Assembly (NCBI GenBank): GCA_963787105.1
Contig: CAWBBU010000012.1
Span: 116,189-180,188, forward strand
Source: an uncultured Bacillota bacterium
GTDB taxonomy: Bacteria > Sysuimicrobiota > Sysuimicrobiia > Sysuimicrobiales > Segetimicrobiaceae
Direction of reading: 5' to 3'
Length of the DNA stretch: 64,000 nucleotides
Below, one piece after another: positions 1 through 64,000 of the stretch; position 1 is the stretch's first letter, and every line of letters begins with the position of its first letter. The notes beneath the pieces were generated by a model that worked only from the letters and a program-made list of their open reading frames with translations, did not search any database and was not told the DNA's origin. The translations under genes were made by a program, and so were the position numbers.

Positions 1-1405
1 ACTAGAGACGGCGGAGCAGCATCTTCCGCCCACTGACTCATCTGACGCCGCGCGTGGGATTCGCGGACGGATCACGCTGGTCCGGGCGCTCGCGGCCGGA
101 CCGCGAGGCGAGTTTGACCGGTCCGTGGTGCTGGCGGCGGAGGCGTACCACCTGCTCCCGGAGCACGATGTGGAGGGACGGGCGTTTGCGCAGGTATGGG
201 CTGCGGGCGGGTTTTTGATGAGCGGCGACGTGACGGCTTCCAGCGAGGCCGCGCTGGCCGCCGCGACCGCGCACGCTGCGGCACTGGGGTTCCCACGCTT
301 GGAGCGGGTCGGGCTAAGCGCGCTTTCTCGCCTGTACATGTTTCAAGGCCGACTGCACCGGGCGGCGCTGACCTTGAGTCAGGCTGAGGAGACATTCAGC
401 GCCGCCGCGTCGGCGGGTCCTCCGATGTACTACTTCACCCATGGGGAGTTGCTGCGGGAGTGGGATGAGTTAGGCAAGGCCGACGGGCTGCTGCAACGAG
501 GGGTCGAGTACATCTCCGCATTCAACCTTACCGACGGATGGACGGCCGTGCGGGGATACGGCTCGCTCGCGCGGCTCCGGCAGGCGCGGGGCGACAGCCG
601 TGGCGCCACGGCGATCCTCGACGCATTCGCGGTCGTGGCGCGGCAGCGCGAGATGAACCCGCACCTCTCCGCCCATGCGGCCGCGGTTCGTGCCCACTTG
701 TGGCTGATGCAAGGCAATTACGCGGCCGCGGCGCGGTGGGCGGCCGCGTGCGGGCTCACGGCCGGCGATCAGGCGAATTATCTCCGCGAGACGGAGTATT
801 GCGCGCTGGCGCGCGTCCTGATCGCGCAGAAGAGTCACACGGTACTACCGCTGCTCGACACGCTCCTGCGCGACGCTGAGAGCAAGAACCGCGTGGGGAG
901 CGTTATCGAGATCCTGGTCCTGGTCAGTCTCGCATTACGGGCGCTCGGGAACCGGACCGGAGCGCTCTCCAGTCTTGCGCGTGCCCTGGCCCTTGGCGAG
1001 CCCGAGGGCTATGTGCGGGTGTTTGTGGACGAAGGGGGCCCCATGGCCTCGTTGCTGCGCCGTGCGCGAGTGCAGGGGATCGCACCGGAATATAGTGCAC
1101 GATTGCTCGAGATTCTCCAGAATCAGCCTCGCGATCCGAACCCGACGGAACCACACGGTTCGCGTTCGCCGAGTACCCCGGCCACCAACGTCCCCAGTTC
1201 GACACCGCTTGTCGAGCCACTCACGGAGCGCGAGCGGGAAGTGCTCAGGCTGGTGATCCTCGCAGACTCAAACCAGGAGATCGCGCGCAAGCTTGCCATC
1301 GGTGTTGGGACCGTGAAGACGCACCTTGGCCGCATCTTCGGCAAGCTCGGCGTACGAAGTCGGACTCAGGCGATCCTCATGGCGAAAGATCTGCATCTGG
1401 ACTGA
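1..1405 (+). CDS. MalT-like LuxR-family transcriptional regulator (TPR + C-terminal HTH), 5' partial
   Basis: Frame is open from position 2. C-terminal LTEREREVLRL..SNQEIARKLAIGVGTVKTHLGRIFGKLGVRSRTQA is a LuxR HTH. ALALGEPEGYVRVFVDEG is typical of MalT-like proteins. Confidence 0.9.
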   Translation, partial: LETAEQHLPPTDSSDAARGIRGRITLVRALAAGPRGEFDRSVVLAAEAYHLLPEHDVEGRAFAQVWAAGGFLMSGDVTASSEAALAAATAHAAALGFPRLERVGLSALSRLYMFQGRLHRAALTLSQAEETFSAAASAGPPMYYFTHGELLREWDELGKADGLLQRGVEYISAFNLTDGWTAVRGYGSLARLRQARGDSRGATAILDAFAVVARQREMNPHLSAHAAAVRAHLWLMQGNYAAAARWAAACGLTAGDQANYLRETEYCALARVLIAQKSHTVLPLLDTLLRDAESKNRVGSVIEILVLVSLALRALGNRTGALSSLARALALGEPEGYVRVFVDEGGPMASLLRRARVQGIAPEYSARLLEILQNQPRDPNPTEPHGSRSPSTPATNVPSSTPLVEPLTEREREVLRLVILADSNQEIARKLAIGVGTVKTHLGRIFGKLGVRSRTQAILMAKDLHLD

Positions 1406-1447
1406 CGACGATCGCTTCGGTTCGGATACACCAGAAAAAACCGGTTG

Positions 1448-1492
1448 TATCACTTTAGTCGGACGACCCCGGGTCCCGTGGTGGTCTATGAT
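1448..1492 (+). promoter_or_regulatory. Putative operator copy 1 (TATCACTTTAGTCGGACGAC) with -10-like TATGAT
   Basis: 20-mer matches 2138-2157 at 17/20. TATGAT lies at 1487-1492. Confidence 0.5.
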
Positions 1493-1772
1493 GCCTGTTG
1501 GGGAGGTCGAGTGGTCGTAGCATCGCGGCCTCTGGTACGCAGGACGGCTAGGCGTGCCGCATAGTCCATCGAGGCGCGGGAGACGCGGGGCGCTTGACCA
1601 TGCGCCAACGGTCTGGCTCGGTCCCGTCCCGTGCCGCGGAGCGTTGCGGGAGGCACATTCAATGGAGCGCCAGTCCGGCGTCGCCGACGCCGACCGATGA
1701 CGACACTCTCATCGAGAGTCGGAACGTGCTGCCCGGGCGGAACGGCGCGCGGGGCCGTGACAAGGAGACCAC

Positions 1773-1973
1773 ATGGGGATCCGGTATGAGATCCGCGTCC
1801 GCGGGCCCCTCGGCATCTCAATGGCCACGTGGTTTGATGGCTTCGTGGTCACCGAGGAGGCAGCTGGAGATACGATCATCACGGGTGACGTGGTCGACGA
1901 ATCTGCGTTCTACGGGCTCATGAGCCGCGCGCGCGACCTCGGCTTGACGATTGTATCGGTGGAGCGCCGTTGA
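1773..1973 (+). CDS. Small conserved hypothetical protein (YEIRVRG..WFDG..D.SA.YGL..ARDLGL.IVSV), usual neighbour of MalT-like LuxR regulators
   Basis: 66-aa ORF with AAGGAG RBS and a recognisable family motif. Confidence 0.8.
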   Translation: MGIRYEIRVRGPLGISMATWFDGFVVTEEAAGDTIITGDVVDESAFYGLMSRARDLGLTIVSVERR

Positions 1974-2137
1974 GCGGGACCGGACCGCACCAGTCGCAGG
2001 ATCCCCGCGCGGCATCCGTGTTCCACCACGTCGGGTGCTCGCGGCGTGCGAACTCCGACGGTCGCGAGCCCGGGACCGCGCGTCTGGACGGGCATCGCGC
2101 GTTTCGGCACGAGAATGTTCCACGACTTAGGCGACCC

Positions 2138-2181
2138 TATGACTTTGGTCAGACGACTTTTGTCCCCGCGTGGGTTAGGCT
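2138..2181 (+). promoter_or_regulatory. Putative operator copy 2 (TATGACTTTGGTCAGACGAC) with -10-like TAGGCT
   Basis: Repeat of the 1448-1467 motif. TAGGCT lies at 2176-2181. Confidence 0.5.
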
Positions 2182-2278
2182 GTGTACGCGGGTGACGCCA
2201 GAGGACATTCGGCAGGGGGCGACACTGGCGGTCGACCCGCTACAAGAAGATGTGCGAGAGAACCTCGGAGGAGGCACC

Positions 2279-2668
2279 GTGGCAAACTTAGTGACGCACT
2301 TTGAGATCTACGCCGACAAGCCGGGGCCACTCGCGGATTTCTACCGGGAGCTGTTCGGGTGGGAGGTCAACAAGGCCCCCGGGGTCGATTATTGGCGGAT
2401 TCAGACCGGGCCGTCTCCGGCCGCAGGGTTGGGCGGCGGCATCACGTATCGCCCGACGCCGGGACCGCGCCACTGGGCGTACTACGTGCAGGTCGCATCG
2501 CTCGATGAGACGATCGCCGCGGTCGAGCGGCTCGGCGGGTCGGTCGTGCGTCCTAGAACCGCCGTCCCCAAAACCGCCTGGTTCGCGTTCGTCGCTGACC
2601 CGGCCGGTAACATCTTCGGCATTTGGCAAGCGGACCCGACCGCGTTTCCGCCGCCGGAGCCGGACTGA
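2279..2668 (+). CDS. VOC/glyoxalase family protein
   Basis: Motifs VTHFEI..FYRELFGW, YVQVASLDE and FVADPAGNIFGIWQ. GGAGG RBS precedes GTG 2279. Confidence 0.9.
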   Translation: MANLVTHFEIYADKPGPLADFYRELFGWEVNKAPGVDYWRIQTGPSPAAGLGGGITYRPTPGPRHWAYYVQVASLDETIAAVERLGGSVVRPRTAVPKTAWFAFVADPAGNIFGIWQADPTAFPPPEPD

Positions 2669-2795
2669 CAGCCGGTGGCTACGCAGGCGCACGTCAGAAG
2701 TCTTGGGGCGACGGCCCTCGGTCGTGGAACGAAAACCGGCAGTGGTAGGGCAGTGGCAGGACGATATACCGTAAACTCTGAAGGGAGATGATGAG

Positions 2796-3938
2796 ATGTA
2801 TTTTACTGACGATTCGATCCTCCCGGAGAATATGCAGCCCCTGATTATTACGGTGGCTCCCTTCGGGCCACAGTGGCTCCCGGGCGACGCCGACATCCCG
2901 GTCACCTGGGATGAGCAGGTGCAGGTGGCGGTCGACTGTTACAACGCCGGCGCCACCATGCTGCATGTCCACGTGCGGAACCCGGCGACCGGAAAAGGGT
3001 CCATCGACTTCGATCAGTACAATTACTTCATCGGGAGACTCAAACAGGCCGTCCCGAAGATGATCCTGCAGGTCGGCGGCTCAATCTCGTTTTCGCCGAA
3101 GACCGCCGAGGCGAAAGCGAAGTGGCTCGACTACGACACGCGCCATATGCTCACCGAACTCGATCCGAAGCCCGAGTATGTCACCGTGGCGATCGGCACG
3201 ACGCAGTGGGACATCATGTCGTTGATGAGCAAAGACGACGTCAAGGGGACGCATCTCGACGATCCGATGGTGCAGGCCGCGTGGGCCGGGATGATGGTGG
3301 ACGCGGCTCCGGCCTTTTATCTCGAGCACCTCAAGCGGCTCCGCAAGCACGGGATTCAGCCCTACTTCGTGCCGGCCCACGTGCACCAGATTGAGATTAT
3401 CGAACGGCTGATGCGGGCCGGCGTCTACATGGGCCCGATGAATACGGCGATCGCCGGATATGGCGGCGGCACGATCGGCCGCAACCCGTTCGACTGGATG
3501 GAGGCGCTCCGTCGCATGCCGCAAGGCGCGATCGTCACCTTTTGGTCGAGTATGCGCGGATTGATCTCGCTGTCGGCCATGGCGCTCGTCCTCGGGCAGC
3601 ACGTACGGGTCGGCAACGAGGACAACCTGTGGGGGGCCAACCGCCAGCGCCTGACGTCGGTGCAGCAGGTCGAGGGCGTGGTGCGGATCTGCGAACAGTT
3701 CGGCCGCAAGGTGGCGACGGCCGAGGAGGCGCGCAAGATCATGAAGGTCGGTGTCTGGTACGACACCGTGGAAGAGACCCTGCGGAATCTCGGTCTGCCG
3801 CCGAACCGGAAGGGCGAGGATCTCGGCTTCCTAGTCTGGGAGACAGATGGGAAGAAAACGATCACGTTGAACGCCAGCGACTCGCACCCCATCGCCTACT
3901 GCATGGTGCCGCCCGAATCGGTGGATAAGGTGCGGTGA
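2796..3938 (+). CDS. BKACE / 3-keto-5-aminohexanoate cleavage family protein (DUF849)
   Basis: Motifs PLIITVAP, AGATMLHVHVR (Zn-binding HxH) and HVRVGNEDNL. Confidence 0.9.
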   Translation: MYFTDDSILPENMQPLIITVAPFGPQWLPGDADIPVTWDEQVQVAVDCYNAGATMLHVHVRNPATGKGSIDFDQYNYFIGRLKQAVPKMILQVGGSISFSPKTAEAKAKWLDYDTRHMLTELDPKPEYVTVAIGTTQWDIMSLMSKDDVKGTHLDDPMVQAAWAGMMVDAAPAFYLEHLKRLRKHGIQPYFVPAHVHQIEIIERLMRAGVYMGPMNTAIAGYGGGTIGRNPFDWMEALRRMPQGAIVTFWSSMRGLISLSAMALVLGQHVRVGNEDNLWGANRQRLTSVQQVEGVVRICEQFGRKVATAEEARKIMKVGVWYDTVEETLRNLGLPPNRKGEDLGFLVWETDGKKTITLNASDSHPIAYCMVPPESVDKVR

Positions 3939-4102
3939 CGCGCACACCGGATGTCCGCGGGTCCCGCCGCTGCCTCGCGGCGGGACCCGTGAATCTGCGC
4001 GTGACCAGGAGGCACGACCACCTCGGACGGCACTGTAGGCGGTAGGACGATCGTGGCACAAGCGCATACTCGGCGCGAGTCGAACGTCGAAGGAGGTGAT
4101 CG

Positions 4103-4411
4103 ATGGGAGCATTTGTCGAGGTGATGCGTCTCGAGGAGCTCCTCCCCGGGACCGCCACGTCCGTCACGGTCGCCGGGAAGGATGTGGCGCTGTTTAATGT
4201 CGACGGCACCGTCTACGCGATGGAGGACGGGTGCCTTCACCACGGATCCTCGCTTGGCATGGGCCAGCTCGAGGGCAAGATCGTCACCTGTCGGTCGCAC
4301 GGGTGGCGGTACGACGTCACGACAGGCAGCACCGTGCACGTGCCGGGGTATGGGGTCGCAACGTTTCCGGTAAAGGTCGTGGACGGGAAGATCCTGGTTG
4401 ATCCGGCCTGA
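4103..4411 (+). CDS. Rieske [2Fe-2S] ferredoxin
   Basis: CLHHG...CRSHGWRY ligand motifs and a GGAGG RBS. Confidence 0.92.
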   Translation: MGAFVEVMRLEELLPGTATSVTVAGKDVALFNVDGTVYAMEDGCLHHGSSLGMGQLEGKIVTCRSHGWRYDVTTGSTVHVPGYGVATFPVKVVDGKILVDPA

Positions 4412-4616
4412 CGGTGTTCCCGCATCGCGAATGCGATAGGACGCCATCGGGCGCGCCGGCCGGTCACGCGCCCACGATCCGGAAGGCACACGCGGGCCGT
4501 CGGTCGCTCCGGGGCGTGCGCCGCTGGAAGAGGACCGGAACACGCGAAGCTCGATGATCAATCGCGCGCGACGCCGCCCCGCTGATCGGGAGAATTTTTT
4601 ACAGGAGGCGTGACAG

Positions 4617-5375
4617 ATGACGAGTCCACGTGCTGACGTGACACCGATGAGCGACGAGCCGCAGGCGAACGGGCCCTGGGATTCCACGGTCTCCATCCTG
4701 CGCGAATGGGATCCCGGGTGGACGGAAGCTTGCGTGAAGATGACCACGGACCCGTGGACCCGCGGCGTTCTCCCACGGAGGTTCATCGAACTCGTCAGTG
4801 TCGGGCTCAACGCGGCGTGTACGAACCTCAATAGGGACGGCACGCGCCGTCACATCCGCGCCGCACTCGAGGCGGGCGCGACACGCGAAGAGATTTTGTT
4901 CGTCCTCAAAGCCGCGTCGATCATGTCCATCCACTCGTGCAGTCTCGGCGCGCCTATTCTCCTTGAGGAAGCGAAGTTGGCAGGGGTGACGCCCGCGCCG
5001 AAGGCGGCGGCCGCGACGCCAGCCTGTGATGCGATGCGCTCGATCGGCCAGTGGAACACGGCATGGGATCCGTTTTACGAGCTCGATCCGGGATGGACCG
5101 ACGCGTTTTTCGCAACGGCGATTCCCTTGTACAGGGGCGGCGTCCTGCCCCCCAAGGAAATTGAGCTGCTCAGCGTCGCCTGCGACGCGTCCTTTACGCA
5201 TATGTACGCGCCAGGTACGCGGCGGCACATCAAGGCGGCGCTCAAGCTTGGAGCGACGATCGAGGAGATCATGGAAGTCCTCAAGCTCTGCGTCGCGCAG
5301 GGAATTCAGGCCTGTAATCTGGGCGTGCCGATCCTGGCGGAGGAATGCGAGCGTCGCAGCGGAGTTGGCAGGTGA
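4617..5375 (+). CDS. Carboxymuconolactone decarboxylase (CMD) family protein, two tandem domains
   Basis: Internal duplication: GTRRHIRAALEAGATREEI / GTRRHIKAALKLGATIEEI. Confidence 0.88.
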   Translation: MTSPRADVTPMSDEPQANGPWDSTVSILREWDPGWTEACVKMTTDPWTRGVLPRRFIELVSVGLNAACTNLNRDGTRRHIRAALEAGATREEILFVLKAASIMSIHSCSLGAPILLEEAKLAGVTPAPKAAAATPACDAMRSIGQWNTAWDPFYELDPGWTDAFFATAIPLYRGGVLPPKEIELLSVACDASFTHMYAPGTRRHIKAALKLGATIEEIMEVLKLCVAQGIQACNLGVPILAEECERRSGVGR

Positions 5376-5654
5376 TGACGGTCGCGGAGACGCGTGAAGC
5401 CGGACCTTGGACGCGCACGCCGACGTCCCGCCGACGATGGACGTAACGGCGGCTAAGCCGATGCACGCGCTGTTGTGCGCCCTCCCCCCGGACGGGAAGA
5501 GGGCCCGGTGGGAGATGGCGCGACTACAGCCATACTGTCGCCTCACCGACGGACATGGGGCCCTGTCGGCGGACGGCTGTGTAACTCCGTTGGCTTTAAA
5601 AGGCAATAAAGTCAGCGTGTGTGGACGGCGGCGGACGCTGGTGGAATCGGGCGA

Positions 5655-5706
5655 CACTCGTTTGGCGTAGAGGAGGTCGAGGGTTCAAATTCCCTCCAGC
5701 TCCACC
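5655..5706 (+). pseudogene. Isolated 3' half of tRNA-Ala (GGC-like), probable att duplication of an integrated element
   Basis: Sequence ...TGGCGTAGAGGAGGTC GAGGG TTCAAATT CCCTC CAGCTCC A CC contains the variable loop, T-arm and Ala-type acceptor 3' strand. No GGGGCTG 5' strand or D-arm lies upstream. Confidence 0.7.
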
Positions 5707-5825
5707 GTCCCGGTCCCGCCCGCGGCCGGCAAACATCATCCCCCATCAACACATGTCTGTTACAATGGACAGCGAATACTTAGTTGAATGCGCGCGACGA
5801 GACACTTCCAGAGGGAGGCGATCAC

Positions 5826-6317
5826 GTGGGTCTGATGAAGAAGATGTTCGCGGTGGGTGCGCTGCTGGCGCTGAGCGCGCTGGTGCTTGGGATGCCGATG
5901 TCAGGGTATGCGCAGTCCCCGCATATGGGCGGGGACGCGATGCTGGTCAGCCAGATCCAGACTGAACTGAAGACGGCCACGTTCCATTCCGGTGAACTTG
6001 CCCAGAAGGTCAACACGATCGCGGGCGTCCAACTGCATCTGCACCACGTCATCAACTGCCTCGAGGGGCCGAGCGGTCCGGACTACCTCGCCGCGGCCGG
6101 GTACCCGTGCCAGGGACAGGGCAATGGGATCATTCCGGACCTCAAGGTCGCCGTGATGCACATGGTTCCGGGTTCGACCGCCGCGCTGCAGGAGGCACAG
6201 ACGTGCCTGATGCTCGCGCTGCAGTCCGTGACGTCGAAGGATATCAACGAGGCCCAGCCGTTCGCGCTCGTGATCTCGCGGCACCTGCAGACGGCGAGCC
6301 AGTATCTCAGCCAGTAG
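5826..6317 (+). CDS. Secreted helical hypothetical protein (HHVINCLEG..PCQGQGNGIIPDL family), paralog 1
   Basis: Signal peptide MKKMFAVGALLALSALVLG..AQ. Shares its motif with 6378-6875. Confidence 0.8.
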   Translation: MGLMKKMFAVGALLALSALVLGMPMSGYAQSPHMGGDAMLVSQIQTELKTATFHSGELAQKVNTIAGVQLHLHHVINCLEGPSGPDYLAAAGYPCQGQGNGIIPDLKVAVMHMVPGSTAALQEAQTCLMLALQSVTSKDINEAQPFALVISRHLQTASQYLSQ

Positions 6318-6377
6318 CCTTGGGCCCACGCGGACACGGCGGACGGCGCGCCCGGGAACGTTGAGACGGGCGCGCCG

Positions 6378-6875
6378 ATGAACGCGTGCACGATCCGGGC
6401 CGTGGGGACGCTCCTCGCGGCGGCCGCGCTCGTGCTCAGCGCGCCAGTGTCCGGGCGCGCGGGGAATAACGGGCAGCTCCCGTCCGGTGTCGCGAACAGC
6501 CTGCTCGTTGGGCAGATCCAGGCCGAGCTGAAGACCGCGACGTCGCGTGCCCGCGAACTCGCGCAGCAAGGCACGACGCTGGCGGGCGTGCAGCTGTATC
6601 TGAATCACGTGGTGAACTGTCTTGAGGGACCGCAGGCCGGGTATGCCAATCCGTCCGCGAATCCGTGTCGAGGACAGGGCAAAGGGATCATCCCGGATCT
6701 CCAAATGGCGGTGCTGCAGAATCTTCCGGGTGCCCGCGCCGCGATGCAGGAAGCGCAAACATCCCTGACACTGGCGCTGCAGGCGCTGCAGCTTGCGGAC
6801 GTCGCGAGCGCGCGCCCGGCCGCGGTGACGGTCTCGAAGCACCTCGAGACCGCGAACAAGTACATCGGCGAGTAA
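6378..6875 (+). CDS. Secreted helical hypothetical protein, paralog 2
   Basis: Signal peptide plus NHVVNCLEG..NPCRGQGKGIIPDL. Confidence 0.8.
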   Translation: MNACTIRAVGTLLAAAALVLSAPVSGRAGNNGQLPSGVANSLLVGQIQAELKTATSRARELAQQGTTLAGVQLYLNHVVNCLEGPQAGYANPSANPCRGQGKGIIPDLQMAVLQNLPGARAAMQEAQTSLTLALQALQLADVASARPAAVTVSKHLETANKYIGE

Positions 6876-6975
6876 CGCGATGCAGAGTCGGGTGCGGGTC
6901 TGGCGGCGTGAGCCGCCGGACCCGTCCTGTTATCTGGGCGCCGTCCGGCGAATGCAGGCGGGGACGCCCGGCGCC

Positions 6976-7521
6976 TTACTGACCGACGATCGCGGCGGTG
7001 TAGCCCGCGGTGCGCACACGGCGCGCGAGCGCCTGCGCGTCCTGCTTCGATCCAAACTCACCGTAGTACACGACGGTTTGCCCGGCCGCGGGCGATGTGA
7101 GGTACGCTGGCATCAGTCCGATGTCGGCGGCCGCAGTGGCCAGCCGCTCGGCGACGAGCCGCGTCAACGGCCCCGAGACGACGAAGTAGTGACGGGGCGC
7201 GGCGGCCGCCCGTACCGTCCGGGACGGCCTCGGGCGGCGGACCGCGCGGACGACGCGGGTGATGTGGCCGGCGGGCTGCGGGACCTCAAGGCGAAGATCC
7301 TCGCGGAGCACGCTCGCGGTGTCTTGCGGCGGTGCGGCGGGTGCGGGGCGCACCGCGGCGGTCACGACGGGCATCCGCGCGGGCGCGTCGGGGTGCGGCG
7401 CCGCGGCGTGGAGCCACCCGGCGGAGCCGAGCGCAAACCCGATGAGCAAGGCGACCGCGACGGTCGCCGCCGGGATGGCGAGATGGCCGTGGCGTGCGGC
7501 GCGTCCCGGCTGCGGGGGCAA
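6976..7521 (-). CDS. TM + SPOR-domain protein (probably the C-terminus of the upstream GAF-GGDEF gene via a frameshift)
   Basis: Hydrophobic TVAVALLIGFALG. C-terminal VYYGEFGSKQDAQALARRVRTAGYTAAIV is SPOR-like. Confidence 0.65.
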   Translation of the reverse strand: MPPQPGRAARHGHLAIPAATVAVALLIGFALGSAGWLHAAAPHPDAPARMPVVTAAVRPAPAAPPQDTASVLREDLRLEVPQPAGHITRVVRAVRRPRPSRTVRAAAAPRHYFVVSGPLTRLVAERLATAAADIGLMPAYLTSPAAGQTVVYYGEFGSKQDAQALARRVRTAGYTAAIVGQ

Positions 7522-8575
7522 GCGACGCAGCCATGGCCCACGCGGGCCGGCGGCCGCTCACGCCCGCATGGTCCGTTCGGGAGGCTCTCGTCGTCCCGAA
7601 CAGCCGCCGTTCGGCGGCGTTGAGGAGATGTTCGAGGTTCGCGCCGTCGCCGGGCCAGGTGGCGGTGCCCCAGGTCATGCCGACCGGGGCGAGACTCCCG
7701 TCCTCGGTCTCGAGTTCCAAACGGCGGAGCCCGAGCGAGGCGAGCGTTTTTTGGGCTTCGAGCGCCGAGGCGCCGGTGAGCAGCACGAGAAATCCGTTGC
7801 CGCCGTACCGGATCGCGAGGTCCGCCGGCCGGATCTCCGCGGCGAGGATTTCCGCCACCCGCAGCGGCACGCGGTTCGCGCCGCCTTCGAACAGCGCGGC
7901 GTCGTCCCCGTCGGTATCCATGACCGCGATGGTAAAGGTCCGGTGCGTCCGGGTCCCCTCCGCGATCTCGGCCTCCACACGATCGGCAAACGCCCGGAGG
8001 TGGGCGACCTCGATCGTGCTGACGTGTTGCGCGAGCCCCGTCAGAGGGTCGGCCTCGGACACGTGGCGCAGCTGCCGCTGGAGGTGGTCCGCGACTTCGA
8101 GCGCGCCGGCGAGGTACCGGCCGACGGCAGTCAGGAGCGCCACGTCGGCCTCCCGGAGCATGTTCGGGCGCGCCCGGCCCACGGTGAGCACACCGATCGT
8201 CTGGCCGCGGACCTTGAGCGGGACGTAGAGCGCGCAGCGCACCCCGGTGCGTCCCGCGCCATCACCGGCATCGATCTCACCGCGCGAGACGAGGATCGTG
8301 CGGCCGGAGCGGAGGACGGTTTCCCACGGACCGCGGTCGGCCGGGATCGAGGCGCCGTCGAGGTTGGCGAGCAGTCCTGAGGCGGCCCGCACGACCAGGA
8401 CGTCGTCCTGCGCGCCCTCCAGCATGGCGGCCGCGCAGGACTCATACCCAAGCTCGTTCCGAAGCGTCCGGAGTACCGCGTGGAGATAATCCGTCAGACT
8501 GAGCGCGTCGGCAGACTCCGCGGCCAGGCACTCGAGAAACGTCGCGAGTCTTGTGAGTCGGGTCTCAGGCGGCAT
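7522..8575 (-). CDS. GAF domain + degenerate GGDEF domain protein
   Basis: GAF motif ALYVPLKVRGQTIGVL. Motifs DPLTGL, IRPADLAIRYGGNGF (GGDEF replaced by GGNGF) and LLNAAERRLF. The raw ORF continues to 7286 in low-complexity sequence. Confidence 0.8.
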
Positions 8576-8856
8576 GGCTTGCGCCTCCTCGGCGAACGTC
8601 GCCGAACCGCGAATGATCCCCCCAAACGTGCGTATGCCCACGGGAGCGGGCGCGTAGACGCGGCCGGGTGTCGGCCTCCGGCGCGTGCCGGCGAGACGCG
8701 AAGGATCTCACCGGCGCGCGGCCGTATAGGGGAGTCGTCGCGGCGTTCGTGCAGGGTGCGGGACCGTGCCGGCCCCGTGGCCGTCCGCGCCGTGGGGCTC
8801 GCGCAGCAGCAGGGGGGACTGACCATGGAGGCCGATGGCGTCGGGGGCGGACGCCG

Positions 8857-9255
8857 GTGCTGATCCACCCGCTCGTCGTACACTTTCCGATCGCGCTGTG
8901 GCTGACGAGCACGTTGTTTGACGTGCTGGCGCGGTGGCGGGCCGACCCCATGTTTCCACGCACGGCGTACTGGCTCGTCGGGCTCGGCCTGATCGGCGCG
9001 GCGTTCGCGATCGCGCTCGGATGGACCGATCTGCTCGCGGTCGAGGCGCAGGGCGTCGGGACGGCCGTCCTGATGAAGCACCGCTATCACAGCTGGGCGG
9101 CGTATGTGGCGACCGCGGCGTATCTCGCGAACTTCTTGTGGCGGTGGCGCACCGACAACCGGGCGGCGGACCGTATCTTGCCGCTCTCGGTCTTTGGCGC
9201 GGTGATGATCTCGATCACGGGCTATCTCGGCGGCGACCTGCGCAACGTCATGTAG
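8857..9255 (+). CDS. DUF2231-type membrane protein
   Basis: [12 protein letters not shown] and TGYLGGDL motifs. Confidence 0.85.
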
Positions 9256-9371
9256 GGCGGCGCGCGCGGCATCGCGCGCCCGGTGGGCAGGGCTGGCGTT
9301 CCGGCGGCACGAAATACGGACGGCGGTCCCGCCGTACTTCCTCACGTGGTCAGGTGGACCCGGAGCGCCGT

Positions 9372-11814
9372 ATGAGCAGTCAGTACGACCCGAGAACGAT
9401 CGAGGCCAAATGGCAGGCGCGGTGGCAGGCGGACGGCCTCTACCGCGTTCAAGACGATCCGTCGCGCCCGAAGTTCTTCTTCGTGACGATGTATCCCTAT
9501 CCGAGCGGCGATCTGCATATCGGACATTGGTACGCGATGACGCCCTCCGACGCGAAGGCCCGCTACCTCCGGATGCGGGGGTACAACGTGCTGTTTCCGA
9601 TGGGGTTCGACGCGTTCGGACTGCCGGCGGAGAACGCGGCGATCCAGCACGGGATCCACCCGTTCCAAGTGGACGATGGCCAACATCGAGCGGATGCGGG
9701 GCCAGCTGCGCTCGATGGGGACGATGTTCGACTGGACGCGCGAGGTCGTCACGTGCCGGCCCGACTACTACGTCTGGAACCAGTGGTTCTTCCTGAAATT
9801 CTACGAGGCGGGGCTCGCCTACCGCAAGCTGGCCGCCGTCGACTGGTGTCCGAACTGCAACACGACGCTGGCGCGGGAGCAGGTGGTTGGCACCGATCGT
9901 GTCTGCGAGCGCTGCGGCACGCCGGTGATCAAGAAGGACCTCGAGCAGTGGTTCTTCCGCATCACCAAGTATGCCGACGAGCTGCTCGACTTCAGCCGTA
10001 TGGAGTGGCCCGAGCGGGTGCAGACGCTCCAGCGCAACTGGATCGGCCGCAGCGAGGGCGCCGAGATCGTGTACACGAGTGAGCGGGACGATCCGATCAC
10101 CGTGTTCACCACGCGGCCGGACACCCTGTACGGCGCGACGTTTCTCGTGCTCGCGCCCGAACATCCGCTCGTCGATGCGCTGACGACCCCCGAGCACCGC
10201 GCCGCGGTCACGGCGTACGTGGAGCGCGCCCGCCGGCAGACCGAGATCGAGCGCCTCGCGGAGGATCGCGAGAAGACCGGCGTGTTCATCGGCGCCTACG
10301 CGCGGCATCCGCTGACGAACGCGCGGATCCCCATTTATATCGCCGACTACGTCCTGCTCACGTACGGGACGGGCGCGATCCACGCCGTGCCGGCGCACGA
10401 CACGCGCGACTTCGCGTTCGCCGTGGCATACGGGCTGCCGATACCGGTGGTGATCGCGCCGCCGGACTGGGACGGCGCGCCGCTCCGCGAGGCCTACGTC
10501 GGCGAGGGCGTCATGGTCAACTCCGGCCCGTTCGACGGGACCCCGAGCGAGGAGGGCCGGCGTCTCGTCACCGAGGCGCTCGAGCGCATCGGCCGCGGGC
10601 GGACCGCCGTGACCTACCGGCTGCGGGACTGGTTGATCAGCCGCCAGCGCTACTGGGGCACGCCGATCCCGATCATCTACTGCCCGTCGTGCGGCGCGGT
10701 CCCGGTGCCGTACGCGGATCTGCCGGTGCTGCTGCCCGATGACTCGGAGTTTCTGCCGACCGGGGAGTCTCCGCTCAAACACGACGAGCGATTTTTACGG
10801 ACGACGTGTCCGACATGCGGGGGCCCCGCGGAGCGCGAGACCGACACGATGGACACGTTTGTCGACTCATCGTGGTACCAGTTCCGCTACCTCGATCCCC
10901 ACAACGCCGCCGCCCCATTCGGCGAGGCGCCGCTGCGGACGTGGGCGCCGGTGGATCAGTATACCGGCGGCATCGAGCACGCGGTGCTGCACCTCATGTA
11001 CACGCGGTTCTTCACGAAAGCGATGCGCGACCTCGGGATCGTGTGGTTCGACGAGCCGATGCTGCGGCTCTTCAACCAGGGCATCATCCTCGGCCCCGAC
11101 GGCAACCGGATGAGCAAGTCCCGGGGCAACGTCGTGAACCCCGATGAGTACGTGGGCACGGTGGGCGCCGACGTCGTCCGGGCGTACCTGATGTTCATCG
11201 GGCCGTGGGACGGCGGCGGTCCGTGGAACCCGAGGGGGATCGAGGGCCTTCACCGGTTCCTCCTGCGCGTCTGGCACCTGGTGCTCGGGGCCGCGCCCGA
11301 ACGGCGGGACGCCGGGCCCGAGGCCACGGCCGCCCTGCGGCGGACGATCCACCAGACGCTCCGCCGGGTCACCGAGGATCTCGAGGGCTTCCGCTTCAAC
11401 ACCGCGATCGCGGCGCTCATGGAGTGCACGACCGCGCTGACGCGGCTGCGGGACGAGGGGGCCGCGGGTACCTCCGAGTGGGCGGCCGCGCTCCGGACGC
11501 TCATCCTGATGCTGGCGCCGCTCACGCCGCACCTCGCCGAGGAACTGTGGGAGCGGGTGGGCGGGACACAGAGCGTGCACCTGCAGGCGTGGCCGGCGTG
11601 GGATCCCGACGCGGTCCGGGAGGACCACGTGACGCTGATTCTACAGGTGAATGGAAAGGTCCGCGACCGGGTCACCGTGCCGGCCGGTTCGAACGACGCC
11701 CGGCTGCGCGAGGCCGCGCTCGAGAGCGAGAAGGTCCGGAAGTTTCTCGACGGCAAGGCGGTGGAGGACGTGATCGTCGTGCCAGGCAAGCTGGTCAACG
11801 TCGTCGCCCGGTAG
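9372..11814 (+). CDS. leuS: Leucine--tRNA ligase (frameshift near 9667)
   Basis: [42 protein letters not shown]. Split over two frames. Confidence 0.97.
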
Positions 11815-11823
11815 GGGGAGCGC

Positions 11824-11851
11824 GAACCTTTTGGCGGCCCGTCCCGTTCTA
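11824..11851 (+). promoter_or_regulatory. ECF-sigma-type promoter GAACCT-N15-CGTTCTA (likely autoregulatory, near-leaderless)
   Basis: Matches the general ECF AAC..CGT pattern, 5 nt before the sigma start codon. Confidence 0.6.
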
Positions 11852-11856
11852 TCACG

Positions 11857-12484
11857 GTGATGGGGACGCCAAGCGCGCTGGTGTCGATGGCTCGCCCCCG
11901 GGTCGGGCAGGCACACTCGTATACCGCGGAGGAACTGGCGCGGTACGACGCGATCGTGCAGCGGTACGCCCGCCACGTCTACAACATCGCGTACCGGATG
12001 GCGGGCAACGAGGCCGACGCGCGGGATCTCACCCAGGAAGCGTTCCTCCGAGTGTACCGGGCGCTGCGGCGGGTCGAACCGGACGCACCGCTCGAGAGCT
12101 GGCTGTACCGGATCGTCAGCAACCTGCACATCGACCTGCTTGCGCAAGCGGCCGCGCCAGCGCGTCGAATCGCTCGACGCCGCGGTGGACACGCCGCGCG
12201 GGGAGATGCTGCGCGAGCTGCCCGATCCGGCGTCGAGTCCTGAAGCGATCATCGAGCGCGAACAGCTGGACGGGACGATCCAGCGGGCGCTCGGCACGCT
12301 GAGCGAGGATCTGCGCATGGTGGTCGTGTTGAGCGACATCGAGGGCTATTCGTACGAGGAGATCGCGATGTTCTTGAAGGTGCCGTTGGGAACCGTGAAA
12401 TCGCGCCTGCATCGGGCGCGGCAGACGCTGCAGCAGCGGCTCGCGCCGTACGTCGAAGCGCGGCGGCGGGGGTGGGAATCATGA
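11857..12484 (+). CDS. ECF RNA polymerase sigma factor (frameshift near 12140)
   Basis: DARDLTQEAFLRVY, SWLYRIVSN; YSYEEIA..VPLGTVKSRLHRAR. Confidence 0.93.
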
Positions 12485-12984
12485 CCCTCAACCACGACCG
12501 CGTCGAGCGCCTGCTGTCGTCGTACCTGGACAGTGAGCTCACGCCGGCGGAGGCCGAGGCGGTGCAGGAGCACCTCCTCGACTGCGCGGAGTGCCGCGAC
12601 GCGTATGACGGGCTGCGCGCGACGAAGATCCTGCTTGGGGCGCTGCCGCTCGCGGAGCCGCCCGCGGAGTTCTGGGCGGCGGTGCGTGAGCCGCGGCCGT
12701 CGCGGTCTGCCCCGCCGGCTCCGCGGCGCCTGTTCTTCCGCCAGCGCCTCGCGTGGGCGTCCGCGGCCGCCGTCCTGGTGGCCGCCGTGGCGGTGACCCC
12801 GGTCGTGCGCGGGACGATCGACCGCGTCCACGCCTCCGAGATCGGCGTCGATCTGTACCTCCGCCAGCACGCGGCCCAGATGAGCGCCGAGCCGTTCACC
12901 GACCGGGCGTATCTCGGGCTCGCGACGGGCGACGCCGACCTGGTGCTGGCGGGCGACGCGACGCCGGCGGGCAAGGCTCCGTGA
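12481..12984 (+). CDS. Zinc-finger (zf-HC2/ZAS) membrane anti-sigma factor
   Basis: LLSSYLDSEL...HLLDCAEC followed by one TM helix. Confidence 0.9.
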   Translation: MTLNHDRVERLLSSYLDSELTPAEAEAVQEHLLDCAECRDAYDGLRATKILLGALPLAEPPAEFWAAVREPRPSRSAPPAPRRLFFRQRLAWASAAAVLVAAVAVTPVVRGTIDRVHASEIGVDLYLRQHAAQMSAEPFTDRAYLGLATGDADLVLAGDATPAGKAP

Positions 12985-14309
12985 TGCACGGCCGGCGGCT
13001 CGGCCTCGCGATCGTCGCGGCCTCGGCACTCGTGCTGGTGGCCGCGGGGGCGGACCGGGCCGCTCCGGCGCCGAACGTCCCGGTGTCCGCGGCGACGATG
13101 CTGACGCTCGCGCTCGAGGCGCCGGGCCTCATCGATTACGAAGGCACCAAGGTCGTGACCATGCCGCGCCAGGGCCGCACCGAAACGATCACCGCCGTCG
13201 AATCGCACAAGCGGCCGGATATGATGCGCCTCGAGTATCTGTCGCCGGGCGACGTCGCGGGACGTCTGATCGTGGACGACGGCCGCGCGTCGTGGCATTA
13301 CGAGCCGAGCCACAACCTAGTGGTCGAAGGACCGACGATGGAGGCCGGCCTGTTCAACGGCGGCTTGGCGCAGCTGCGCCGCAACTATCGGGTGACCGCG
13401 CTCGGCACGGATGAGGTGATCGGACGCCCGGCGTATCTCGTGCTGCTCGACCCGAACACCCCGGGCGTGAGCCGCGAGCTGTGGGTCGATCAGGCGACCG
13501 GGACCGTGCTGCGCACCGAGGAGCGCGACGCGTCGCGCGGGATCGTGCTCACGACCTACTTCTCGCGCATCAGCTTCAGCCTCAATCTGCCGGCCGCATA
13601 CTTCCAGTTTCGGGCGCCGGCGGGCGCGCGCGTGTTTCCGATGTTCACGGTCTCCGGCGAGGCGGCCGTCTCCGATCCGCTGAGCCACCGGGCCGGCGTC
13701 AACGCGCTCGTGCCGCCCGTGCTGCCGGACGGCTATGTGTTCACCGGCGCCGCGGTCAGCCGGTTCGGCGCCTTGACGTCGGTCTATCTCCGATACAGCG
13801 ACGGCGAGAATTTGTTCTCGCTGTTCGAGGCTCCCGCCGGGTCGATCGGCCCGACCTCCGGGCAGACGATCCAGGTCGGGGCCGCGAGCGGACGTCTGGT
13901 GGACCTCGGCTACCTTCGGGTGCTGACCTGGGAGCAGGGCGGGCTGCACCTGACCGCGGTTGGGACGATGCCCGCGGACACGCTGGTCGCCATCGCGGGC
14001 CATCTCGTCGGCGATCAGGAATCGGCGCTCGTCCAATCGGTGGCGCAGACGGCCGCGGTGGATCCCGCGACCGTGCGCGCGCTGCGGCAGGAGGGCCTGA
14101 CGTTTCCCGAGATCGTGCGCGCGGTGATGCTCTCGCGCGCCGTCGGGACGGACGTGACGACGGCCGTCCGGTACCTCACGGGCGGCATCGCCGGCACCGA
14201 GTTGGCCGGCAAGCTGGATCTCACCCAGGCCGTGTGGAAGCAGCGTGTCGCCGACGCGCTCGACCGCGCCGGCACGGTAGGACCGCATCTGACCGCACCG
14301 AACCCCTAA
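12984..14309 (+). CDS. MucB/RseB-like (LolA-fold) exported regulator with extended C-terminus
   Basis: Signal peptide; MRLEYLSP..LIVDDG; VIGRPAYLVLLDP; ELWVDQATG. Follows the anti-sigma gene. Confidence 0.8.
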   Translation: MHGRRLGLAIVAASALVLVAAGADRAAPAPNVPVSAATMLTLALEAPGLIDYEGTKVVTMPRQGRTETITAVESHKRPDMMRLEYLSPGDVAGRLIVDDGRASWHYEPSHNLVVEGPTMEAGLFNGGLAQLRRNYRVTALGTDEVIGRPAYLVLLDPNTPGVSRELWVDQATGTVLRTEERDASRGIVLTTYFSRISFSLNLPAAYFQFRAPAGARVFPMFTVSGEAAVSDPLSHRAGVNALVPPVLPDGYVFTGAAVSRFGALTSVYLRYSDGENLFSLFEAPAGSIGPTSGQTIQVGAASGRLVDLGYLRVLTWEQGGLHLTAVGTMPADTLVAIAGHLVGDQESALVQSVAQTAAVDPATVRALRQEGLTFPEIVRAVMLSRAVGTDVTTAVRYLTGGIAGTELAGKLDLTQAVWKQRVADALDRAGTVGPHLTAPNP

Positions 14310-14348
14310 TCGACCGCCGCGCAGTCCCGCAGGCGCGGGGATCACGAG

Positions 14349-15267
14349 GTGTCATCATACGGATTCCGCTGGCGCGGCGCGCCGCCGTGGTCGCGATCGC
14401 GGCGCTGATCGGCGCCGCTCTTCCCGCGTTGGGCCTCGGCGCGCCCGCGGGCCCGGCGCCGCTCGCGAAGGGCTGGGGCCGCGTCGTCGCGTCGGGCACG
14501 CTCGCGTCGGTGGACCCGGTCCACGGTCGGGTGCAGCTCGCGGTCTCCGGGACGGGGACGGTGGATTGGTTTGAGGGCGGCACCACCTGGCGGCAGGTGC
14601 CGGTGACCGGCACGCGGACGGTCCGGCTGCTTGCCGCGACGACGCTCGTGGACGCGACCGCGCACGCCTCCCGCTTGCCGCGGTGCGGCCGGGCGCGTTC
14701 GCGATTTTGTGGGGCGTGGCGAGCCCGACCGCGGATATGGCCGGGATGATCTTGGAAGTCGGGTCGTCGTCCCCGCGATCGGCGGCGGCCCTGAGCGCGG
14801 CCGGCCCCCAGACCGGTGTGGTCGTCGGCCGGTCGGGGTCGACGATCGAGCTCCTGTCCGGCGGCGGTGCGAAGCACACGGTGGTCGTCACCGCCGCGAC
14901 CGCGGTCGCCGCCGGCGGCCGGACCGTCGCCGCGGCCTCGATCGTCCCCGACGATGTGGTGCAGGTCGTGGGCCTGATGAATTCGGACGGCAGTATCGTC
15001 GCGACACGGGTCACCGTTGAGTTTTCCGCGCCCGACTCCGCGCGGGTCTCCGGGCCGATCGAGCAGGTCGTGACGGCACTCGGGGGTCTCGTGGCCGCCG
15101 GCACGATGATCTCCACGTCGGCCGACACGTATTTCCTTCTCCAAAGTGGAGCGGCCGCGCCGCTGTCGGAAGCGGCGCCGGGACGGCTCGTCGTGGCGTA
15201 CGGCATTCCCGTGGTCGACGACGCCACCCCGATCGGGCTGGCCGCGCGCGTGATCGTGCTGCGCTGA
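14349..15267 (+). CDS. Exported DUF5666-like OB-repeat protein (frameshifted; start approximate)
   Basis: Repeats such as SIVPDDVVQVVG..DGSIVATRV and a signal-like N-terminus. Confidence 0.6.
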
Positions 15268-15512
15268 GGGCGCCGTCAGCGTCTCACGATTCGTGACACC
15301 AATCCCGGCCGGCCGCGCGCGGATCCCGGCGGGAGGTCGCTCCGGCCGGGAATCGAACCATATCGATGCGATTCGTCGGCGCGCCGCGCACGACCGGATG
15401 CGCGCGGCCGATGCACGACCGGACGTGCCATCCATCGTCAGACCCTGGTGGGTGTAGTGGGGCGGCCATCGGCATGCACGCATGTGTCGGCCGGCCGAGA
15501 GGAGGACGCGCG

Positions 15513-17188
15513 ATGAACACGTTCGGGTCGCCGGTGAAGCGGATCACGCGCCGCAAACTCGTGACGCGCGCGGGCGCGCTGGCCGCCAGCCTCGCCGTCC
15601 CCGGCGTCGCCTCGGCACAGCAGCGTCGGTCGAGTGCGGATCGAGAACAGGGACTCGATCACGTCGTCGTGATCATGTTTGAGAACCGCTCGTTCGACCA
15701 TCTGTTGGGCCGGTTGTACCAGCCGGGCGACGTCCGGTCATTCGAGGGCGTCATCGGCAAGGACCTCAAGAATCCGATCCCCGCATGGTCCGCATTCGGG
15801 GCGGACCGGAAGTTCGTGTCCTACGGGATCGCGCAGAACATGAACACGCCGAACCCCGACCCCGGCGAGGAATACCCGCACATCAACACCGACCTGTTTG
15901 GCATCCTGAATCCCGAGCAACCGCAACATGCCGCTCGAGAAAATGGTGGCGCCGTATAACGCGCCCGCGAACCCGCGCCAGCGGCCCACGATGGACGGCT
16001 TCGTGACCGATTACATCAGTGCGTTTACCGACGAGATGCGGCGGCAACCCACGTACGAAGAGTACGCCCAGATCATGATGGGGTATACGCCCGCGCAGAT
16101 GCCGGTCGTCTCGGCACTGGCCCGCGGCTTCGCGACGTTTGACCACTGGTTCTGCGACGTGCCGTCGCAGACGTTCCCAAACCGCTCGTTCTTCCACGCC
16201 GCGACCTCATCCGGATACGTGCTCAATGCCACGCCTCCGGACTCCTTTCCGGTCCACAATACCGCGGAAACGCTGTTCGAGCGCCTGGAGGCGAACGGCC
16301 TGACCTGGCGAGTCTACTGCGACCCGCCGAGTCCCGCATCGTTCACCGGAATCATTCACGCGCCGCGGCTGCACAAGCGCTTCGCGACGAATTTCTTGAC
16401 GGTGCCCGATTTCCTGGACGATGCGAAGAACGGACGCCTACCGACCTACTCGTTCATTGAACCGAACTTGTGGTACGGCCACAACGACATGCACCCGCCG
16501 GAAGCGGCGCCGATGGGCGGGCTGCCATTCGATGCACCGTCCTCTCTGATCGGCGGCGAGGCGCTGCTCGCCACGATCTACGACGCGATCCGGTCCGCAT
16601 CGTCCTCCCGCGGGTCCAACTATCTCAACACGCTCCTGCTGGTCGTCTTCGACGAAGTGGGCGGCACCTACGATCACGTGCCCCCGCCACTGGCGCCGCC
16701 GCCCAATCCGGCGGCGCCCGCGGGTCAGATGGGGTTCACGTTCAACCGGTTGGGCGTGCGAATTCCGGCGATCGCGATCTCTCCGTGGATCCCCGAGCGC
16801 ACTGTCGTCAACGAGGAGTATCACAACACGTCGCTGATTCAGACCATGCGCGGGCGGTGGTCGCTTGGACGTCCGCTCACGGCCCGCGACGCCGTCGCCC
16901 GAGACTTCCGCTCCGTCCTGTCGCTCACCACAGCCGAGATCCCCCGACCAATGGCCCACCGTGGTCCCGCGGCCGGTTCCCACATTCGATGCGACACTCT
17001 TCCCGCCGAACCGTCCGCTGTCGGACGAGGCGAAGGGACTGGTCTTCGGCGTGCTCGAGTTTGAAAAAGTTCTCGGCGCCCGGGTGCCGAACATCTCGCC
17101 GGACGCGGACATCACGGGCGGTCAGGCGATCGCGATGTTGCGTGAGATCGCCTTTAGCCTGTTCCCGCGTCTCCAGACCAAGAAGTAA
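15513..17188 (+). CDS. Tat-exported phosphoesterase / phospholipase C family (two frameshifts)
   Basis: ITRRKLV Tat signal; HVVVIMFENRSFDH; SQTFPNR; FDEVGGTYDHV; RLGVRIP. Confidence 0.9.
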
Positions 17189-17269
17189 CGCCTGGGACGG
17201 AATTCGAGCAAGATTCCAGCGCGGGCGCGCGCCGGCGCCGTTCGCGCGGTCGGCGCGTGAGGGAGGGCC

Positions 17270-17585
17270 ATGGATCTCGGGACGCTGCAGGCGCAGATCA
17301 CGGCGACGTTCGGCGCGCGCGACCGTGCGCGCGGGATAGACGGGACGTTTCGGCGCTTGGTCGAGGAGATCGGTGAGGTCGCGAAAGATCTCCGCAGTGG
17401 GGACCGGGCGGCCCTCGCCCTTGAACTGTCGGACGTGCTCGCGTGGACGGTAAGCGTCGCCGCGCTGTGCGGCGTGGATCTTGACCGGGCCGCCGCGAGA
17501 TACGCCGACGGGTGCCCCCGATGCGGCGTCTAGTCCGTGCCGGTGCCCGATGGATGGGCCCGCCGGACCGGCCGACCGGCCCTAA
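17270..17585 (+). CDS. MazG-like nucleotide pyrophosphohydrolase (C-terminal CxxC..CxC restored by removing one base)
   Basis: LVEEIGEVAK..ELSDVLAW..YADGCPRC. The raw ORF stops at 17533. Confidence 0.85.
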
Positions 17586-18398
17586 CCGGCGTAGAGCAGC
17601 AGCATTTCCCTGACGAGCGAGGCCGCGACGATCGGCGTCCGGCCGCCGGGATCCAGGGCCGGCGCCACCTCGACCAGATCCATTCCGACAACGTGGCATC
17701 CGGCGAAGCGCGCGCAGCGACTCGAGCAGGGCGGCGTACGACGCGCCGTCGGGTTCGGGATTGCCGGTGCCGGGAGCCGTACCGGGATCGAGCACGTCGA
17801 TATCCAGGGTCAGGTACAGCGGCCGTCCGCGCAGCGTCTCGAGCAGCGCGGACGGGACCGCGACGTCCCGGGCGCAGTGCAGGCTGCGGCGCCGCGCGAC
17901 GTCGAACTCGATCCGGGTGCCGGCGCGGATGCCGAGCTGCACGAGCGGGCACCCGTCGTCGAGCAGCCGGCGCATCACCGTCGCGTGGCTGATCCGCGCG
18001 CCCTCATACTCGTCGCGCAGGTCCGTGTGCGCGTCCCACTGCACGACCGTGAGGCCCGGGTATCGTGACGCGATCGCGCGCACGCCGCCGAGCGTGATGG
18101 TGTGCTCGCCGCCGAGCAGGAAGGGCAGGCCGGACGGCGCGGCGCGCTGAATCGCGGCGACCATCTCGACCGGGTCGAGCGCGTCCACGTCGAGGTTGCC
18201 GCGGTCGGTGAAGGCGACGTCATCCAGATCGCGGTCGAGGCGCGGGCTGTAGGTCTCGATGCTCTCCGACGCCTGCCGGATGGCGTCCGGCCCGAATCGG
18301 CTGCCGCGCCGGAACGAGGCCGTCGCGTCGTACGGCACGCCGATGAGCGACGCGCGGCCCGAGCCTTCGTCGGCGCTCCGTGCCGACAGAAATCTCAC
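17582..18398 (-). CDS. speB: Agmatinase / ureohydrolase (frameshift near 17705)
   Basis: GGEHTIT, WDAHTD, LDIDVLDP, GTGNPE. Confidence 0.92.
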
Positions 18399-19243
18399 GG
18401 CGCGCGGAGCGCGTCGGCGAGGTAGGGCGGCAGGTCGAGCGCGGCGTGGTGCCCGCGCGCGGTATAGTAGCGCAGGCCGAATCCGTCCGTCCGGCGGGCG
18501 ATCTCCTCGACCGGCACGTCGAGGGGATCGCGGCCGAGCGACCCCATCGTAAACGACCAGAGCACGCCCGGGTACGTGAGCACCGTCGCGGTATAGGTCC
18601 GCACGACGGGAAACACCGGGCGCAGATGCTGCTGGACGGCGGCGACGAGATCCTGCTGGTACACCGCGGACCCTGACTGGACGACCAGCACGCCGTCAGG
18701 CGTGAGCCGCCGGGCGATCTGGGCGTAGAACGCCGGACTGAACAGGCCGACCGCGGGTCCCTGCGGATCGGTGGAGTCGACGAGCACGACGTCGAACGCC
18801 GCGCCGCCGTCCTCGACGTACGCGATCCCGTCGCCGACGATCAGCTCGGTGCGGGCGTCCTCGAACGCGCCGCCGCCGATCACATCGAGGTACGCGCGGC
18901 TCGTCCGCACTACCGCCTCATCGATCTCGACGAGCGTGGCCCGCTCGAGGGGGTGCTTCAGCGCTTCCTCGAGCGCCCCGCCGTCGCCGCCGCCAATGAT
19001 CAAGAGGCGCCGGGGCGCCGGATGGGTCAGGAGCCCGGGATGGGCGAGCATTTCGTGGTAGACGAACTCGTCGGCCTCGGTCGTCTGCACCGCCCCGTCG
19101 AGCACGAGCATCCGGCCGAAGCGCGGGCTCTCGTAGATCTCGAGGTGCTGGTAGGCCGTCTGCTCCTCGTGCAGGCGGCGTGTCACTTGGAACGTGGACG
19201 TGAAATCGAGGCAGCCCTGGTCGGTGATCCACGCCCCCTTCAT
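18395..19243 (-). CDS. speE: Polyamine aminopropyltransferase (spermidine synthase family)
   Basis: LVLDGAVQTTEADEFVYHEM, LIIGGGDGG, FDVVLVDSTDP. Confidence 0.95.
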   Translation of the reverse strand: MKGAWITDQGCLDFTSTFQVTRRLHEEQTAYQHLEIYESPRFGRMLVLDGAVQTTEADEFVYHEMLAHPGLLTHPAPRRLLIIGGGDGGALEEALKHPLERATLVEIDEAVVRTSRAYLDVIGGGAFEDARTELIVGDGIAYVEDGGAAFDVVLVDSTDPQGPAVGLFSPAFYAQIARRLTPDGVLVVQSGSAVYQQDLVAAVQQHLRPVFPVVRTYTATVLTYPGVLWSFTMGSLGRDPLDVPVEEIARRTDGFGLRYYTARGHHAALDLPPYLADALRAP

Positions 19244-19719
19244 CGCACGAGCCCGTCGGCCGCCGGCCAGAACAGCGCGAGGGCGACCGCGCAGCCGGCC
19301 CGCTCGACGGTGTGTTCCGCGACCACCACGACCACGTCCTCGAGCGGCAGCCCGCGCATGCGGAACCCCTCGACGACCATCTCGCGGACCGTGCGCTCCG
19401 CTTCCTCCCGCGACGTGTGGCCGGTGTATTCCATGATCACGCCGTGGTGCTCGCGGGCTACGCCGACGCCGATCGCGGCGCTGATCCGTTCGCCCGGGCG
19501 CGCGCTGGCCGCTTTGGCGTACACGGCCGGCATCAGGATGCCCGGTGGGTAGGCCGGGAGATCGATGATGCGCGCGCCGGGGGGCAAGATGCTCGTCACC
19601 CGCAGAAAATTGAGATCGGCGGCGCCGGCATCCTGCAGGGCGCGGTCGAACGCGTTGAGCTCCGTGCCGCCCTCGCCGTGCCCCGCGACTAGGGAAATCG
19701 CCTTCGGAAGTTGCCACAT
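19240..19719 (-). CDS. pdaD: Pyruvoyl-dependent arginine decarboxylase
   Basis: GEGGTELNAFDRAL..NFLRVTSILPP; ISAAIGVG; GVIMEY. Confidence 0.88.
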   Translation of the reverse strand: MWQLPKAISLVAGHGEGGTELNAFDRALQDAGAADLNFLRVTSILPPGARIIDLPAYPPGILMPAVYAKAASARPGERISAAIGVGVAREHHGVIMEYTGHTSREEAERTVREMVVEGFRMRGLPLEDVVVVVAEHTVERAGCAVALALFWPAADGLVR

Positions 19720-19813
19720 ACGTCCACTATTCCACTCCGTGCGAGGCGCTCCTTCGCTCTGCGCGCGGTGAAGAGGAAATTGGGTGTTGCCGCGCAACGA
19801 TAGCGGGAACAGT

Positions 19814-21514
19814 ATGAGTGAGGACGCAGGCCGCACAACCGCGCCGGGCGCCGCCGCCCGGGCGATCAGGAGGTACGTGGTGCGCGCGTGGATCGTGATC
19901 GTGGTCGTGGTCCTTGCCGCGCTCCCGAGCCCATGGCTCGCGGAGCGGGCGTGGTCGGCGCCGGCGGCCCCGGTCGCGGGGGACGCGTTTGGGCTGGATC
20001 TGCCCCAGCCCGGCGCGCTGCCCGAGGGGGTGACATGGGGACGCGCGACGGCGGACTGGGCCGCGATTGAGCCGGCCCGGGGCACGTTCGTGTGGACGGA
20101 GCTGGACGCGCAGGTCCATGCGGCGGGCGCGGCCCACCTGCATCTCCTCGTGCTGCTTGAACACATGCCGCAGTGGGCCGCGCTCGAACCGACGGCGCCC
20201 CAGGCGGTCTGGCTGCATCAGCCTCCGAAGGAGATCGCCGACTGGGCGCTGTTCGTGCACGCCATCGTCCACCGCTACCTCGGCCGGGTGTCCGCGTGGC
20301 AGGTCGAGCCGTCGCTCGACCTCGTCGACTTTCGGGGCACGACCGCGGACTACCGCGAGATGCTGCATGTCGTGCGGCAGGAGTCGCAGCACGCCGATTC
20401 GCAGGCCCTCGTGGTGGCCGCCTCCCCGGGCGGGCTCGACCTGCCGTACACGAAGACGATGCTGACGGCGGCCGGCGGCGACTTCGACGCGATGATGCTG
20501 TACCCGCACGGCCGGCGGCCGGCGGAACTGCTGGAAGCGCTCGGCGTCATGCGCACGCGGCTTCTGTCCGGCGGGAGTCATCAACTGTGGCTGGACGGGA
20601 CGGGGTCGGTGGAGCCGGGACAGATCGCCGCGGCCGCGCTGGCCGGCGGGGTCGTACGCGAATTCTGGCCCCGCCTCGATCCGGGCGTGGCCACCGCCAT
20701 CCGGATGCTCGGCGGGGCCCGCTTCGTCGGCGCGGTCGACCGTGGACCCGAGATCGCGGTGTTCGTGTTCGAGAAGGCTGCCGGTCCGCTCGCGGTCGCG
20801 TGGGCGGAGTCCGGCACGCATGAGGTGCCGATCGCCACGACGGGCGCCGCCGCGCTCATTGGAGCGACGGGCCAGCCGATCGCGCCCTCCGGTGCTGCGG
20901 GGGTGGTGTCGCTCGGCGCCGCCCCGGTGTTTATCACGAACCCCGACCCCTCGCTCGTCCACGACGCGGCCGGCGCCGCTGCGCAGGGCCCCCCGTTGAT
21001 CCCGGTCGCCCCCGACCGCGACTTCGCGAAGGCCCCGGAGGTGTCGGCGCAGCTCGCGGCAGTGAACGTGGAGCACGGCCTGTATAACCAGATGTTCCGG
21101 ACCCTTCCCGCGGGGGCCGTGTTTCCGGTGACCGTCGACGGGATCGACGCGGTCCGCACCAATCCGAGCACGAACGCCGTGTACCTGTACTTTGACGTCG
21201 CGGACACGTACGCGTACTTCGACGATGGACGGTACGATCTGTTGATCACGGTCCAGGTGCACCGCGCCAGCGCCGCGCAGCTCGTGGGGTTCAATCTGCT
21301 GTACGATTCGATGACGGGCTACCGGTTCACGCCGTGGCAGTGGGTGGACGCCGGAGCCGGCTGGGCGACGTACACGGCGCGCCTGACCGACGCCGCCTTC
21401 GCGCACACCTGGGGCTGGGACTTTGCCATCAACGGGGCGGGCGACCAGAAAGAGCCGCTGGTGGTCCGCTCGGTCACCGTGACGCGCATCGCCCCCGGCG
21501 CGCGCACGCCGTAG
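19814..21514 (+). CDS. Exported clan GH-A-like TIM-barrel protein + beta-sandwich domain (catalytic motifs degenerate)
   Basis: WAAIEPARGTFVWTELD and FVHAIVHRY..VSAWQV. No NEP or ITE motif. Confidence 0.7.
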   Translation: MSEDAGRTTAPGAAARAIRRYVVRAWIVIVVVVLAALPSPWLAERAWSAPAAPVAGDAFGLDLPQPGALPEGVTWGRATADWAAIEPARGTFVWTELDAQVHAAGAAHLHLLVLLEHMPQWAALEPTAPQAVWLHQPPKEIADWALFVHAIVHRYLGRVSAWQVEPSLDLVDFRGTTADYREMLHVVRQESQHADSQALVVAASPGGLDLPYTKTMLTAAGGDFDAMMLYPHGRRPAELLEALGVMRTRLLSGGSHQLWLDGTGSVEPGQIAAAALAGGVVREFWPRLDPGVATAIRMLGGARFVGAVDRGPEIAVFVFEKAAGPLAVAWAESGTHEVPIATTGAAALIGATGQPIAPSGAAGVVSLGAAPVFITNPDPSLVHDAAGAAAQGPPLIPVAPDRDFAKAPEVSAQLAAVNVEHGLYNQMFRTLPAGAVFPVTVDGIDAVRTNPSTNAVYLYFDVADTYAYFDDGRYDLLITVQVHRASAAQLVGFNLLYDSMTGYRFTPWQWVDAGAGWATYTARLTDAAFAHTWGWDFAINGAGDQKEPLVVRSVTVTRIAPGARTP

Positions 21515-21546
21515 GAGACGCGCCGAACGTCGGCGCGGCGGCGCGG

Positions 21547-21576
21547 TTGCCCGGTGCGCAGCCGGTCGTGTATAAT
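21547..21576 (+). promoter_or_regulatory. sigma70 promoter TTGCCC-N18-TATAAT for rpsU
   Basis: Consensus -10 upstream of a ribosomal protein gene. Confidence 0.65.
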
Positions 21577-21626
21577 GGCGTCATCGTTGCAATCGTTTAG
21601 GGGTAGTTGCGCTGGAGGTGGGCCGA

Positions 21627-21797
21627 TTGACCGAGATTCGAGTTGGCAAAGACGAGACGCTCGACAGTGCCCTCCGCCGGTTCAAGCGTTCGGTCAAACG
21701 GTCCGGGATTCTTACCGACGCGAAGCGCCACGAGCACTACGAGAAGCCGAGCCAGAAGCGGCGCCGTCGCGCCGCCCGCCGCAATAAGCGCCACTAA
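21627..21797 (+). CDS. rpsU: 30S ribosomal protein S21 (56 aa, absent from the ORF track)
   Basis: TTG start after GGAGG; [36 protein letters not shown]. Confidence 0.95.
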
Positions 21798-21927
21798 CAG
21801 CCCGGCCGGCGCGTGACCGCGGCGGCGCGCCCGGATCAGGCGGGCGGCCGCGCGTCCCGGTGGGTGGTGGCGGCCGCCATCGGCGGATCTCCCCGGTCGG
21901 TCGAAACCACCGTGTGCACGCAGGAGG

Positions 21928-22440
21928 GTGCGGGTGCCTCAGCCCCGGCGCAAGATGAAGCAGGCACATAGCGCCGGCGGCGTGGTGTTCCAACAGGACC
22001 CCGCCCGGGGCGAGGTGCGCCTGCTCCTCCTTCAGCACGAGACCGGCAAGTGGATGCTGCCGAAGGGCACGATCGAGCCGGGAGAAACCTCTGAGGCCGT
22101 GGCGCGCCGCGAGGTCGCGGAGGAAACCGGCATCCGCAACGTCCGCATGGTGTCCGACCTCGGCGAGGAGCGCTACGTCTTCTTCTGGAAGGCCGAGGAC
22201 ACGTACTACGACAAGACCGTCCACTACTATTTGATGGAATTTCTCGGCGGTGAGGACGCGACGCCCCAGCGTGAGGAAGGGTTCATTCGGTGCGAGTGGG
22301 CGACCTTCGCCGACGCGCTCGAGCGGATCAAGTATAAGGAGACCCGGCAGGTCGTCCGGCGCGCGCAGGCGGCGCTCGCGCGCATCGTGCCGTCGCTCGT
22401 GGTGCCCACGGAGGTGTCGGATGGTTCCGGAGCGGCCTGA
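21928..22440 (+). CDS. NUDIX hydrolase (Ap4A hydrolase-like)
   Basis: SAGGVVF and Nudix box LPKGTIEPGETSEAVARREVAEETG. Confidence 0.9.
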   Translation: MRVPQPRRKMKQAHSAGGVVFQQDPARGEVRLLLLQHETGKWMLPKGTIEPGETSEAVARREVAEETGIRNVRMVSDLGEERYVFFWKAEDTYYDKTVHYYLMEFLGGEDATPQREEGFIRCEWATFADALERIKYKETRQVVRRAQAALARIVPSLVVPTEVSDGSGAA

Positions 22441-23773
22441 GGGCGCCGCGCCGCGCGCGGCCGAGGCGGCGGGGTCCCCCGCGGCGCTGCCGTCCGACGC
22501 GGAGCGGGACCGGCTGGTGGCGGAGACGTTCGACCGCTACCGCCGCTATCTCAATCCTGGGCTCGCGCGCCTCTTCAAGTTCGGCGGATCGGAGACGGTC
22601 GAGTGGGCCGCGTCCGGGTGTCTCGTGTGGGACGTGCACGGGCGCGAATACGTGGACTGCGCGTGCGGCCCCGCAATCTTCAACATCGGCCACCGCCATC
22701 CGCGCGTGCTCGCGGCCGTGCGCGATCAACTCGATCGGATCCCGATGTCCGTGCGCACGATGCCGAGCGCGCCGCAGGCGGAGCTCGCCGAGCGGCTCGC
22801 CGCGGTGACGCCGGGCGACCTCCAGTACAGCTTCTTCTGCAACAGCGGCGCCGAGGCGGTCGAAGGGGCGCTCAAGCTCGCGCGTCTCGCGACCGGCCGC
22901 CCAGGGTTCGTCGCGATGCGGGACGGGTTTCACGGCAAGACGTTCGGGGCCCTGTCGGCGACCGGCCGCGAATACTACCGCGCGCCGTTCGAGCCGCTCG
23001 TCCCGGGATTTGTGCACGTGCCGTTCGGCGACGCCGCGGCCATCGAGCAGGCGATTGGCGCCGAGACGGCCGCGGTGATCCTCGAGCCGATCCAGGGCGA
23101 GGCGGGCGTGATCGTCCCCCCGGCGGGCTACCTCCGCGAGGTCCGGGCGATCTGCGACCGCCGCGGCGTGCTCCTGATCGCCGACGAGATTCAGACCGGG
23201 CTCGGGCGCACGGGGCGGATGTTCGCGGTGGACCATGAGGCCGTGACCCCCGACATCATGACGGTCGCGAAGGCCCTCGGCGGCGGCGTGATGCCGATCG
23301 GCGCATTCATCGCCCGGCCGGCGCTGTGGCAGGAGTTTCAGCGGCAGCCGTACATCCACTCGACGACGTTCGGCGGGAATCCGCTGGCCTGCCGCGCGGC
23401 GATCGCGACGCTCGCGGTGCTCGACGAGGAGCGCCTCCCGGACCGCGCGGAGGCGATGGGCCGGTACTTCTTCGAGGGCCTCACGGAGCTCCAGCGCCGG
23501 CACCCCTCGGTCGTGCGCGACGTGCGCGGGCGAGGGCTCATGCTCGGCATGGAGTTCACCCACAGCGACTACGCGCTGATGACGGCCGCGGAGGCGGGGC
23601 ACCGCGGGGTGATCACCTTCTACACGCTCAATAACCCCGAGGTGATTCGCATTGAGCCGCCGCTTACGATCACGCCCGAGCTGATCGACCGGGCCATCGC
23701 GGGGCTCGACGGCGCGATCGCCGAGGCCTCGCGGGTGCTCGCGCCGGTGCGCGCGGCCGCGGACGGCGCGTGA
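22421..23773 (+). CDS. patA: Class III PLP aminotransferase, putrescine aminotransferase-like
   Basis: FNIGHRHP, NSGAEAVE, FHGKTFGALS, DEIQTGLGRTG, AKALGGG. Confidence 0.75.
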   Translation: MVPERPEGAAPRAAEAAGSPAALPSDAERDRLVAETFDRYRRYLNPGLARLFKFGGSETVEWAASGCLVWDVHGREYVDCACGPAIFNIGHRHPRVLAAVRDQLDRIPMSVRTMPSAPQAELAERLAAVTPGDLQYSFFCNSGAEAVEGALKLARLATGRPGFVAMRDGFHGKTFGALSATGREYYRAPFEPLVPGFVHVPFGDAAAIEQAIGAETAAVILEPIQGEAGVIVPPAGYLREVRAICDRRGVLLIADEIQTGLGRTGRMFAVDHEAVTPDIMTVAKALGGGVMPIGAFIARPALWQEFQRQPYIHSTTFGGNPLACRAAIATLAVLDEERLPDRAEAMGRYFFEGLTELQRRHPSVVRDVRGRGLMLGMEFTHSDYALMTAAEAGHRGVITFYTLNNPEVIRIEPPLTITPELIDRAIAGLDGAIAEASRVLAPVRAAADGA

Positions 23774-26490
23774 CCGCCCGGCCGCTGGCGCCGGGGACCA
23801 GCGCGGACGAGGTCCGCGAGACGTTCCTCCGCTACTTCGAGGCCCAGGGACATACCCGCGTGCCGAGCGCGTCGCTCGTGCCGGCCGGCGATCCGACGCT
23901 CCTGTTCACGAACGCCGGGATGGTGCAGTTCAAGGACGTGTTCCTCGGCATCGAGCCGCGGTCGTACCCGCGGGCGACGACCGCGCAGAAGTGCATGCGC
24001 GTCAGCGGCAAGCACAACGACCTCGAAAACGTCGGCCCGTCCCCCCGGCACCATACGTTCTTCGAGATGCTCGGCAACTTCAGCTTCGGCGATTATTTCA
24101 AGCGCGAGGCCATCCGGTTCGCGTGGGAGCTCGTGACCGGGGCGTTTGGGATCGCGCCGGACCGGCTCGTGTTCACCGTGCTGGCCGACGACGACGAGGC
24201 CGCCGCGGCGTGGGCGGCGCTCGGGGTGCCCGCCGCGCGCGTGCTGCGGATGGGCGACGCGACGAACTTCTGGACGATGGGCGATGTCGGTCCGTGCGGC
24301 CCGACGAGCGAGCTGCACTACGATCGAGGCCCGGATGCGTGCACATGCCGGCGGCCCGACTGCAGTGTGCAGCTCGACAACGGCTGCGGCCGCTGGCTCG
24401 AGATCTGGAACCTGGTCTTCATGCAGTACAACCAGGCCGCGACGGGCGAGCGCACCCCGCTGCCGAAGCCGGGCGTCGACACCGGGATGGGGCTTGAGCG
24501 GATCGTGTCGGTGCTCCAAGACGTGCCGACGAATTACGACACCGATCTGTTTCTGCCGATCCTCGACGGTATCCAGCACGAGATCCTCGGGGAGAGCGAC
24601 GCCGAGCGCGCGGCCCACACGGTGGCCTACCGCGTGCTCGCCGACCACGGCCGCGCGATGACGTTCCTGGTGTCGGACGGCGTGCTCCCGGGGAACGAAG
24701 GCCGCGGCTACGTGCTCCGTATGATCATGCGCCGCGCGCTCAGGTACGCGCGGCAGATGCGCGGGGGCACGCCGCCGAGCCACGAGGCGCTGCCGCTGCT
24801 TCCGCGCGTGGCCGATCTCGTGATCCGGCAGATGCGCCGGGCGTATCCGGAGCTCGAGCGGGAGCGCGCCCACGTGCACGAGGTGCTCGCCGCCGAGGAG
24901 GCGCGCTTCGAGCGCACGCTCGACGCGGGCCTTGAGCGCCTGGACGCGCTGATCGCCGAGACGCGCGCGCGCGGCCTCGCGGTCCTGCCCGGCGCCGAGG
25001 TGTTCCGACTGTACGACACGTACGGGTTCCCGCCCGACCTGACGCGCGACGTCGCGCGCGAGCAGGGGCTCGAGATCGATGATGCGGGGTTTGCCGACGA
25101 GATGACGCGGCAGCGTGAGCGGTCGCGCGGCGCCGTGGCGTTCCGGTTCGACGCGCCGGACCGGTCGCTGTACACGGAGCTCCGGGATGCGGTGGGGGAG
25201 ACGGTGTTCGTCGGCTACGACACCCTCGAGGCCGACGCGCGGGTCCTGGCGCTCCTCGCGGGCGGCCGCCGCGTGGACGCCGTCGACGAGGGGCAGGACG
25301 TTGAGGTGGTGTCGGACCGCACGCCGTTCTACGCGGAGTCCGGCGGCCAGGTGGGGGACACCGGTGAGATGCGCGCGCCGGGCGGTACCGTCGCGATCGC
25401 CGACACGCAGCGTCCCGTGCCCGGGCTGTGGGTCCACCGCGGCCGCGTGACCCGGGGGGGCGTGCGCGTCGGTGATCCCGTGCATCTGGCCGTCGATGCC
25501 GCCCGCCGGGGAGACATCACACGCAACCACACCGCCACGCATCTGCTGCACCGGGCGCTGCAGGAGGTGCTCGGCGACCACGCCCGTCAGGCCGGCTCGC
25601 TCGTGGCGCCGGACCGGCTGCGGTTCGATTTTGTCCAACCGGCCCCGGTGACTCCGTCGGATCTCGCGCGGATCGAGGATCGCGTGAACGAGCAGATCGT
25701 GGCCGCGCTTCCGGTCGTGACCACCGTGAAGCGGTACGATGATGCGGTCGCGTCCGGCGCCATGGCCCTGTTCGGGGAGAAATATGGCGATGAGGTGCGT
25801 GTTGTCACGGTGGACGACTACAGCCGCGAGCTCTGCGGGGGCACGCACGTGGGCAGGACATCCGAGATCGAGCTGTTTCTGTTGACCGGAGAGGGCTCGG
25901 TCGGCTCGGGCGTCCGGCGGATCGAGGCGGCGACTGGGCGCGGCGCCGTCGAGCGGCTGCACGACGCCGAGGTGAAGCTGCGTGAGGCGGCCGCGGAGCT
26001 GCGGGTCTCGCCCGACGCGCTGCCGGCCCGGGTGGCGCAGTTGAGCGAGCGCCGGCGTGCGGCCGAACGGGCGGCCGAGCGGGCCCAGGTGGGCGCCGCG
26101 GTGCCCGATCTCGAGTCGCTGGCCCGCGCCGCGCGCGACGTGGACGGGATCGCGGTGGTTGGGGCGACCGTCGCGGGCGCCACACAGGGCGCGCTCCGCG
26201 CGCTCGGCGACCGCCTCAAGCTGAAATTCCCCGCGGGGGTCGTGGTCGCGGCGGGCGGCGCCGACGGGCGCGTGGAGATCGTGGTGATGGCAACGCCGGG
26301 CGCGGTCGCGCGCGGCGCCGCGGCGTCCAAGGTCATGCAGGCGCTGAACCGGCGGCTCGGCACGCGCGGCGGCGGCCGACCTGAGCTCGCGCAGGGCGGC
26401 GGCGGCGATCCCGCCCGGTTGGCCGAGGTGATGGCGGCGCTCCCCGACATCGTGCGCGAGGTGCTCACCGCCTCAGGGGTGCAGCGGTGA
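23770..26490 (+). CDS. alaS: Alanine--tRNA ligase
   Basis: DPTLLFTNAGM, HHTFFEMLGNFS, NHTATHLLH, ELCGGTH, GGGRP. Confidence 0.98.
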   Translation: MTARPLAPGTSADEVRETFLRYFEAQGHTRVPSASLVPAGDPTLLFTNAGMVQFKDVFLGIEPRSYPRATTAQKCMRVSGKHNDLENVGPSPRHHTFFEMLGNFSFGDYFKREAIRFAWELVTGAFGIAPDRLVFTVLADDDEAAAAWAALGVPAARVLRMGDATNFWTMGDVGPCGPTSELHYDRGPDACTCRRPDCSVQLDNGCGRWLEIWNLVFMQYNQAATGERTPLPKPGVDTGMGLERIVSVLQDVPTNYDTDLFLPILDGIQHEILGESDAERAAHTVAYRVLADHGRAMTFLVSDGVLPGNEGRGYVLRMIMRRALRYARQMRGGTPPSHEALPLLPRVADLVIRQMRRAYPELERERAHVHEVLAAEEARFERTLDAGLERLDALIAETRARGLAVLPGAEVFRLYDTYGFPPDLTRDVAREQGLEIDDAGFADEMTRQRERSRGAVAFRFDAPDRSLYTELRDAVGETVFVGYDTLEADARVLALLAGGRRVDAVDEGQDVEVVSDRTPFYAESGGQVGDTGEMRAPGGTVAIADTQRPVPGLWVHRGRVTRGGVRVGDPVHLAVDAARRGDITRNHTATHLLHRALQEVLGDHARQAGSLVAPDRLRFDFVQPAPVTPSDLARIEDRVNEQIVAALPVVTTVKRYDDAVASGAMALFGEKYGDEVRVVTVDDYSRELCGGTHVGRTSEIELFLLTGEGSVGSGVRRIEAATGRGAVERLHDAEVKLREAAAELRVSPDALPARVAQLSERRRAAERAAERAQVGAAVPDLESLARAARDVDGIAVVGATVAGATQGALRALGDRLKLKFPAGVVVAAGGADGRVEIVVMATPGAVARGAAASKVMQALNRRLGTRGGGRPELAQGGGGDPARLAEVMAALPDIVREVLTASGVQR

Positions 26491-26927
26491 CGCCGGTCCT
26501 CGGCATCGACCTCGGCACGAAGCGGATCGGCGTGGCGTTGAGCGATCCGACCGAGACCCTGGCGTCGCCCCTCGGCACCGTACCCGCCCGATCAAGCCGG
26601 GCGGATGTGGCGCACCTCGCGGCACTCTGCACGGAGCACCACGTGACCGGCGTGGTCGTCGGCTGGCCGCGCAACATGGACGGGACGCGAGGGCCCGCGG
26701 CCGAGCGGGCGGAGGAGTTCGCCGAGCGGCTCCGTGCGGCAACCGGGCTTCCGGTGCATCTTTGGGACGAGCGCCTGTCCACGGTCGCAGCCGAGCGGGC
26801 GTTGATCGATGCCGGCGCCCGGCGCCGGCGCCGGCGGGACGTCCGAGACCGGGTCGCCGCCGTGTTCTTCTTGCAGGCCTTCCTTGACGCCCGGGCGAGG
26901 CGTCTTACAATCGACGCGTCAGGGTAG
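26487..26927 (+). CDS. ruvX: RuvX/YqgF pre-16S rRNA nuclease
   Basis: GIDLGTKRIGVALSDP and WDERLST, directly after alaS. Confidence 0.95.
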   Translation: MTPVLGIDLGTKRIGVALSDPTETLASPLGTVPARSSRADVAHLAALCTEHHVTGVVVGWPRNMDGTRGPAAERAEEFAERLRAATGLPVHLWDERLSTVAAERALIDAGARRRRRRDVRDRVAAVFFLQAFLDARARRLTIDASG

Positions 26928-26963
26928 ATGAGGTACAATAGGGCCGTGGATAGGGGGGACGTC

Positions 26964-28320
26964 ATGACAGGGCGTCGCGCAGCCGCATCGCGCGGCCGGC
27001 TCCGGCTGTTTGTGCCGGGATTGCGCCGCGGGTACTCCGCATCAACGTCGTCCCATGGCGGTGTGTCCAGCTTCGGCCGCATGGCGTCGGCGGTGTGCAT
27101 GCTCACCGTCTGCGTGCTCACCGGCGTGGCGCTGCCGGGCGGGGCGGCGCTGCCGCTTCCAACCGCGCCGGCCCCAGCCATGCCGAGCATCCCGGGTGGC
27201 TCGGAGCCGTCCAACGCGGCCAACCCTGGCATCGAGCCCGGGATCTCGATCGGCCCGGCGTCGCTCGGCATGCAGGCCGATCAGCTGCGCGCTGCGCTCG
27301 GAGGCTCCATCCCGGGACGTCCCGGCGAGTTGGTCTTCCCCCGGTGGCGAATCACCGCGACGATGTCCGCCGGGAGCGCGACGCAACTCACCACCACGAA
27401 TCCCACCCTGCGGACACCGACGGGGGCGGGGGTAGGGACGGCCGAAGCGCAAGCGGTGCCGCTCGTCGGTGACTTCAACACCGCGATGACCCGGACGCAG
27501 ATCGGCGCCATCACGTCGGTGCTGTTCCCGTTCCAGGGTGTCGGATTCTTGTTTCAGAATTCACGCGCGACCGCCGTGTACGTCGTGCAGCGCATCCCGC
27601 TCGTGCCCTCGGTGACGGCGCCGCGGGCCGGTGAGCCCGGGACCCCATCGGGTACGGCCGCGGCCGCGACGCCCGAGACCGGCGCGCCCGCTCCAAGCGC
27701 CGCGCCGTCCGGGAAGGCGGCGCTCGATGTCCGCGGCCTCGCGGAGACGATCAACGGGGCGGGCGTCCTGCAGGTCACGGGGCAGGTGGCCAATGTCGGC
27801 GTCGGGCCATCCGGCGCGGTGACCTTGGTCGTCGACGTTTACCCGGCAGAGCGGCGCGCAGATTCAGCAGCAGGTGGGCGTCCCCGGTCCGGTTGCACCC
27901 GGTGCGACGGCGCCCTTTGCCGTGACCGCGGTCATCGGCACCGATCTGATCACCCGCTACGCGATCGTAGGAAACGCGGACTCGGGAATCGCGGAGGTCG
28001 GGCGCGCGATTCCGTTCTCGGAATACTCCGCGTTCGCCATCCGGCAGGTGCAGGTCAACGTGGCGTTGGGCGCCCCCGTCGGGACCGGCAACGGCGTGCA
28101 GGCGATCGTCACCATCACCAGCACCGGTGCGATTCCCGCCGTCTGGGTGCGCGACGTGACCGTGCAGATCCCATTTTCGAACGGGGGCTCCACGACCGTG
28201 CATCTCACGCCCGGACAGTCGCCGACGGTGGTCGTGCCGTCGGTGCCGGGAGTCGGTGTGAACAACGGGCAGCTGTTCGGGGCCCCGCAGATCGTCTCCG
28301 TCACGCTGGGCACGAGCTAG
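26964..28320 (+). CDS. Exported protein: IxPGxxIG-type domain + FxLYD-like beta-sandwich(es) (frameshift near 27835)
   Basis: IEPGISIGPASLG..RTPTGAGVGT; LQVTGQVANVG; VAPGATAPF. Confidence 0.65.
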
Positions 28321-28484
28321 CGCAACGGCCGGAGCACGCACGGCTGGCGCAGGCGTACAGGTGATCGCGGGCCGCACGGCGTATCGTAGGCGTCGGAACG
28401 CGCCGATGCGGTGCGGGCGCGGCTCGATATCGTAGGGTGCCGTCGGGGCGAGGAGCTCCGGGGGCGCATAAGGGGGAGACCGGG

Positions 28485-29078
28485 ATGACAGCGCGGACTT
28501 GGGTGGCGAGGGCCGCCGGGGCGGTACTGCTGGTGTGCATCGTCTCGCTCGGAGCATCGGCGCAGACGGTGTCGGGTCCGCCGCCTGGCTTTCCGGGTCA
28601 TCCCGCGAGCCCGCCACCGTTGATCGTGCCAGGCCGGAGTATCGGGAATTGGAACCTCAACAGCACCATCCAAGATTTTATCGGCGCGTTTCAAGCCGAA
28701 TTTCCGCTGAACCTCAGCCAGCCGTCGCCGACGTTTCAAAAGAGCCTCTGGTATCACGAGTGGCACGATCCGAATCCCGACCTCATCGCGCTGACGCCTC
28801 CCGCGTCGATGACGCTCGTCGCGCTCGGCACCTTCGATAAGGCCTACCGGACGCCAGAGATGATCGGCGTCGGTTCCACCGCCCAGCAGATCAATGCGGC
28901 GTATAACGCGCCGCAGATTACGCTGCGGCCCGGTGTCGGCCCCGAGACCCTGATCTATAACGATCTCGGCATCGCGTTCGACCTGACCTACGACGCGATG
29001 GCCAAGGGCTACAGTGTCGTCGAACGGGTGTACGTGTTTCGCGTAGGTCAAGCCGCATCGGTATGGGTGGTGCCATGA
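28485..29078 (+). CDS. Exported hypothetical protein (IVPGRSIG..YRTPEMIGVGS family)
   Basis: Signal peptide. Shares motifs with the 26964 and 60485 proteins. Confidence 0.75.
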   Translation: MTARTWVARAAGAVLLVCIVSLGASAQTVSGPPPGFPGHPASPPPLIVPGRSIGNWNLNSTIQDFIGAFQAEFPLNLSQPSPTFQKSLWYHEWHDPNPDLIALTPPASMTLVALGTFDKAYRTPEMIGVGSTAQQINAAYNAPQITLRPGVGPETLIYNDLGIAFDLTYDAMAKGYSVVERVYVFRVGQAASVWVVP

Positions 29079-29109
29079 ACGGGAGCGGTGAAGCGCGCGG
29101 CCCCACGCC

Positions 29110-29139
29110 TTGACAAACATGGGGGGGCTGTGATTAACT
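29110..29139 (+). promoter_or_regulatory. Putative sigma70 promoter (TTGACA -35) for the riboswitch-pilT transcript
   Basis: Consensus TTGACA at 29110 with a weak -10 (TGATTAACT). Confidence 0.5.
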
Positions 29140-29160
29140 GCTCGTAACAGAATAGTTCCT

Positions 29161-29271
29161 ACGAATCCGTAGGGGCAAACCCGGAGAGATCCGGGGACGC
29201 AAAGCCACGGGACAGGTCGGGCACGCCGCAGGTGGGCGGGCTCGGCAAGTCAGCCGGGTTGTCGGATCCGT
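29161..29271 (+). ncRNA. GEMM-I / c-di-GMP-I class riboswitch aptamer (G20, U92 variant)
   Basis: GGCAAAC-CCGGA GAGA TCCGG-GGACGCAAAGCCACGGG...CAGCCGGGTTGTCGG. P1 is ACGAATCCG/CGGATCCGT, with a GNRA loop on P2. Confidence 0.92.
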
Positions 29272-29277
29272 GATCGG

Positions 29278-29316
29278 GTCCCTCCCGTCTCGTGTACCGC
29301 GCGGAGGGGCTTTTTT
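29278..29316 (+). terminator. Intrinsic terminator (riboswitch expression platform)
   Basis: GTCCCTCC..GGAGGGGC stem followed by TTTTTT, between the aptamer and pilT. Confidence 0.8.
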
Positions 29317-29424
29317 ATCTCTCCGGAAGACGCGGGCGTCACGCGCGGCGGGTGAAGGCTTGCGGGTCGACATACCTCCGGGCGGAACGCTCGAGACCGA
29401 ACTGTACTAGGGGTGCGAGAGGCA

Positions 29425-30510
29425 ATGGATATCACCGAACTGCTGATCCTCACGAAGGAACGCGACGCCTCCGACCTCCACCTTGCGGTGGGCTCGCCGC
29501 CGATGCTGCGCGTCAACGGGCGGCTGCAGCGGGTGGACGGCACCGAGGCGCTGACGCCCGCCGAAACGCACCGCATGCTGTACGACATCTTGACCGACGA
29601 TCAGAAGGCCAGGTTTGAGGAGCGCCACGATCTCGACCTGTCCCTCGAGCTGCAAGACGTCGCCCGCTTCCGCGTCAACGTCTACAACGATCGGCTGGGC
29701 GAGGCGGCGGCGTTCCGGCTCATCCCGTCGAAGCTTCGGAGCCTCGAGGACCTTGGGATGCCGCCGGCCCTGCGGCAGATGGCGGGGAAGGACCGCGGCC
29801 TCCTGCTCGTCACGGGCCCGACCGGCTCGGGGAAGTCCACCACGCTGGCCGCGATGGTCGATCTCATCAACACGACGCGTACCGACCACATCATCACGCT
29901 GGAAGATCCCATCGAGTTCGTGCACGGGCACAAGCGATGCATCATCAACCAGCGTGAGATCGGGCCCCACTGCCGTTCGTTCGAAGCCGGGCTTGTCAAC
30001 GCGCTGCGCGAGGATCCCGACGTGATCCTCGTCGGCGAAATGCGGGACCTTGAGACGATTCAGATGACGCTGACCGCGGCGGAGACCGGTCACTTGGTGC
30101 TCGCGACGCTGCACACGAACAGCGCGGCCCAGACGGTCAACCGCATCATCGACGTGTTCCCGACGCACCAGCAGAACCAGATTCGGGTCCAGTTGAGCGA
30201 GGTGCTGCTCGGCGTGCTGGCGCAGTCGCTGGTGGCGCGCCTCGACGACCGCGGCCGCGTCGCGGCGGTCGAGATGATGATCTGCAACCCCGCGATCCGC
30301 AACCTGATCCGCGAGAGCAAAACGTTCCAGATCACCAACGTGATCGACACCGGCGTGCGCGAGGGCATGGTCAGCCTGGACCACTCGATCAAGGACCTGG
30401 TGCGGCGCGGCCTGATCGATCCCGAGTACGGCATGGAGCGGGCGAACGACAAGGACGCGTTCCAGCCCACCCCGACGGGTCAGATCCAGTTGGGGGGGCA
30501 GCGTCGTTGA
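29425..30510 (+). CDS. pilT: Type IV pilus retraction ATPase PilT
   Basis: ASDLHL, GPTGSGKST, ALREDPD, AETGH, AIRNLIRE. Confidence 0.96.
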   Translation: MDITELLILTKERDASDLHLAVGSPPMLRVNGRLQRVDGTEALTPAETHRMLYDILTDDQKARFEERHDLDLSLELQDVARFRVNVYNDRLGEAAAFRLIPSKLRSLEDLGMPPALRQMAGKDRGLLLVTGPTGSGKSTTLAAMVDLINTTRTDHIITLEDPIEFVHGHKRCIINQREIGPHCRSFEAGLVNALREDPDVILVGEMRDLETIQMTLTAAETGHLVLATLHTNSAAQTVNRIIDVFPTHQQNQIRVQLSEVLLGVLAQSLVARLDDRGRVAAVEMMICNPAIRNLIRESKTFQITNVIDTGVREGMVSLDHSIKDLVRRGLIDPEYGMERANDKDAFQPTPTGQIQLGGQRR

Positions 30511-31613
30511 GCACTTCCGGCTCCGAGTACGGGCTCGGCGATCTCCTGCGGGCGATGCAGGAGTGCGACGCCTCAGACATCTACGTCAAGGTCGGGACCA
30601 AGCCGTTGTTCCGGATCGCGAACGAAGCGCAGCCGTCCGAGTTTGCCGCACCGACGCGCGACGGGGTCGAGGCGATCGTCGCGCCGGTCCTCACGGATGC
30701 GCACCGCGAGGCGCTGCGGACGATCGGGCACGCGGACCTCGCCTACTCTCAATCCGATCTCGGGCGGTTTCGCATCAACGTGTACCAGCAGCGCGGGACG
30801 ACGGCGCTCGTCGTCCGGCGGGTGCGGTCGCAGATCCCCTCCTTCGACAAACTGAATCTGCCGCCGGCGATCGGGGAATTCGCGTTGGCGCCCCGCGGGC
30901 TCGTCCTGGTGACCGGACCGGCGGCGGCCGGCAAATCGACGACGCTCGCCGCGATGGTCGACTACCGGAATCGCAACCGCCCCGGGCACATCATCACGAT
31001 CGAGGATCCGATTGAATTCCTGCACACCGATCACATGAGCGCGGTCAGCCAGCGCGAGGTCGGCACCGACGCCGAGTCGTTCGCGGCCGCGCTGCGGGGC
31101 GCGCCGCGGCAGGCGCCCGACGTGCTGGTGATCGGCGAGATGCGTGATTCGGTGAGTGCCGCGGCCGCGGTGTACTTCGCGGAAACTGGACACCTCCTGC
31201 TCAGCACGCTGCACGCGGTCACCGCGAGTCAAGCGCTCGACCGTGTGCTGCACATGCTCCCCGGGGAAGGGGAGTCGGACGTCCAGTCGCAGCGGCTCGC
31301 GACCATCCTCGTCGGCATCGTGTCGCAGCGCCTGGTGACCCGCGCCGACGGGACCGGCGTCGTGCCGGCGGTCGAGGTGTTGCGCGCGACCCCGCGGGTG
31401 CGCGAGCTGATCCGGCGCGGTGAGCTGCTGCAGCTGCGCCAGACCATGACCGAGGCGCACGACACCGGAATGCAGACGTTTGACGATGCGCTGTTTGCAC
31501 TCTACCAGCGCGGGACGATCACGGCGGAGACGTGTTTAGAGGCAGCGGAAAGCCCGAGCGACGTGCGCATGCGGATGCGCGCATTTTCGCCGGTAGGGCG
31601 GTCGGCGAGCTAA
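30507..31613 (+). CDS. pilU: PilT/PilU-family ATPase (PilU-like)
   Basis: SDIYVKVG, GPAAAGKST, RQAPDVLVIGEMRD, GMQTFDDAL. Lacks AIRNLIRE. Confidence 0.85.
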   Translation: MSTSGSEYGLGDLLRAMQECDASDIYVKVGTKPLFRIANEAQPSEFAAPTRDGVEAIVAPVLTDAHREALRTIGHADLAYSQSDLGRFRINVYQQRGTTALVVRRVRSQIPSFDKLNLPPAIGEFALAPRGLVLVTGPAAAGKSTTLAAMVDYRNRNRPGHIITIEDPIEFLHTDHMSAVSQREVGTDAESFAAALRGAPRQAPDVLVIGEMRDSVSAAAAVYFAETGHLLLSTLHAVTASQALDRVLHMLPGEGESDVQSQRLATILVGIVSQRLVTRADGTGVVPAVEVLRATPRVRELIRRGELLQLRQTMTEAHDTGMQTFDDALFALYQRGTITAETCLEAAESPSDVRMRMRAFSPVGRSAS

Positions 31614-31649
31614 CAGATCGCGCGGCCGTAACGAGGGGGGAGCAGATCG

Positions 31650-32483
31650 ATGGCACGGGGGGAGCAGGCAGAGGTGAAGGTGCAGAGCGAGGGGGCGCCG
31701 GCGCAGGAGCCGATCGAGGCGCCCGAGCCAGAGCAGTTCGCGGGATTTCGGGAGTACCGCAGGACGGGGGACAAGCGCCTGCAGCAGGAGCTGATCTGTC
31801 ACTACCTGCCGCTGGTGTCGAAGATCGCGCGCCGGTACGTCCGCCCGGGGGCGGCGCTCGAAGATCTGTCGCAGATCGGGACGATCGGCCTGATCAACGC
31901 GGTCAAGACGTTTGACCCGGAGCGCGGGGTAAAGTTCGAGACATACGCGTTCCATCACGTCGCGGGTGAGATCCGGCACTTCCTCCGGGACGGTCTCGAG
32001 CCGGTGCGGCGGCCGCGGTGGGTCCGCAAGCGGTACGGCGATCTGGCCGCGGTGGTCGCGCGCTCGCAGCAGGAGTTGGGCCGGACGCCCACGCTCGCGG
32101 AGATCGCCGAGCGGATGAACATGACGGAGGACGGCGTCGCCGAGATCTTGCAGGCGTACCAGCAGGGACGCGTGCGGTCGATCAACGAGCTGCCCGAGGA
32201 CCAGGAGCTGCGCCACGATGTGGCCGTCCGTGAGCCGCACGGGTCCTGGCAGGCGCTCGTCGAGGACCGCATCGTGCTGCTGCAGGCGATGGACAGTCTC
32301 GCCGCGCTCCAGCGGCAGGTCGTCTACTACCTGTTCTATCAGGGATTGACGCAGAGCGAGGTGGCGGTGCGTCTCGGGGTGTCCCAACGCCACGTCTCGC
32401 GCCTGCTGGCGTCCGCCCTGCGGCGTCTCGCGGGGCCGCTGCGGGCCGCGGACCTCGATGCCCGGTCGGTGACCGCGTCGTAA
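31650..32483 (+). CDS. SigB/SigF/SigG-type (group 3) sigma factor
   Basis: EDLSQIGTIGLINAVKTFDPERGVKFETYA..GEIRHFLRD; LGRTPTLAEIA; LTQSEVAVRLGVSQRHVSRL. Confidence 0.92.
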   Translation: MARGEQAEVKVQSEGAPAQEPIEAPEPEQFAGFREYRRTGDKRLQQELICHYLPLVSKIARRYVRPGAALEDLSQIGTIGLINAVKTFDPERGVKFETYAFHHVAGEIRHFLRDGLEPVRRPRWVRKRYGDLAAVVARSQQELGRTPTLAEIAERMNMTEDGVAEILQAYQQGRVRSINELPEDQELRHDVAVREPHGSWQALVEDRIVLLQAMDSLAALQRQVVYYLFYQGLTQSEVAVRLGVSQRHVSRLLASALRRLAGPLRAADLDARSVTAS

Positions 32484-32565
32484 GAGACTGAGCGGGCGCC
32501 GACCGTATCCGGCCGGCGCCCAGCGGCGTTCCGCGCAGCCCGCGGAACGCGCGAACAGCCGGCGG

Positions 32566-33660
32566 CTATCGCGGCGGCGCGTCCCCCCAGGCCGCCCGCA
32601 GGAACCGCAGCCAGTTGCCGTGCATGATCTCCGCGATGTCCCGGGGCGGGTAGCCGCGGTCCTCCAGCAGGCCGACGATGTGCTGGAGGTCCGCGATCGT
32701 ATCCAGGTCATGCGGGGTTCCCTCACGTCCGAAGCCGCCGTCTAAATCGGTCCCGATCGCCGCGTGCCGGCAGTTGCCGGCGATCTGGCAGACGTGATCG
32801 ATGTGCCGCACCACGTCGCCGAGTGTGATGGCGTCGTTGGGGTCGCCGTGGCGCCAGCCGGGCACGATCATCCAGCAGTCGAGCGCCGCCCCGATCACGC
32901 CGCCGCGTTCGATGATCGCACGGATCTGCTCGTCGGAGAACTGGCGCTGATGCGGCGCGAGGGCCCGGCAGTTGTTGTGGCTCGCCATCACGGGGCCGTC
33001 CCAGCGCGCCAGCGTGTCCCAGAACGCCTCGTCGGAGGAATGCGTGAGGTCGACGATGACCCCGAGCCGCCGCATCTCGCCGAGCAGCGCGACGCCGAGG
33101 GGCGTGAGTCCCGTCTCGGTCCCGGTCCCGCCGGCGTAGCGCCCGGGGCCGTAGTGCGTGAGTCCGATCATCCTGAGGCCCGCCTCGTACCACGCGGGGA
33201 GGTCCGCCGGTTCGACGATCGGGTCCGCACTCTCCATGCTGATCACGAAGCCCAGCGGCGGCGAGTCCGTCCATTCCGCAGCCGCGTGGGCGCCGTCCCA
33301 GGCCTCCCACTCGCGGACGTGGGCGTCGAGCGCGCGCGTGTCCGTGATGATCCGGACGTGTCCCTGCCGCTCCAGCGCCCGGTAGTAGGCGAGCTGGCCC
33401 TGGGCCGCGCCGTAGGCTTGCGCGGGCGTCGCATAGTCGATGTGCGGCGCCGGCCGGCCGGTTGAACGCGCGATCAGGGTGGCGAAGCTGACGGCGACGC
33501 GTCCGCGACGCATCTCCGGGTAGGCCACGGTACCCCGGCCCCGGCCCTTGCCGGGCGTGTAGTTCTCCTGCGTCCGGATCGTGTACACCGATGCCAAGAG
33601 ATCGCGGTTCCACTGCAGGGCGTTCATGGACAGGTCCAGATGCGCGTCAACGATGAGCAT
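32566..33660 (-). CDS. Membrane dipeptidase (peptidase M19)
   Basis: IVDAHLD, SMESAD, ASHNN, IGTDLDGG, IMHGNW. Confidence 0.92.
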   Translation of the reverse strand: MLIVDAHLDLSMNALQWNRDLLASVYTIRTQENYTPGKGRGRGTVAYPEMRRGRVAVSFATLIARSTGRPAPHIDYATPAQAYGAAQGQLAYYRALERQGHVRIITDTRALDAHVREWEAWDGAHAAAEWTDSPPLGFVISMESADPIVEPADLPAWYEAGLRMIGLTHYGPGRYAGGTGTETGLTPLGVALLGEMRRLGVIVDLTHSSDEAFWDTLARWDGPVMASHNNCRALAPHQRQFSDEQIRAIIERGGVIGAALDCWMIVPGWRHGDPNDAITLGDVVRHIDHVCQIAGNCRHAAIGTDLDGGFGREGTPHDLDTIADLQHIVGLLEDRGYPPRDIAEIMHGNWLRFLRAAWGDAPPR

Positions 33661-33967
33661 GCGAGTCGTGTCCTCCTGGTTCCGTCCCCTCGAGGGCCGG
33701 ATCGAGGCGTCCGCCCCCACAGGCGGAATGCGCGCGGACGCCGGTCGCCGCCACGCCGTCTTCAGGGTGGGAGTCTCGCATCCCTCGCGGAGCGCGAGCC
33801 GGCGAGGGGAGCCTGAAGTGGACCAAAGGTACGTATTATTCAAGTAGACAGTATGTTATACTCGTCCGGGTTATCGTATCGACGCGACATGGTCGCCGGA
33901 TGTCCGGGGGCCATTTTGGAGTGTTGCACCCCCGTCTGTGGCGCACGGAATTGGGGTATTGGGGTTA

Positions 33968-33995
33968 GAAGGAGCAAAACACGGGTTCGTCGAAC
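33968..33995 (+). promoter_or_regulatory. SigH-like promoter candidate for pilQ (GAAGG-N19-GAAC)
   Basis: Same bipartite motif as before pilB, pilM and the minor pilins. Confidence 0.45.
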
Positions 33996-34170
33996 GTCGA
34001 GTAATTAGGCGTGTTCCGGGCGTGTAGACGCCGGGCGCAGCGCGGCGGTCACCCGCCGGGCACCCGGAAACGGCCGGAAGCGGTTAGGTGTGGCGGGGCG
34101 ACGGACGCGATCCGCGACCGCGCGCCGGGTGGAACCACTCTTTGGGGAACGACCTGGGGGGTCAAGCTCC

Positions 34171-36055
34171 GTGAAGCACGCCGTGACGCACGCCAGGATT
34201 CTCGCAGGCGCACTGCTCGTCGTGCTGGTGGTGGGCTTGGTATGGTCACCCGCCCCGGCCGCCGGTCCGCCGGCGATTACCAATATTTCCGTGGATGAGT
34301 CCGCGGGTCGCCTCGAGCTCGGCATCCAGGCGACGGGACCCGTCGCCTACCGCACGTTCACCCTGGGAGATCCGGATCGGATCGTCGTGGATATCCACGA
34401 TGCCACCGACGCGCTCCCCCGGGATATCATGCCGATCAAGAAGGGGCCAGTCGACACGATCCGGGTGTCGCAGTTCACGACTCGGCCGGCCGTCGTCCGC
34501 GTGGTATTCGTCCTCGTGCGTCCGACGGCGGCCGACGTGTCGATGTCGGCTCCCGCGACCGTGATGGTCGCGTTCGGGACGCCCAAGGCCGCCGCGCCCG
34601 CGGCCGCAGCACCGCCTTCCGCGGCACCGCCCGCGCCCGCGGCTGGGGACATTCCCGCGGCCGTGACCGCCGGCATCACCACGACGCCCGCCCCGAGCCG
34701 CGTGCCGCTGCGCGCCGTCAGCGCCGGCCCGCCCGGCATCGACGTGGTGCAGGGCCAGATCGGAACCAGTACCGGGCCGACCGGCGTGCTGCTGAACTTG
34801 GACCTTCGCAACGCGTCGCTGCCGGACGTCATCGACGCACTGGCGCGGCTGTGCGGCATCAACATCGTGACGGATAGTTCTGTCTCCGGGTCGGTGACGA
34901 TTCACCTCGTCGGCGTGACGTGTGAGGAGACGCTGACGTTCCTGCTCGAGGCGAACTCGCTCGGATCGCGCCGGATCGGGAGCACGCTGATCATCGAGCC
35001 GGCGAGCAAGCTCGCGCCGCCGCCCGCGGGACCGGTCGTGGTGGTGTACCACCTCCAGTATCTGCAGCCGCCCATTGCCAACGTGGAGCCGCTCGTCGGC
35101 TCGGTGGGCGCGACCTCGGCGGGCGGCGCCGGCGTGTCGGGTGGTGCGGGTCCGGTCCAGAAGAACGTGCAGGCCCTGACCTCGCTGTTTACGGGCACCG
35201 GCGCGTCGGTCGGGTACGACGACCGGACCAACTCGCTGGTCGTGACGGGGACGCCGGATATGCAGGCGGCCGTGCAGGCGCTGCTGCGCCAGCTCGACGT
35301 TCCGCTTGGCCAGGTGGTGGTGCAGGCGCTCGTGGTGGACATCACGACCACGGCGCTGACGGACCTCGGCGTCGAGTGGTCGATCGTCTCGGGCAGCGTG
35401 TCGACCCCGTTTGAGTTCAGCGAAGTCTCAGCGCCCCCGGCCGGCTCGCTGGCGATTCAGCCGATCCTCCGGGACGCCCTGTTCGCGAAGATCCACTTGT
35501 TCGCGCAGCAGGGTCTGGCCAAGGTTCTGAGCGATCCGCGGCTCTGCGACGTTCGACGGGCAGGAAGCGCTGATCTTCGCCGGCGATCAGATTCCGATTA
35601 CGAACACGACGACCGCGGGGAACCCGCCGGTCACCTCCGAGACGGTGACGTTTCAGCCGATCGGCGTGACGCTGAAGGTCGTGCCGAAGGTGAACGCGGA
35701 TCGGACGATCAGCGTCTCGGTCCACCCGGTCGTGACGACGGCGACGTCGTTTACCGCTCCGACCCCGACCAACCCTAGCGGCCTGCCGAACATCTCGATC
35801 CGCGAGGCGGTGACGCAGCTGACGGTGAAGGACGGCGACACCATCATCATCGGCGGCCTGATGCGGTACTCGGACGTCTCGACGATGACGAAAGTGCCGT
35901 ACTTCGGCGACCTGCCGTTTATCGGCGCCTTGTTCCGTCTCCAGAACACGCTGCACACCGAGTCGGAGGTCATCATCCTGATGACGCCGAGCATCCTGGC
36001 GACCACGACCCCGGTCGGCATGCCCGGCACGCCGGCCCCGGCTCCATCGCACTGA
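34171..36055 (+). CDS. pilQ: AMIN-domain type IV pilus secretin PilQ (frameshift near 35546)
   Basis: AMIN domain (DPDRIVVDI, IRVSQF); DDRTNSLVV; QLDVPLGQV; KVLSDP; IIIGGL; KVPYFGDLPFIGALF. Confidence 0.9.
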
Positions 36056-36133
36056 GCTTCCGGAGCGGACTCGATCACCCGTGAGCGCTTGGGCTGAACG
36101 TACGCGCGCGCGAGTGAGGCGCCCCTCGTTCAC

Positions 36134-36961
36134 GTGCGGCGCTCTGTCCGCGGAATCGCGGTGCGGCTCCTCGGCGCCGCGGCGGCGCTCGCCGTGACGG
36201 CGGCGGCAGCGATCGCGGTCTCACCGTCGCCCGCCTCGGCCAACGCGCAGGACCTCGTCGTGTCGGGTTGGCACGCGTATCAGGCGGGCGCGCTGCCGCG
36301 CGCGCAGCAAGAGTTTCTTGACGCCGCCGAGCAGGCGCCGACGTGGGCGACGCCCGCGGTCTGGCTCGCCGCCGTGCTCGTCGCCCAGGGCGATCGGACG
36401 CAGGCGGCCGAGTGGTTCCAGGCCGCGCTCACCCGGCACCCCACGATGGCGGAAGCCGGCTACGCCACCGCATGGCTGGACCGGCTCGGGATCGCGGTGT
36501 CCCGCCCGCGGTGGCACGTCGACACGCTTGAAGGTCTCGCGGGATTCGTGCATGCCACCAACCGATCACTGTCTCTCGATCAGGCCCGCTGGGTGGCGAA
36601 CGCGCTCCGCACCGCGGGGACCGAGGAGGGCGTCGAGGTCAATCTCCTGACGTCTGTCCTTTACATCGAGAGCCGGTTCAATCATCAATCGATCTCGTCG
36701 GCCGGCGCGATGGGTCTCGGGCAGTTGATGCCCGGGACCGCCGCCGGGTTGGGGGTCGACCCTCGGGATCCGTGGGAGAACGTGGTCGGCGCCGCGCGGC
36801 TCCTGCACGAGGACATCACCGAATTTCACAGTGTGCAGCTCGGGCTGGCCGCCTATAACGCGGGCAGCGGCGCGGTCGAGCGGTGGGGCGGGATTCCGCC
36901 GTACCCCGAGACGCAGTGGTACGTCTGGGCCGTGCTGTGGATCCGCGACGGGCTCGCGTGA
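36134..36961 (+). CDS. Exported TPR + lytic transglycosylase (SLT, GH23)
   Basis: IESRFN..SSAGAMGLGQLMPGTA; LAAYNAG; PPYPETQ. Confidence 0.92.
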   Translation: MRRSVRGIAVRLLGAAAALAVTAAAAIAVSPSPASANAQDLVVSGWHAYQAGALPRAQQEFLDAAEQAPTWATPAVWLAAVLVAQGDRTQAAEWFQAALTRHPTMAEAGYATAWLDRLGIAVSRPRWHVDTLEGLAGFVHATNRSLSLDQARWVANALRTAGTEEGVEVNLLTSVLYIESRFNHQSISSAGAMGLGQLMPGTAAGLGVDPRDPWENVVGAARLLHEDITEFHSVQLGLAAYNAGSGAVERWGGIPPYPETQWYVWAVLWIRDGLA

Positions 36962-37129
36962 TCCCCGATGTCCGCTGAGCGGCCCGGGCACAGAGGCAGA
37001 CTGCGCGCAGTCCGGTGACGGCGCACGTCAGACGGTAGGCGAGCCGCCTCTGGACGGTTCGGCGCTCGCGCATTCGGGCGCGGCGGCTGTCTCGCAGCGA
37101 GGGTCGCTCGCCGAGGCCCCGATCGCCCG

Positions 37130-38632
37130 GTGGGAGTTTTACTCGCTCCTCGGCGTGTTGGTGCTCGCGCTGGGCCTCGGGCGCAGCTGCTCGGCATCCG
37201 CCCGCTGTGGTTTGACGAAGCGTTCAGCCTGACCGTCGCCCAGCGCACGTTCGCCGGCATCTGGGCGTATCTCCACACCAACGACACTCATCCGATCGCG
37301 TACTACGCGCTGCTGCACGTGTGGATCCGGTGGTTCGGGACCAGTCTCTCGTCGATGCGGATGCCGTCGATGATTCTGGGCATCGCGGCGGTCGCGCTGA
37401 CGTGGTTCGTCGGACGGCGCCTCTTCTCGCCGGCGGTGGGGATCGTGGCGGCGGCGCTCGTCGCGCTGCACCCGCTCGAGATCTTCAGCAGCAACGAGAT
37501 GCGGATGTATCCGCTCTTGACGGTGCTCGCGCTCATCTCTACCTGGCTGGTCTACCGCGCCGTGGAGGTCCCGGACGACCCGTGGCGGTGGGTCGGCTAC
37601 GGGCTCGTGACCGCGCTGCTGGCCTATACGAGCTACTACGCGGCCCTGCTGGTGCCGGCCCAGGCGCTGTGGATCCTGGTGTCGCTGCCGCGCCGGCAGG
37701 CCATCGCGCGCCTCGGGCTCGCCGCGGGCGTCGCGCTCGCGTGCTACCTCCCATGGCTGCCGGTGCTCGCGACGCTCGGCGGCCGGCTGCCCTGGGCCTG
37801 GCGGGTGCCCCCGGACGTCTATTACGACGCGAGCCTGATGACCTCGCAGACGTTCGGCATGTATCTCTTCAACACGGGCACCTACTTTGTCATCGGCCAT
37901 CTGCCGATCGTCGACTATCCGCTGCTGATCTTTCCGTTTGCGGTCCTGCTCGCGCTCGGCATGGTCGCGCTCGGCCGGGTCAACCGGCGGGGCGGCACGC
38001 TGGTCGCGGCGTCCTGGCTCGTGCCGCTCGTGCTGGTCCTCGTCGTGTCGTACGCGATGCACCTGCAGTTTGCGTTCCACCGGCACCTCGTGTTCATCGA
38101 ACCGTTCGCCGCGCTCCTGCTGGCGGGGGCGGTCGTGCACGCGGGCGACGCGTTCCGCGGCGCCGCGCGGGTGCTCGCGCCGCTGATCGCCGCGGGCCTC
38201 ATCCTGACGTATCTCTTGCCCGCGGTCGCGAACGTGCAGGACCGGCAGGCCATGGAGTTCCGGTGGGACCTCGCCGCGAAATATCTCGAGGTCGAGAGCC
38301 GCCCCGAGGACGCGACCGTGTACCTGCCCGCGTCGATGGAGGTGCCGCTCAAGTACTATCACGACCCGGCCGGCGCGAGCGTGTACGTCCCGGTGTCGTC
38401 CCGCCATTGGACGGAGGCCGGGGCCGACCCCGCGGTGCAGGCGGCGATCAAGACGCTGACCGCGCACGCGTACCCCCGGATCTGGTTCGTGTTCAGCGAC
38501 CCGTGGCCGGCCGGGACGGTGGAGGCGTTTGCCGCCGGGCTGGAGCGCGCGGGATACCGGCCCGGCCCCGTGCAGGATTTTCAACGCCTCTGGGTCGCCG
38601 TGTTTTTCCGCGGGCCCGCGCCGGCGCGCTAG
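37130..38632 (+). CDS. GT-C fold glycosyltransferase (GT39/PMT-like); true N-terminus probably upstream in another frame
   Basis: LWFDEAFS, DTHPIAYY, SNEMRMY and multiple TM segments. Confidence 0.88.
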   Translation: MGVLLAPRRVGARAGPRAQLLGIRPLWFDEAFSLTVAQRTFAGIWAYLHTNDTHPIAYYALLHVWIRWFGTSLSSMRMPSMILGIAAVALTWFVGRRLFSPAVGIVAAALVALHPLEIFSSNEMRMYPLLTVLALISTWLVYRAVEVPDDPWRWVGYGLVTALLAYTSYYAALLVPAQALWILVSLPRRQAIARLGLAAGVALACYLPWLPVLATLGGRLPWAWRVPPDVYYDASLMTSQTFGMYLFNTGTYFVIGHLPIVDYPLLIFPFAVLLALGMVALGRVNRRGGTLVAASWLVPLVLVLVVSYAMHLQFAFHRHLVFIEPFAALLLAGAVVHAGDAFRGAARVLAPLIAAGLILTYLLPAVANVQDRQAMEFRWDLAAKYLEVESRPEDATVYLPASMEVPLKYYHDPAGASVYVPVSSRHWTEAGADPAVQAAIKTLTAHAYPRIWFVFSDPWPAGTVEAFAAGLERAGYRPGPVQDFQRLWVAVFFRGPAPAR

Positions 38633-38642
38633 CGGGGGTCGG

Positions 38643-39470
38643 TCACCGGCAGGCCGGGTCGAGCGCGCTGGCGCTCTGGGCGAGGCCCCGGTCTGAGCGG
38701 GTCGCATAGTACCAGGTCCACATCCCAATGACCACGATTGGCGTCGTTCAGGACCGGCGAGCCGCTGTTGCCGGGCTGCGGGGCGCCCTGGAACTGGATC
38801 TCAAACAGCGCGGTCCCATCGGGGGCCTGACGCGGCTCGAGCGCTTCCCCGACGGCGGTCCACTCTGACGGCGATCGGGGAGCGGTGCCCGAATCCCGTG
38901 ACGCGGACATGCCCGCCGGGCGTCGGACCGCCGCCGACCGTGAGCGCCGGAAACACGGGCAGCGCGCCGCGGTGCGCCGTCCCGGTCGTGAGCACCGCGC
39001 CGTCGGCGAAGCGATAGCCCCAGGTCGCGAACGGGAACGTCGACGGGCCGAGCTGGATCTCGGCGACGTCGCGACCGAGCGGGACCCCGGTCGCCGGCGG
39101 CGGCTGGGTCGGGTCGTACGGAAGGGTCGAGGCGCACACCACGCTGGCCGAGTAGAACTCCTGTCCGACGAGCGCGAGCAGGCGGTAGCGTTCCGGGTGA
39201 TGCGCCGCGGGATACACGACGTGGCTGTTCGTGAGCGCCGTGCCGTCCGCCGCGATCACGAACGCGGTCCCCGTCACCCCGGGCCGTCCCGTCGTGGTGT
39301 CCACGTTGATCAGCTGAAAGACGGCGGCGCCGGGGTCCACGGACTGCGAATGCGCGGCGAGACTGAGCGCAAGCAGCAGTCCGGCCGCGAGCGGTGCCGC
39401 GGCGCGCCTTCCCGATCGGCGGCGGTCGAGCCGCGAACCCGGAGCGCTGCGGGTGACGGTGTGCGTTGCG
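38643..39470 (-). CDS. Exported trypsin-like serine protease (frameshifted; start approximate)
   Basis: GTAFVI..ALTNSHVV (His), RDVAEI (Asp) and PGNSGSPV (Ser) across frames. Confidence 0.8.
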
Positions 39471-39634
39471 ATCCCCTCCCGGTGACTGACGCGGTGTGGT
39501 TCCGACCGCGCGGCGGCGCGTTCCTTTGCGCGGCCGTCCACGCGGTGCACCGTCGCGGTCCACGCGCGTGTGCATGTCGGCGGCGGCGCGCGGCGCAGGA
39601 AAGCAACGGCGCGGGGGAGTAGTGGGTCTACCCG

Positions 39635-40327
39635 ATGAGCACCGACGGCCCACGTATTTTGGTCGTGGACGATGAGTTGGCGATCCGGCGCTTCCTCCGC
39701 GTCTCGTTGACCGCGCACGGCTACCGCGTGTTCGAAGCTCAGCGAGGCCAGGAAGCGCTCGAAACCGCGGCCGGCCTGCGTCCGGATCTGATCATCCTCG
39801 ATCTCAGCCTCCCGGACGTCGACGGCATCGAGGTCACGCGCCGGCTTCGCGAGTGGTCGAAGACGCCGATCGTGATCCTGTCGGTGCGAGGGCAGGACGA
39901 CGACAAGATCGCGGCGCTCGACGCGGGTGCCGACGACTACCTGACGAAGCCCTTCAGCACCGGCGAGCTGCTGGCGCGGATTCGCGTGGCGCTGCGCCAC
40001 GCCGCCGCGCCCGCCGAGGAGGGCGTCATTACGGCCGGCGATCTCGTCGTGGATGTGGCGCACCGCGCGGTGACGGTCGGCGGCCGGCCGGTGTCGCTCA
40101 CCCCCATCGAGTACTCGCTGCTCCGGGCGCTGGCCCTGCACGCCGGGAAGGTGCTGATCCACCGGCACCTGATGCAGGAGGTGTGGGGACCCGGCTACGA
40201 CCCGGACACGAACCTGCTGCGCGTCAACATCAGCAAGCTCCGGCACAAGATCGAGCCCGACCCCGCCCGGCCCCGGTACATCCTGACCGAGCCCGGCGTC
40301 GGGTACCGTCTGCGTGTGGCCAGTTGA
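39635..40327 (+). CDS. kdpE: KdpE-type OmpR-family response regulator
   Basis: PDLIILDLSLPD; LRHKIEPDPARPRYILTEPGVGYR. Confidence 0.92.
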   Translation: MSTDGPRILVVDDELAIRRFLRVSLTAHGYRVFEAQRGQEALETAAGLRPDLIILDLSLPDVDGIEVTRRLREWSKTPIVILSVRGQDDDKIAALDAGADDYLTKPFSTGELLARIRVALRHAAAPAEEGVITAGDLVVDVAHRAVTVGGRPVSLTPIEYSLLRALALHAGKVLIHRHLMQEVWGPGYDPDTNLLRVNISKLRHKIEPDPARPRYILTEPGVGYRLRVAS

Positions 40328-40375
40328 CCGGGGGGTGCGCCCGCTCGATCGCGTGCCGCCTCGGGCGGGATAGCC

Positions 40376-43086
40376 GTGGCGCGCGTCTTCGAGCCTGAGC
40401 GGCCCCGCCCGGAGGCTCTGCTGGAGCAGGCGGAGACCGAGGAGCGCCGCAGCCGCCGCGGGAAGCTGAAGCTGTTTCTCGGGTACGCGGCCGGCGTCGG
40501 CAAGACCTACGCGATGCTCGAGGCGGCGCGCGTGCAGCTGGCGCACGGCCGCCGCGTGATGCTGGCCTACGTCGAGACCCACGGCCGGGCGGAGACCGAG
40601 GCCCTGCTGCAGGGGCTCGAGGTCCTGCCGCGCCGGCGGGTCGAGTACCGCGGCGTCGAGCTGGAGGAGCTCGACCTGGACGCGGTGCTCGCCGCGGCCC
40701 CCGAACTCGCGATCGTCGACGAGCTGGCGCACACGAATGCGCCGGGCTCGCGGCACCCCAAGCGGTACCAGGATGTCGCGGAGATTCTGGCGGCGGGGAT
40801 CGACGTCTACACGACGCTCAACGTCCAGCACATCGAGAGCCTGAACGATGTCGTCGCGCAGATCACCGGCGTGACGGTGCGCGAGACCGTGCCCGATCGG
40901 ATCGTGGAGACGGCCGACGAGGTGGAGCTCGTCGACGTGTCCCCGGACGAGCTGATGCAGCGCCTGCGCGAGGGCAAGGTGTACGTGCCGGAGCAGGCCA
41001 CGCAGGCCGTGCAGAAGTTTTTCCGGCCCGGGAATCTCACGGCGCTGCGGGAGATCGCCCTCCGCTACCTCGCCGGGCGGGTCGACCACGCGATGCGGGC
41101 GTACATGGGGGCGCACGCGATCTCCGGGCCGTGGCCGGCGGGGGAGCGCGTCCTTGTCTGCATCGATGACGGGCCGATCGGGGAGCGGTTGGTGCGCGCG
41201 GGCCGGCGCCTCGCGTCGGGGCTCGATGCGGAGTTGATCGTGCTGCACGTGGAGACGAGCCGGGACGCCGCGCTCTCGGAGTCGGGGCTCGACCGGATCG
41301 CGCGGACGCTGCGCCTCGCGGAGGAGCTCGGCGCGCGGACCGTGACGCTGCCCGGCACCGATGCCGCCGGTGAGATTCTCCGGTACGCCCGGACCCAAAA
41401 TGTGACCAAGATCCTGGTCGGGGTCCCGCATCGGCCCAGCTGGTTTCGATGGTTTCGGGGCTCGACCGCCCGCCGGATCCTCGGCGAAAGCGGCGCGGTC
41501 GACGTGTACGTCGTCGGGGGCGACGTCGATACCCCGGCGCCCGCGCGGGCGGCGCGGACCGGCACCATGCCGCGCGTGCCGTACCTCTACAGCCTGGGCA
41601 TCGTCGGCCTCGTGACGCTCGGCAGCGCGCTCGTGCGGCCGTATATCGCGCCCGCCAACCTCACGATGCTCTACCTGCTCGCGGTCGTTGCGGTGGCCGT
41701 GCAGTGGGGCACCGGGCCGGCGGTCGTCGCCGCGACCGTCGGCGTCCTGGCGTACGACTTCTTCGTGGTGCCGCCGCGGCTGTCGTTCGGTGTCGGCGAC
41801 ACGCAGTATCTGCTCGACGTTCGCGGCGCTCCTGCTGGTGGGGGTGGTGATCAGCAACCTCGCCGGGCGGGTCCGGGAACAGGCGCAGGCGGTGCGCCGG
41901 CGGGAAGCCTATACGACGATGCTCTACGCGCTGAGCAACGATCTCGCGGCCGCCCAGGACATCCCGAGCATCGTGGACGCGGTGACGCGCCAGATGGCGG
42001 CGACGTTCGACCGGGAGACCGCGGTGCTGCTGCCGGCCGGAGAGGCGCTGCGGCCGGCGCTCGTGTCGCCGGGCTTTCCGCTCGACCCGAACGAGCTCGC
42101 CGTTGCCACCTACGCGTTCCGGCACGGGGAGCCGGCCGGCTACGGGACCGACACGCTGCCCGGGGCGAGCGGGCGCTATCTTCCCCTCAAGACCGCGCAG
42201 GGCGTCGTCGGCGTGCTCGGCATCCGGCGTCCGCCGGACAGCGACGAGCCCCTCGACCCCGGAGCAGCGGCGCCTCGTGCAGGCGTTTGCGAATCAAGTG
42301 GCGCTCGCGATCGAGCGCGCGAACCTCGCGGATGTGTCCCGGCGGCTCGATCTGTCGCGCGAGACCGAGAAGCTGCAGTCGGCGCTGCTGAACTCGATCT
42401 CCCACGATCTCCGGACCCCGCTCGCGTCGATCACCGGCGCGCTGAGCAGCGTGCTTGACGCGGACGCGGTGCTCGACGCGCCGACGCGGCGGGAGCTGCT
42501 CGAGGCCGCGAGAGAGCAGGCCGACTATCTGAACCGGTTGGTCGGGAATCTGCTCGAAATGACGCGGCTCGGCGGTGGAGCGGTCAAGCTCCGGCTGGAG
42601 CGCGTGGATATCGAGGATCTCGTCGGCGCGGTGCTGACGCAGATGGGGGACGCGCTCGACGGGCGCGACGTGCGGATCGTTGTCGAACCAAACCTGCCGC
42701 AGATTCCGATGGATTTCGTGCTCATGATCCAGGCGCTCATGACCATCGTGGACAACGCGGTCCGGTACACGCCGCCGGGCACGCCCATCGACGTCCGCGC
42801 GTGGTGGGAGGACGGCGAGGTCAGGATTCAGATCGGGGACCGCGGCCCCGGGGTCCCGGCGAACGAGGTCGACCGCATCTTCGACAAGTTCCACCGCATC
42901 CGGCGGCCCGGCGACGCCGGCGGAGTGGGTCTCGGGCTCACGATCGCCGCCGGCATCGTGGAGCTGCACGGCGGCAGGATTCTCGCGGAGAATCGGGCCG
43001 GAGGCGGCCTCGCGGTGACAGTGGTGCTGCCGCAGACGGCACCTCGGCGGTCCTCGGAAGCGGACGCCGCCGCGGCGGGCGGCTGA
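40376..43086 (+). CDS. kdpD: Sensor histidine kinase KdpD (frameshifts near 41818 and 42256)
   Basis: RGKLKLFLGYAAGVGKTY, DELAHTN, USP, TM region, GAF, ISHDLRTPL, GVGLGL. Confidence 0.95.
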
Positions 43087-43101
43087 GGGCAGGGGGGCGA
43101 G

Positions 43102-43527
43102 TCAGGATGCCGCGCGCTGGCAGGCGCGGCAGAGTCCAAGCAGGTCGACGCGGTGTCCCTTGACGAGGAAGCCGCTCGTCCCGAGGCGCGACCCCGTGAG
43201 CGATTCGAGGACGCAGTCCCCGAGCGCCTCCACCGTCCCGCACCGCTCGCAGATGAGATGATCGTGGTGGTGGTCGGCGAGCCCAAAATGGGCCGCGCCC
43301 CGGAGGTCGATCTGCTCGACGACCCCGGCGGTCCTGAGGCGCTCGAGGATGCGGTAGACGGTCACCAGGCCTAGGCCCCGGGTCCGCCGGTGCGCACGCT
43401 CCCAGATCTCCTGGCACGTGGCCAGATGCGACCCGCTCGCGAGGGCGTCCAGGATCGCCACGCGCTGGGGCGTGACCCGCAGTTTCGCGCGGCGCAGGAT
43501 GTCGGTGTGGCGGTCGGTGCTGGGCAT
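43102..43527 (-). CDS. Fur-family regulator (Zur/PerR-like)
   Basis: RVTPQRVAIL, TVYRIL, HHHDHLICERCG, CRAC. Confidence 0.92.
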   Translation of the reverse strand: MPSTDRHTDILRRAKLRVTPQRVAILDALASGSHLATCQEIWERAHRRTRGLGLVTVYRILERLRTAGVVEQIDLRGAAHFGLADHHHDHLICERCGTVEALGDCVLESLTGSRLGTSGFLVKGHRVDLLGLCRACQRAAS

Positions 43528-43645
43528 GCGGGTGGCTCCGCGGTGCTGTCGTCTGTGTCGATCGGCTGACCGCCCGGACGCTCAGGCGGGCCGTCCGTCC
43601 GCCGGCGGGGGGGTCCCCATCGGGCGGCGCGGGCGAGGCCGGACC

Positions 43646-44029
43646 CTAGCCGGCCGGCACCGCGCTTCGGCGAATGGCGTCCACGATCTCCGAGACCGGC
43701 TGATCTTTGATGAGGAGGCCCTGCAGGCCGCGCTCGCCGACTTTCGCCACGTCCAAGGCGCCGGCGTAGGCAGTCAGGATGAAGATCTTCGTGCCGGGGA
43801 CGTCCCGCATGATCGCCCCTGCGGCCGAGAAGCCGTCGAGCCCGGCCATGCGAAAGTCCATGAGCATCACGTCCGGGCGCAGCGTCCGCGCGAGCTGCAC
43901 GCCCTCGCGGCCGCTCGCGGCTTCGCCGATGACCTCGAACCCCGGCTGCAGGCGCAGCGCCTTGACCAGGCGGGTCCGGTACTCCGTGTTGTCGTCGACC
44001 AGGAGCACTCGAATCGTCTCGCCTACCAT
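43646..44029 (-). CDS. Single-domain response regulator
   Basis: IRVLLVDD, PDVMLMD, LLIKD. No output domain. Confidence 0.88.
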   Translation of the reverse strand: MVGETIRVLLVDDNTEYRTRLVKALRLQPGFEVIGEAASGREGVQLARTLRPDVMLMDFRMAGLDGFSAAGAIMRDVPGTKIFILTAYAGALDVAKVGERGLQGLLIKDQPVSEIVDAIRRSAVPAG

Positions 44030-44090
44030 ACGTCCGCTCCCATCTCGGCGTCCGGACCGGGAGAGGCGCCCGGGTGGCCGCGGGAAAGAG

Positions 44091-44777
44091 TCATCGTGCG
44101 CCTCCACTCGAGGGCGGCACGAGCCCAGACTTGAGGGCGTATACGGCCGCCTGCGTGCGGCTGTTGACCTGGAGCTTCTCCATGATGTTGCTCAGGTGGT
44201 TCTTCACCGTGCGCTCGCTGATGCCCAGGTTGGTGGCGATCTCCTTGTTGGCCAGTCCCGCGGCGACGTGCTGGAGGATCTCGACCTCCCGCTGCGTGAG
44301 CGGCGTCACGAGCGGCACGACCTCTTTAATATCCTCCGTCGCGCGGGCGAATTCTTTGAAGATTTTCGCGGCCATCGCCGGCGCGATCAGGCCCTCGCCC
44401 TCCGCCACCACCCGCACCGCGCGCAGCAGCTCCTCGGGCGACGAGTCCTTGAGCAGATAGCCCATGGCGCCCGCCTTGATCGCCTCGAACAGAAACTCCT
44501 CGTTGGTAAACACGGTGAGGATGATCACCCGGCTCCGCGGGCTCGTGGTCTTGATCACCCGGGCCACCTCGATGCCGGACGGGCCGGGCATCGACACGTC
44601 GAGGAGGACGATGTCGGGGGCGAGCTCCTCGACGAGGCGCAGCGCCTCGTGGCCCGACGACGCCTCGCCGACGACCTGGAGCTCGGGCGCCGCGTCGAGG
44701 AGCCGGCGTACCCCCTGCCGGAACAGCGCGTGGTCGTCCGCGATCAGAACTCGAATCGGTGGCGGTGCGTCAGCCAT
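44091..44777 (-). CDS. NarL/FixJ-family response regulator (REC + LuxR HTH)
   Basis: IRVLIADDH; LTQREVEIL..NKEIATNLGISERTVKNH. Confidence 0.95.
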   Translation of the reverse strand: MADAPPPIRVLIADDHALFRQGVRRLLDAAPELQVVGEASSGHEALRLVEELAPDIVLLDVSMPGPSGIEVARVIKTTSPRSRVIILTVFTNEEFLFEAIKAGAMGYLLKDSSPEELLRAVRVVAEGEGLIAPAMAAKIFKEFARATEDIKEVVPLVTPLTQREVEILQHVAAGLANKEIATNLGISERTVKNHLSNIMEKLQVNSRTQAAVYALKSGLVPPSSGGAR

Positions 44778-46884
44778 CTGTCCCCCCTGATCCTCCGAAC
44801 GGAATGTCCAGCAGAACCGTCGTGCCGCGATTCGGCGCGCTCTCAATCCTGAGCGCGCCGCCGACCAGTGCGGCGCGCTCCTGCATCGAGACCAACCCCA
44901 AGTGATACCCGGTTTGGGTCGTCGTCCGATACGCCTCGAGGTCGAACCCGACCCCGTTGTCCGCGACGCGGATCGCGCAGTGGCGGTCGTCCGCCTCCGC
45001 GTGGATCGCCGCGGTGGTCGCGTGCGCGTGGGCGTCGACGTTCACCAGCGCCTGCCGCGCGATCGCCAGCACCGCCTGCCGGACGGCGGGGGGCAGGGTC
45101 GAGTCGTCGCCGGTCGAGATCACGGTGACGTCCAGTTCGTGGCGGCGTTGGAACTCGCGCGCCAGATTGCCGAGCGAGTGGAAGAGGCGCTGGTCCACCG
45201 GGACCGGCCGCCGAAGGTCGGCCAGAAACTCGCGCAGCTCGCGCATGCCCTGCTCGAGCAGCGTCCGCGTCTCCCGGAGCTCGGCTCCGACGTGGACCGT
45301 ATCCGCCTGGGCGGTCATCGCGGTCAGGTCGGTCTGCAGGAGCGCGGTGGCGAGCGTCTGCGCCAGGCCGTCGTGAATCTCACGGGCGATGCGCCGGCGC
45401 TCCTCGACGGCCCCGATATCCGCGATCCGGTGCGCGGTGGTCGCGGTGTCCACCGCGGCCGCCACGTGCGCGCCGATCGCCGCGAGCAGGGCCTGGTGCC
45501 ACCGGCCTTCAATCGCGATGCCGAGTCCCAGGGCACCGATCGTCCGCTCGCCGATGCTCAACGGCACGCACGCCACCGACGTGTCGGGGGCGCCCGGCAT
45601 CCGGGCGACCCGGATCTCATTGCGCGTGGTGCAGGCGATGAGCTCGGGGAGAAGACTCCGCGCGGCGGCTCCGGCGATGCCCCGGACCGCGACCACCTCG
45701 ATGTTGCCGGTATCCTCGCGCTCCGTGGCGAGGAGCGCGAACGACGCCGGGGTGAGGGAGCGCACGAGGTCGAGCAGCGCCGGCCAGATGACGGTCGGGT
45801 CGCGCGTGAGCGCATAGCCGACGCGGGCGTAACCTCCGGCCAGCGCGTGCAGGGTGAAGGCAAAGATGCGCTCGTGCTGGGCGCGCGCCAGCAGGCCCGA
45901 CGCGCTCTGGGCGATGAGTTCTCCGGCCTCGAGCGTCGTCACGGTGAACTGCGGTCCGGAGACCGACCGATTCAGGTTCAGGAGGCCCACCGTCTCGCGG
46001 TTGACCACGACCGGGATGCACATCGACGAGGTGATGCCCTCGCGCTGCAGATGCACCGGGAGCGCGACCCCGGGCGTGAGCAGGACGGCGCGTCCCCCCT
46101 GCGCGACCCAGCCGGCGATGCCTTCGCCGAGGCGCGAGCCGGCCTGGCGGTGGATCTCGCTGAGGCCGTGCGACGCGAGCACCTCCAGGTGTTTCGCGGT
46201 CGGGTCGAGCAGCATGAACGAGCCGCTGTTCGCCTGGAAGTACTTCACCGCCGCGTCGAGCACGTGCTGGAGGGCGCCCTCGGCGGTGCCGCCCGCGGCC
46301 GTGATGCTCTTAATGGTTCCGAGCGTGCGTGCGAGCCCGCCCTGCTCGTCGAGACGCCGCGCGGCCTCGGCGCCGAGGCTGGCGGTGGCGATCAGGGTCA
46401 CCCACAGGAGGCACCAGGAGATCCAGCGGTCGAGAAAGATCGACCCGGGCAGCATCGGAAACTGGCCGGCCGCCAGCACCGTCGCCATGGCGATGCCGCC
46501 GACCTGGCCCGTGAGAATCCCGGTGGCCACCGCGACGAGGAATCCGAGCAGCACAAACTCCACGGGGAATCCCGTGATGTGGGCGCCGAGGACGAGGAAG
46601 ATCGCATCGAACGGCAGCATCCAGCGGGCGGCATTCGCGGCCCGCGCCGGGCGCCACACGCCGTACGCCGTGAACGCCGTCATGTAGACGGCGGCCGCGC
46701 CGTAGAGGAGGAAGTACAGGCGAGGGGGCGGGCTCGGCGAGGTCGTCGGAAACAGCGCCGCGAGCACAAAGAGCAGCACCAGCACCAGCAGCCTGACCAC
46801 CGGAACCGCGTAGACCGCGGCCTGCAGGTCGTCCAGCAGCACGGCGTGCCCCTTTGGCACGAGGCGTGCCCGGCTCGTTACCAT
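44770..46884 (-). CDS. Membrane GAF-domain histidine kinase (HisKA_3)
   Basis: N-terminal TMs, GAF (GEGIAGWVA), EERRRIAREIHDGLAQ, DNGVGF, LGLVSMQER. Confidence 0.92.
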   Translation of the reverse strand: MVTSRARLVPKGHAVLLDDLQAAVYAVPVVRLLVLVLLFVLAALFPTTSPSPPPRLYFLLYGAAAVYMTAFTAYGVWRPARAANAARWMLPFDAIFLVLGAHITGFPVEFVLLGFLVAVATGILTGQVGGIAMATVLAAGQFPMLPGSIFLDRWISWCLLWVTLIATASLGAEAARRLDEQGGLARTLGTIKSITAAGGTAEGALQHVLDAAVKYFQANSGSFMLLDPTAKHLEVLASHGLSEIHRQAGSRLGEGIAGWVAQGGRAVLLTPGVALPVHLQREGITSSMCIPVVVNRETVGLLNLNRSVSGPQFTVTTLEAGELIAQSASGLLARAQHERIFAFTLHALAGGYARVGYALTRDPTVIWPALLDLVRSLTPASFALLATEREDTGNIEVVAVRGIAGAAARSLLPELIACTTRNEIRVARMPGAPDTSVACVPLSIGERTIGALGLGIAIEGRWHQALLAAIGAHVAAAVDTATTAHRIADIGAVEERRRIAREIHDGLAQTLATALLQTDLTAMTAQADTVHVGAELRETRTLLEQGMRELREFLADLRRPVPVDQRLFHSLGNLAREFQRRHELDVTVISTGDDSTLPPAVRQAVLAIARQALVNVDAHAHATTAAIHAEADDRHCAIRVADNGVGFDLEAYRTTTQTGYHLGLVSMQERAALVGGALRIESAPNRGTTVLLDIPFGGSGGTDG

Positions 46885-47058
46885 TTCACCAGGGCGCGCC
46901 CCCGGCGGGGTGTGCCCTGACCGGGTCCGGCGTGGCGATCGCGTCGATGCCCGCGGTCCCCCGAGGCCGGGCCTCGGGGCGGTCGGTCATGCGTGGGGTG
47001 TCGGGTCTCGGAGCGACTGAGCCGGTGGAGATGTGGGGCGCACCCGTGGGGCGCGGCA

Positions 47059-47634
47059 CTAGCGCAGCGCAAACGCGCGCAGGGTGAGTTCCGCGCGCAG
47101 GACCGGCGTCACCGTCGGCGCCGTGCCCTGCTGGAGCGGTTCCTTCGTGACGCTCACGCTGTCCACGGCGATCAGCCGGGGCAGGCTCTCGGTCGAGTGC
47201 AGGAAGTCGATGATCTGGGGCCAGGTCCCGCGGACAATCATCGTGAAGCTGAGCGCCTGCACCAGCGGGGTCCCCGGGAGCGCGGCGGCGGGGACGCCCT
47301 GCGGGAACTCCATCTGGACGAACTGGCCCCCGGCTCCGTCAATCCCCTGGACCAGCAATGCCACGATCTGCGGCAGGGCGAGTTGACTCGGGATCTGCTG
47401 TTCGGCCCGCTGGAGCGCGGCGACCGTCTGGGCGTGCTGGATCTTGGCCGCGGGCAGCCGGGCCGCGGTCTGCTGGTCCTCGTTGAGCTGCTGGCTGGAC
47501 GCCGCCACCTGGCGCTGGGCCGCCTGCAGCCGTTCGACCGCGGGCCGGAAGAACACCAGCACCAGCACCACGACGATGGCGAGCGCGGCGCCGACCGCGA
47601 CGATCGTGATCTCACGTCCGGTGAGCCGCCTCAT
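47059..47634 (-). CDS. pilO: Type IV pilus assembly protein PilO
   Basis: N-terminal TM and coiled coil; GTWPQIIDFL..ESLPRLI. Follows pilN. Confidence 0.85.
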   Translation of the reverse strand: MRRLTGREITIVAVGAALAIVVVLVLVFFRPAVERLQAAQRQVAASSQQLNEDQQTAARLPAAKIQHAQTVAALQRAEQQIPSQLALPQIVALLVQGIDGAGGQFVQMEFPQGVPAAALPGTPLVQALSFTMIVRGTWPQIIDFLHSTESLPRLIAVDSVSVTKEPLQQGTAPTVTPVLRAELTLRAFALR

Positions 47635-48192
47635 GGGGTCAGGGGACGCTGTGCGACGTTGGCTTCGAATTCGAACGAATAGGTCCGGTCGCCCTCAATC
47701 ACGCCGCTCGACTCGCGCGCGTAGGGGAGCTCCACGTTGCTCAGGAACTGCGCGCTCGACAACCGCGCGGCGAGGGTCGGCACCGACGTGTCAGTCAGCG
47801 TGCTTCCGTCGATCAGAATCGTGTGATTGGACGCTTTGACGGTGTCGAACCAGACGTCCTCGGGCACGAGGCTGCTGACCGACGTCAGCGTCTCGGCCCA
47901 GGGGAACACCGTCGCCCGCACAGCCTCAAAGGACTGCTCGCGTCCCCGCAGGTTGTTCGTGTCTGCCTCGAGCGTCCCGGACCTGGTTGGCGTCCTGCCG
48001 CACCCTGGCGAGCTGCTGCTCGAGCGAGCGTTCCTGCGACTCGAGCCGGTTCGTTTGGGTCAGGATCAGCGTGTACGCGAGCACAATCGGCACAACGGCG
48101 GCGATGATTCCGATCGCGCGGAACCGCTGCAGCCGGCGCTGACGCCGGGCCTCGATCAGACTTGCTGGTAGTAGGTTTGGGGAAAACTCCAC
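47631..48192 (-). CDS. pilN: Type IV pilus assembly protein PilN (frameshift near 47975)
   Basis: NLLP motif, TM, PEDVWF. Confidence 0.85.
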
Positions 48193-48204
48193 GGACGCTC
48201 CTCC

Positions 48205-49173
48205 TCACGCCACCTTGCGCAGCGCGAGTCCTGCCGCGACGGCAAGGGGTGCATCGTGATCGAGCAGTTCCTGCGCAATCCCGCGTCCGTGCGTGAACAT
48301 CGACAGCGGCGCGCCGAGTTCCGTCGGCACGCCGAGCTCGGCGGCGATCATCTCGGCCAATCCCGGCCTGAGCGCGCCGTCGCCGCTCAGGACCGCACGG
48401 GCGACCGACTGTCCTTGCGTCTGTGCCTGGAAGTAATCGACCGACCGCGACAAGCCCACCAGGAGGTTCTGGAGGGTCGGGGCGTCGTCTGCCGCGGCCG
48501 CCACCGCGTCGTCGGGAGCTGATTCGGTCAGGTGCATGCTCCCGACGGGGATGCTCCGGCAGATCAGCGGCAGGCTGTTTTGCACGATGACGAGCTCCGT
48601 GTTCTCGGCGCCGACGTCAATCGCGGCGGTGGGCTGCGGCGTCTCGCCGAGCGTCCGTGCGAGCGCGAGGGCGGTCGCCTCGATCGCGACCACCTCGAGG
48701 CCGGCCTGGGTCATGATTTGATAGTAGGCCAGGGCCTCCCGCTCGGGCACAGCCGCCATGAGGACGTCCAAGTGCCGCTGCGGGCCGGTCTTGACCTCGC
48801 GGACGACCTGGGCGTCCACGACCGCATCCTCGATCCGGAGCGGGAGGTGCCGCTCCGCTTCCCATTTAACTGCCGCCTTCAGCTCCTCGGCCGGCATCGG
48901 GGGAAACGTCAGGTTCCGGATCAGCACGTTCCGGCCGCCCATCCCGATCACCGCCCGGCTGCCCCGAAGTTTGGCCGCCGAGATCACCTGGCGAATGGCC
49001 TGGACGACGGCATGGGGCGCGACCACCATCCCGCCTTCGATGGCTCCGTCCGGCGTCGCAAAGACAGTAGCAAACAGCAGTATCGGCTTCCGTCCCGGCC
49101 GCACCGCCGCGATCTTGATCGATCGCTTGCTGACGTCTACCCCAACCGTCGACGCATTGCCTCCAAGGGCCAC
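48205..49173 (-). CDS. pilM: Type IV pilus assembly protein PilM
   Basis: VGVDVSKRSIK, WEAERHLP, IDVGAENT, LSGDGA, VAAGLALR. Alternative start at 49206. Confidence 0.92.
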   Translation of the reverse strand: MALGGNASTVGVDVSKRSIKIAAVRPGRKPILLFATVFATPDGAIEGGMVVAPHAVVQAIRQVISAAKLRGSRAVIGMGGRNVLIRNLTFPPMPAEELKAAVKWEAERHLPLRIEDAVVDAQVVREVKTGPQRHLDVLMAAVPEREALAYYQIMTQAGLEVVAIEATALALARTLGETPQPTAAIDVGAENTELVIVQNSLPLICRSIPVGSMHLTESAPDDAVAAAADDAPTLQNLLVGLSRSVDYFQAQTQGQSVARAVLSGDGALRPGLAEMIAAELGVPTELGAPLSMFTHGRGIAQELLDHDAPLAVAAGLALRKVA

Positions 49174-49216
49174 GGGCCCCTCCCCGGTGGAACCGTTTGG
49201 CTCCACCCGTGCATAT

Positions 49217-49246
49217 ATTCGCCGTCCAGGCGAGGCTTTCCCTGCC
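49217..49246 (-). promoter_or_regulatory. SigH-like promoter candidate for pilM (GGCAGG-N20-GAAT)
   Basis: Minus-strand GGCAGGGAAAGCCTCGCCTGGACGGCGAAT. Confidence 0.55.
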
Positions 49247-49291
49247 TCCTACGGCACGGGGGCCTCCCTGGCGTGGACCGTTACATTTGCC

Positions 49292-50678
49292 TTAGTTTCG
49301 GCCGAATCCTTCGCTGAAGTAGGTGTCGGACGGCGCCTGGCCGGGGGTGTTACCGGACCCGAACCCACCGCCCGACGCGTTCTGGAGGTACCCGCTTTGG
49401 ATGCCGACCTGGGTGCCCTTCCGCAGGACGATGGCCCCGATCGCATGGCTGAACGACAGCTGCGAGTTGCCGCTCGCGACCAGGGCGAGGCCTGCCGGCG
49501 GTAAAGGCGTTCCAATCTTGTGACGGCTGGAGGGCGTACTGCCACGTGCTCCGCGGTCGCGGCGCTGTTCTGGGCGCAGGCGTTGGGAGAGCGACCGGAC
49601 CTCCTGGTACGGGCCGGGATCGATCACCACGATGTCGCCGACGTTGAACACGCAGTTGTTGGTGATCGGGTTGTTCACCGTAATCTGGGTGTCGCCGGCT
49701 TTCGCGATGTGGGAGAGCGTCGTGTAGTTCGGCATCGTCTCGACGTAGGTTCCCGCGCCCTCCGCCGACGAGAGCGCCTGGGCGAGCGTGAGCACGCACG
49801 ACGCCTCGGAGGGGGGATAGGCCGTGACGCCGGTCACCTGCAGCGGTCCCACCGGCCCGGCGACGGGATTGATGTAGACGAAGTCCCCGAGCGTGAAGGG
49901 ACACGCGTTGTTCTGCTCCAGCACGCTGATCGTCGTGGTTCCCGCGGAGGCATTTTGGGAGAGCGCGGATCCGAACCCGGGGGCCGAGAACCCGGTGATG
50001 CTCGCGTTCTCCGTGCCGCCGGTCTGGCTCACGTACCGGCCGACCCCATAGTTGGTGACGGGATTGGCGAGGCTCGCGGTGATGGTATACGCGGTATAGC
50101 CCTGGGCCGTGGCCGGGATGACGATGGACCCCCACGGGTATGAGTTCTGCAGCCCCGTCGTGATCGCGAGGGTGTACGCGACCTGGTTGCCGTACCCGGT
50201 GCCGCCCGAGTTGCCGATGTTCGCGTTATACAGGCACGAGCCGCCTTCCGCGATGGCCGCGTTGGTCAAGATCGACGTTCTCTGATGTCGCGCTGAGCGT
50301 CTGCGTACCCGTGTAGATCGTGATCGGCAGGCCGGGCGCCAGGCCGTTCGCGTTGTCGACCAGGATGTTCTTGGAGCTCGCGGACACCGCCGAGCACAGC
50401 GTCCCGATCACCTGGATGTCGAGGGTCGGCGTGTATCCGACTTGGCCAGAGTAGGTCGGGGTGACCGTCACAAACGCGGACTCCTGGAGGTCGGCGATCA
50501 CCCGGGACATGCCGGCCCGGGGGTTCTGCTGGGCTTCCATCTGGCCCTGCAGCAGCGACAGCCCGCGGTCCAGCGCATTGAGGAGGTAGTAGGTCGTGGT
50601 CGCGATCACCGTGAGAAGCAGCGCGCCGATCAGCATCTCAATCAGCGTGTAGCCCGCTTCGTGCCGTCGGTTGCGCAT
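49292..50678 (-). CDS. Large minor pilin (PilW-like N-terminus) with repeated beta domains (frameshifted; 3' end approximate)
   Basis: MRNRRHEAG|YTLIEMLIG..MEAQQNPRAGMSRVIADLQES and three AG..I.V....F..GD.V.I repeats. Confidence 0.75.
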
Positions 50679-50692
50679 CGGCCCGCTCCCTC

Positions 50693-51293
50693 TCAGAAGA
50701 AGTTGTGCCGCATGGTGATGACCGTGTACGTCCGGGTCAAGAGGGGGCCGCCGCCGCCGCCGGGATTCGACGGCTCCGTCCACGTGACGACCACCGTGAT
50801 CAGCGTCAGGCTGGGGTTGCCCGCCCCGGTGGCGGTCGGAAAGTTGCACGGCGTGGTGTTGATCCCCGCGCAGCTCGTGGCGCTGATCGACAGCGTGTAC
50901 TGGACGTTCGCCGCGGTGGCGGTGATTTGGTTCGACGGCACATTGCCGAGCATTGAAATTCCCCTGGTTGGTATTCAGACACAAGTACGGATTGGGGTTG
51001 GAGGCGGTGACATTCAGATACGTGGGGCTCTTCGGCTTCATGTCCTCGATACATTCCTGGGCGAACCGCGCCGCAAAGCTCGTGTTGCGCCCGGCCTGCG
51101 CGTTCAGGCCGGCGAGCGGATAGTATTCGGCGGTGACAAACGCCACGAACGCGAAGAGCGCCGCGGCAATCGTAATTTCAATGAGCGTGAACCCGGCGAC
51201 CCCCGAGGGGACCGGCCGGCGCACCGTCTGGGCGCACGCGGACGCGCCGCCGTCCCGCGGGCCCGAGACGGGCCGCGGCGGGTGCGCGCTCAT
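50693..51293 (-). CDS. Minor pilin (PilV-like; frameshift near 50950)
   Basis: G|FTLIEITIA; AQECIEDMK; LITVVVTW. Confidence 0.8.
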
Positions 51294-51415
51294 CGAGATC
51301 GAGACCGGGTATCTGGTCGCATGGACTCGCACCGCTCCCATAGCATGTGGCCGGACGCCGCGATGTCGGGTCCGGCCGGCGACGGCGCGGCGGACACACG
51401 CCGTCTGGTTCGGGT

Positions 51416-51445
51416 ATTCGCCCCCACGGCCGGGATATTCCTGCC
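51416..51445 (-). promoter_or_regulatory. SigH-like promoter candidate for the minor pilins (GGCAGG-N20-GAAT)
   Basis: Minus-strand GGCAGGAATATCCCGGCCGTGGGGGCGAAT. Confidence 0.55.
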
Positions 51446-51477
51446 GCGGGCGTCCCGGGACCGCCCCCCGCCCGCCG

Positions 51478-51969
51478 TCAGCATGTTCTGGGGATGCACG
51501 ACGTCGTCACCGTGTCCCGCGACGATCCGGTGAGGAACAGTGTGACGGTGAACGTCTCCCCATCCTCAAGGCCGACATTCGTGGAGGGAAACGAGACCAT
51601 CGCCGACCCCAGCCCCGATGCGGTGGTGGAGGCGGACTGGATGTAGAGGCTGGTTCCGGTGCCGTTGTTGAACCTCCAGTACCTGCCGTTCGGCTCGGTA
51701 AACCCGATCGCGGTGTTCGTAAAGCAGTTGATCCCGCTGCTCGTGAGGAGGGTGGGGTAGACGTTCTGCTCGTAGCACGAATACTCGAGCGCCGCCCACT
51801 CCTTGCCGATGGCGTTGCCCTCGGCGATCGCCGACTGGTTGCGTACGCCGAGATACGACGGCAGCGCGGCCGCGACCAGGAAGGCGAGCAGCGCCGCCAC
51901 GGCCACGAGCTCGATCAACGTGAAGCCGCGCTCGTTCGGCATCGGGTGGGCGTGGCGCCTAGACCGCAT
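51478..51969 (-). CDS. Type IV pilin, paralog of the adjacent pilA
   Basis: NERG|FTLIELVAV..ALPSYLG; C-terminal CIPRTC. Confidence 0.9.
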   Translation of the reverse strand: MRSRRHAHPMPNERGFTLIELVAVAALLAFLVAAALPSYLGVRNQSAIAEGNAIGKEWAALEYSCYEQNVYPTLLTSSGINCFTNTAIGFTEPNGRYWRFNNGTGTSLYIQSASTTASGLGSAMVSFPSTNVGLEDGETFTVTLFLTGSSRDTVTTSCIPRTC

Positions 51970-52014
51970 GCGTCCCAGTTCGCGCGGTGCCGCGCAATTC
52001 CCTTGGAAAACCAC

Positions 52015-52045
52015 CGGAGCCTCCGCCCATGGGGCGGAGGCTCCG
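52015..52045 (-). terminator. 14-bp perfect hairpin after pilA
   Basis: CGGAGCCTCCGCCC-ATG-GGGCGGAGGCTCCG, followed on the minus strand by GTGGTTTT. Confidence 0.7.
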
Positions 52046-52062
52046 CAGCGTGTCAGTGTCTG

Positions 52063-52530
52063 CTAGCAGCCAGCCGGAATACATGTGGCGGTTGACTGTC
52101 CTTGGGACGTGCCGCTGACGAACATCGTCACCGTATAGGTCTCGCCGTTCTCAAGCCCGACGTTGTTGGACGGCCACGACACGGTCAGGTCAGGAGCCGT
52201 CGTGCCGGACACCGTGCCGATGTTGTACGTCGCGCCCGGGGTGCCGGAGACCCAGTTCCAGTACTTGCCGGACTGCTCGTTGAACCCGATCGAGGCGTTG
52301 CTGTTGCACGAGTTCAGCGTCAACTGCTGCAGGTAGCAGCCGTAGGCCAGCGAGCGCCACTCCTGCGCCATGCCGTTTGCCTCGTCGATCGCGGCCTTGT
52401 TGCGGGCGCCGAGATACGAGGGCAGTGCCAGTGCGACGAGCAGAGCCAGAACCGCCGCGACCACGACCAACTCAATGAGCGTGAAGCCGCTTTCGTGAGA
52501 GCGCATGCCACGAGCCATCCGATTCAGCAT
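52063..52530 (-). CDS. pilA: Type IV pilin, probable major pilin
   Basis: HESG|FTLIELVVV..ALPSY. Has its own promoter region, a strong RBS and flanking hairpins. Confidence 0.88.
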   Translation of the reverse strand: MLNRMARGMRSHESGFTLIELVVVAAVLALLVALALPSYLGARNKAAIDEANGMAQEWRSLAYGCYLQQLTLNSCNSNASIGFNEQSGKYWNWVSGTPGATYNIGTVSGTTAPDLTVSWPSNNVGLENGETYTVTMFVSGTSQGQSTATCIPAGC

Positions 52531-52620
52531 CTATCCGTTCCCCCCTTTGTCTCTTCGCGGCGATCGCTGGAAGGTGCACGTCTCAGCGGCAACCGGGACG
52601 ATCCTCTTGTGCTACAACTG

Positions 52621-52685
52621 AGATTAAGTGATGTCGATCTATGCCAGCAATGGGACTTTCGGACGCAACTGGTACCTAAGGACTA
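52621..52685 (-). promoter_or_regulatory. pilA promoter (TTGCTG-N18-TAATCT) with two tandem NarL/DosR-like boxes
   Basis: TGGGACTTTCGGACGC (52651-52666) and TGGTACCTAAGGACTA (52670-52685) abut the -35. Confidence 0.5.
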
Positions 52686-52723
52686 GGTCAAACGCGCGTG
52701 GGAAGCGACGCGGAGCCTGCAGA

Positions 52724-52758
52724 GATCCGGCAGACCGCGCTCCGCGGTCTGCCGGATC
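52724..52758 (-). terminator. 16-bp perfect hairpin after pilC
   Basis: GATCCGGCAGACCGCG-CTC-CGCGGTCTGCCGGATC, 4 nt past the pilC stop. No U-tract. Confidence 0.65.
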
Positions 52759-52762
52759 GGTG

Positions 52763-53974
52763 CTAGTGGATCGCGCTCAGCAGGCGCCAGAGCGGTGAGA
52801 GAATAGAGACCGCGACGAAGCCGACGATTCCGCCGACGGTGACGATCATCACCGGTTCGAGGATCGAGGCGAACCGGTCGACCGTGTTGCCGACCTCGCG
52901 GTCGTAGAAATCCGCGATCTTGTCGAGGCTCTCCTCAAGCGCGCCGGTCTGTTCGCCGACGGCGACCATGTTCCAGAGCATCGGCGGGAAGAGGGTGTTC
53001 TGGCTCAGCGACGCGGAGATCGACTGGCCTTCGCGCACGTTGGCGGCCGTACTTTCCACCGCCTGCGCGACGATCGCGTTGCCCGAGGCCCGGGCGATGA
53101 TCTCCAGTCCCTGGACGATCGGCACACCGCTGCGGATGATCATCGCCAGCACGCGGGTAAACCGGGCGAGCGCGATCTTCTGCACGAGCTTGCCGACGAC
53201 AGGGATGTTGAGCATGACCATGTCGACGACCCGCCGCCCGCCGTTCGTGCGCCGCATCGCCATGATCGTGCCGACGATGGCGAGGAACACCGCCAGGCCG
53301 ATGTACCAGTATTTCTGCGCGCCTTTGCTGAACGCGATGAGGATCTGGGTCGGCAGGGGCAGCGAGACGTTCAGGGTGTCGAACAGTGTCGTGATCGTCG
53401 GCAGCACGAAGAACACGGCGCCCAATCCGACGGCGATCGATAGGCCCATGACGACGGAGGGGTACGCCGCCGCGGTCTTGATCCGCTGGATCAGCTCCAT
53501 GTCGCGCTCGACGTAGTCCGCCAGGTAGTTGAGGACCCGGTCGAGGGATCCGGCGGCCTCGCCGGCGCGCACGGTGTTGACGTACAGCGGGCTGAAGATC
53601 GCGGGATACTTGGCCATTTCACCCGACAGCGTGCCGCCGCCCTCGATGCCGATCCGGACGGCGTCGAGCACGTCCCGGAGCCGCAGGCTCTCGGTTTGGC
53701 GCGCGGCCACTTCGAGCCCGGTGACGAGCGGCAGGCCGGAGCCCACCATCGTCGCCAGCTGCCGGGTGAAGACGACGAGAAACTGCCGCGGCACCCCGGT
53801 CATCGTCCGCACTTGCTCGCCGACGGACGGCGCGACGATCTGCTCGCGCAGGAGCGTCGGCATGTACGACCGTTCGCGAAGCTGCGCGACGACCGCGCGC
53901 TCCGAATCCGCTTGGATGGTGCCCTCGATCATGCGTCCGCTCGCATCTCTCGCTCGGTACTGGTAGACAGGCAT
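52763..53974 (-). CDS. pilC: Type IV pilus platform protein PilC
   Basis: FTRQLATMVGSGLPL, AGEAAGSLD, VGEQTGALE, LEPVMI. Confidence 0.96.
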   Translation of the reverse strand: MPVYQYRARDASGRMIEGTIQADSERAVVAQLRERSYMPTLLREQIVAPSVGEQVRTMTGVPRQFLVVFTRQLATMVGSGLPLVTGLEVAARQTESLRLRDVLDAVRIGIEGGGTLSGEMAKYPAIFSPLYVNTVRAGEAAGSLDRVLNYLADYVERDMELIQRIKTAAAYPSVVMGLSIAVGLGAVFFVLPTITTLFDTLNVSLPLPTQILIAFSKGAQKYWYIGLAVFLAIVGTIMAMRRTNGGRRVVDMVMLNIPVVGKLVQKIALARFTRVLAMIIRSGVPIVQGLEIIARASGNAIVAQAVESTAANVREGQSISASLSQNTLFPPMLWNMVAVGEQTGALEESLDKIADFYDREVGNTVDRFASILEPVMIVTVGGIVGFVAVSILSPLWRLLSAIH

Positions 53975-53987
53975 CGATGGGTCCCCC

Positions 53988-55325
53988 TTACGCGCGTACG
54001 GGTTCGAGCCGTCGTACGGCGGGCTCCGTGAAGACGGCCCGACGCGACGCCAGCGCAGCGGTGAAGCCGACAAACGTCCAAAATACATTCGCGGGACCGA
54101 TGTGCGTCCACCCGAACTGGGCCCACACCAAGTACGCAAGGAGTCCGCAGCCGAGCCCGACGGCCATCCGGACGTCGACGTCCGGACGCGTCCGTGTCCA
54201 CACGAGCCGCGCGACCGACTGCAACGTCACGAGCCAGACCCACGCGTACGCGGCCAGGCCGGCGAGGCCCGTGCTGAACGCGATGTGCAGCACGTCGTTG
54301 TGGGCGACATCCACGATGAGATCGTCACTGCCCATCACACGCCGATACTCCTCCGTGCCGATCCCGGGGAGCCGTCCGGCGAGGTTGTTGAAGCCCCAGC
54401 CGAAGAGCGGCCGCTCCTCGATCAGGGGAATGATGTGCGTCCAAATGTACATCTTTTGCCTGAGCGAGGAGTCGCCGGTGTTGAACGACGACAGCGCCCG
54501 GGTGGCGAGGGGGATCGGCTGCGTCGGCATCATCACGGCCGTGATCGCGGCGAACAGGCCCGCCAGGATGAGCAGCCGGCGCGTGCGCTCGCCGCCCCGC
54601 AGGTACCAGGCGAGGACCGGTGTGATGAACGCGAACGGGATCCACGCCGCACGGGTCTCCGAGGCGAGGAGCGCGGCGTACAGCACGCTCGAGACCCCGG
54701 CGAGCACCCACCACCGCGCGCCACGAATTCCCACGGCCACCGCGATCGCGAGCGGCAGCACCAAGCACAGATACCCGCCGAGGAGAATCGGGTTCGCAAG
54801 CGTCCCCCATCCGCGCGCGCCAAACTGCAGTCCGACCCCGCCGATCCACAGCGCGGGCGGGAGGAGATAGTACTGGCCGATCGCGAGGATGCACGTCGCC
54901 GTGCCCGTGGCGAAGATCCAGGACAGCACGATCCGGACCTCCCGGGACGTGAATCGGGCGGCGGCCAGGGCGGTGCCGACGTACGCGGCGTAGATCGGCA
55001 GCCCCTCGCCGCGAATGGCGTTGGGAATGAGACTCACCTTGAAATTGGCGGAGAACACGGTGGCGAGCGTGCAGAAGAGGAGGAAGGTGACCGCGGGGAC
55101 GTCGATCGGCCGCGGCTCGATGCGGCCGCCCGCTCTGACGAAGGCGAAGATCCCGAGGGCGAATCCCGGCAGTACGATCCACGTCGTGGTGATCGCCTTG
55201 AGATCGTTGGTGGGGCACAGGAGGATGATCGCGGAGAACATGATGACGCTCGCGACGATCACCCACCGGCCGACGGCCTCCCCGGCCGTTCCCGCCGCGA
55301 ACGCGATGGCCCGGCTACTCGACAT
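53988..55325 (-). CDS. O-antigen ligase / Wzy_C family membrane protein (candidate pilin O-oligosaccharyltransferase)
   Basis: GTLANP, ASETRAAW, ERPLFGWG, AHNDVL. Lies between pilB and pilC. Confidence 0.85.
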   Translation of the reverse strand: MSSSRAIAFAAGTAGEAVGRWVIVASVIMFSAIILLCPTNDLKAITTTWIVLPGFALGIFAFVRAGGRIEPRPIDVPAVTFLLFCTLATVFSANFKVSLIPNAIRGEGLPIYAAYVGTALAAARFTSREVRIVLSWIFATGTATCILAIGQYYLLPPALWIGGVGLQFGARGWGTLANPILLGGYLCLVLPLAIAVAVGIRGARWWVLAGVSSVLYAALLASETRAAWIPFAFITPVLAWYLRGGERTRRLLILAGLFAAITAVMMPTQPIPLATRALSSFNTGDSSLRQKMYIWTHIIPLIEERPLFGWGFNNLAGRLPGIGTEEYRRVMGSDDLIVDVAHNDVLHIAFSTGLAGLAAYAWVWLVTLQSVARLVWTRTRPDVDVRMAVGLGCGLLAYLVWAQFGWTHIGPANVFWTFVGFTAALASRRAVFTEPAVRRLEPVRA

Positions 55326-57027
55326 CGACGACCCGCGTGACGCGCAGCACCTCTTCCATTGTGGTGACCCCGGCCGCGACCTTCGCGAGGCCGTCGTCCC
55401 GCATCGTGCGCATCCCGGCCTGCTGCGCGGTTTCCAAGATCTCGGTCGCGGACGCGCGGCGCAGAATGAGCTGCCGGATCGGATTGTTCACGACGAGCAT
55501 CTCGAAGATGCCGGTCCGGCCCGCGTACCCGGTGTACCGGCAGTACACGCAGCCGACCGGTTCGTGGATCTGGACCGTCGGCTCCGGGCCGATCGCGGCG
55601 CGGATATCCTTCTCGGCGGCTTCTACCGTTCCCGCGGGGGCGAGCCGCTTGCAGTGCGGGCACAGCACGCGCACGAGGCGCTGGGCGATCGCGGACACAA
55701 GAGAGGACGTGATCAAGAACGGCTCGATTCCCATGTCGAGAAGCCGGGTCGCGACCGACGGCGCGTCGTTCGTGTGGATCGTCGAGAACACAAGGTGTCC
55801 GGTGAGCGACGCGTGGATCGCGATCTCCGCGGTCTCGACGTCTCGGATCTCACCGACCATGATGATGTCGGGGTCCTGCCGCACGATCGCACGGAGGGCG
55901 GTCGCAAACGTCAGGCCGGCCCGCGGATTGACCGCCATCTGGTTGACGCCCGGGATCTGATACTCGACCGGGTCCTCGACCGTGATGATGTTGTCGTCAA
56001 GCGTGTTCAACTGCGCGATGCTGCTGACGAGCGTCGTCGTCTTGCCGCTTCCGGTGGGTCCCGACACGAGAATGATGCCCCAGGGCAACCGGATCAACCG
56101 CTCGAAGCGCTCGCGCAGCTCCGGCCCCATGCCGATCTGCTCGAGTGAGAGGATCGTGTCGGCTTTGTCGAGGAGCCGCAGCACCACGCGCTCGCCGTGC
56201 ACCGTCGGAATCGAGGACATCCGGACGTCGACCGTCTTCCCGTTGCCCGCCATCTGGAACGAGCCGTCCTGCGGCGCGCGCCGCTCGGCCACGTTCATCC
56301 GCGCGAGCACCTTGAAGCGCGCGATCAGCGGGACGGACGCGTTGCGCGGGATCGTCATCACCGTTTGAAGAATGCCGTCAATCCGATACCGCACGCGGAC
56401 CGAGGTCTCCATCGGCTCGATGTGGATGTCGCTCGCCCGGTCGCGCATTCCGCGCGTGACGATCAGGTCGGCGAGCCGGATGACGGGCGCGTCGGTGCGC
56501 TCGAGCGCCGAGCCGACGTCCTCCTCGTCGTCCGCCTCCGAGACCGCGCCCGGCCGCGCGGCGATCTCTTCGAGCAGCCCCTTGGCGCGGTCGCCCATGC
56601 CGTACGAGATCTCGATCGCGGACGCGATCTCAGTTTCCGTCGTCACGACCGGGGCGACGATCATGCCGGTCGCGATCGCGACGTCATCGAGCGCGACGAC
56701 GTCCAGCGGGTCGGACATCGCGAGCATCAATCGGGTGCCGTCGCGCCGAATGGGGAGGACGCTGTACTTGCGGGCGAGGGACTCGGGGAGCAGCGCGACG
56801 GCTGCCGGATCGATGTCCTGGTGCCGGAAATCCATCATCGGCAGCTCGAGCTGCTGGCTGAGTCCGTGCGCGATCTGGTCCTCGCTGACCCCGACCGCGA
56901 CCAGGGCACGACCCAGCCGCTCACCAGTGCGCTGCTGCCGTTCGAGCGCCTGCGTGAGCTGCTCCGGGGTGACCAGTCCCATCTCAGACAGGACTTCCCC
57001 GATGCGTTTCCGCTGCTGTCTCACCAT
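55315..57027 (-). CDS. pilB: Type IV pilus extension ATPase PilB with N-terminal MshEN motif
   Basis: RIGEVLSEMGLV..LTQALERQ..RLGRALV; ASDIHIEP; GPTGSGKTT; RQDPDII; CPHC..CVYC. Confidence 0.96.
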   Translation of the reverse strand: MVRQQRKRIGEVLSEMGLVTPEQLTQALERQQRTGERLGRALVAVGVSEDQIAHGLSQQLELPMMDFRHQDIDPAAVALLPESLARKYSVLPIRRDGTRLMLAMSDPLDVVALDDVAIATGMIVAPVVTTETEIASAIEISYGMGDRAKGLLEEIAARPGAVSEADDEEDVGSALERTDAPVIRLADLIVTRGMRDRASDIHIEPMETSVRVRYRIDGILQTVMTIPRNASVPLIARFKVLARMNVAERRAPQDGSFQMAGNGKTVDVRMSSIPTVHGERVVLRLLDKADTILSLEQIGMGPELRERFERLIRLPWGIILVSGPTGSGKTTTLVSSIAQLNTLDDNIITVEDPVEYQIPGVNQMAVNPRAGLTFATALRAIVRQDPDIIMVGEIRDVETAEIAIHASLTGHLVFSTIHTNDAPSVATRLLDMGIEPFLITSSLVSAIAQRLVRVLCPHCKRLAPAGTVEAAEKDIRAAIGPEPTVQIHEPVGCVYCRYTGYAGRTGIFEMLVVNNPIRQLILRRASATEILETAQQAGMRTMRDDGLAKVAAGVTTMEEVLRVTRVVDVE

Positions 57028-57074
57028 ACCAGAATCACCATACCGGTCCTGTCAGCCGCACCCGCCGAGGTTCG

Positions 57075-57103
57075 ATTCGACAACGACTGTAGCCTACGCC
57101 TTC
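57075..57103 (-). promoter_or_regulatory. SigH-like promoter candidate for pilB (GAAGG-N20-GAAT)
   Basis: Minus-strand GAAGGCGTAGGCTACAGTCGTTGTCGAAT. Confidence 0.55.
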
Positions 57104-57187
57104 TCGGTTTCGGCCGCAATGGGCTGTTCGGCCGGGAGGTGGCCAAACGCCCTAGAGGCGCGCCCGACGCAGTGCCGGGGCGCGCCG

Positions 57188-58546
57188 TCATCCGGGCATC
57201 ACGACGGTTTTAGGATCCACGCCGATGGCCCGCCCGTCAAGTTCCGCGGTGATCCGCCGATCGGGACTCCCCCCCATTTCGACCATTATACCCCGTGGCG
57301 CCTGCCCGTGGACGTCAACGGCTCGAACCGCCGGCCGGTCGGGCTGGTCCGACTCCGCCACGACCACGCCGACCAGGCCATCGTCCAGCCGCACCACGGT
57401 CCCGACCGGGAACAGGCCCCAGGCGTGCACAAACGCGGCGACGAGCCCCGGGTCGTACGTCGTCCCGGCCCCCGCCAGGAGCGCGCGCACCATCTCGTGC
57501 GGCCGACGCCCCGGCAGGGGCGTGCGCGCGTTCGTCTGGGCGTCGTACGCGTCCGCGATGGCGACGACGCGGGAGAACGGGTGCTGCGCCAGATAGCCGC
57601 CGCGCTCATGGGCGTGGTGCTCGAGTGCCGCGACCGTGGCGGCCCGGTCCCACCCGGTCGCGTCGCGAAGAAGATAGGCGCCGGCGTAGGCGTGCCACGG
57701 TTCGGCGTGCTCCCCGCGCTCAAGGGGCACGCGCTCAGACGCGGCGAGCCCGAGATCATGCAGATATCCGGCGAGCCCGAGCGCCTGCAGCGCGCGGTCC
57801 GTGAGGCCGGCCTGCGCGCCGAGCATCAGACTGAGGAGCGCGACGTTGACGGCGTGGTACGGGCTGTCCTCACCGTGCTCACCCGACGCGATCAGCCGAG
57901 CGATGTCCGCCCGCGACCGCGCGAGCACTTGCACGAGCGCCTCGATGACGAACTGCGCGCGCAGGGGGTCCAGCGTGTCCTCGGCGCGGGCGTCGGCGGC
58001 GGTCTCCGCGTACGTTTCCGCCGCCCAGCGGTAGAGGTCCATCGGGGTGCCGTGCACGACGTCTTCCTGGGAGGAGCCCCACATCTTGGGCGGTCCGAAG
58101 ACGACCTGCGTGATGCCCGCCGCCGTCATGGCGTCGCGGAGCCCGCCTTCCATAATGAGTTCCTCGGGCTCCATCGCAAACAGCGTGGCGGCCCGCGCGA
58201 AGTCTTCGCGGGTGACCCCGCGGAGCAGGTCGAGACTGCCCACGCCGTGCGCGACCGCGTGCGCCGTGAACTCGGCGATGAAGAGGGGGTCGGCGGTCAG
58301 CGGCTGGCGGTTCGCGAGGACGGTGCCTCCCCAAATGTCGTAGCGGATCGCACGCCGGTGCTCGAGCGCCGTGGCGGCGACGCCGGACAGCGAGTCGAGC
58401 GCGGACATCACGGTCGGATGGCCGGGAGGGTACAGCCGGGTGTTCCGTCCGGCCGAGACAAACAGCTTCAGGATCGACAAGAGCTGCCGGTGCGGGATCT
58501 CCGGGGGCGGCGTGGTGGGCCGTGCGGGCTCGCGCGTGGCCATCAC
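57188..58546 (-). CDS. HD-GYP-like protein (HD intact, GYP degenerate) with N-terminal LYPxxH domain
   Basis: YHAVNVA, LHDLG, EHHAHERGGYL, RVVAIADAYDA, FPVGTVVRL. Confidence 0.85.
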   Translation of the reverse strand: MMATREPARPTTPPPEIPHRQLLSILKLFVSAGRNTRLYPPGHPTVMSALDSLSGVAATALEHRRAIRYDIWGGTVLANRQPLTADPLFIAEFTAHAVAHGVGSLDLLRGVTREDFARAATLFAMEPEELIMEGGLRDAMTAAGITQVVFGPPKMWGSSQEDVVHGTPMDLYRWAAETYAETAADARAEDTLDPLRAQFVIEALVQVLARSRADIARLIASGEHGEDSPYHAVNVALLSLMLGAQAGLTDRALQALGLAGYLHDLGLAASERVPLERGEHAEPWHAYAGAYLLRDATGWDRAATVAALEHHAHERGGYLAQHPFSRVVAIADAYDAQTNARTPLPGRRPHEMVRALLAGAGTTYDPGLVAAFVHAWGLFPVGTVVRLDDGLVGVVVAESDQPDRPAVRAVDVHGQAPRGIMVEMGGSPDRRITAELDGRAIGVDPKTVVMPG

Positions 58547-60447
58547 GGGACCGACGACGCGCCGGTCCGCCGCGCCCGGGTCTGAATCTCACGGATCGCC
58601 TCTTCGGCGGCGCGGCGCAGCGTGCGCTGCTTCGGAGACATGAGCGGCATGGACGTCTTGACGAACGGTTCGAGGACCGGAAGGGCGTCGGGCGTGCCGA
58701 CCTGCCCCAGCGCGACGATGATCTCGAGATGGACGGCGTATTCGTGCGGCAGGGAATCCTGCCCGCTGAGTGCGCGGATCAGGAGGGCCTGCGCTTCGGG
58801 CGTGCCAACGATGCCGAGCTGCGCGGCGACGGTCCGCCGCGTCTCCGCGTCTCCCTCGAGCAGGGTGGTGCTGACCAGCGCCGTCGCTTCCGGGGTGCCC
58901 CACGCGGCGAGTACGCGGACGGCTTCGCGCCGCACGCGCAGGTCCGAGTGCTGGAGCAGGCGTCCGATCTGCCGCAGTGTCCCCGGCTCGTGCATCTCTT
59001 CGAGGACGTCGACCGCGCCGCGCACGAGCCGCCAGTCGGGATCTCCGAGGCGCGATGTGACCGTGGCGATGTCGGCGCGGCCCATGCGCGCGGCGGTTCT
59101 ACAGATCGCCTTCCGCACGGTCGACCGCTCCTCGGTGGCCAACGTGTCGAGCAGGACCGGCAAGAGATCGCCACGCAGCGCATCCCAGAACTCCTCGACG
59201 GCCGCGGGGGCCGCCTCCCGGTCGCTCGCCGACGCCGGTTCAACGAACCGCATCATGAGCTCGCGGGGGAGCAGTTTTCGGAGGAACGCGTGCCCGGCCG
59301 GTGAGTCGTGCTGCGCCAGCGCCTCGTGCAGCTCAATGAACAGCCGCGCCAACTGGCCCAAATCTCGATCCACGGGAAGGTACGTCATCTCGCGCTCGAT
59401 CGCGGCCTTGACCGGCTCCGCGGTCTCCGGCGGCATGAGGCGGAGCACGCTCGACAGGGCGCGCACGCCCTCGAGCCGGACGCCGGCCTCGTCGACGTCG
59501 GTCAGTTCCGAGAATTCGAGGACGGCGGGCAGGTCGCTTTCGACCGGCAGCGCGCCATTCGGGTCGCTCGGCGCGGCCGGGGCCGCCGCCGCTCCCGTGG
59601 CGCCGGCGCTCTGGATGGCGGCGGCAAGCGGATCCTCCGACGCGCGTCCGGCGATGAGCGCGCGCAGCGCATCCGCCTCCGGCCCGACGGACGCCGCGAG
59701 CGCCTGCGCCAGGTTGCGGTACAGGGCCGGACGGTCCTGCGGAAGCGCGTTGATGATCGCGCGCTCGGCACCGCGCAGGCCCGCGAACGCCGCGTCGGCA
59801 CGCGCCTGCGGCGTGCCTTGCGGGCCGGCGGTCAACAGGGCCTGGACCACGCGCACGGCCTGTTCCGGGTCGTTGAGCGGCGGGGGCACGTCTTCGCGCC
59901 GCGGCGCGCGTTCGACCGCGCGGTCGAGCGTGGCCGGCAGGTTCGCCGGCGCGTCTGGCCGTCCGACGGCGGCGGCACCCGTCTCTTGGAACGCGAGATG
60001 CTCGACTTTGCGGTCGCGGAACAGCGGCGCGACACCGCCGGCGGCCTGCACGTTTCCAATCGGCATCGTCAGGATGGTGAGAAGATGCTGGATCTCCTCC
60101 GCGTCGATCCCCCGGAGAAATGACAGGCGCTTCACGCCGCGCGCGTCGAGGCTGAACACGAGCGGGGTGATCGTGGCGTCCTCGCGCACCTGATCCTCAA
60201 AGTCCAGGACGAACGACGAGCGCCGGGTTTCGAGGACCAGCGGGCCATACTGCTCGATATATTTGTCGACGGTTTCGAGGAATCGATCGATGGGTTCCAT
60301 GGTGTTGCGGTGCTGGAAGCTGTACAGCTGACTGGCTTTTAGCGCGGTCGCGAGACGCCTGAGCGCCAGCTGTGCTTCGCGAAGCCGGTCGGCACCTTCT
60401 GGTCCCGGGCCCGAGGTCTGTACGGTGTATGCGCATACCGTTCTCAC
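58543..60447 (-). CDS. HEAT-repeat protein with N-terminal LYxxxH domain
   Basis: LGDPDWRLVRGAV, HSDLRVRREAV, IIVALGQVGT. Overlaps the start of the HD gene. Confidence 0.85.
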   Translation of the reverse strand: MRTVCAYTVQTSGPGPEGADRLREAQLALRRLATALKASQLYSFQHRNTMEPIDRFLETVDKYIEQYGPLVLETRRSSFVLDFEDQVREDATITPLVFSLDARGVKRLSFLRGIDAEEIQHLLTILTMPIGNVQAAGGVAPLFRDRKVEHLAFQETGAAAVGRPDAPANLPATLDRAVERAPRREDVPPPLNDPEQAVRVVQALLTAGPQGTPQARADAAFAGLRGAERAIINALPQDRPALYRNLAQALAASVGPEADALRALIAGRASEDPLAAAIQSAGATGAAAAPAAPSDPNGALPVESDLPAVLEFSELTDVDEAGVRLEGVRALSSVLRLMPPETAEPVKAAIEREMTYLPVDRDLGQLARLFIELHEALAQHDSPAGHAFLRKLLPRELMMRFVEPASASDREAAPAAVEEFWDALRGDLLPVLLDTLATEERSTVRKAICRTAARMGRADIATVTSRLGDPDWRLVRGAVDVLEEMHEPGTLRQIGRLLQHSDLRVRREAVRVLAAWGTPEATALVSTTLLEGDAETRRTVAAQLGIVGTPEAQALLIRALSGQDSLPHEYAVHLEIIVALGQVGTPDALPVLEPFVKTSMPLMSPKQRTLRRAAEEAIREIQTRARRTGASSVP

Positions 60448-60484
60448 GCGCCCGGGTGCCGCTAGCGTCCGGAGGAGCCGTCCC

Positions 60485-61303
60485 TTACGGGACGGCCGGA
60501 CTGGCGTCGCTCGCGACGAACCGCGCGCTCTCCTCGGAGGAGATCCAGACCCGCGTCATCCCGTAGACGACATAGCGCAGGTAGCCTGTATCTGACAGAT
60601 AATCCGTCTCTGCGGAAAACGAGCGCAGGTGGTGAACGTCGGGCAGCCCGGTGACACCGGCCACCCCCGGGATGGTCGTGATGTGAGAGTCGGCCGGGCT
60701 GATCCGGATCGGGAGCGTCCCGGGCGCGGCGGGCGGGCCTGCGGTCACCGTCGCGGGTGCGGCGTCGTACGAGCTCACGGCAGGTGCCGTGGGCGCCGAC
60801 GGCTGCTGCGGAGTCGCGAGCGGGGCAAACACCATGACGGCGGCGACCGCCCCGTGATCGAGCCCGAAGCCTAACCCCAGCGAGGTGTACAGGACGCCCG
60901 GCATGCCCTCGACCGCGCCCGCGGTGGAGGTCGCGCCCAGCGTACCGGCCAGGTTCGCCACCGGGGTTCCGATGTGAATGCCCTCGACGTCGACCAGCAC
61001 GCTGTTCGTCGTCGTCAGCGCGACGACGACGCCATTGGTCACGTACGCGGTAATGCCGTACGGGTTGAAGACGTAGGCCATGGTCCCGTCCGTCCCGGCC
61101 AATCTGACCTCAGTCACGGGCCCGAGGCGCGAGATCACCGCATTGATATCCGCGCCGAGGGCGACACCGGCGACGGACGTGCCCGGCACGACGCCGGCCA
61201 CGTTCTCGGCGGTCGCGGAAAACGGCGAGCGGTTCGGCAGGGCGCACATCGCGAGCGCCAAGCATGCGCCAGCTACTGTCAATAGGACACGCGGCGACCC
61301 CAT
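60485..61303 (-). CDS. Exported hypothetical protein (VVPGxSVAG..EGIHIG family)
   Basis: Signal peptide. Motifs shared with the 26964 and 28485 proteins. Confidence 0.75.
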   Translation of the reverse strand: MGSPRVLLTVAGACLALAMCALPNRSPFSATAENVAGVVPGTSVAGVALGADINAVISRLGPVTEVRLAGTDGTMAYVFNPYGITAYVTNGVVVALTTTNSVLVDVEGIHIGTPVANLAGTLGATSTAGAVEGMPGVLYTSLGLGFGLDHGAVAAVMVFAPLATPQQPSAPTAPAVSSYDAAPATVTAGPPAAPGTLPIRISPADSHITTIPGVAGVTGLPDVHHLRSFSAETDYLSDTGYLRYVVYGMTRVWISSEESARFVASDASPAVP

Positions 61304-61485
61304 GATCGTTTCCCCCGCTTGGACCGGGCTCGACTGGTGCCGTGTCGTAGTGTATGATCGTGGCTATTATATCGCGTCACCTGATTTCCTGCCAGTAGAA
61401 ACGCCTAGGCGTACCGGGGGCGAATCCGACGAAGTATGGCTGGGATCGACTGCACGGCCGGTAGCACGCCCGGGGCGTCCGTCGC

Positions 61486-62235
61486 ATGAGCGGCGCGACC
61501 CTGGTGCTCGCCTTCGTCATCGGCGCCATTTTTGGAAGCTTCGCGAACGTCCTGATTCACCGGCTGCCCCTTGGCGAGTCGATCGTTGCGCCCCCGTCCC
61601 ACTGTCCGGCGTGCCGTACGCCAATTGCCCCGTGGGACAACGTGCCGATCCTGAGCTTTCTCCTCCTGGGCGGGCGGTGCCGGGCGTGCCGCGCGCCGAT
61701 TTCGGTCCGCTATGTCCTCGTCGAGATCCTGATGGGCGCGCTGGCGGTCGCGGTCGTCGCCCGCTTCGGGCTGACGCTGGAGGCCGTCCGCTTCGGCCTG
61801 CTGGCGTTTTTGCTGCTGGTGATCGTCTGGACCGACATCGAACACGGCATCATTCCTAACGCGATCACCTACCCGGGGATCGTGCTGGGGCTCGCCTGCA
61901 GTGCCGCGGTCGGGTCCGGGCTGTCCGCGCTCGAGGCGGCCGTGGGCGCGGCCGCGGTGTTTGTCGCGATCTCGGTCGCCAGCCGGGGGGGCATGGGCGG
62001 CGGCGACGTGAAGCTGGCGGCGATGATGGGGGCATTCCTCGGAGGGCCCGCGATCATCGTGGCCTTGTTCCTCGCGGTCGCCCTGGGCGCGATCGCCGGC
62101 ATTACCCTGATCGGCCTCCGCTTGCGAACCCGCAAGCAGACCATCCCGTTCGGCCCGGCCCTTGCGGTAGGCGCGTTGATCGCTGTTTTTGCGGCTAACG
62201 ATCTGGTAAGATGGTATATAACTCGGTTATGGTGA
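61486..62235 (+). CDS. pilD: Prepilin peptidase / N-methyltransferase
   Basis: GSFANVLIHRLP, CPAC..CRAC, MGGGDVKL, IPFGPAL. Confidence 0.96.
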   Translation: MSGATLVLAFVIGAIFGSFANVLIHRLPLGESIVAPPSHCPACRTPIAPWDNVPILSFLLLGGRCRACRAPISVRYVLVEILMGALAVAVVARFGLTLEAVRFGLLAFLLLVIVWTDIEHGIIPNAITYPGIVLGLACSAAVGSGLSALEAAVGAAAVFVAISVASRGGMGGGDVKLAAMMGAFLGGPAIIVALFLAVALGAIAGITLIGLRLRTRKQTIPFGPALAVGALIAVFAANDLVRWYITRLW

Positions 62236-62254
62236 TGCCGGAGGTTACGCTGCC

Positions 62255-63010
62255 GTGCTGAATCGGATTCGGGAGTTCTCATACAAGAACCCGCAGGCGA
62301 CGGCGGTGATCGCCTTTCTACTAATTGGCGTGGCGCTCTTCCGGATCTACCAGACGTCGACCCGGCGGGTGCCGTCCGGCCCGCCCCCGGCGGCGGTGGC
62401 GCCGAACCCCAACCCCAATGCCGCGGCGCCGGGCGGAGTGCCGACCCCGTCGACGGCCCCGGCGACCGGCGTGCCTCTACCGCCCGGGGTGGGTGGAACC
62501 CCCACGTCTCCGTCGGGCAGCCTTCCGCTGCCGCCCGGCTCGTCTACCGCAAACGGCGGAACGGCGGTGGCGGGAAGCGGCGGGGGAGCGGGGCGGCCTG
62601 ATCCGTTCGAAGCACCCGCGGGGTACGTGTTCGTCGGCTCGGGCCCGAATCCAACCCGGCCTGCGGCTGGTGGACGGTCAGGCTCCGGGCTCCCACCCGT
62701 GCCGCCGCTGCCGCCGGGTATTGGTGGAGGTCCGGGCACCTCATCGCCCACCGCTTCGGGACCGCCGGTTCCACTGTATCGCTTGACCGGGGTGATGGGT
62801 GGACCGATGGCGGTCGCGATCTTAGTGGATAAGGACGGCAGTCACGTCGTGTCGAGCGGGGACGTGCTCGCGCCCGGAGTTCGGGTGCTGGCGATCGACG
62901 CGGCGCACGGCGTCGTGCAGTTGGATCAGTTCGGCGACGACGGTCGAGGTGCGTCTGGACTCGCCCCCGGCAATTTGAGCGGGGGCGGGAGGACGGCGCC
63001 GCTGGCGTGA
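62255..63010 (+). CDS. Pro-rich bitopic protein, PilP/T2SS-C-like
   Basis: N-terminal TM, GRPDPF motif, YRLTGVMGG..AIL..VSSGD. Confidence 0.65.
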   Translation: MLNRIREFSYKNPQATAVIAFLLIGVALFRIYQTSTRRVPSGPPPAAVAPNPNPNAAAPGGVPTPSTAPATGVPLPPGVGGTPTSPSGSLPLPPGSSTANGGTAVAGSGGGAGRPDPFEAPAGYVFVGSGPNPTRPAAGGRSGSGLPPVPPLPPGIGGGPGTSSPTASGPPVPLYRLTGVMGGPMAVAILVDKDGSHVVSSGDVLAPGVRVLAIDAAHGVVQLDQFGDDGRGASGLAPGNLSGGGRTAPLA

Positions 63011-63055
63011 ACCTCCGCCATCTATGACGGCGCAGGGTCTGAGGGGGCGCCGCCC

Positions 63056-64000
63056 GTGGCAGGGCACGGCAGCGCCGGCTGGTCCGCGGACGCGCTCGCG
63101 CCTGGTCCGGCGATCGGGGTCAGCGGAACCCTCGCGGCGCGGTGCGCCGCGGTGCTGGTCCGGTACTGGGAACCCCTCGCGCTGAGTGCGGTCCTCGTCC
63201 TCGCGCTTGCACTCCGGTTCGACCTGCTGACCGTTCGGCCCCTGTGGTTCGACGAAGCCTTCAGCCTCACGACCGCACAACAGCGCGTTGGTGCCCTCTG
63301 GGACTTCTTTAAAACAAACGACTCCCATCCGATCGGGTACTACGCGTTGCTCTCCGCGTGGATCCACTGGTTTGGAACCGGCTTGGGGACGATGCGCCTC
63401 TTATCGCTCCTGTTCGGGCTCGCGGCGGTCGTGCTGACGTGGGCCGTGGGACGGCGGCTGTGCTCGCCGGCGATCGGCATCGTCGCCGCCGCCCTGGTCG
63501 CGCTGCATCCGTATCAGATCTACAGCAGCAACGAGCTGCGGATGTACGCCCCGCTCACCGCCCTCGCGCTCGTGTCGACGTGGTGCGTGTGGCGCGCGGC
63601 GGACTCCGGCGCGCCCTGGTGGCGATGGGCGCTGTATGGGACCAGCGTGGCCGCGATGGGGTATGTCAGCTACTACGCGTGGCTCCTCGTGCCGGCGCAG
63701 GTGCTGTGGCTCGCGTGCGTCCTGCCGTGGAGGCAGGCGGCGGCGCGCGTGGGGCTCGCGGGGGCCGTCGCCCTCGCATGGTACGCGCCGTGGATTCCCG
63801 TCGTGGCGACGCTGCCCGAGCGGCTGCCGTGGGCGTGGCGCACGCCGGTGAACCCCTACTGGCTCGTCGGCCTCCTGACCTCGCAGACGTTCGGGACGTA
63901 CCTCTTCGACACCGGCAGTTACTTCACGATCGGCCACGTGCCGTTCCAAACGTATCCCGTGCTGCTGTTCCCGTTCGTCGTACTGCTTGCGATCGGCGCC
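63056..64000 (+). CDS. GT-C fold glycosyltransferase (GT39/PMT-like), paralog of 37130-38632; 3' partial
   Basis: RPLWFDEAFS, NDSHPIGYY, SNELRMY, SQTFG.YLF.TG.YF.IGH. Confidence 0.88.
   Translation, partial: MAGHGSAGWSADALAPGPAIGVSGTLAARCAAVLVRYWEPLALSAVLVLALALRFDLLTVRPLWFDEAFSLTTAQQRVGALWDFFKTNDSHPIGYYALLSAWIHWFGTGLGTMRLLSLLFGLAAVVLTWAVGRRLCSPAIGIVAAALVALHPYQIYSSNELRMYAPLTALALVSTWCVWRAADSGAPWWRWALYGTSVAAMGYVSYYAWLLVPAQVLWLACVLPWRQAAARVGLAGAVALAWYAPWIPVVATLPERLPWAWRTPVNPYWLVGLLTSQTFGTYLFDTGSYFTIGHVPFQTYPVLLFPFVVLLAIGA

Follow-up and report, generated by a model that had tools for sequence, protein, structure and literature searches.

The stretch of DNA analysed here, called the window throughout, comprises 64,000 nucleotides of one contig from an uncultured Bacillota bacterium of the GTDB phylum Sysuimicrobiota, whose assembly (G000) amounts to 2.75 Mb in 27 contigs and is 65% complete. 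Its subject is the leader of two adjacent T2SSE ATPase genes, the first encoding the type IV pilus retraction ATPase PilT and the second a PilU-like protein. The Atlas clusters nearest to the product of the first gene are named PilT, and adjacent paired PilT-like genes are present in the relatives too. The leader is preceded by an alanyl-tRNA synthetase gene and two ORFs with no match in Pfam, and the PilU-like gene is followed on the same strand by a sigma-70 family gene. The leader itself carries an aptamer of the GEMM-I family, preceded by a promoter-like region and followed by the elements of a putative expression platform (Table 1). The genome compared within the genus is that of a second species of the same genus, g1 (G006, 96% complete).

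Table 1. Features of the pilT leader and the genes behind it, in window coordinates; base numbers of the pocket follow Vc2
Feature	Position	Strand	Basis or remark
Promoter-like region (inferred)	29110..29139	+	TTGACA 29110-29115; conserved GATTAACT box 29132-29139
5' sequestor hairpin, GUUCCUACG-AAUC-CGUAGGGGC	29155..29176	+	unconstrained MFE fold
GEMM-I / c-di-GMP-I aptamer	29164..29266	+	RF01051; pair counts in 12 orthologs
P1	29165-29169 with 29263-29267	+	G29169-C29263 is the closing pair
P2, GAGA loop	29180-29195	+	
P3, long distal extension	29203-29260	+	
G20, pocket base reading the alpha purine	29174	+	cmscan alignment; role from PMC6140456 (accessible part)
A47, intercalating adenine, first A after GACGC	29201	+	cmscan alignment
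U92, pocket base, C in standard aptamers	29262	+	cmscan alignment; ortholog alignment
Anti-terminator hairpin, GGAUCCG-UGAU-CGGGUCC, 7 bp	29264..29281	+	-10.3 kcal/mol folded alone
Intrinsic terminator, stem 29277-29288 with 29299-29311, then U6 tract	29277..29316	+	-18.4 kcal/mol alone
pilT, type IV pilus retraction ATPase, predicted first regulated gene	29425..30510	+	PF00437 T2SSE, E 1.3e-50
Second T2SSE ATPase, PilU-like	30507..31613	+	PF00437, E 8.9e-35; 4-nt overlap with the pilT stop

Aptamer anatomy and expression platform

A reading of the letters alone (the sequence-only reading) had proposed a GEMM-I riboswitch with the pocket bases G20 and U92 and had suggested a search with the Rfam models. 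In this search (cmscan), RF01051 (c-di-GMP-I, GEMM-I) was matched over its full length, model positions 1-87, with 59.3 bits against a gathering score of 35 (E 4.6e-9), and this was the sole Rfam match within the 64-kb window. The consensus 3' end, ...GcUgCCgaa, was aligned to ...GUUGUCGGA in the window, and the only base there that does not match is T29262, which stands for the first C of 'CC'; this base is position 92 in the Vc2 numbering as used in the accessible part of PMC6140456. The alignment confirmed both pocket bases, and together with the covariation among orthologs it also bore out the pair proposed to close P1. G21-C22 (29175-29176) is paired to G29199-C29200, and the loop of P2 is of the GNRA type, GAGA and not GAAA. 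The earlier statement that P3 is long and devoid of the standard receptor was likewise correct, as the receptor letters CUAAgg and cuAuGac of the consensus are replaced by C--AGG and GCAAGUC and a 28-nt insertion is present. A receptor-less P3 is common to all pilT-leader orthologs, whether they carry C92 or U92, and J1/2 (UAGGG), 1 nt shorter than in the model, is also the same in C92 and U92 orthologs. The remaining conserved pocket and tertiary positions all agree with the RF01051 model.

The class of the aptamer was examined against its nearest alternatives. The score above the cut-off, the three-way junction with covariation, G20 and A47 all place the element in RF01051. C92 is missing; it is typical of this family, not obligatory, and U92 sequences pass the family threshold. 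The c-di-GMP-I-UAU model (RF03168) gave 55.2 bits, below its cut-off of 65.9, and has U at position 20 where the window has G; the c-di-GMP-I-GGC model (RF03167) gave 54.7 bits, below its cut-off of 59, and position 47 of the window is A, not G. The base A20 that marks GEMM-Ib is replaced by G29174. Judged by its sequence, the element is a genuine GEMM-I riboswitch in front of pilT/pilU.

In the promoter-like region, TTGACA and TTAACT are kept in G006 and the neighbouring bases differ. The orthologs of genus g5 also have a GATTAACT or GCTTAACT box upstream. This box, about 25 nt ahead of the aptamer and conserved in both g1 and g5, may be a lineage-specific -10-like promoter element outside the sigma-70 consensus. 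A consensus promoter and terminator scan of 28900-29600 returned no site, and the terminator was missed because its 10-nt loop exceeds the 8-nt maximum of the scan.

Two alternative structures of the leader were obtained by energy calculation. The unconstrained fold of 29143-29317 (MFE -83.8 kcal/mol) contained the sequestor hairpin, P2, P3 and the anti-terminator, without the full terminator. With P1 enforced, the same segment folded at -73.6 kcal/mol into a structure with the complete terminator and the U6 tract, in which P1 extended to about 9-10 pairs (29160-29169 with 29263-29272, one mismatch); the full terminator formed only under this constraint. In competition with P1, the sequestor hairpin hides the 5' strand of that helix together with G19-C22. 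It is identical in G006 and was not seen upstream of the aptamers of other genera, which makes it specific to g1. The anti-terminator, which shares bases with the 3' strand of P1 as well as with the 5' arm of the terminator, belongs to the ligand-free MFE structure, is gone once P1 is enforced, and is identical in G006, whereas of the terminator only the stem is kept there and the loop differs. A GC-rich hairpin with a U-tract follows the aptamer in 12 of 12 orthologs. According to these models, P1, the anti-terminator and the terminator would be laid out as a transcriptional OFF switch. In the ligand-free fold, the U-tract is still preceded by a residual hairpin (about -14 kcal/mol); the anti-terminator may therefore not fully block termination, and the ON/OFF amplitude is uncertain.

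Two further observations concern the leader. A perfect 10-nt complement between 29181-29190 (P2 5' arm and loop) and 29319-29328 (after the U-tract) came up when a longer segment was folded; it is not conserved in G006 and is probably due to chance. A contig from a soil RNA library (run X15, record 9) spans 29081-29281, from the promoter region to the anti-terminator hairpin, and then runs on into some 30 A-rich letters that do not match the window. A tailed product of decay or termination would explain it, as would an artefact, and it was not taken as evidence of transcription or of a 3' end because DNA carry-over is possible.

Origin and maintenance of U92

Leaders of the GEMM-I type also precede pilT orthologs of genera g3, g4, g5 (six species) and g6 and of family f7. 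When 12 pilT leaders were aligned, 88% of the cells were paired, and seven pairs showed changes on both sides, a number that was reached in none of 500 shuffles. The G21-C46 and C22-G45 pairs were invariant, and in P1 both sides had changed in three of the five pairs, while the closing G-C (columns 12 and 107) persisted in 10 of the 12 sequences, both U92 sequences included. The covariation of P1 fixes the register, and the column of position 92 is thus directly comparable across the orthologs. This column (106) contains T in two sequences, those of the g1 species, and C in the other ten. The leader of G011, from the sister genus g6, differs from the core of the window only in C89, C92 and a short P3 tip. 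As read from this alignment, U92 is the derived state and arose from C92.

The placement of T29262 at position 92 depends on this register, and a shift of one base would give a different pocket: U29262 would be an extra junction base, C29263 would pair with the ligand guanine, P1 would be one pair shorter and c-di-GMP would be recognised in a nearly standard way. An enforced P1 of about 9-10 pairs could afford the loss of its top pair, and a J1/2 that is 1 nt shorter than the model indicates some plasticity of the junction. The short J1/2 is also found in C92 orthologs, however, and hence does not compensate for U92; the closing G-C pair is retained in the leaders noted above, including those that carry U92; and no second change was counted beside C92U in the comparison with G011 (C89 is also listed as differing). 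A shifted register is accordingly regarded as very improbable.

The sequence-only reading had allowed for a base-calling error at T29262 and had proposed a check in reads and in orthologous pilT leaders. The aptamer core of G006, whose PilT is 96% identical to that of the window, is identical and has T at position 92, while its P3 extension and terminator loop differ from the window. Contigs assembled from four sequencing runs of four studies, three of soil DNA (X1, X2 and X3) and one of a soil RNA library (X15), each run with less than 0.3 of the sampled words, span 29262 and agree with the window at that base; their differences lie at 29223, 29229, 29275, 29295, 29297 and 29329 and in an insertion after 29233. 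The agreement of G006 and of the contigs from four independent runs ruled out the base-calling error. The proposed check thus came out in favour of T in the reads and within the genus, and in favour of C in the 10 of 12 leaders that belong to other genera. U92 is real and is fixed in two species of g1, G000 and G006.

Selection on the aptamer was assessed from the same pair of species. Between G000 and G006, 60 of 60 positions at 29155-29214 and 25 of 25 at 29248-29272, or 85/85 in the core, were identical, whereas identity was 272/358 (76.0%) at the third codon positions of pilT and 190/318 (59.7%) in the upstream flank. By our own arithmetic, the chance of 85 unchanged sites at 76% neutral identity is about 1e-10. 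The unchanged core, set against the diverged third positions and flank, argues that the aptamer, U92 included, is under purifying selection, and the differences within the P3 extension preserve pairing through wobble/Watson-Crick exchanges. These data bear on the possibility that the sensor has decayed, with an aptamer that binds no dinucleotide and a leader that acts as a constitutive attenuator or is merely structural. Such decay would fit the replacement of a ligand-contacting base, the lineage-specific hairpin in competition with P1, and the score of 59.3 bits, below the 65-81 bits of most aptamers in the phylum. It is hardly credible in view of a core without a single difference where silent sites have diverged by 24%, of the pairing kept in P3, and of the agreement of every other conserved pocket and tertiary position with the model.

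Within the phylum, which is represented by 94 species genomes, all of one order, U92 is rare. The pocket pattern ending in GGGYTRTC (U92) was found at two sites in two of the 94 genomes, namely the two pilT leaders of g1, and the same pattern ending in GGGYTRCC (C92) at 233 sites in 88 of the 94 (some phylum totals, i.e., GEMM-I counts, C92 sites and pilT orthologs, include G034 and G078, which are flagged as unpublished, and no conclusion rests on them). A looser U92 pattern gave eight matches in the phylum against five for the reversed-pattern control, and a true aptamer 3' end was present only in the two g1 leaders. GEMM-I aptamers were detected in 60 of 61 phylum genomes searched, with up to 14 copies per genome. 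Many of them form tandem pairs about 100-170 nt apart, such as those of G053 (C109:13222-13301 and 13388-13467) and G044 (C5:3756-3835 and 3869-3948).

Ligand recognition and proposed regulation

In Vc2 numbering, G20 recognises the Hoogsteen edge of one ligand guanine and the second guanine is Watson-Crick paired to C92, as described in the accessible parts of PMC6140456 and PMC5888326. It was reported, in the portion available of bioRxiv 10.1101/617340, that the C92U mutation of Vc2 in Vibrio cholerae decreased the controlled RNA 30-fold and that expression of a diguanylate cyclase led to partial recovery, which fits a retained but reduced affinity for c-di-GMP. For the G20A/C92U double mutant, the accessible text of PMC9049102 gives about 4.9 uM for c-di-GMP, compared with 0.011 nM for the wild type; it also describes G20 and C92 as less conserved than A47 and cites PDB entries for C92 mutants. 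Synthases of the Hypr GGDEF type have Ser in place of the Asp of canonical cyclases, according to the part of PMC6456294 at hand.

The enzymes encoded by the two g1 genomes were compared with these precedents; the sequence-only reading had proposed a search for Hypr-type GGDEF or CD-NTase genes. Active GGDEF domains number two in G000 and six in G006, and all eight have the canonical Asp at the selectivity position, with no Ser-type Hypr domain among them; one more, degenerate GGDEF domain is present in each genome. No match to SMODS (PF18144) was found in G000 or G006, and none to the DncV-like family PF21654, the latter being a weak result because no control genome matched either. A host cGAMP synthase, as expected for GEMM-Ib, was thus not found in G000 (65% complete) or G006 (96% complete) by these searches. 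From the active GGDEF domains, the g1 lineage is predicted to make c-di-GMP. The other riboswitches of G006 have standard G/A/C pockets.

Several other loci of these genomes are related to cyclic dinucleotides. The sole other GEMM-I of the G000 assembly lies outside the window (L001:1502-1578; contig C12:11501-11577); its pocket is A20/A47/C92, a cGAMP-associated signature, its best model is RF03167 with 61.5 bits, and it is followed by a terminator-like hairpin with a U-tract and an ORF with PATR autotransporter-passenger repeats. A similar A20 aptamer is present in G006 (L199). Within the window, an ORF of about 470 aa encodes a degenerate GGDEF domain with the motif RYGGNGF at about 7598-7879 on the minus strand (L190; G000:C12:123786-124067), and its product, which is conserved in G006 (L197), is therefore probably a non-catalytic receptor or scaffold. 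Another, large protein (L188; G000:C6:263153-266614) has HD-GYP-like motifs (HDIGK ... GYP) together with a GAF-like region and an active GGDEF domain. It may therefore be a bifunctional enzyme of c-di-GMP turnover, and it too is conserved in G006 (L192).

The standard G-C pair and an A-U pair are isosteric, and the pocket G20/A47/U92 could on this ground have an altered or dual specificity, in which G20 reads the guanine of cGAMP (alpha) and U92 forms a Watson-Crick pair with its adenine (beta), so that cGAMP, or cGAMP together with c-di-GMP, would be sensed by a route other than A20. Such a specificity would be compatible with the fixation of U92 under purifying selection, with the A20-type aptamer that both G000 and G006 carry in addition, and with the incompleteness of G000 (65%). 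The Asp of all eight active GGDEF domains and the absence of SMODS and DncV-like matches in G000 and G006 (the DncV-like control being silent) speak against it, and the nearest orthologs have plain C92 aptamers in the same leader. The genome of an independent U92-bearing member of the Solirubrobacterales (G094) gave the same picture, with Asp in five of five GGDEF domains and no SMODS match. Altered or dual specificity in vivo is therefore considered unlikely; as adenine could be as good a partner for U92 as guanine, or a better one, promiscuity toward 3'3'-cGAMP in vitro is plausible.

The distribution of the pocket outside the phylum was surveyed with one genome per species over at least 123 stretches. 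Aptamers with G20/A47/U92 were found at no fewer than 27 loci with a strict filter on P2/P3 pairing and at no fewer than 34 with a slightly looser one. Twenty of the strict loci were put to the clan models, and all 20 passed a gathering threshold of the c-di-GMP-I clan, the best model being RF01051 for 12, RF03167 for five and RF03168 for three (L070, L105 and L148). Based on record titles, the hosts among the matches listed include Solirubrobacterales, Geobacteraceae, Nitrospirota, Acidimicrobiaceae, Gemmatimonadaceae, Sphingobium, Rhizobiaceae, Thermoanaerobaculia, Desulfosporosinus and Bacillota. The Solirubrobacterales set comprises 8-9 species among the matches listed, with near-identical flanks, ahead of type IV pilin genes. 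Individual U92 aptamers of this order (L065, L092, L093, L154, L155 and L163) lie directly upstream of pilin genes whose products begin with an N-terminal KGFTLIELLVV..., and L092 and L093 are on one contig in tandem-like proximity. The rarity of U92 that the sequence-only reading had implied therefore holds within the phylum, at two sites against 233, and not beyond it: by pattern and model matches, U92 is locally rare and yet recurrent in many phyla.

Stable U92 lineages elsewhere, such as that of the Solirubrobacterales and those of several Geobacteraceae among the matches listed, and the location of two U92 lineages before type IV pilus genes (pilT here, pilins in the Solirubrobacterales) are points in favour of a changed specificity. 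A more general form of this idea, that G20/A47/U92 is a distinct natural specificity class for 3'3'-cGAMP, or for cGAMP and c-di-GMP, which has arisen repeatedly, also before type IV pilus genes, is quite improbable. If true, it would imply an unrecognised source of cGAMP in these soil lineages. In the literature searched as full text, no paper joining riboswitch, cGAMP and U92 was found, and the papers listed for GEMM riboswitches and pilT include, by their listing, none on the present case.

The sequence-only reading had left altered specificity and weakened binding side by side; the latter is now favoured, and sensing of cGAMP, alone or with c-di-GMP, is unsupported by the gene content. Weakened binding is favoured because the aptamer, of the c-di-GMP type, is unchanged apart from the single derived base U92, because no known 3'3'-cGAMP synthase was found in G000 or G006, and because Vc2 C92U is still responsive to c-di-GMP when a cyclase is overexpressed (bioRxiv 10.1101/617340, accessible part). 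With a probability of roughly 70%, the element responds to c-di-GMP at a raised threshold and acts as a transcriptional OFF switch for pilT-pilU, its C92U change lowering the affinity without abolishing it. Without ligand, the upstream hairpin (29155-29176) would hold the P1 5' strand and G19-C22, and the P1 3' strand would join 29275-29281 in the anti-terminator, so that the terminator stays incomplete and pilT/pilU is transcribed. On binding of c-di-GMP, P1 would close, with G20 reading one guanine, A47 stacked between the bases, and U92 pairing with the other guanine as a wobble and not as a Watson-Crick pair. The closed P1 would preclude the anti-terminator, the full terminator (29277-29311 with U6) would form, and transcription would stop. 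The weaker pocket and the lineage-specific 5' sequestor may jointly raise the level of c-di-GMP that is needed; pilus retraction would then be turned off only at high c-di-GMP, and the C92 riboswitches of the same genus would respond earlier.

Comparison with known systems

A natural and selectively maintained C92U whose nearest orthologs have C92 provides a before-and-after pair, G000/G006 versus G011, that suits measurement of the effect of one pocket base on ligand affinity or selectivity and on the threshold at which a pilus-retraction operon responds. If the tuning proposed above is true, one genome staggers its responses to c-di-GMP by point changes in aptamers; if cGAMP is sensed instead, the pocket represents a second route to the recognition of cGAMP.

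The aptamer shares with the RF01051 prototype, Vc2 of Vibrio cholerae, the three-helix fold, G20, A47, the G21-C46 and C22-G45 pairs, the GNRA type of the P2 loop and an expression platform based on P1. It differs in U92 for C, in the long P3 without the letters of the GAAA receptor, in the J1/2 that is 1 nt shorter, and in the extra 5' hairpin that competes with P1. The pocket substitution is the same single change as in the laboratory mutant Vc2 C92U, but in the window it is natural, fixed in two species and located in a pilT leader. The commonest natural variants at positions 20 and 92 reportedly still pair with the ligand. RF03168 (UAU), whose model consensus ends in ...GuUGUC, has A47 and U92 in common with the window and differs by U20 where the window has G20. 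The Geobacter GEMM-Ib riboswitches (Gs1761 and Gm0970 among them) have the same fold and also a single pocket change, and some GEMM-Ib control pilus or surface genes. In the accessible part of PMC6140456, however, they are A20 with C92, whereas the window has G20 with U92, and Geobacter possesses Hypr GGDEF cGAMP synthases (PMC6456294 and PMC8835794, as far as their available text goes), of which none was found in G000 or G006. For the present, the element ranks as an ordinary riboswitch whose variant is of a known type, recurrent in nature and already studied as a mutant.
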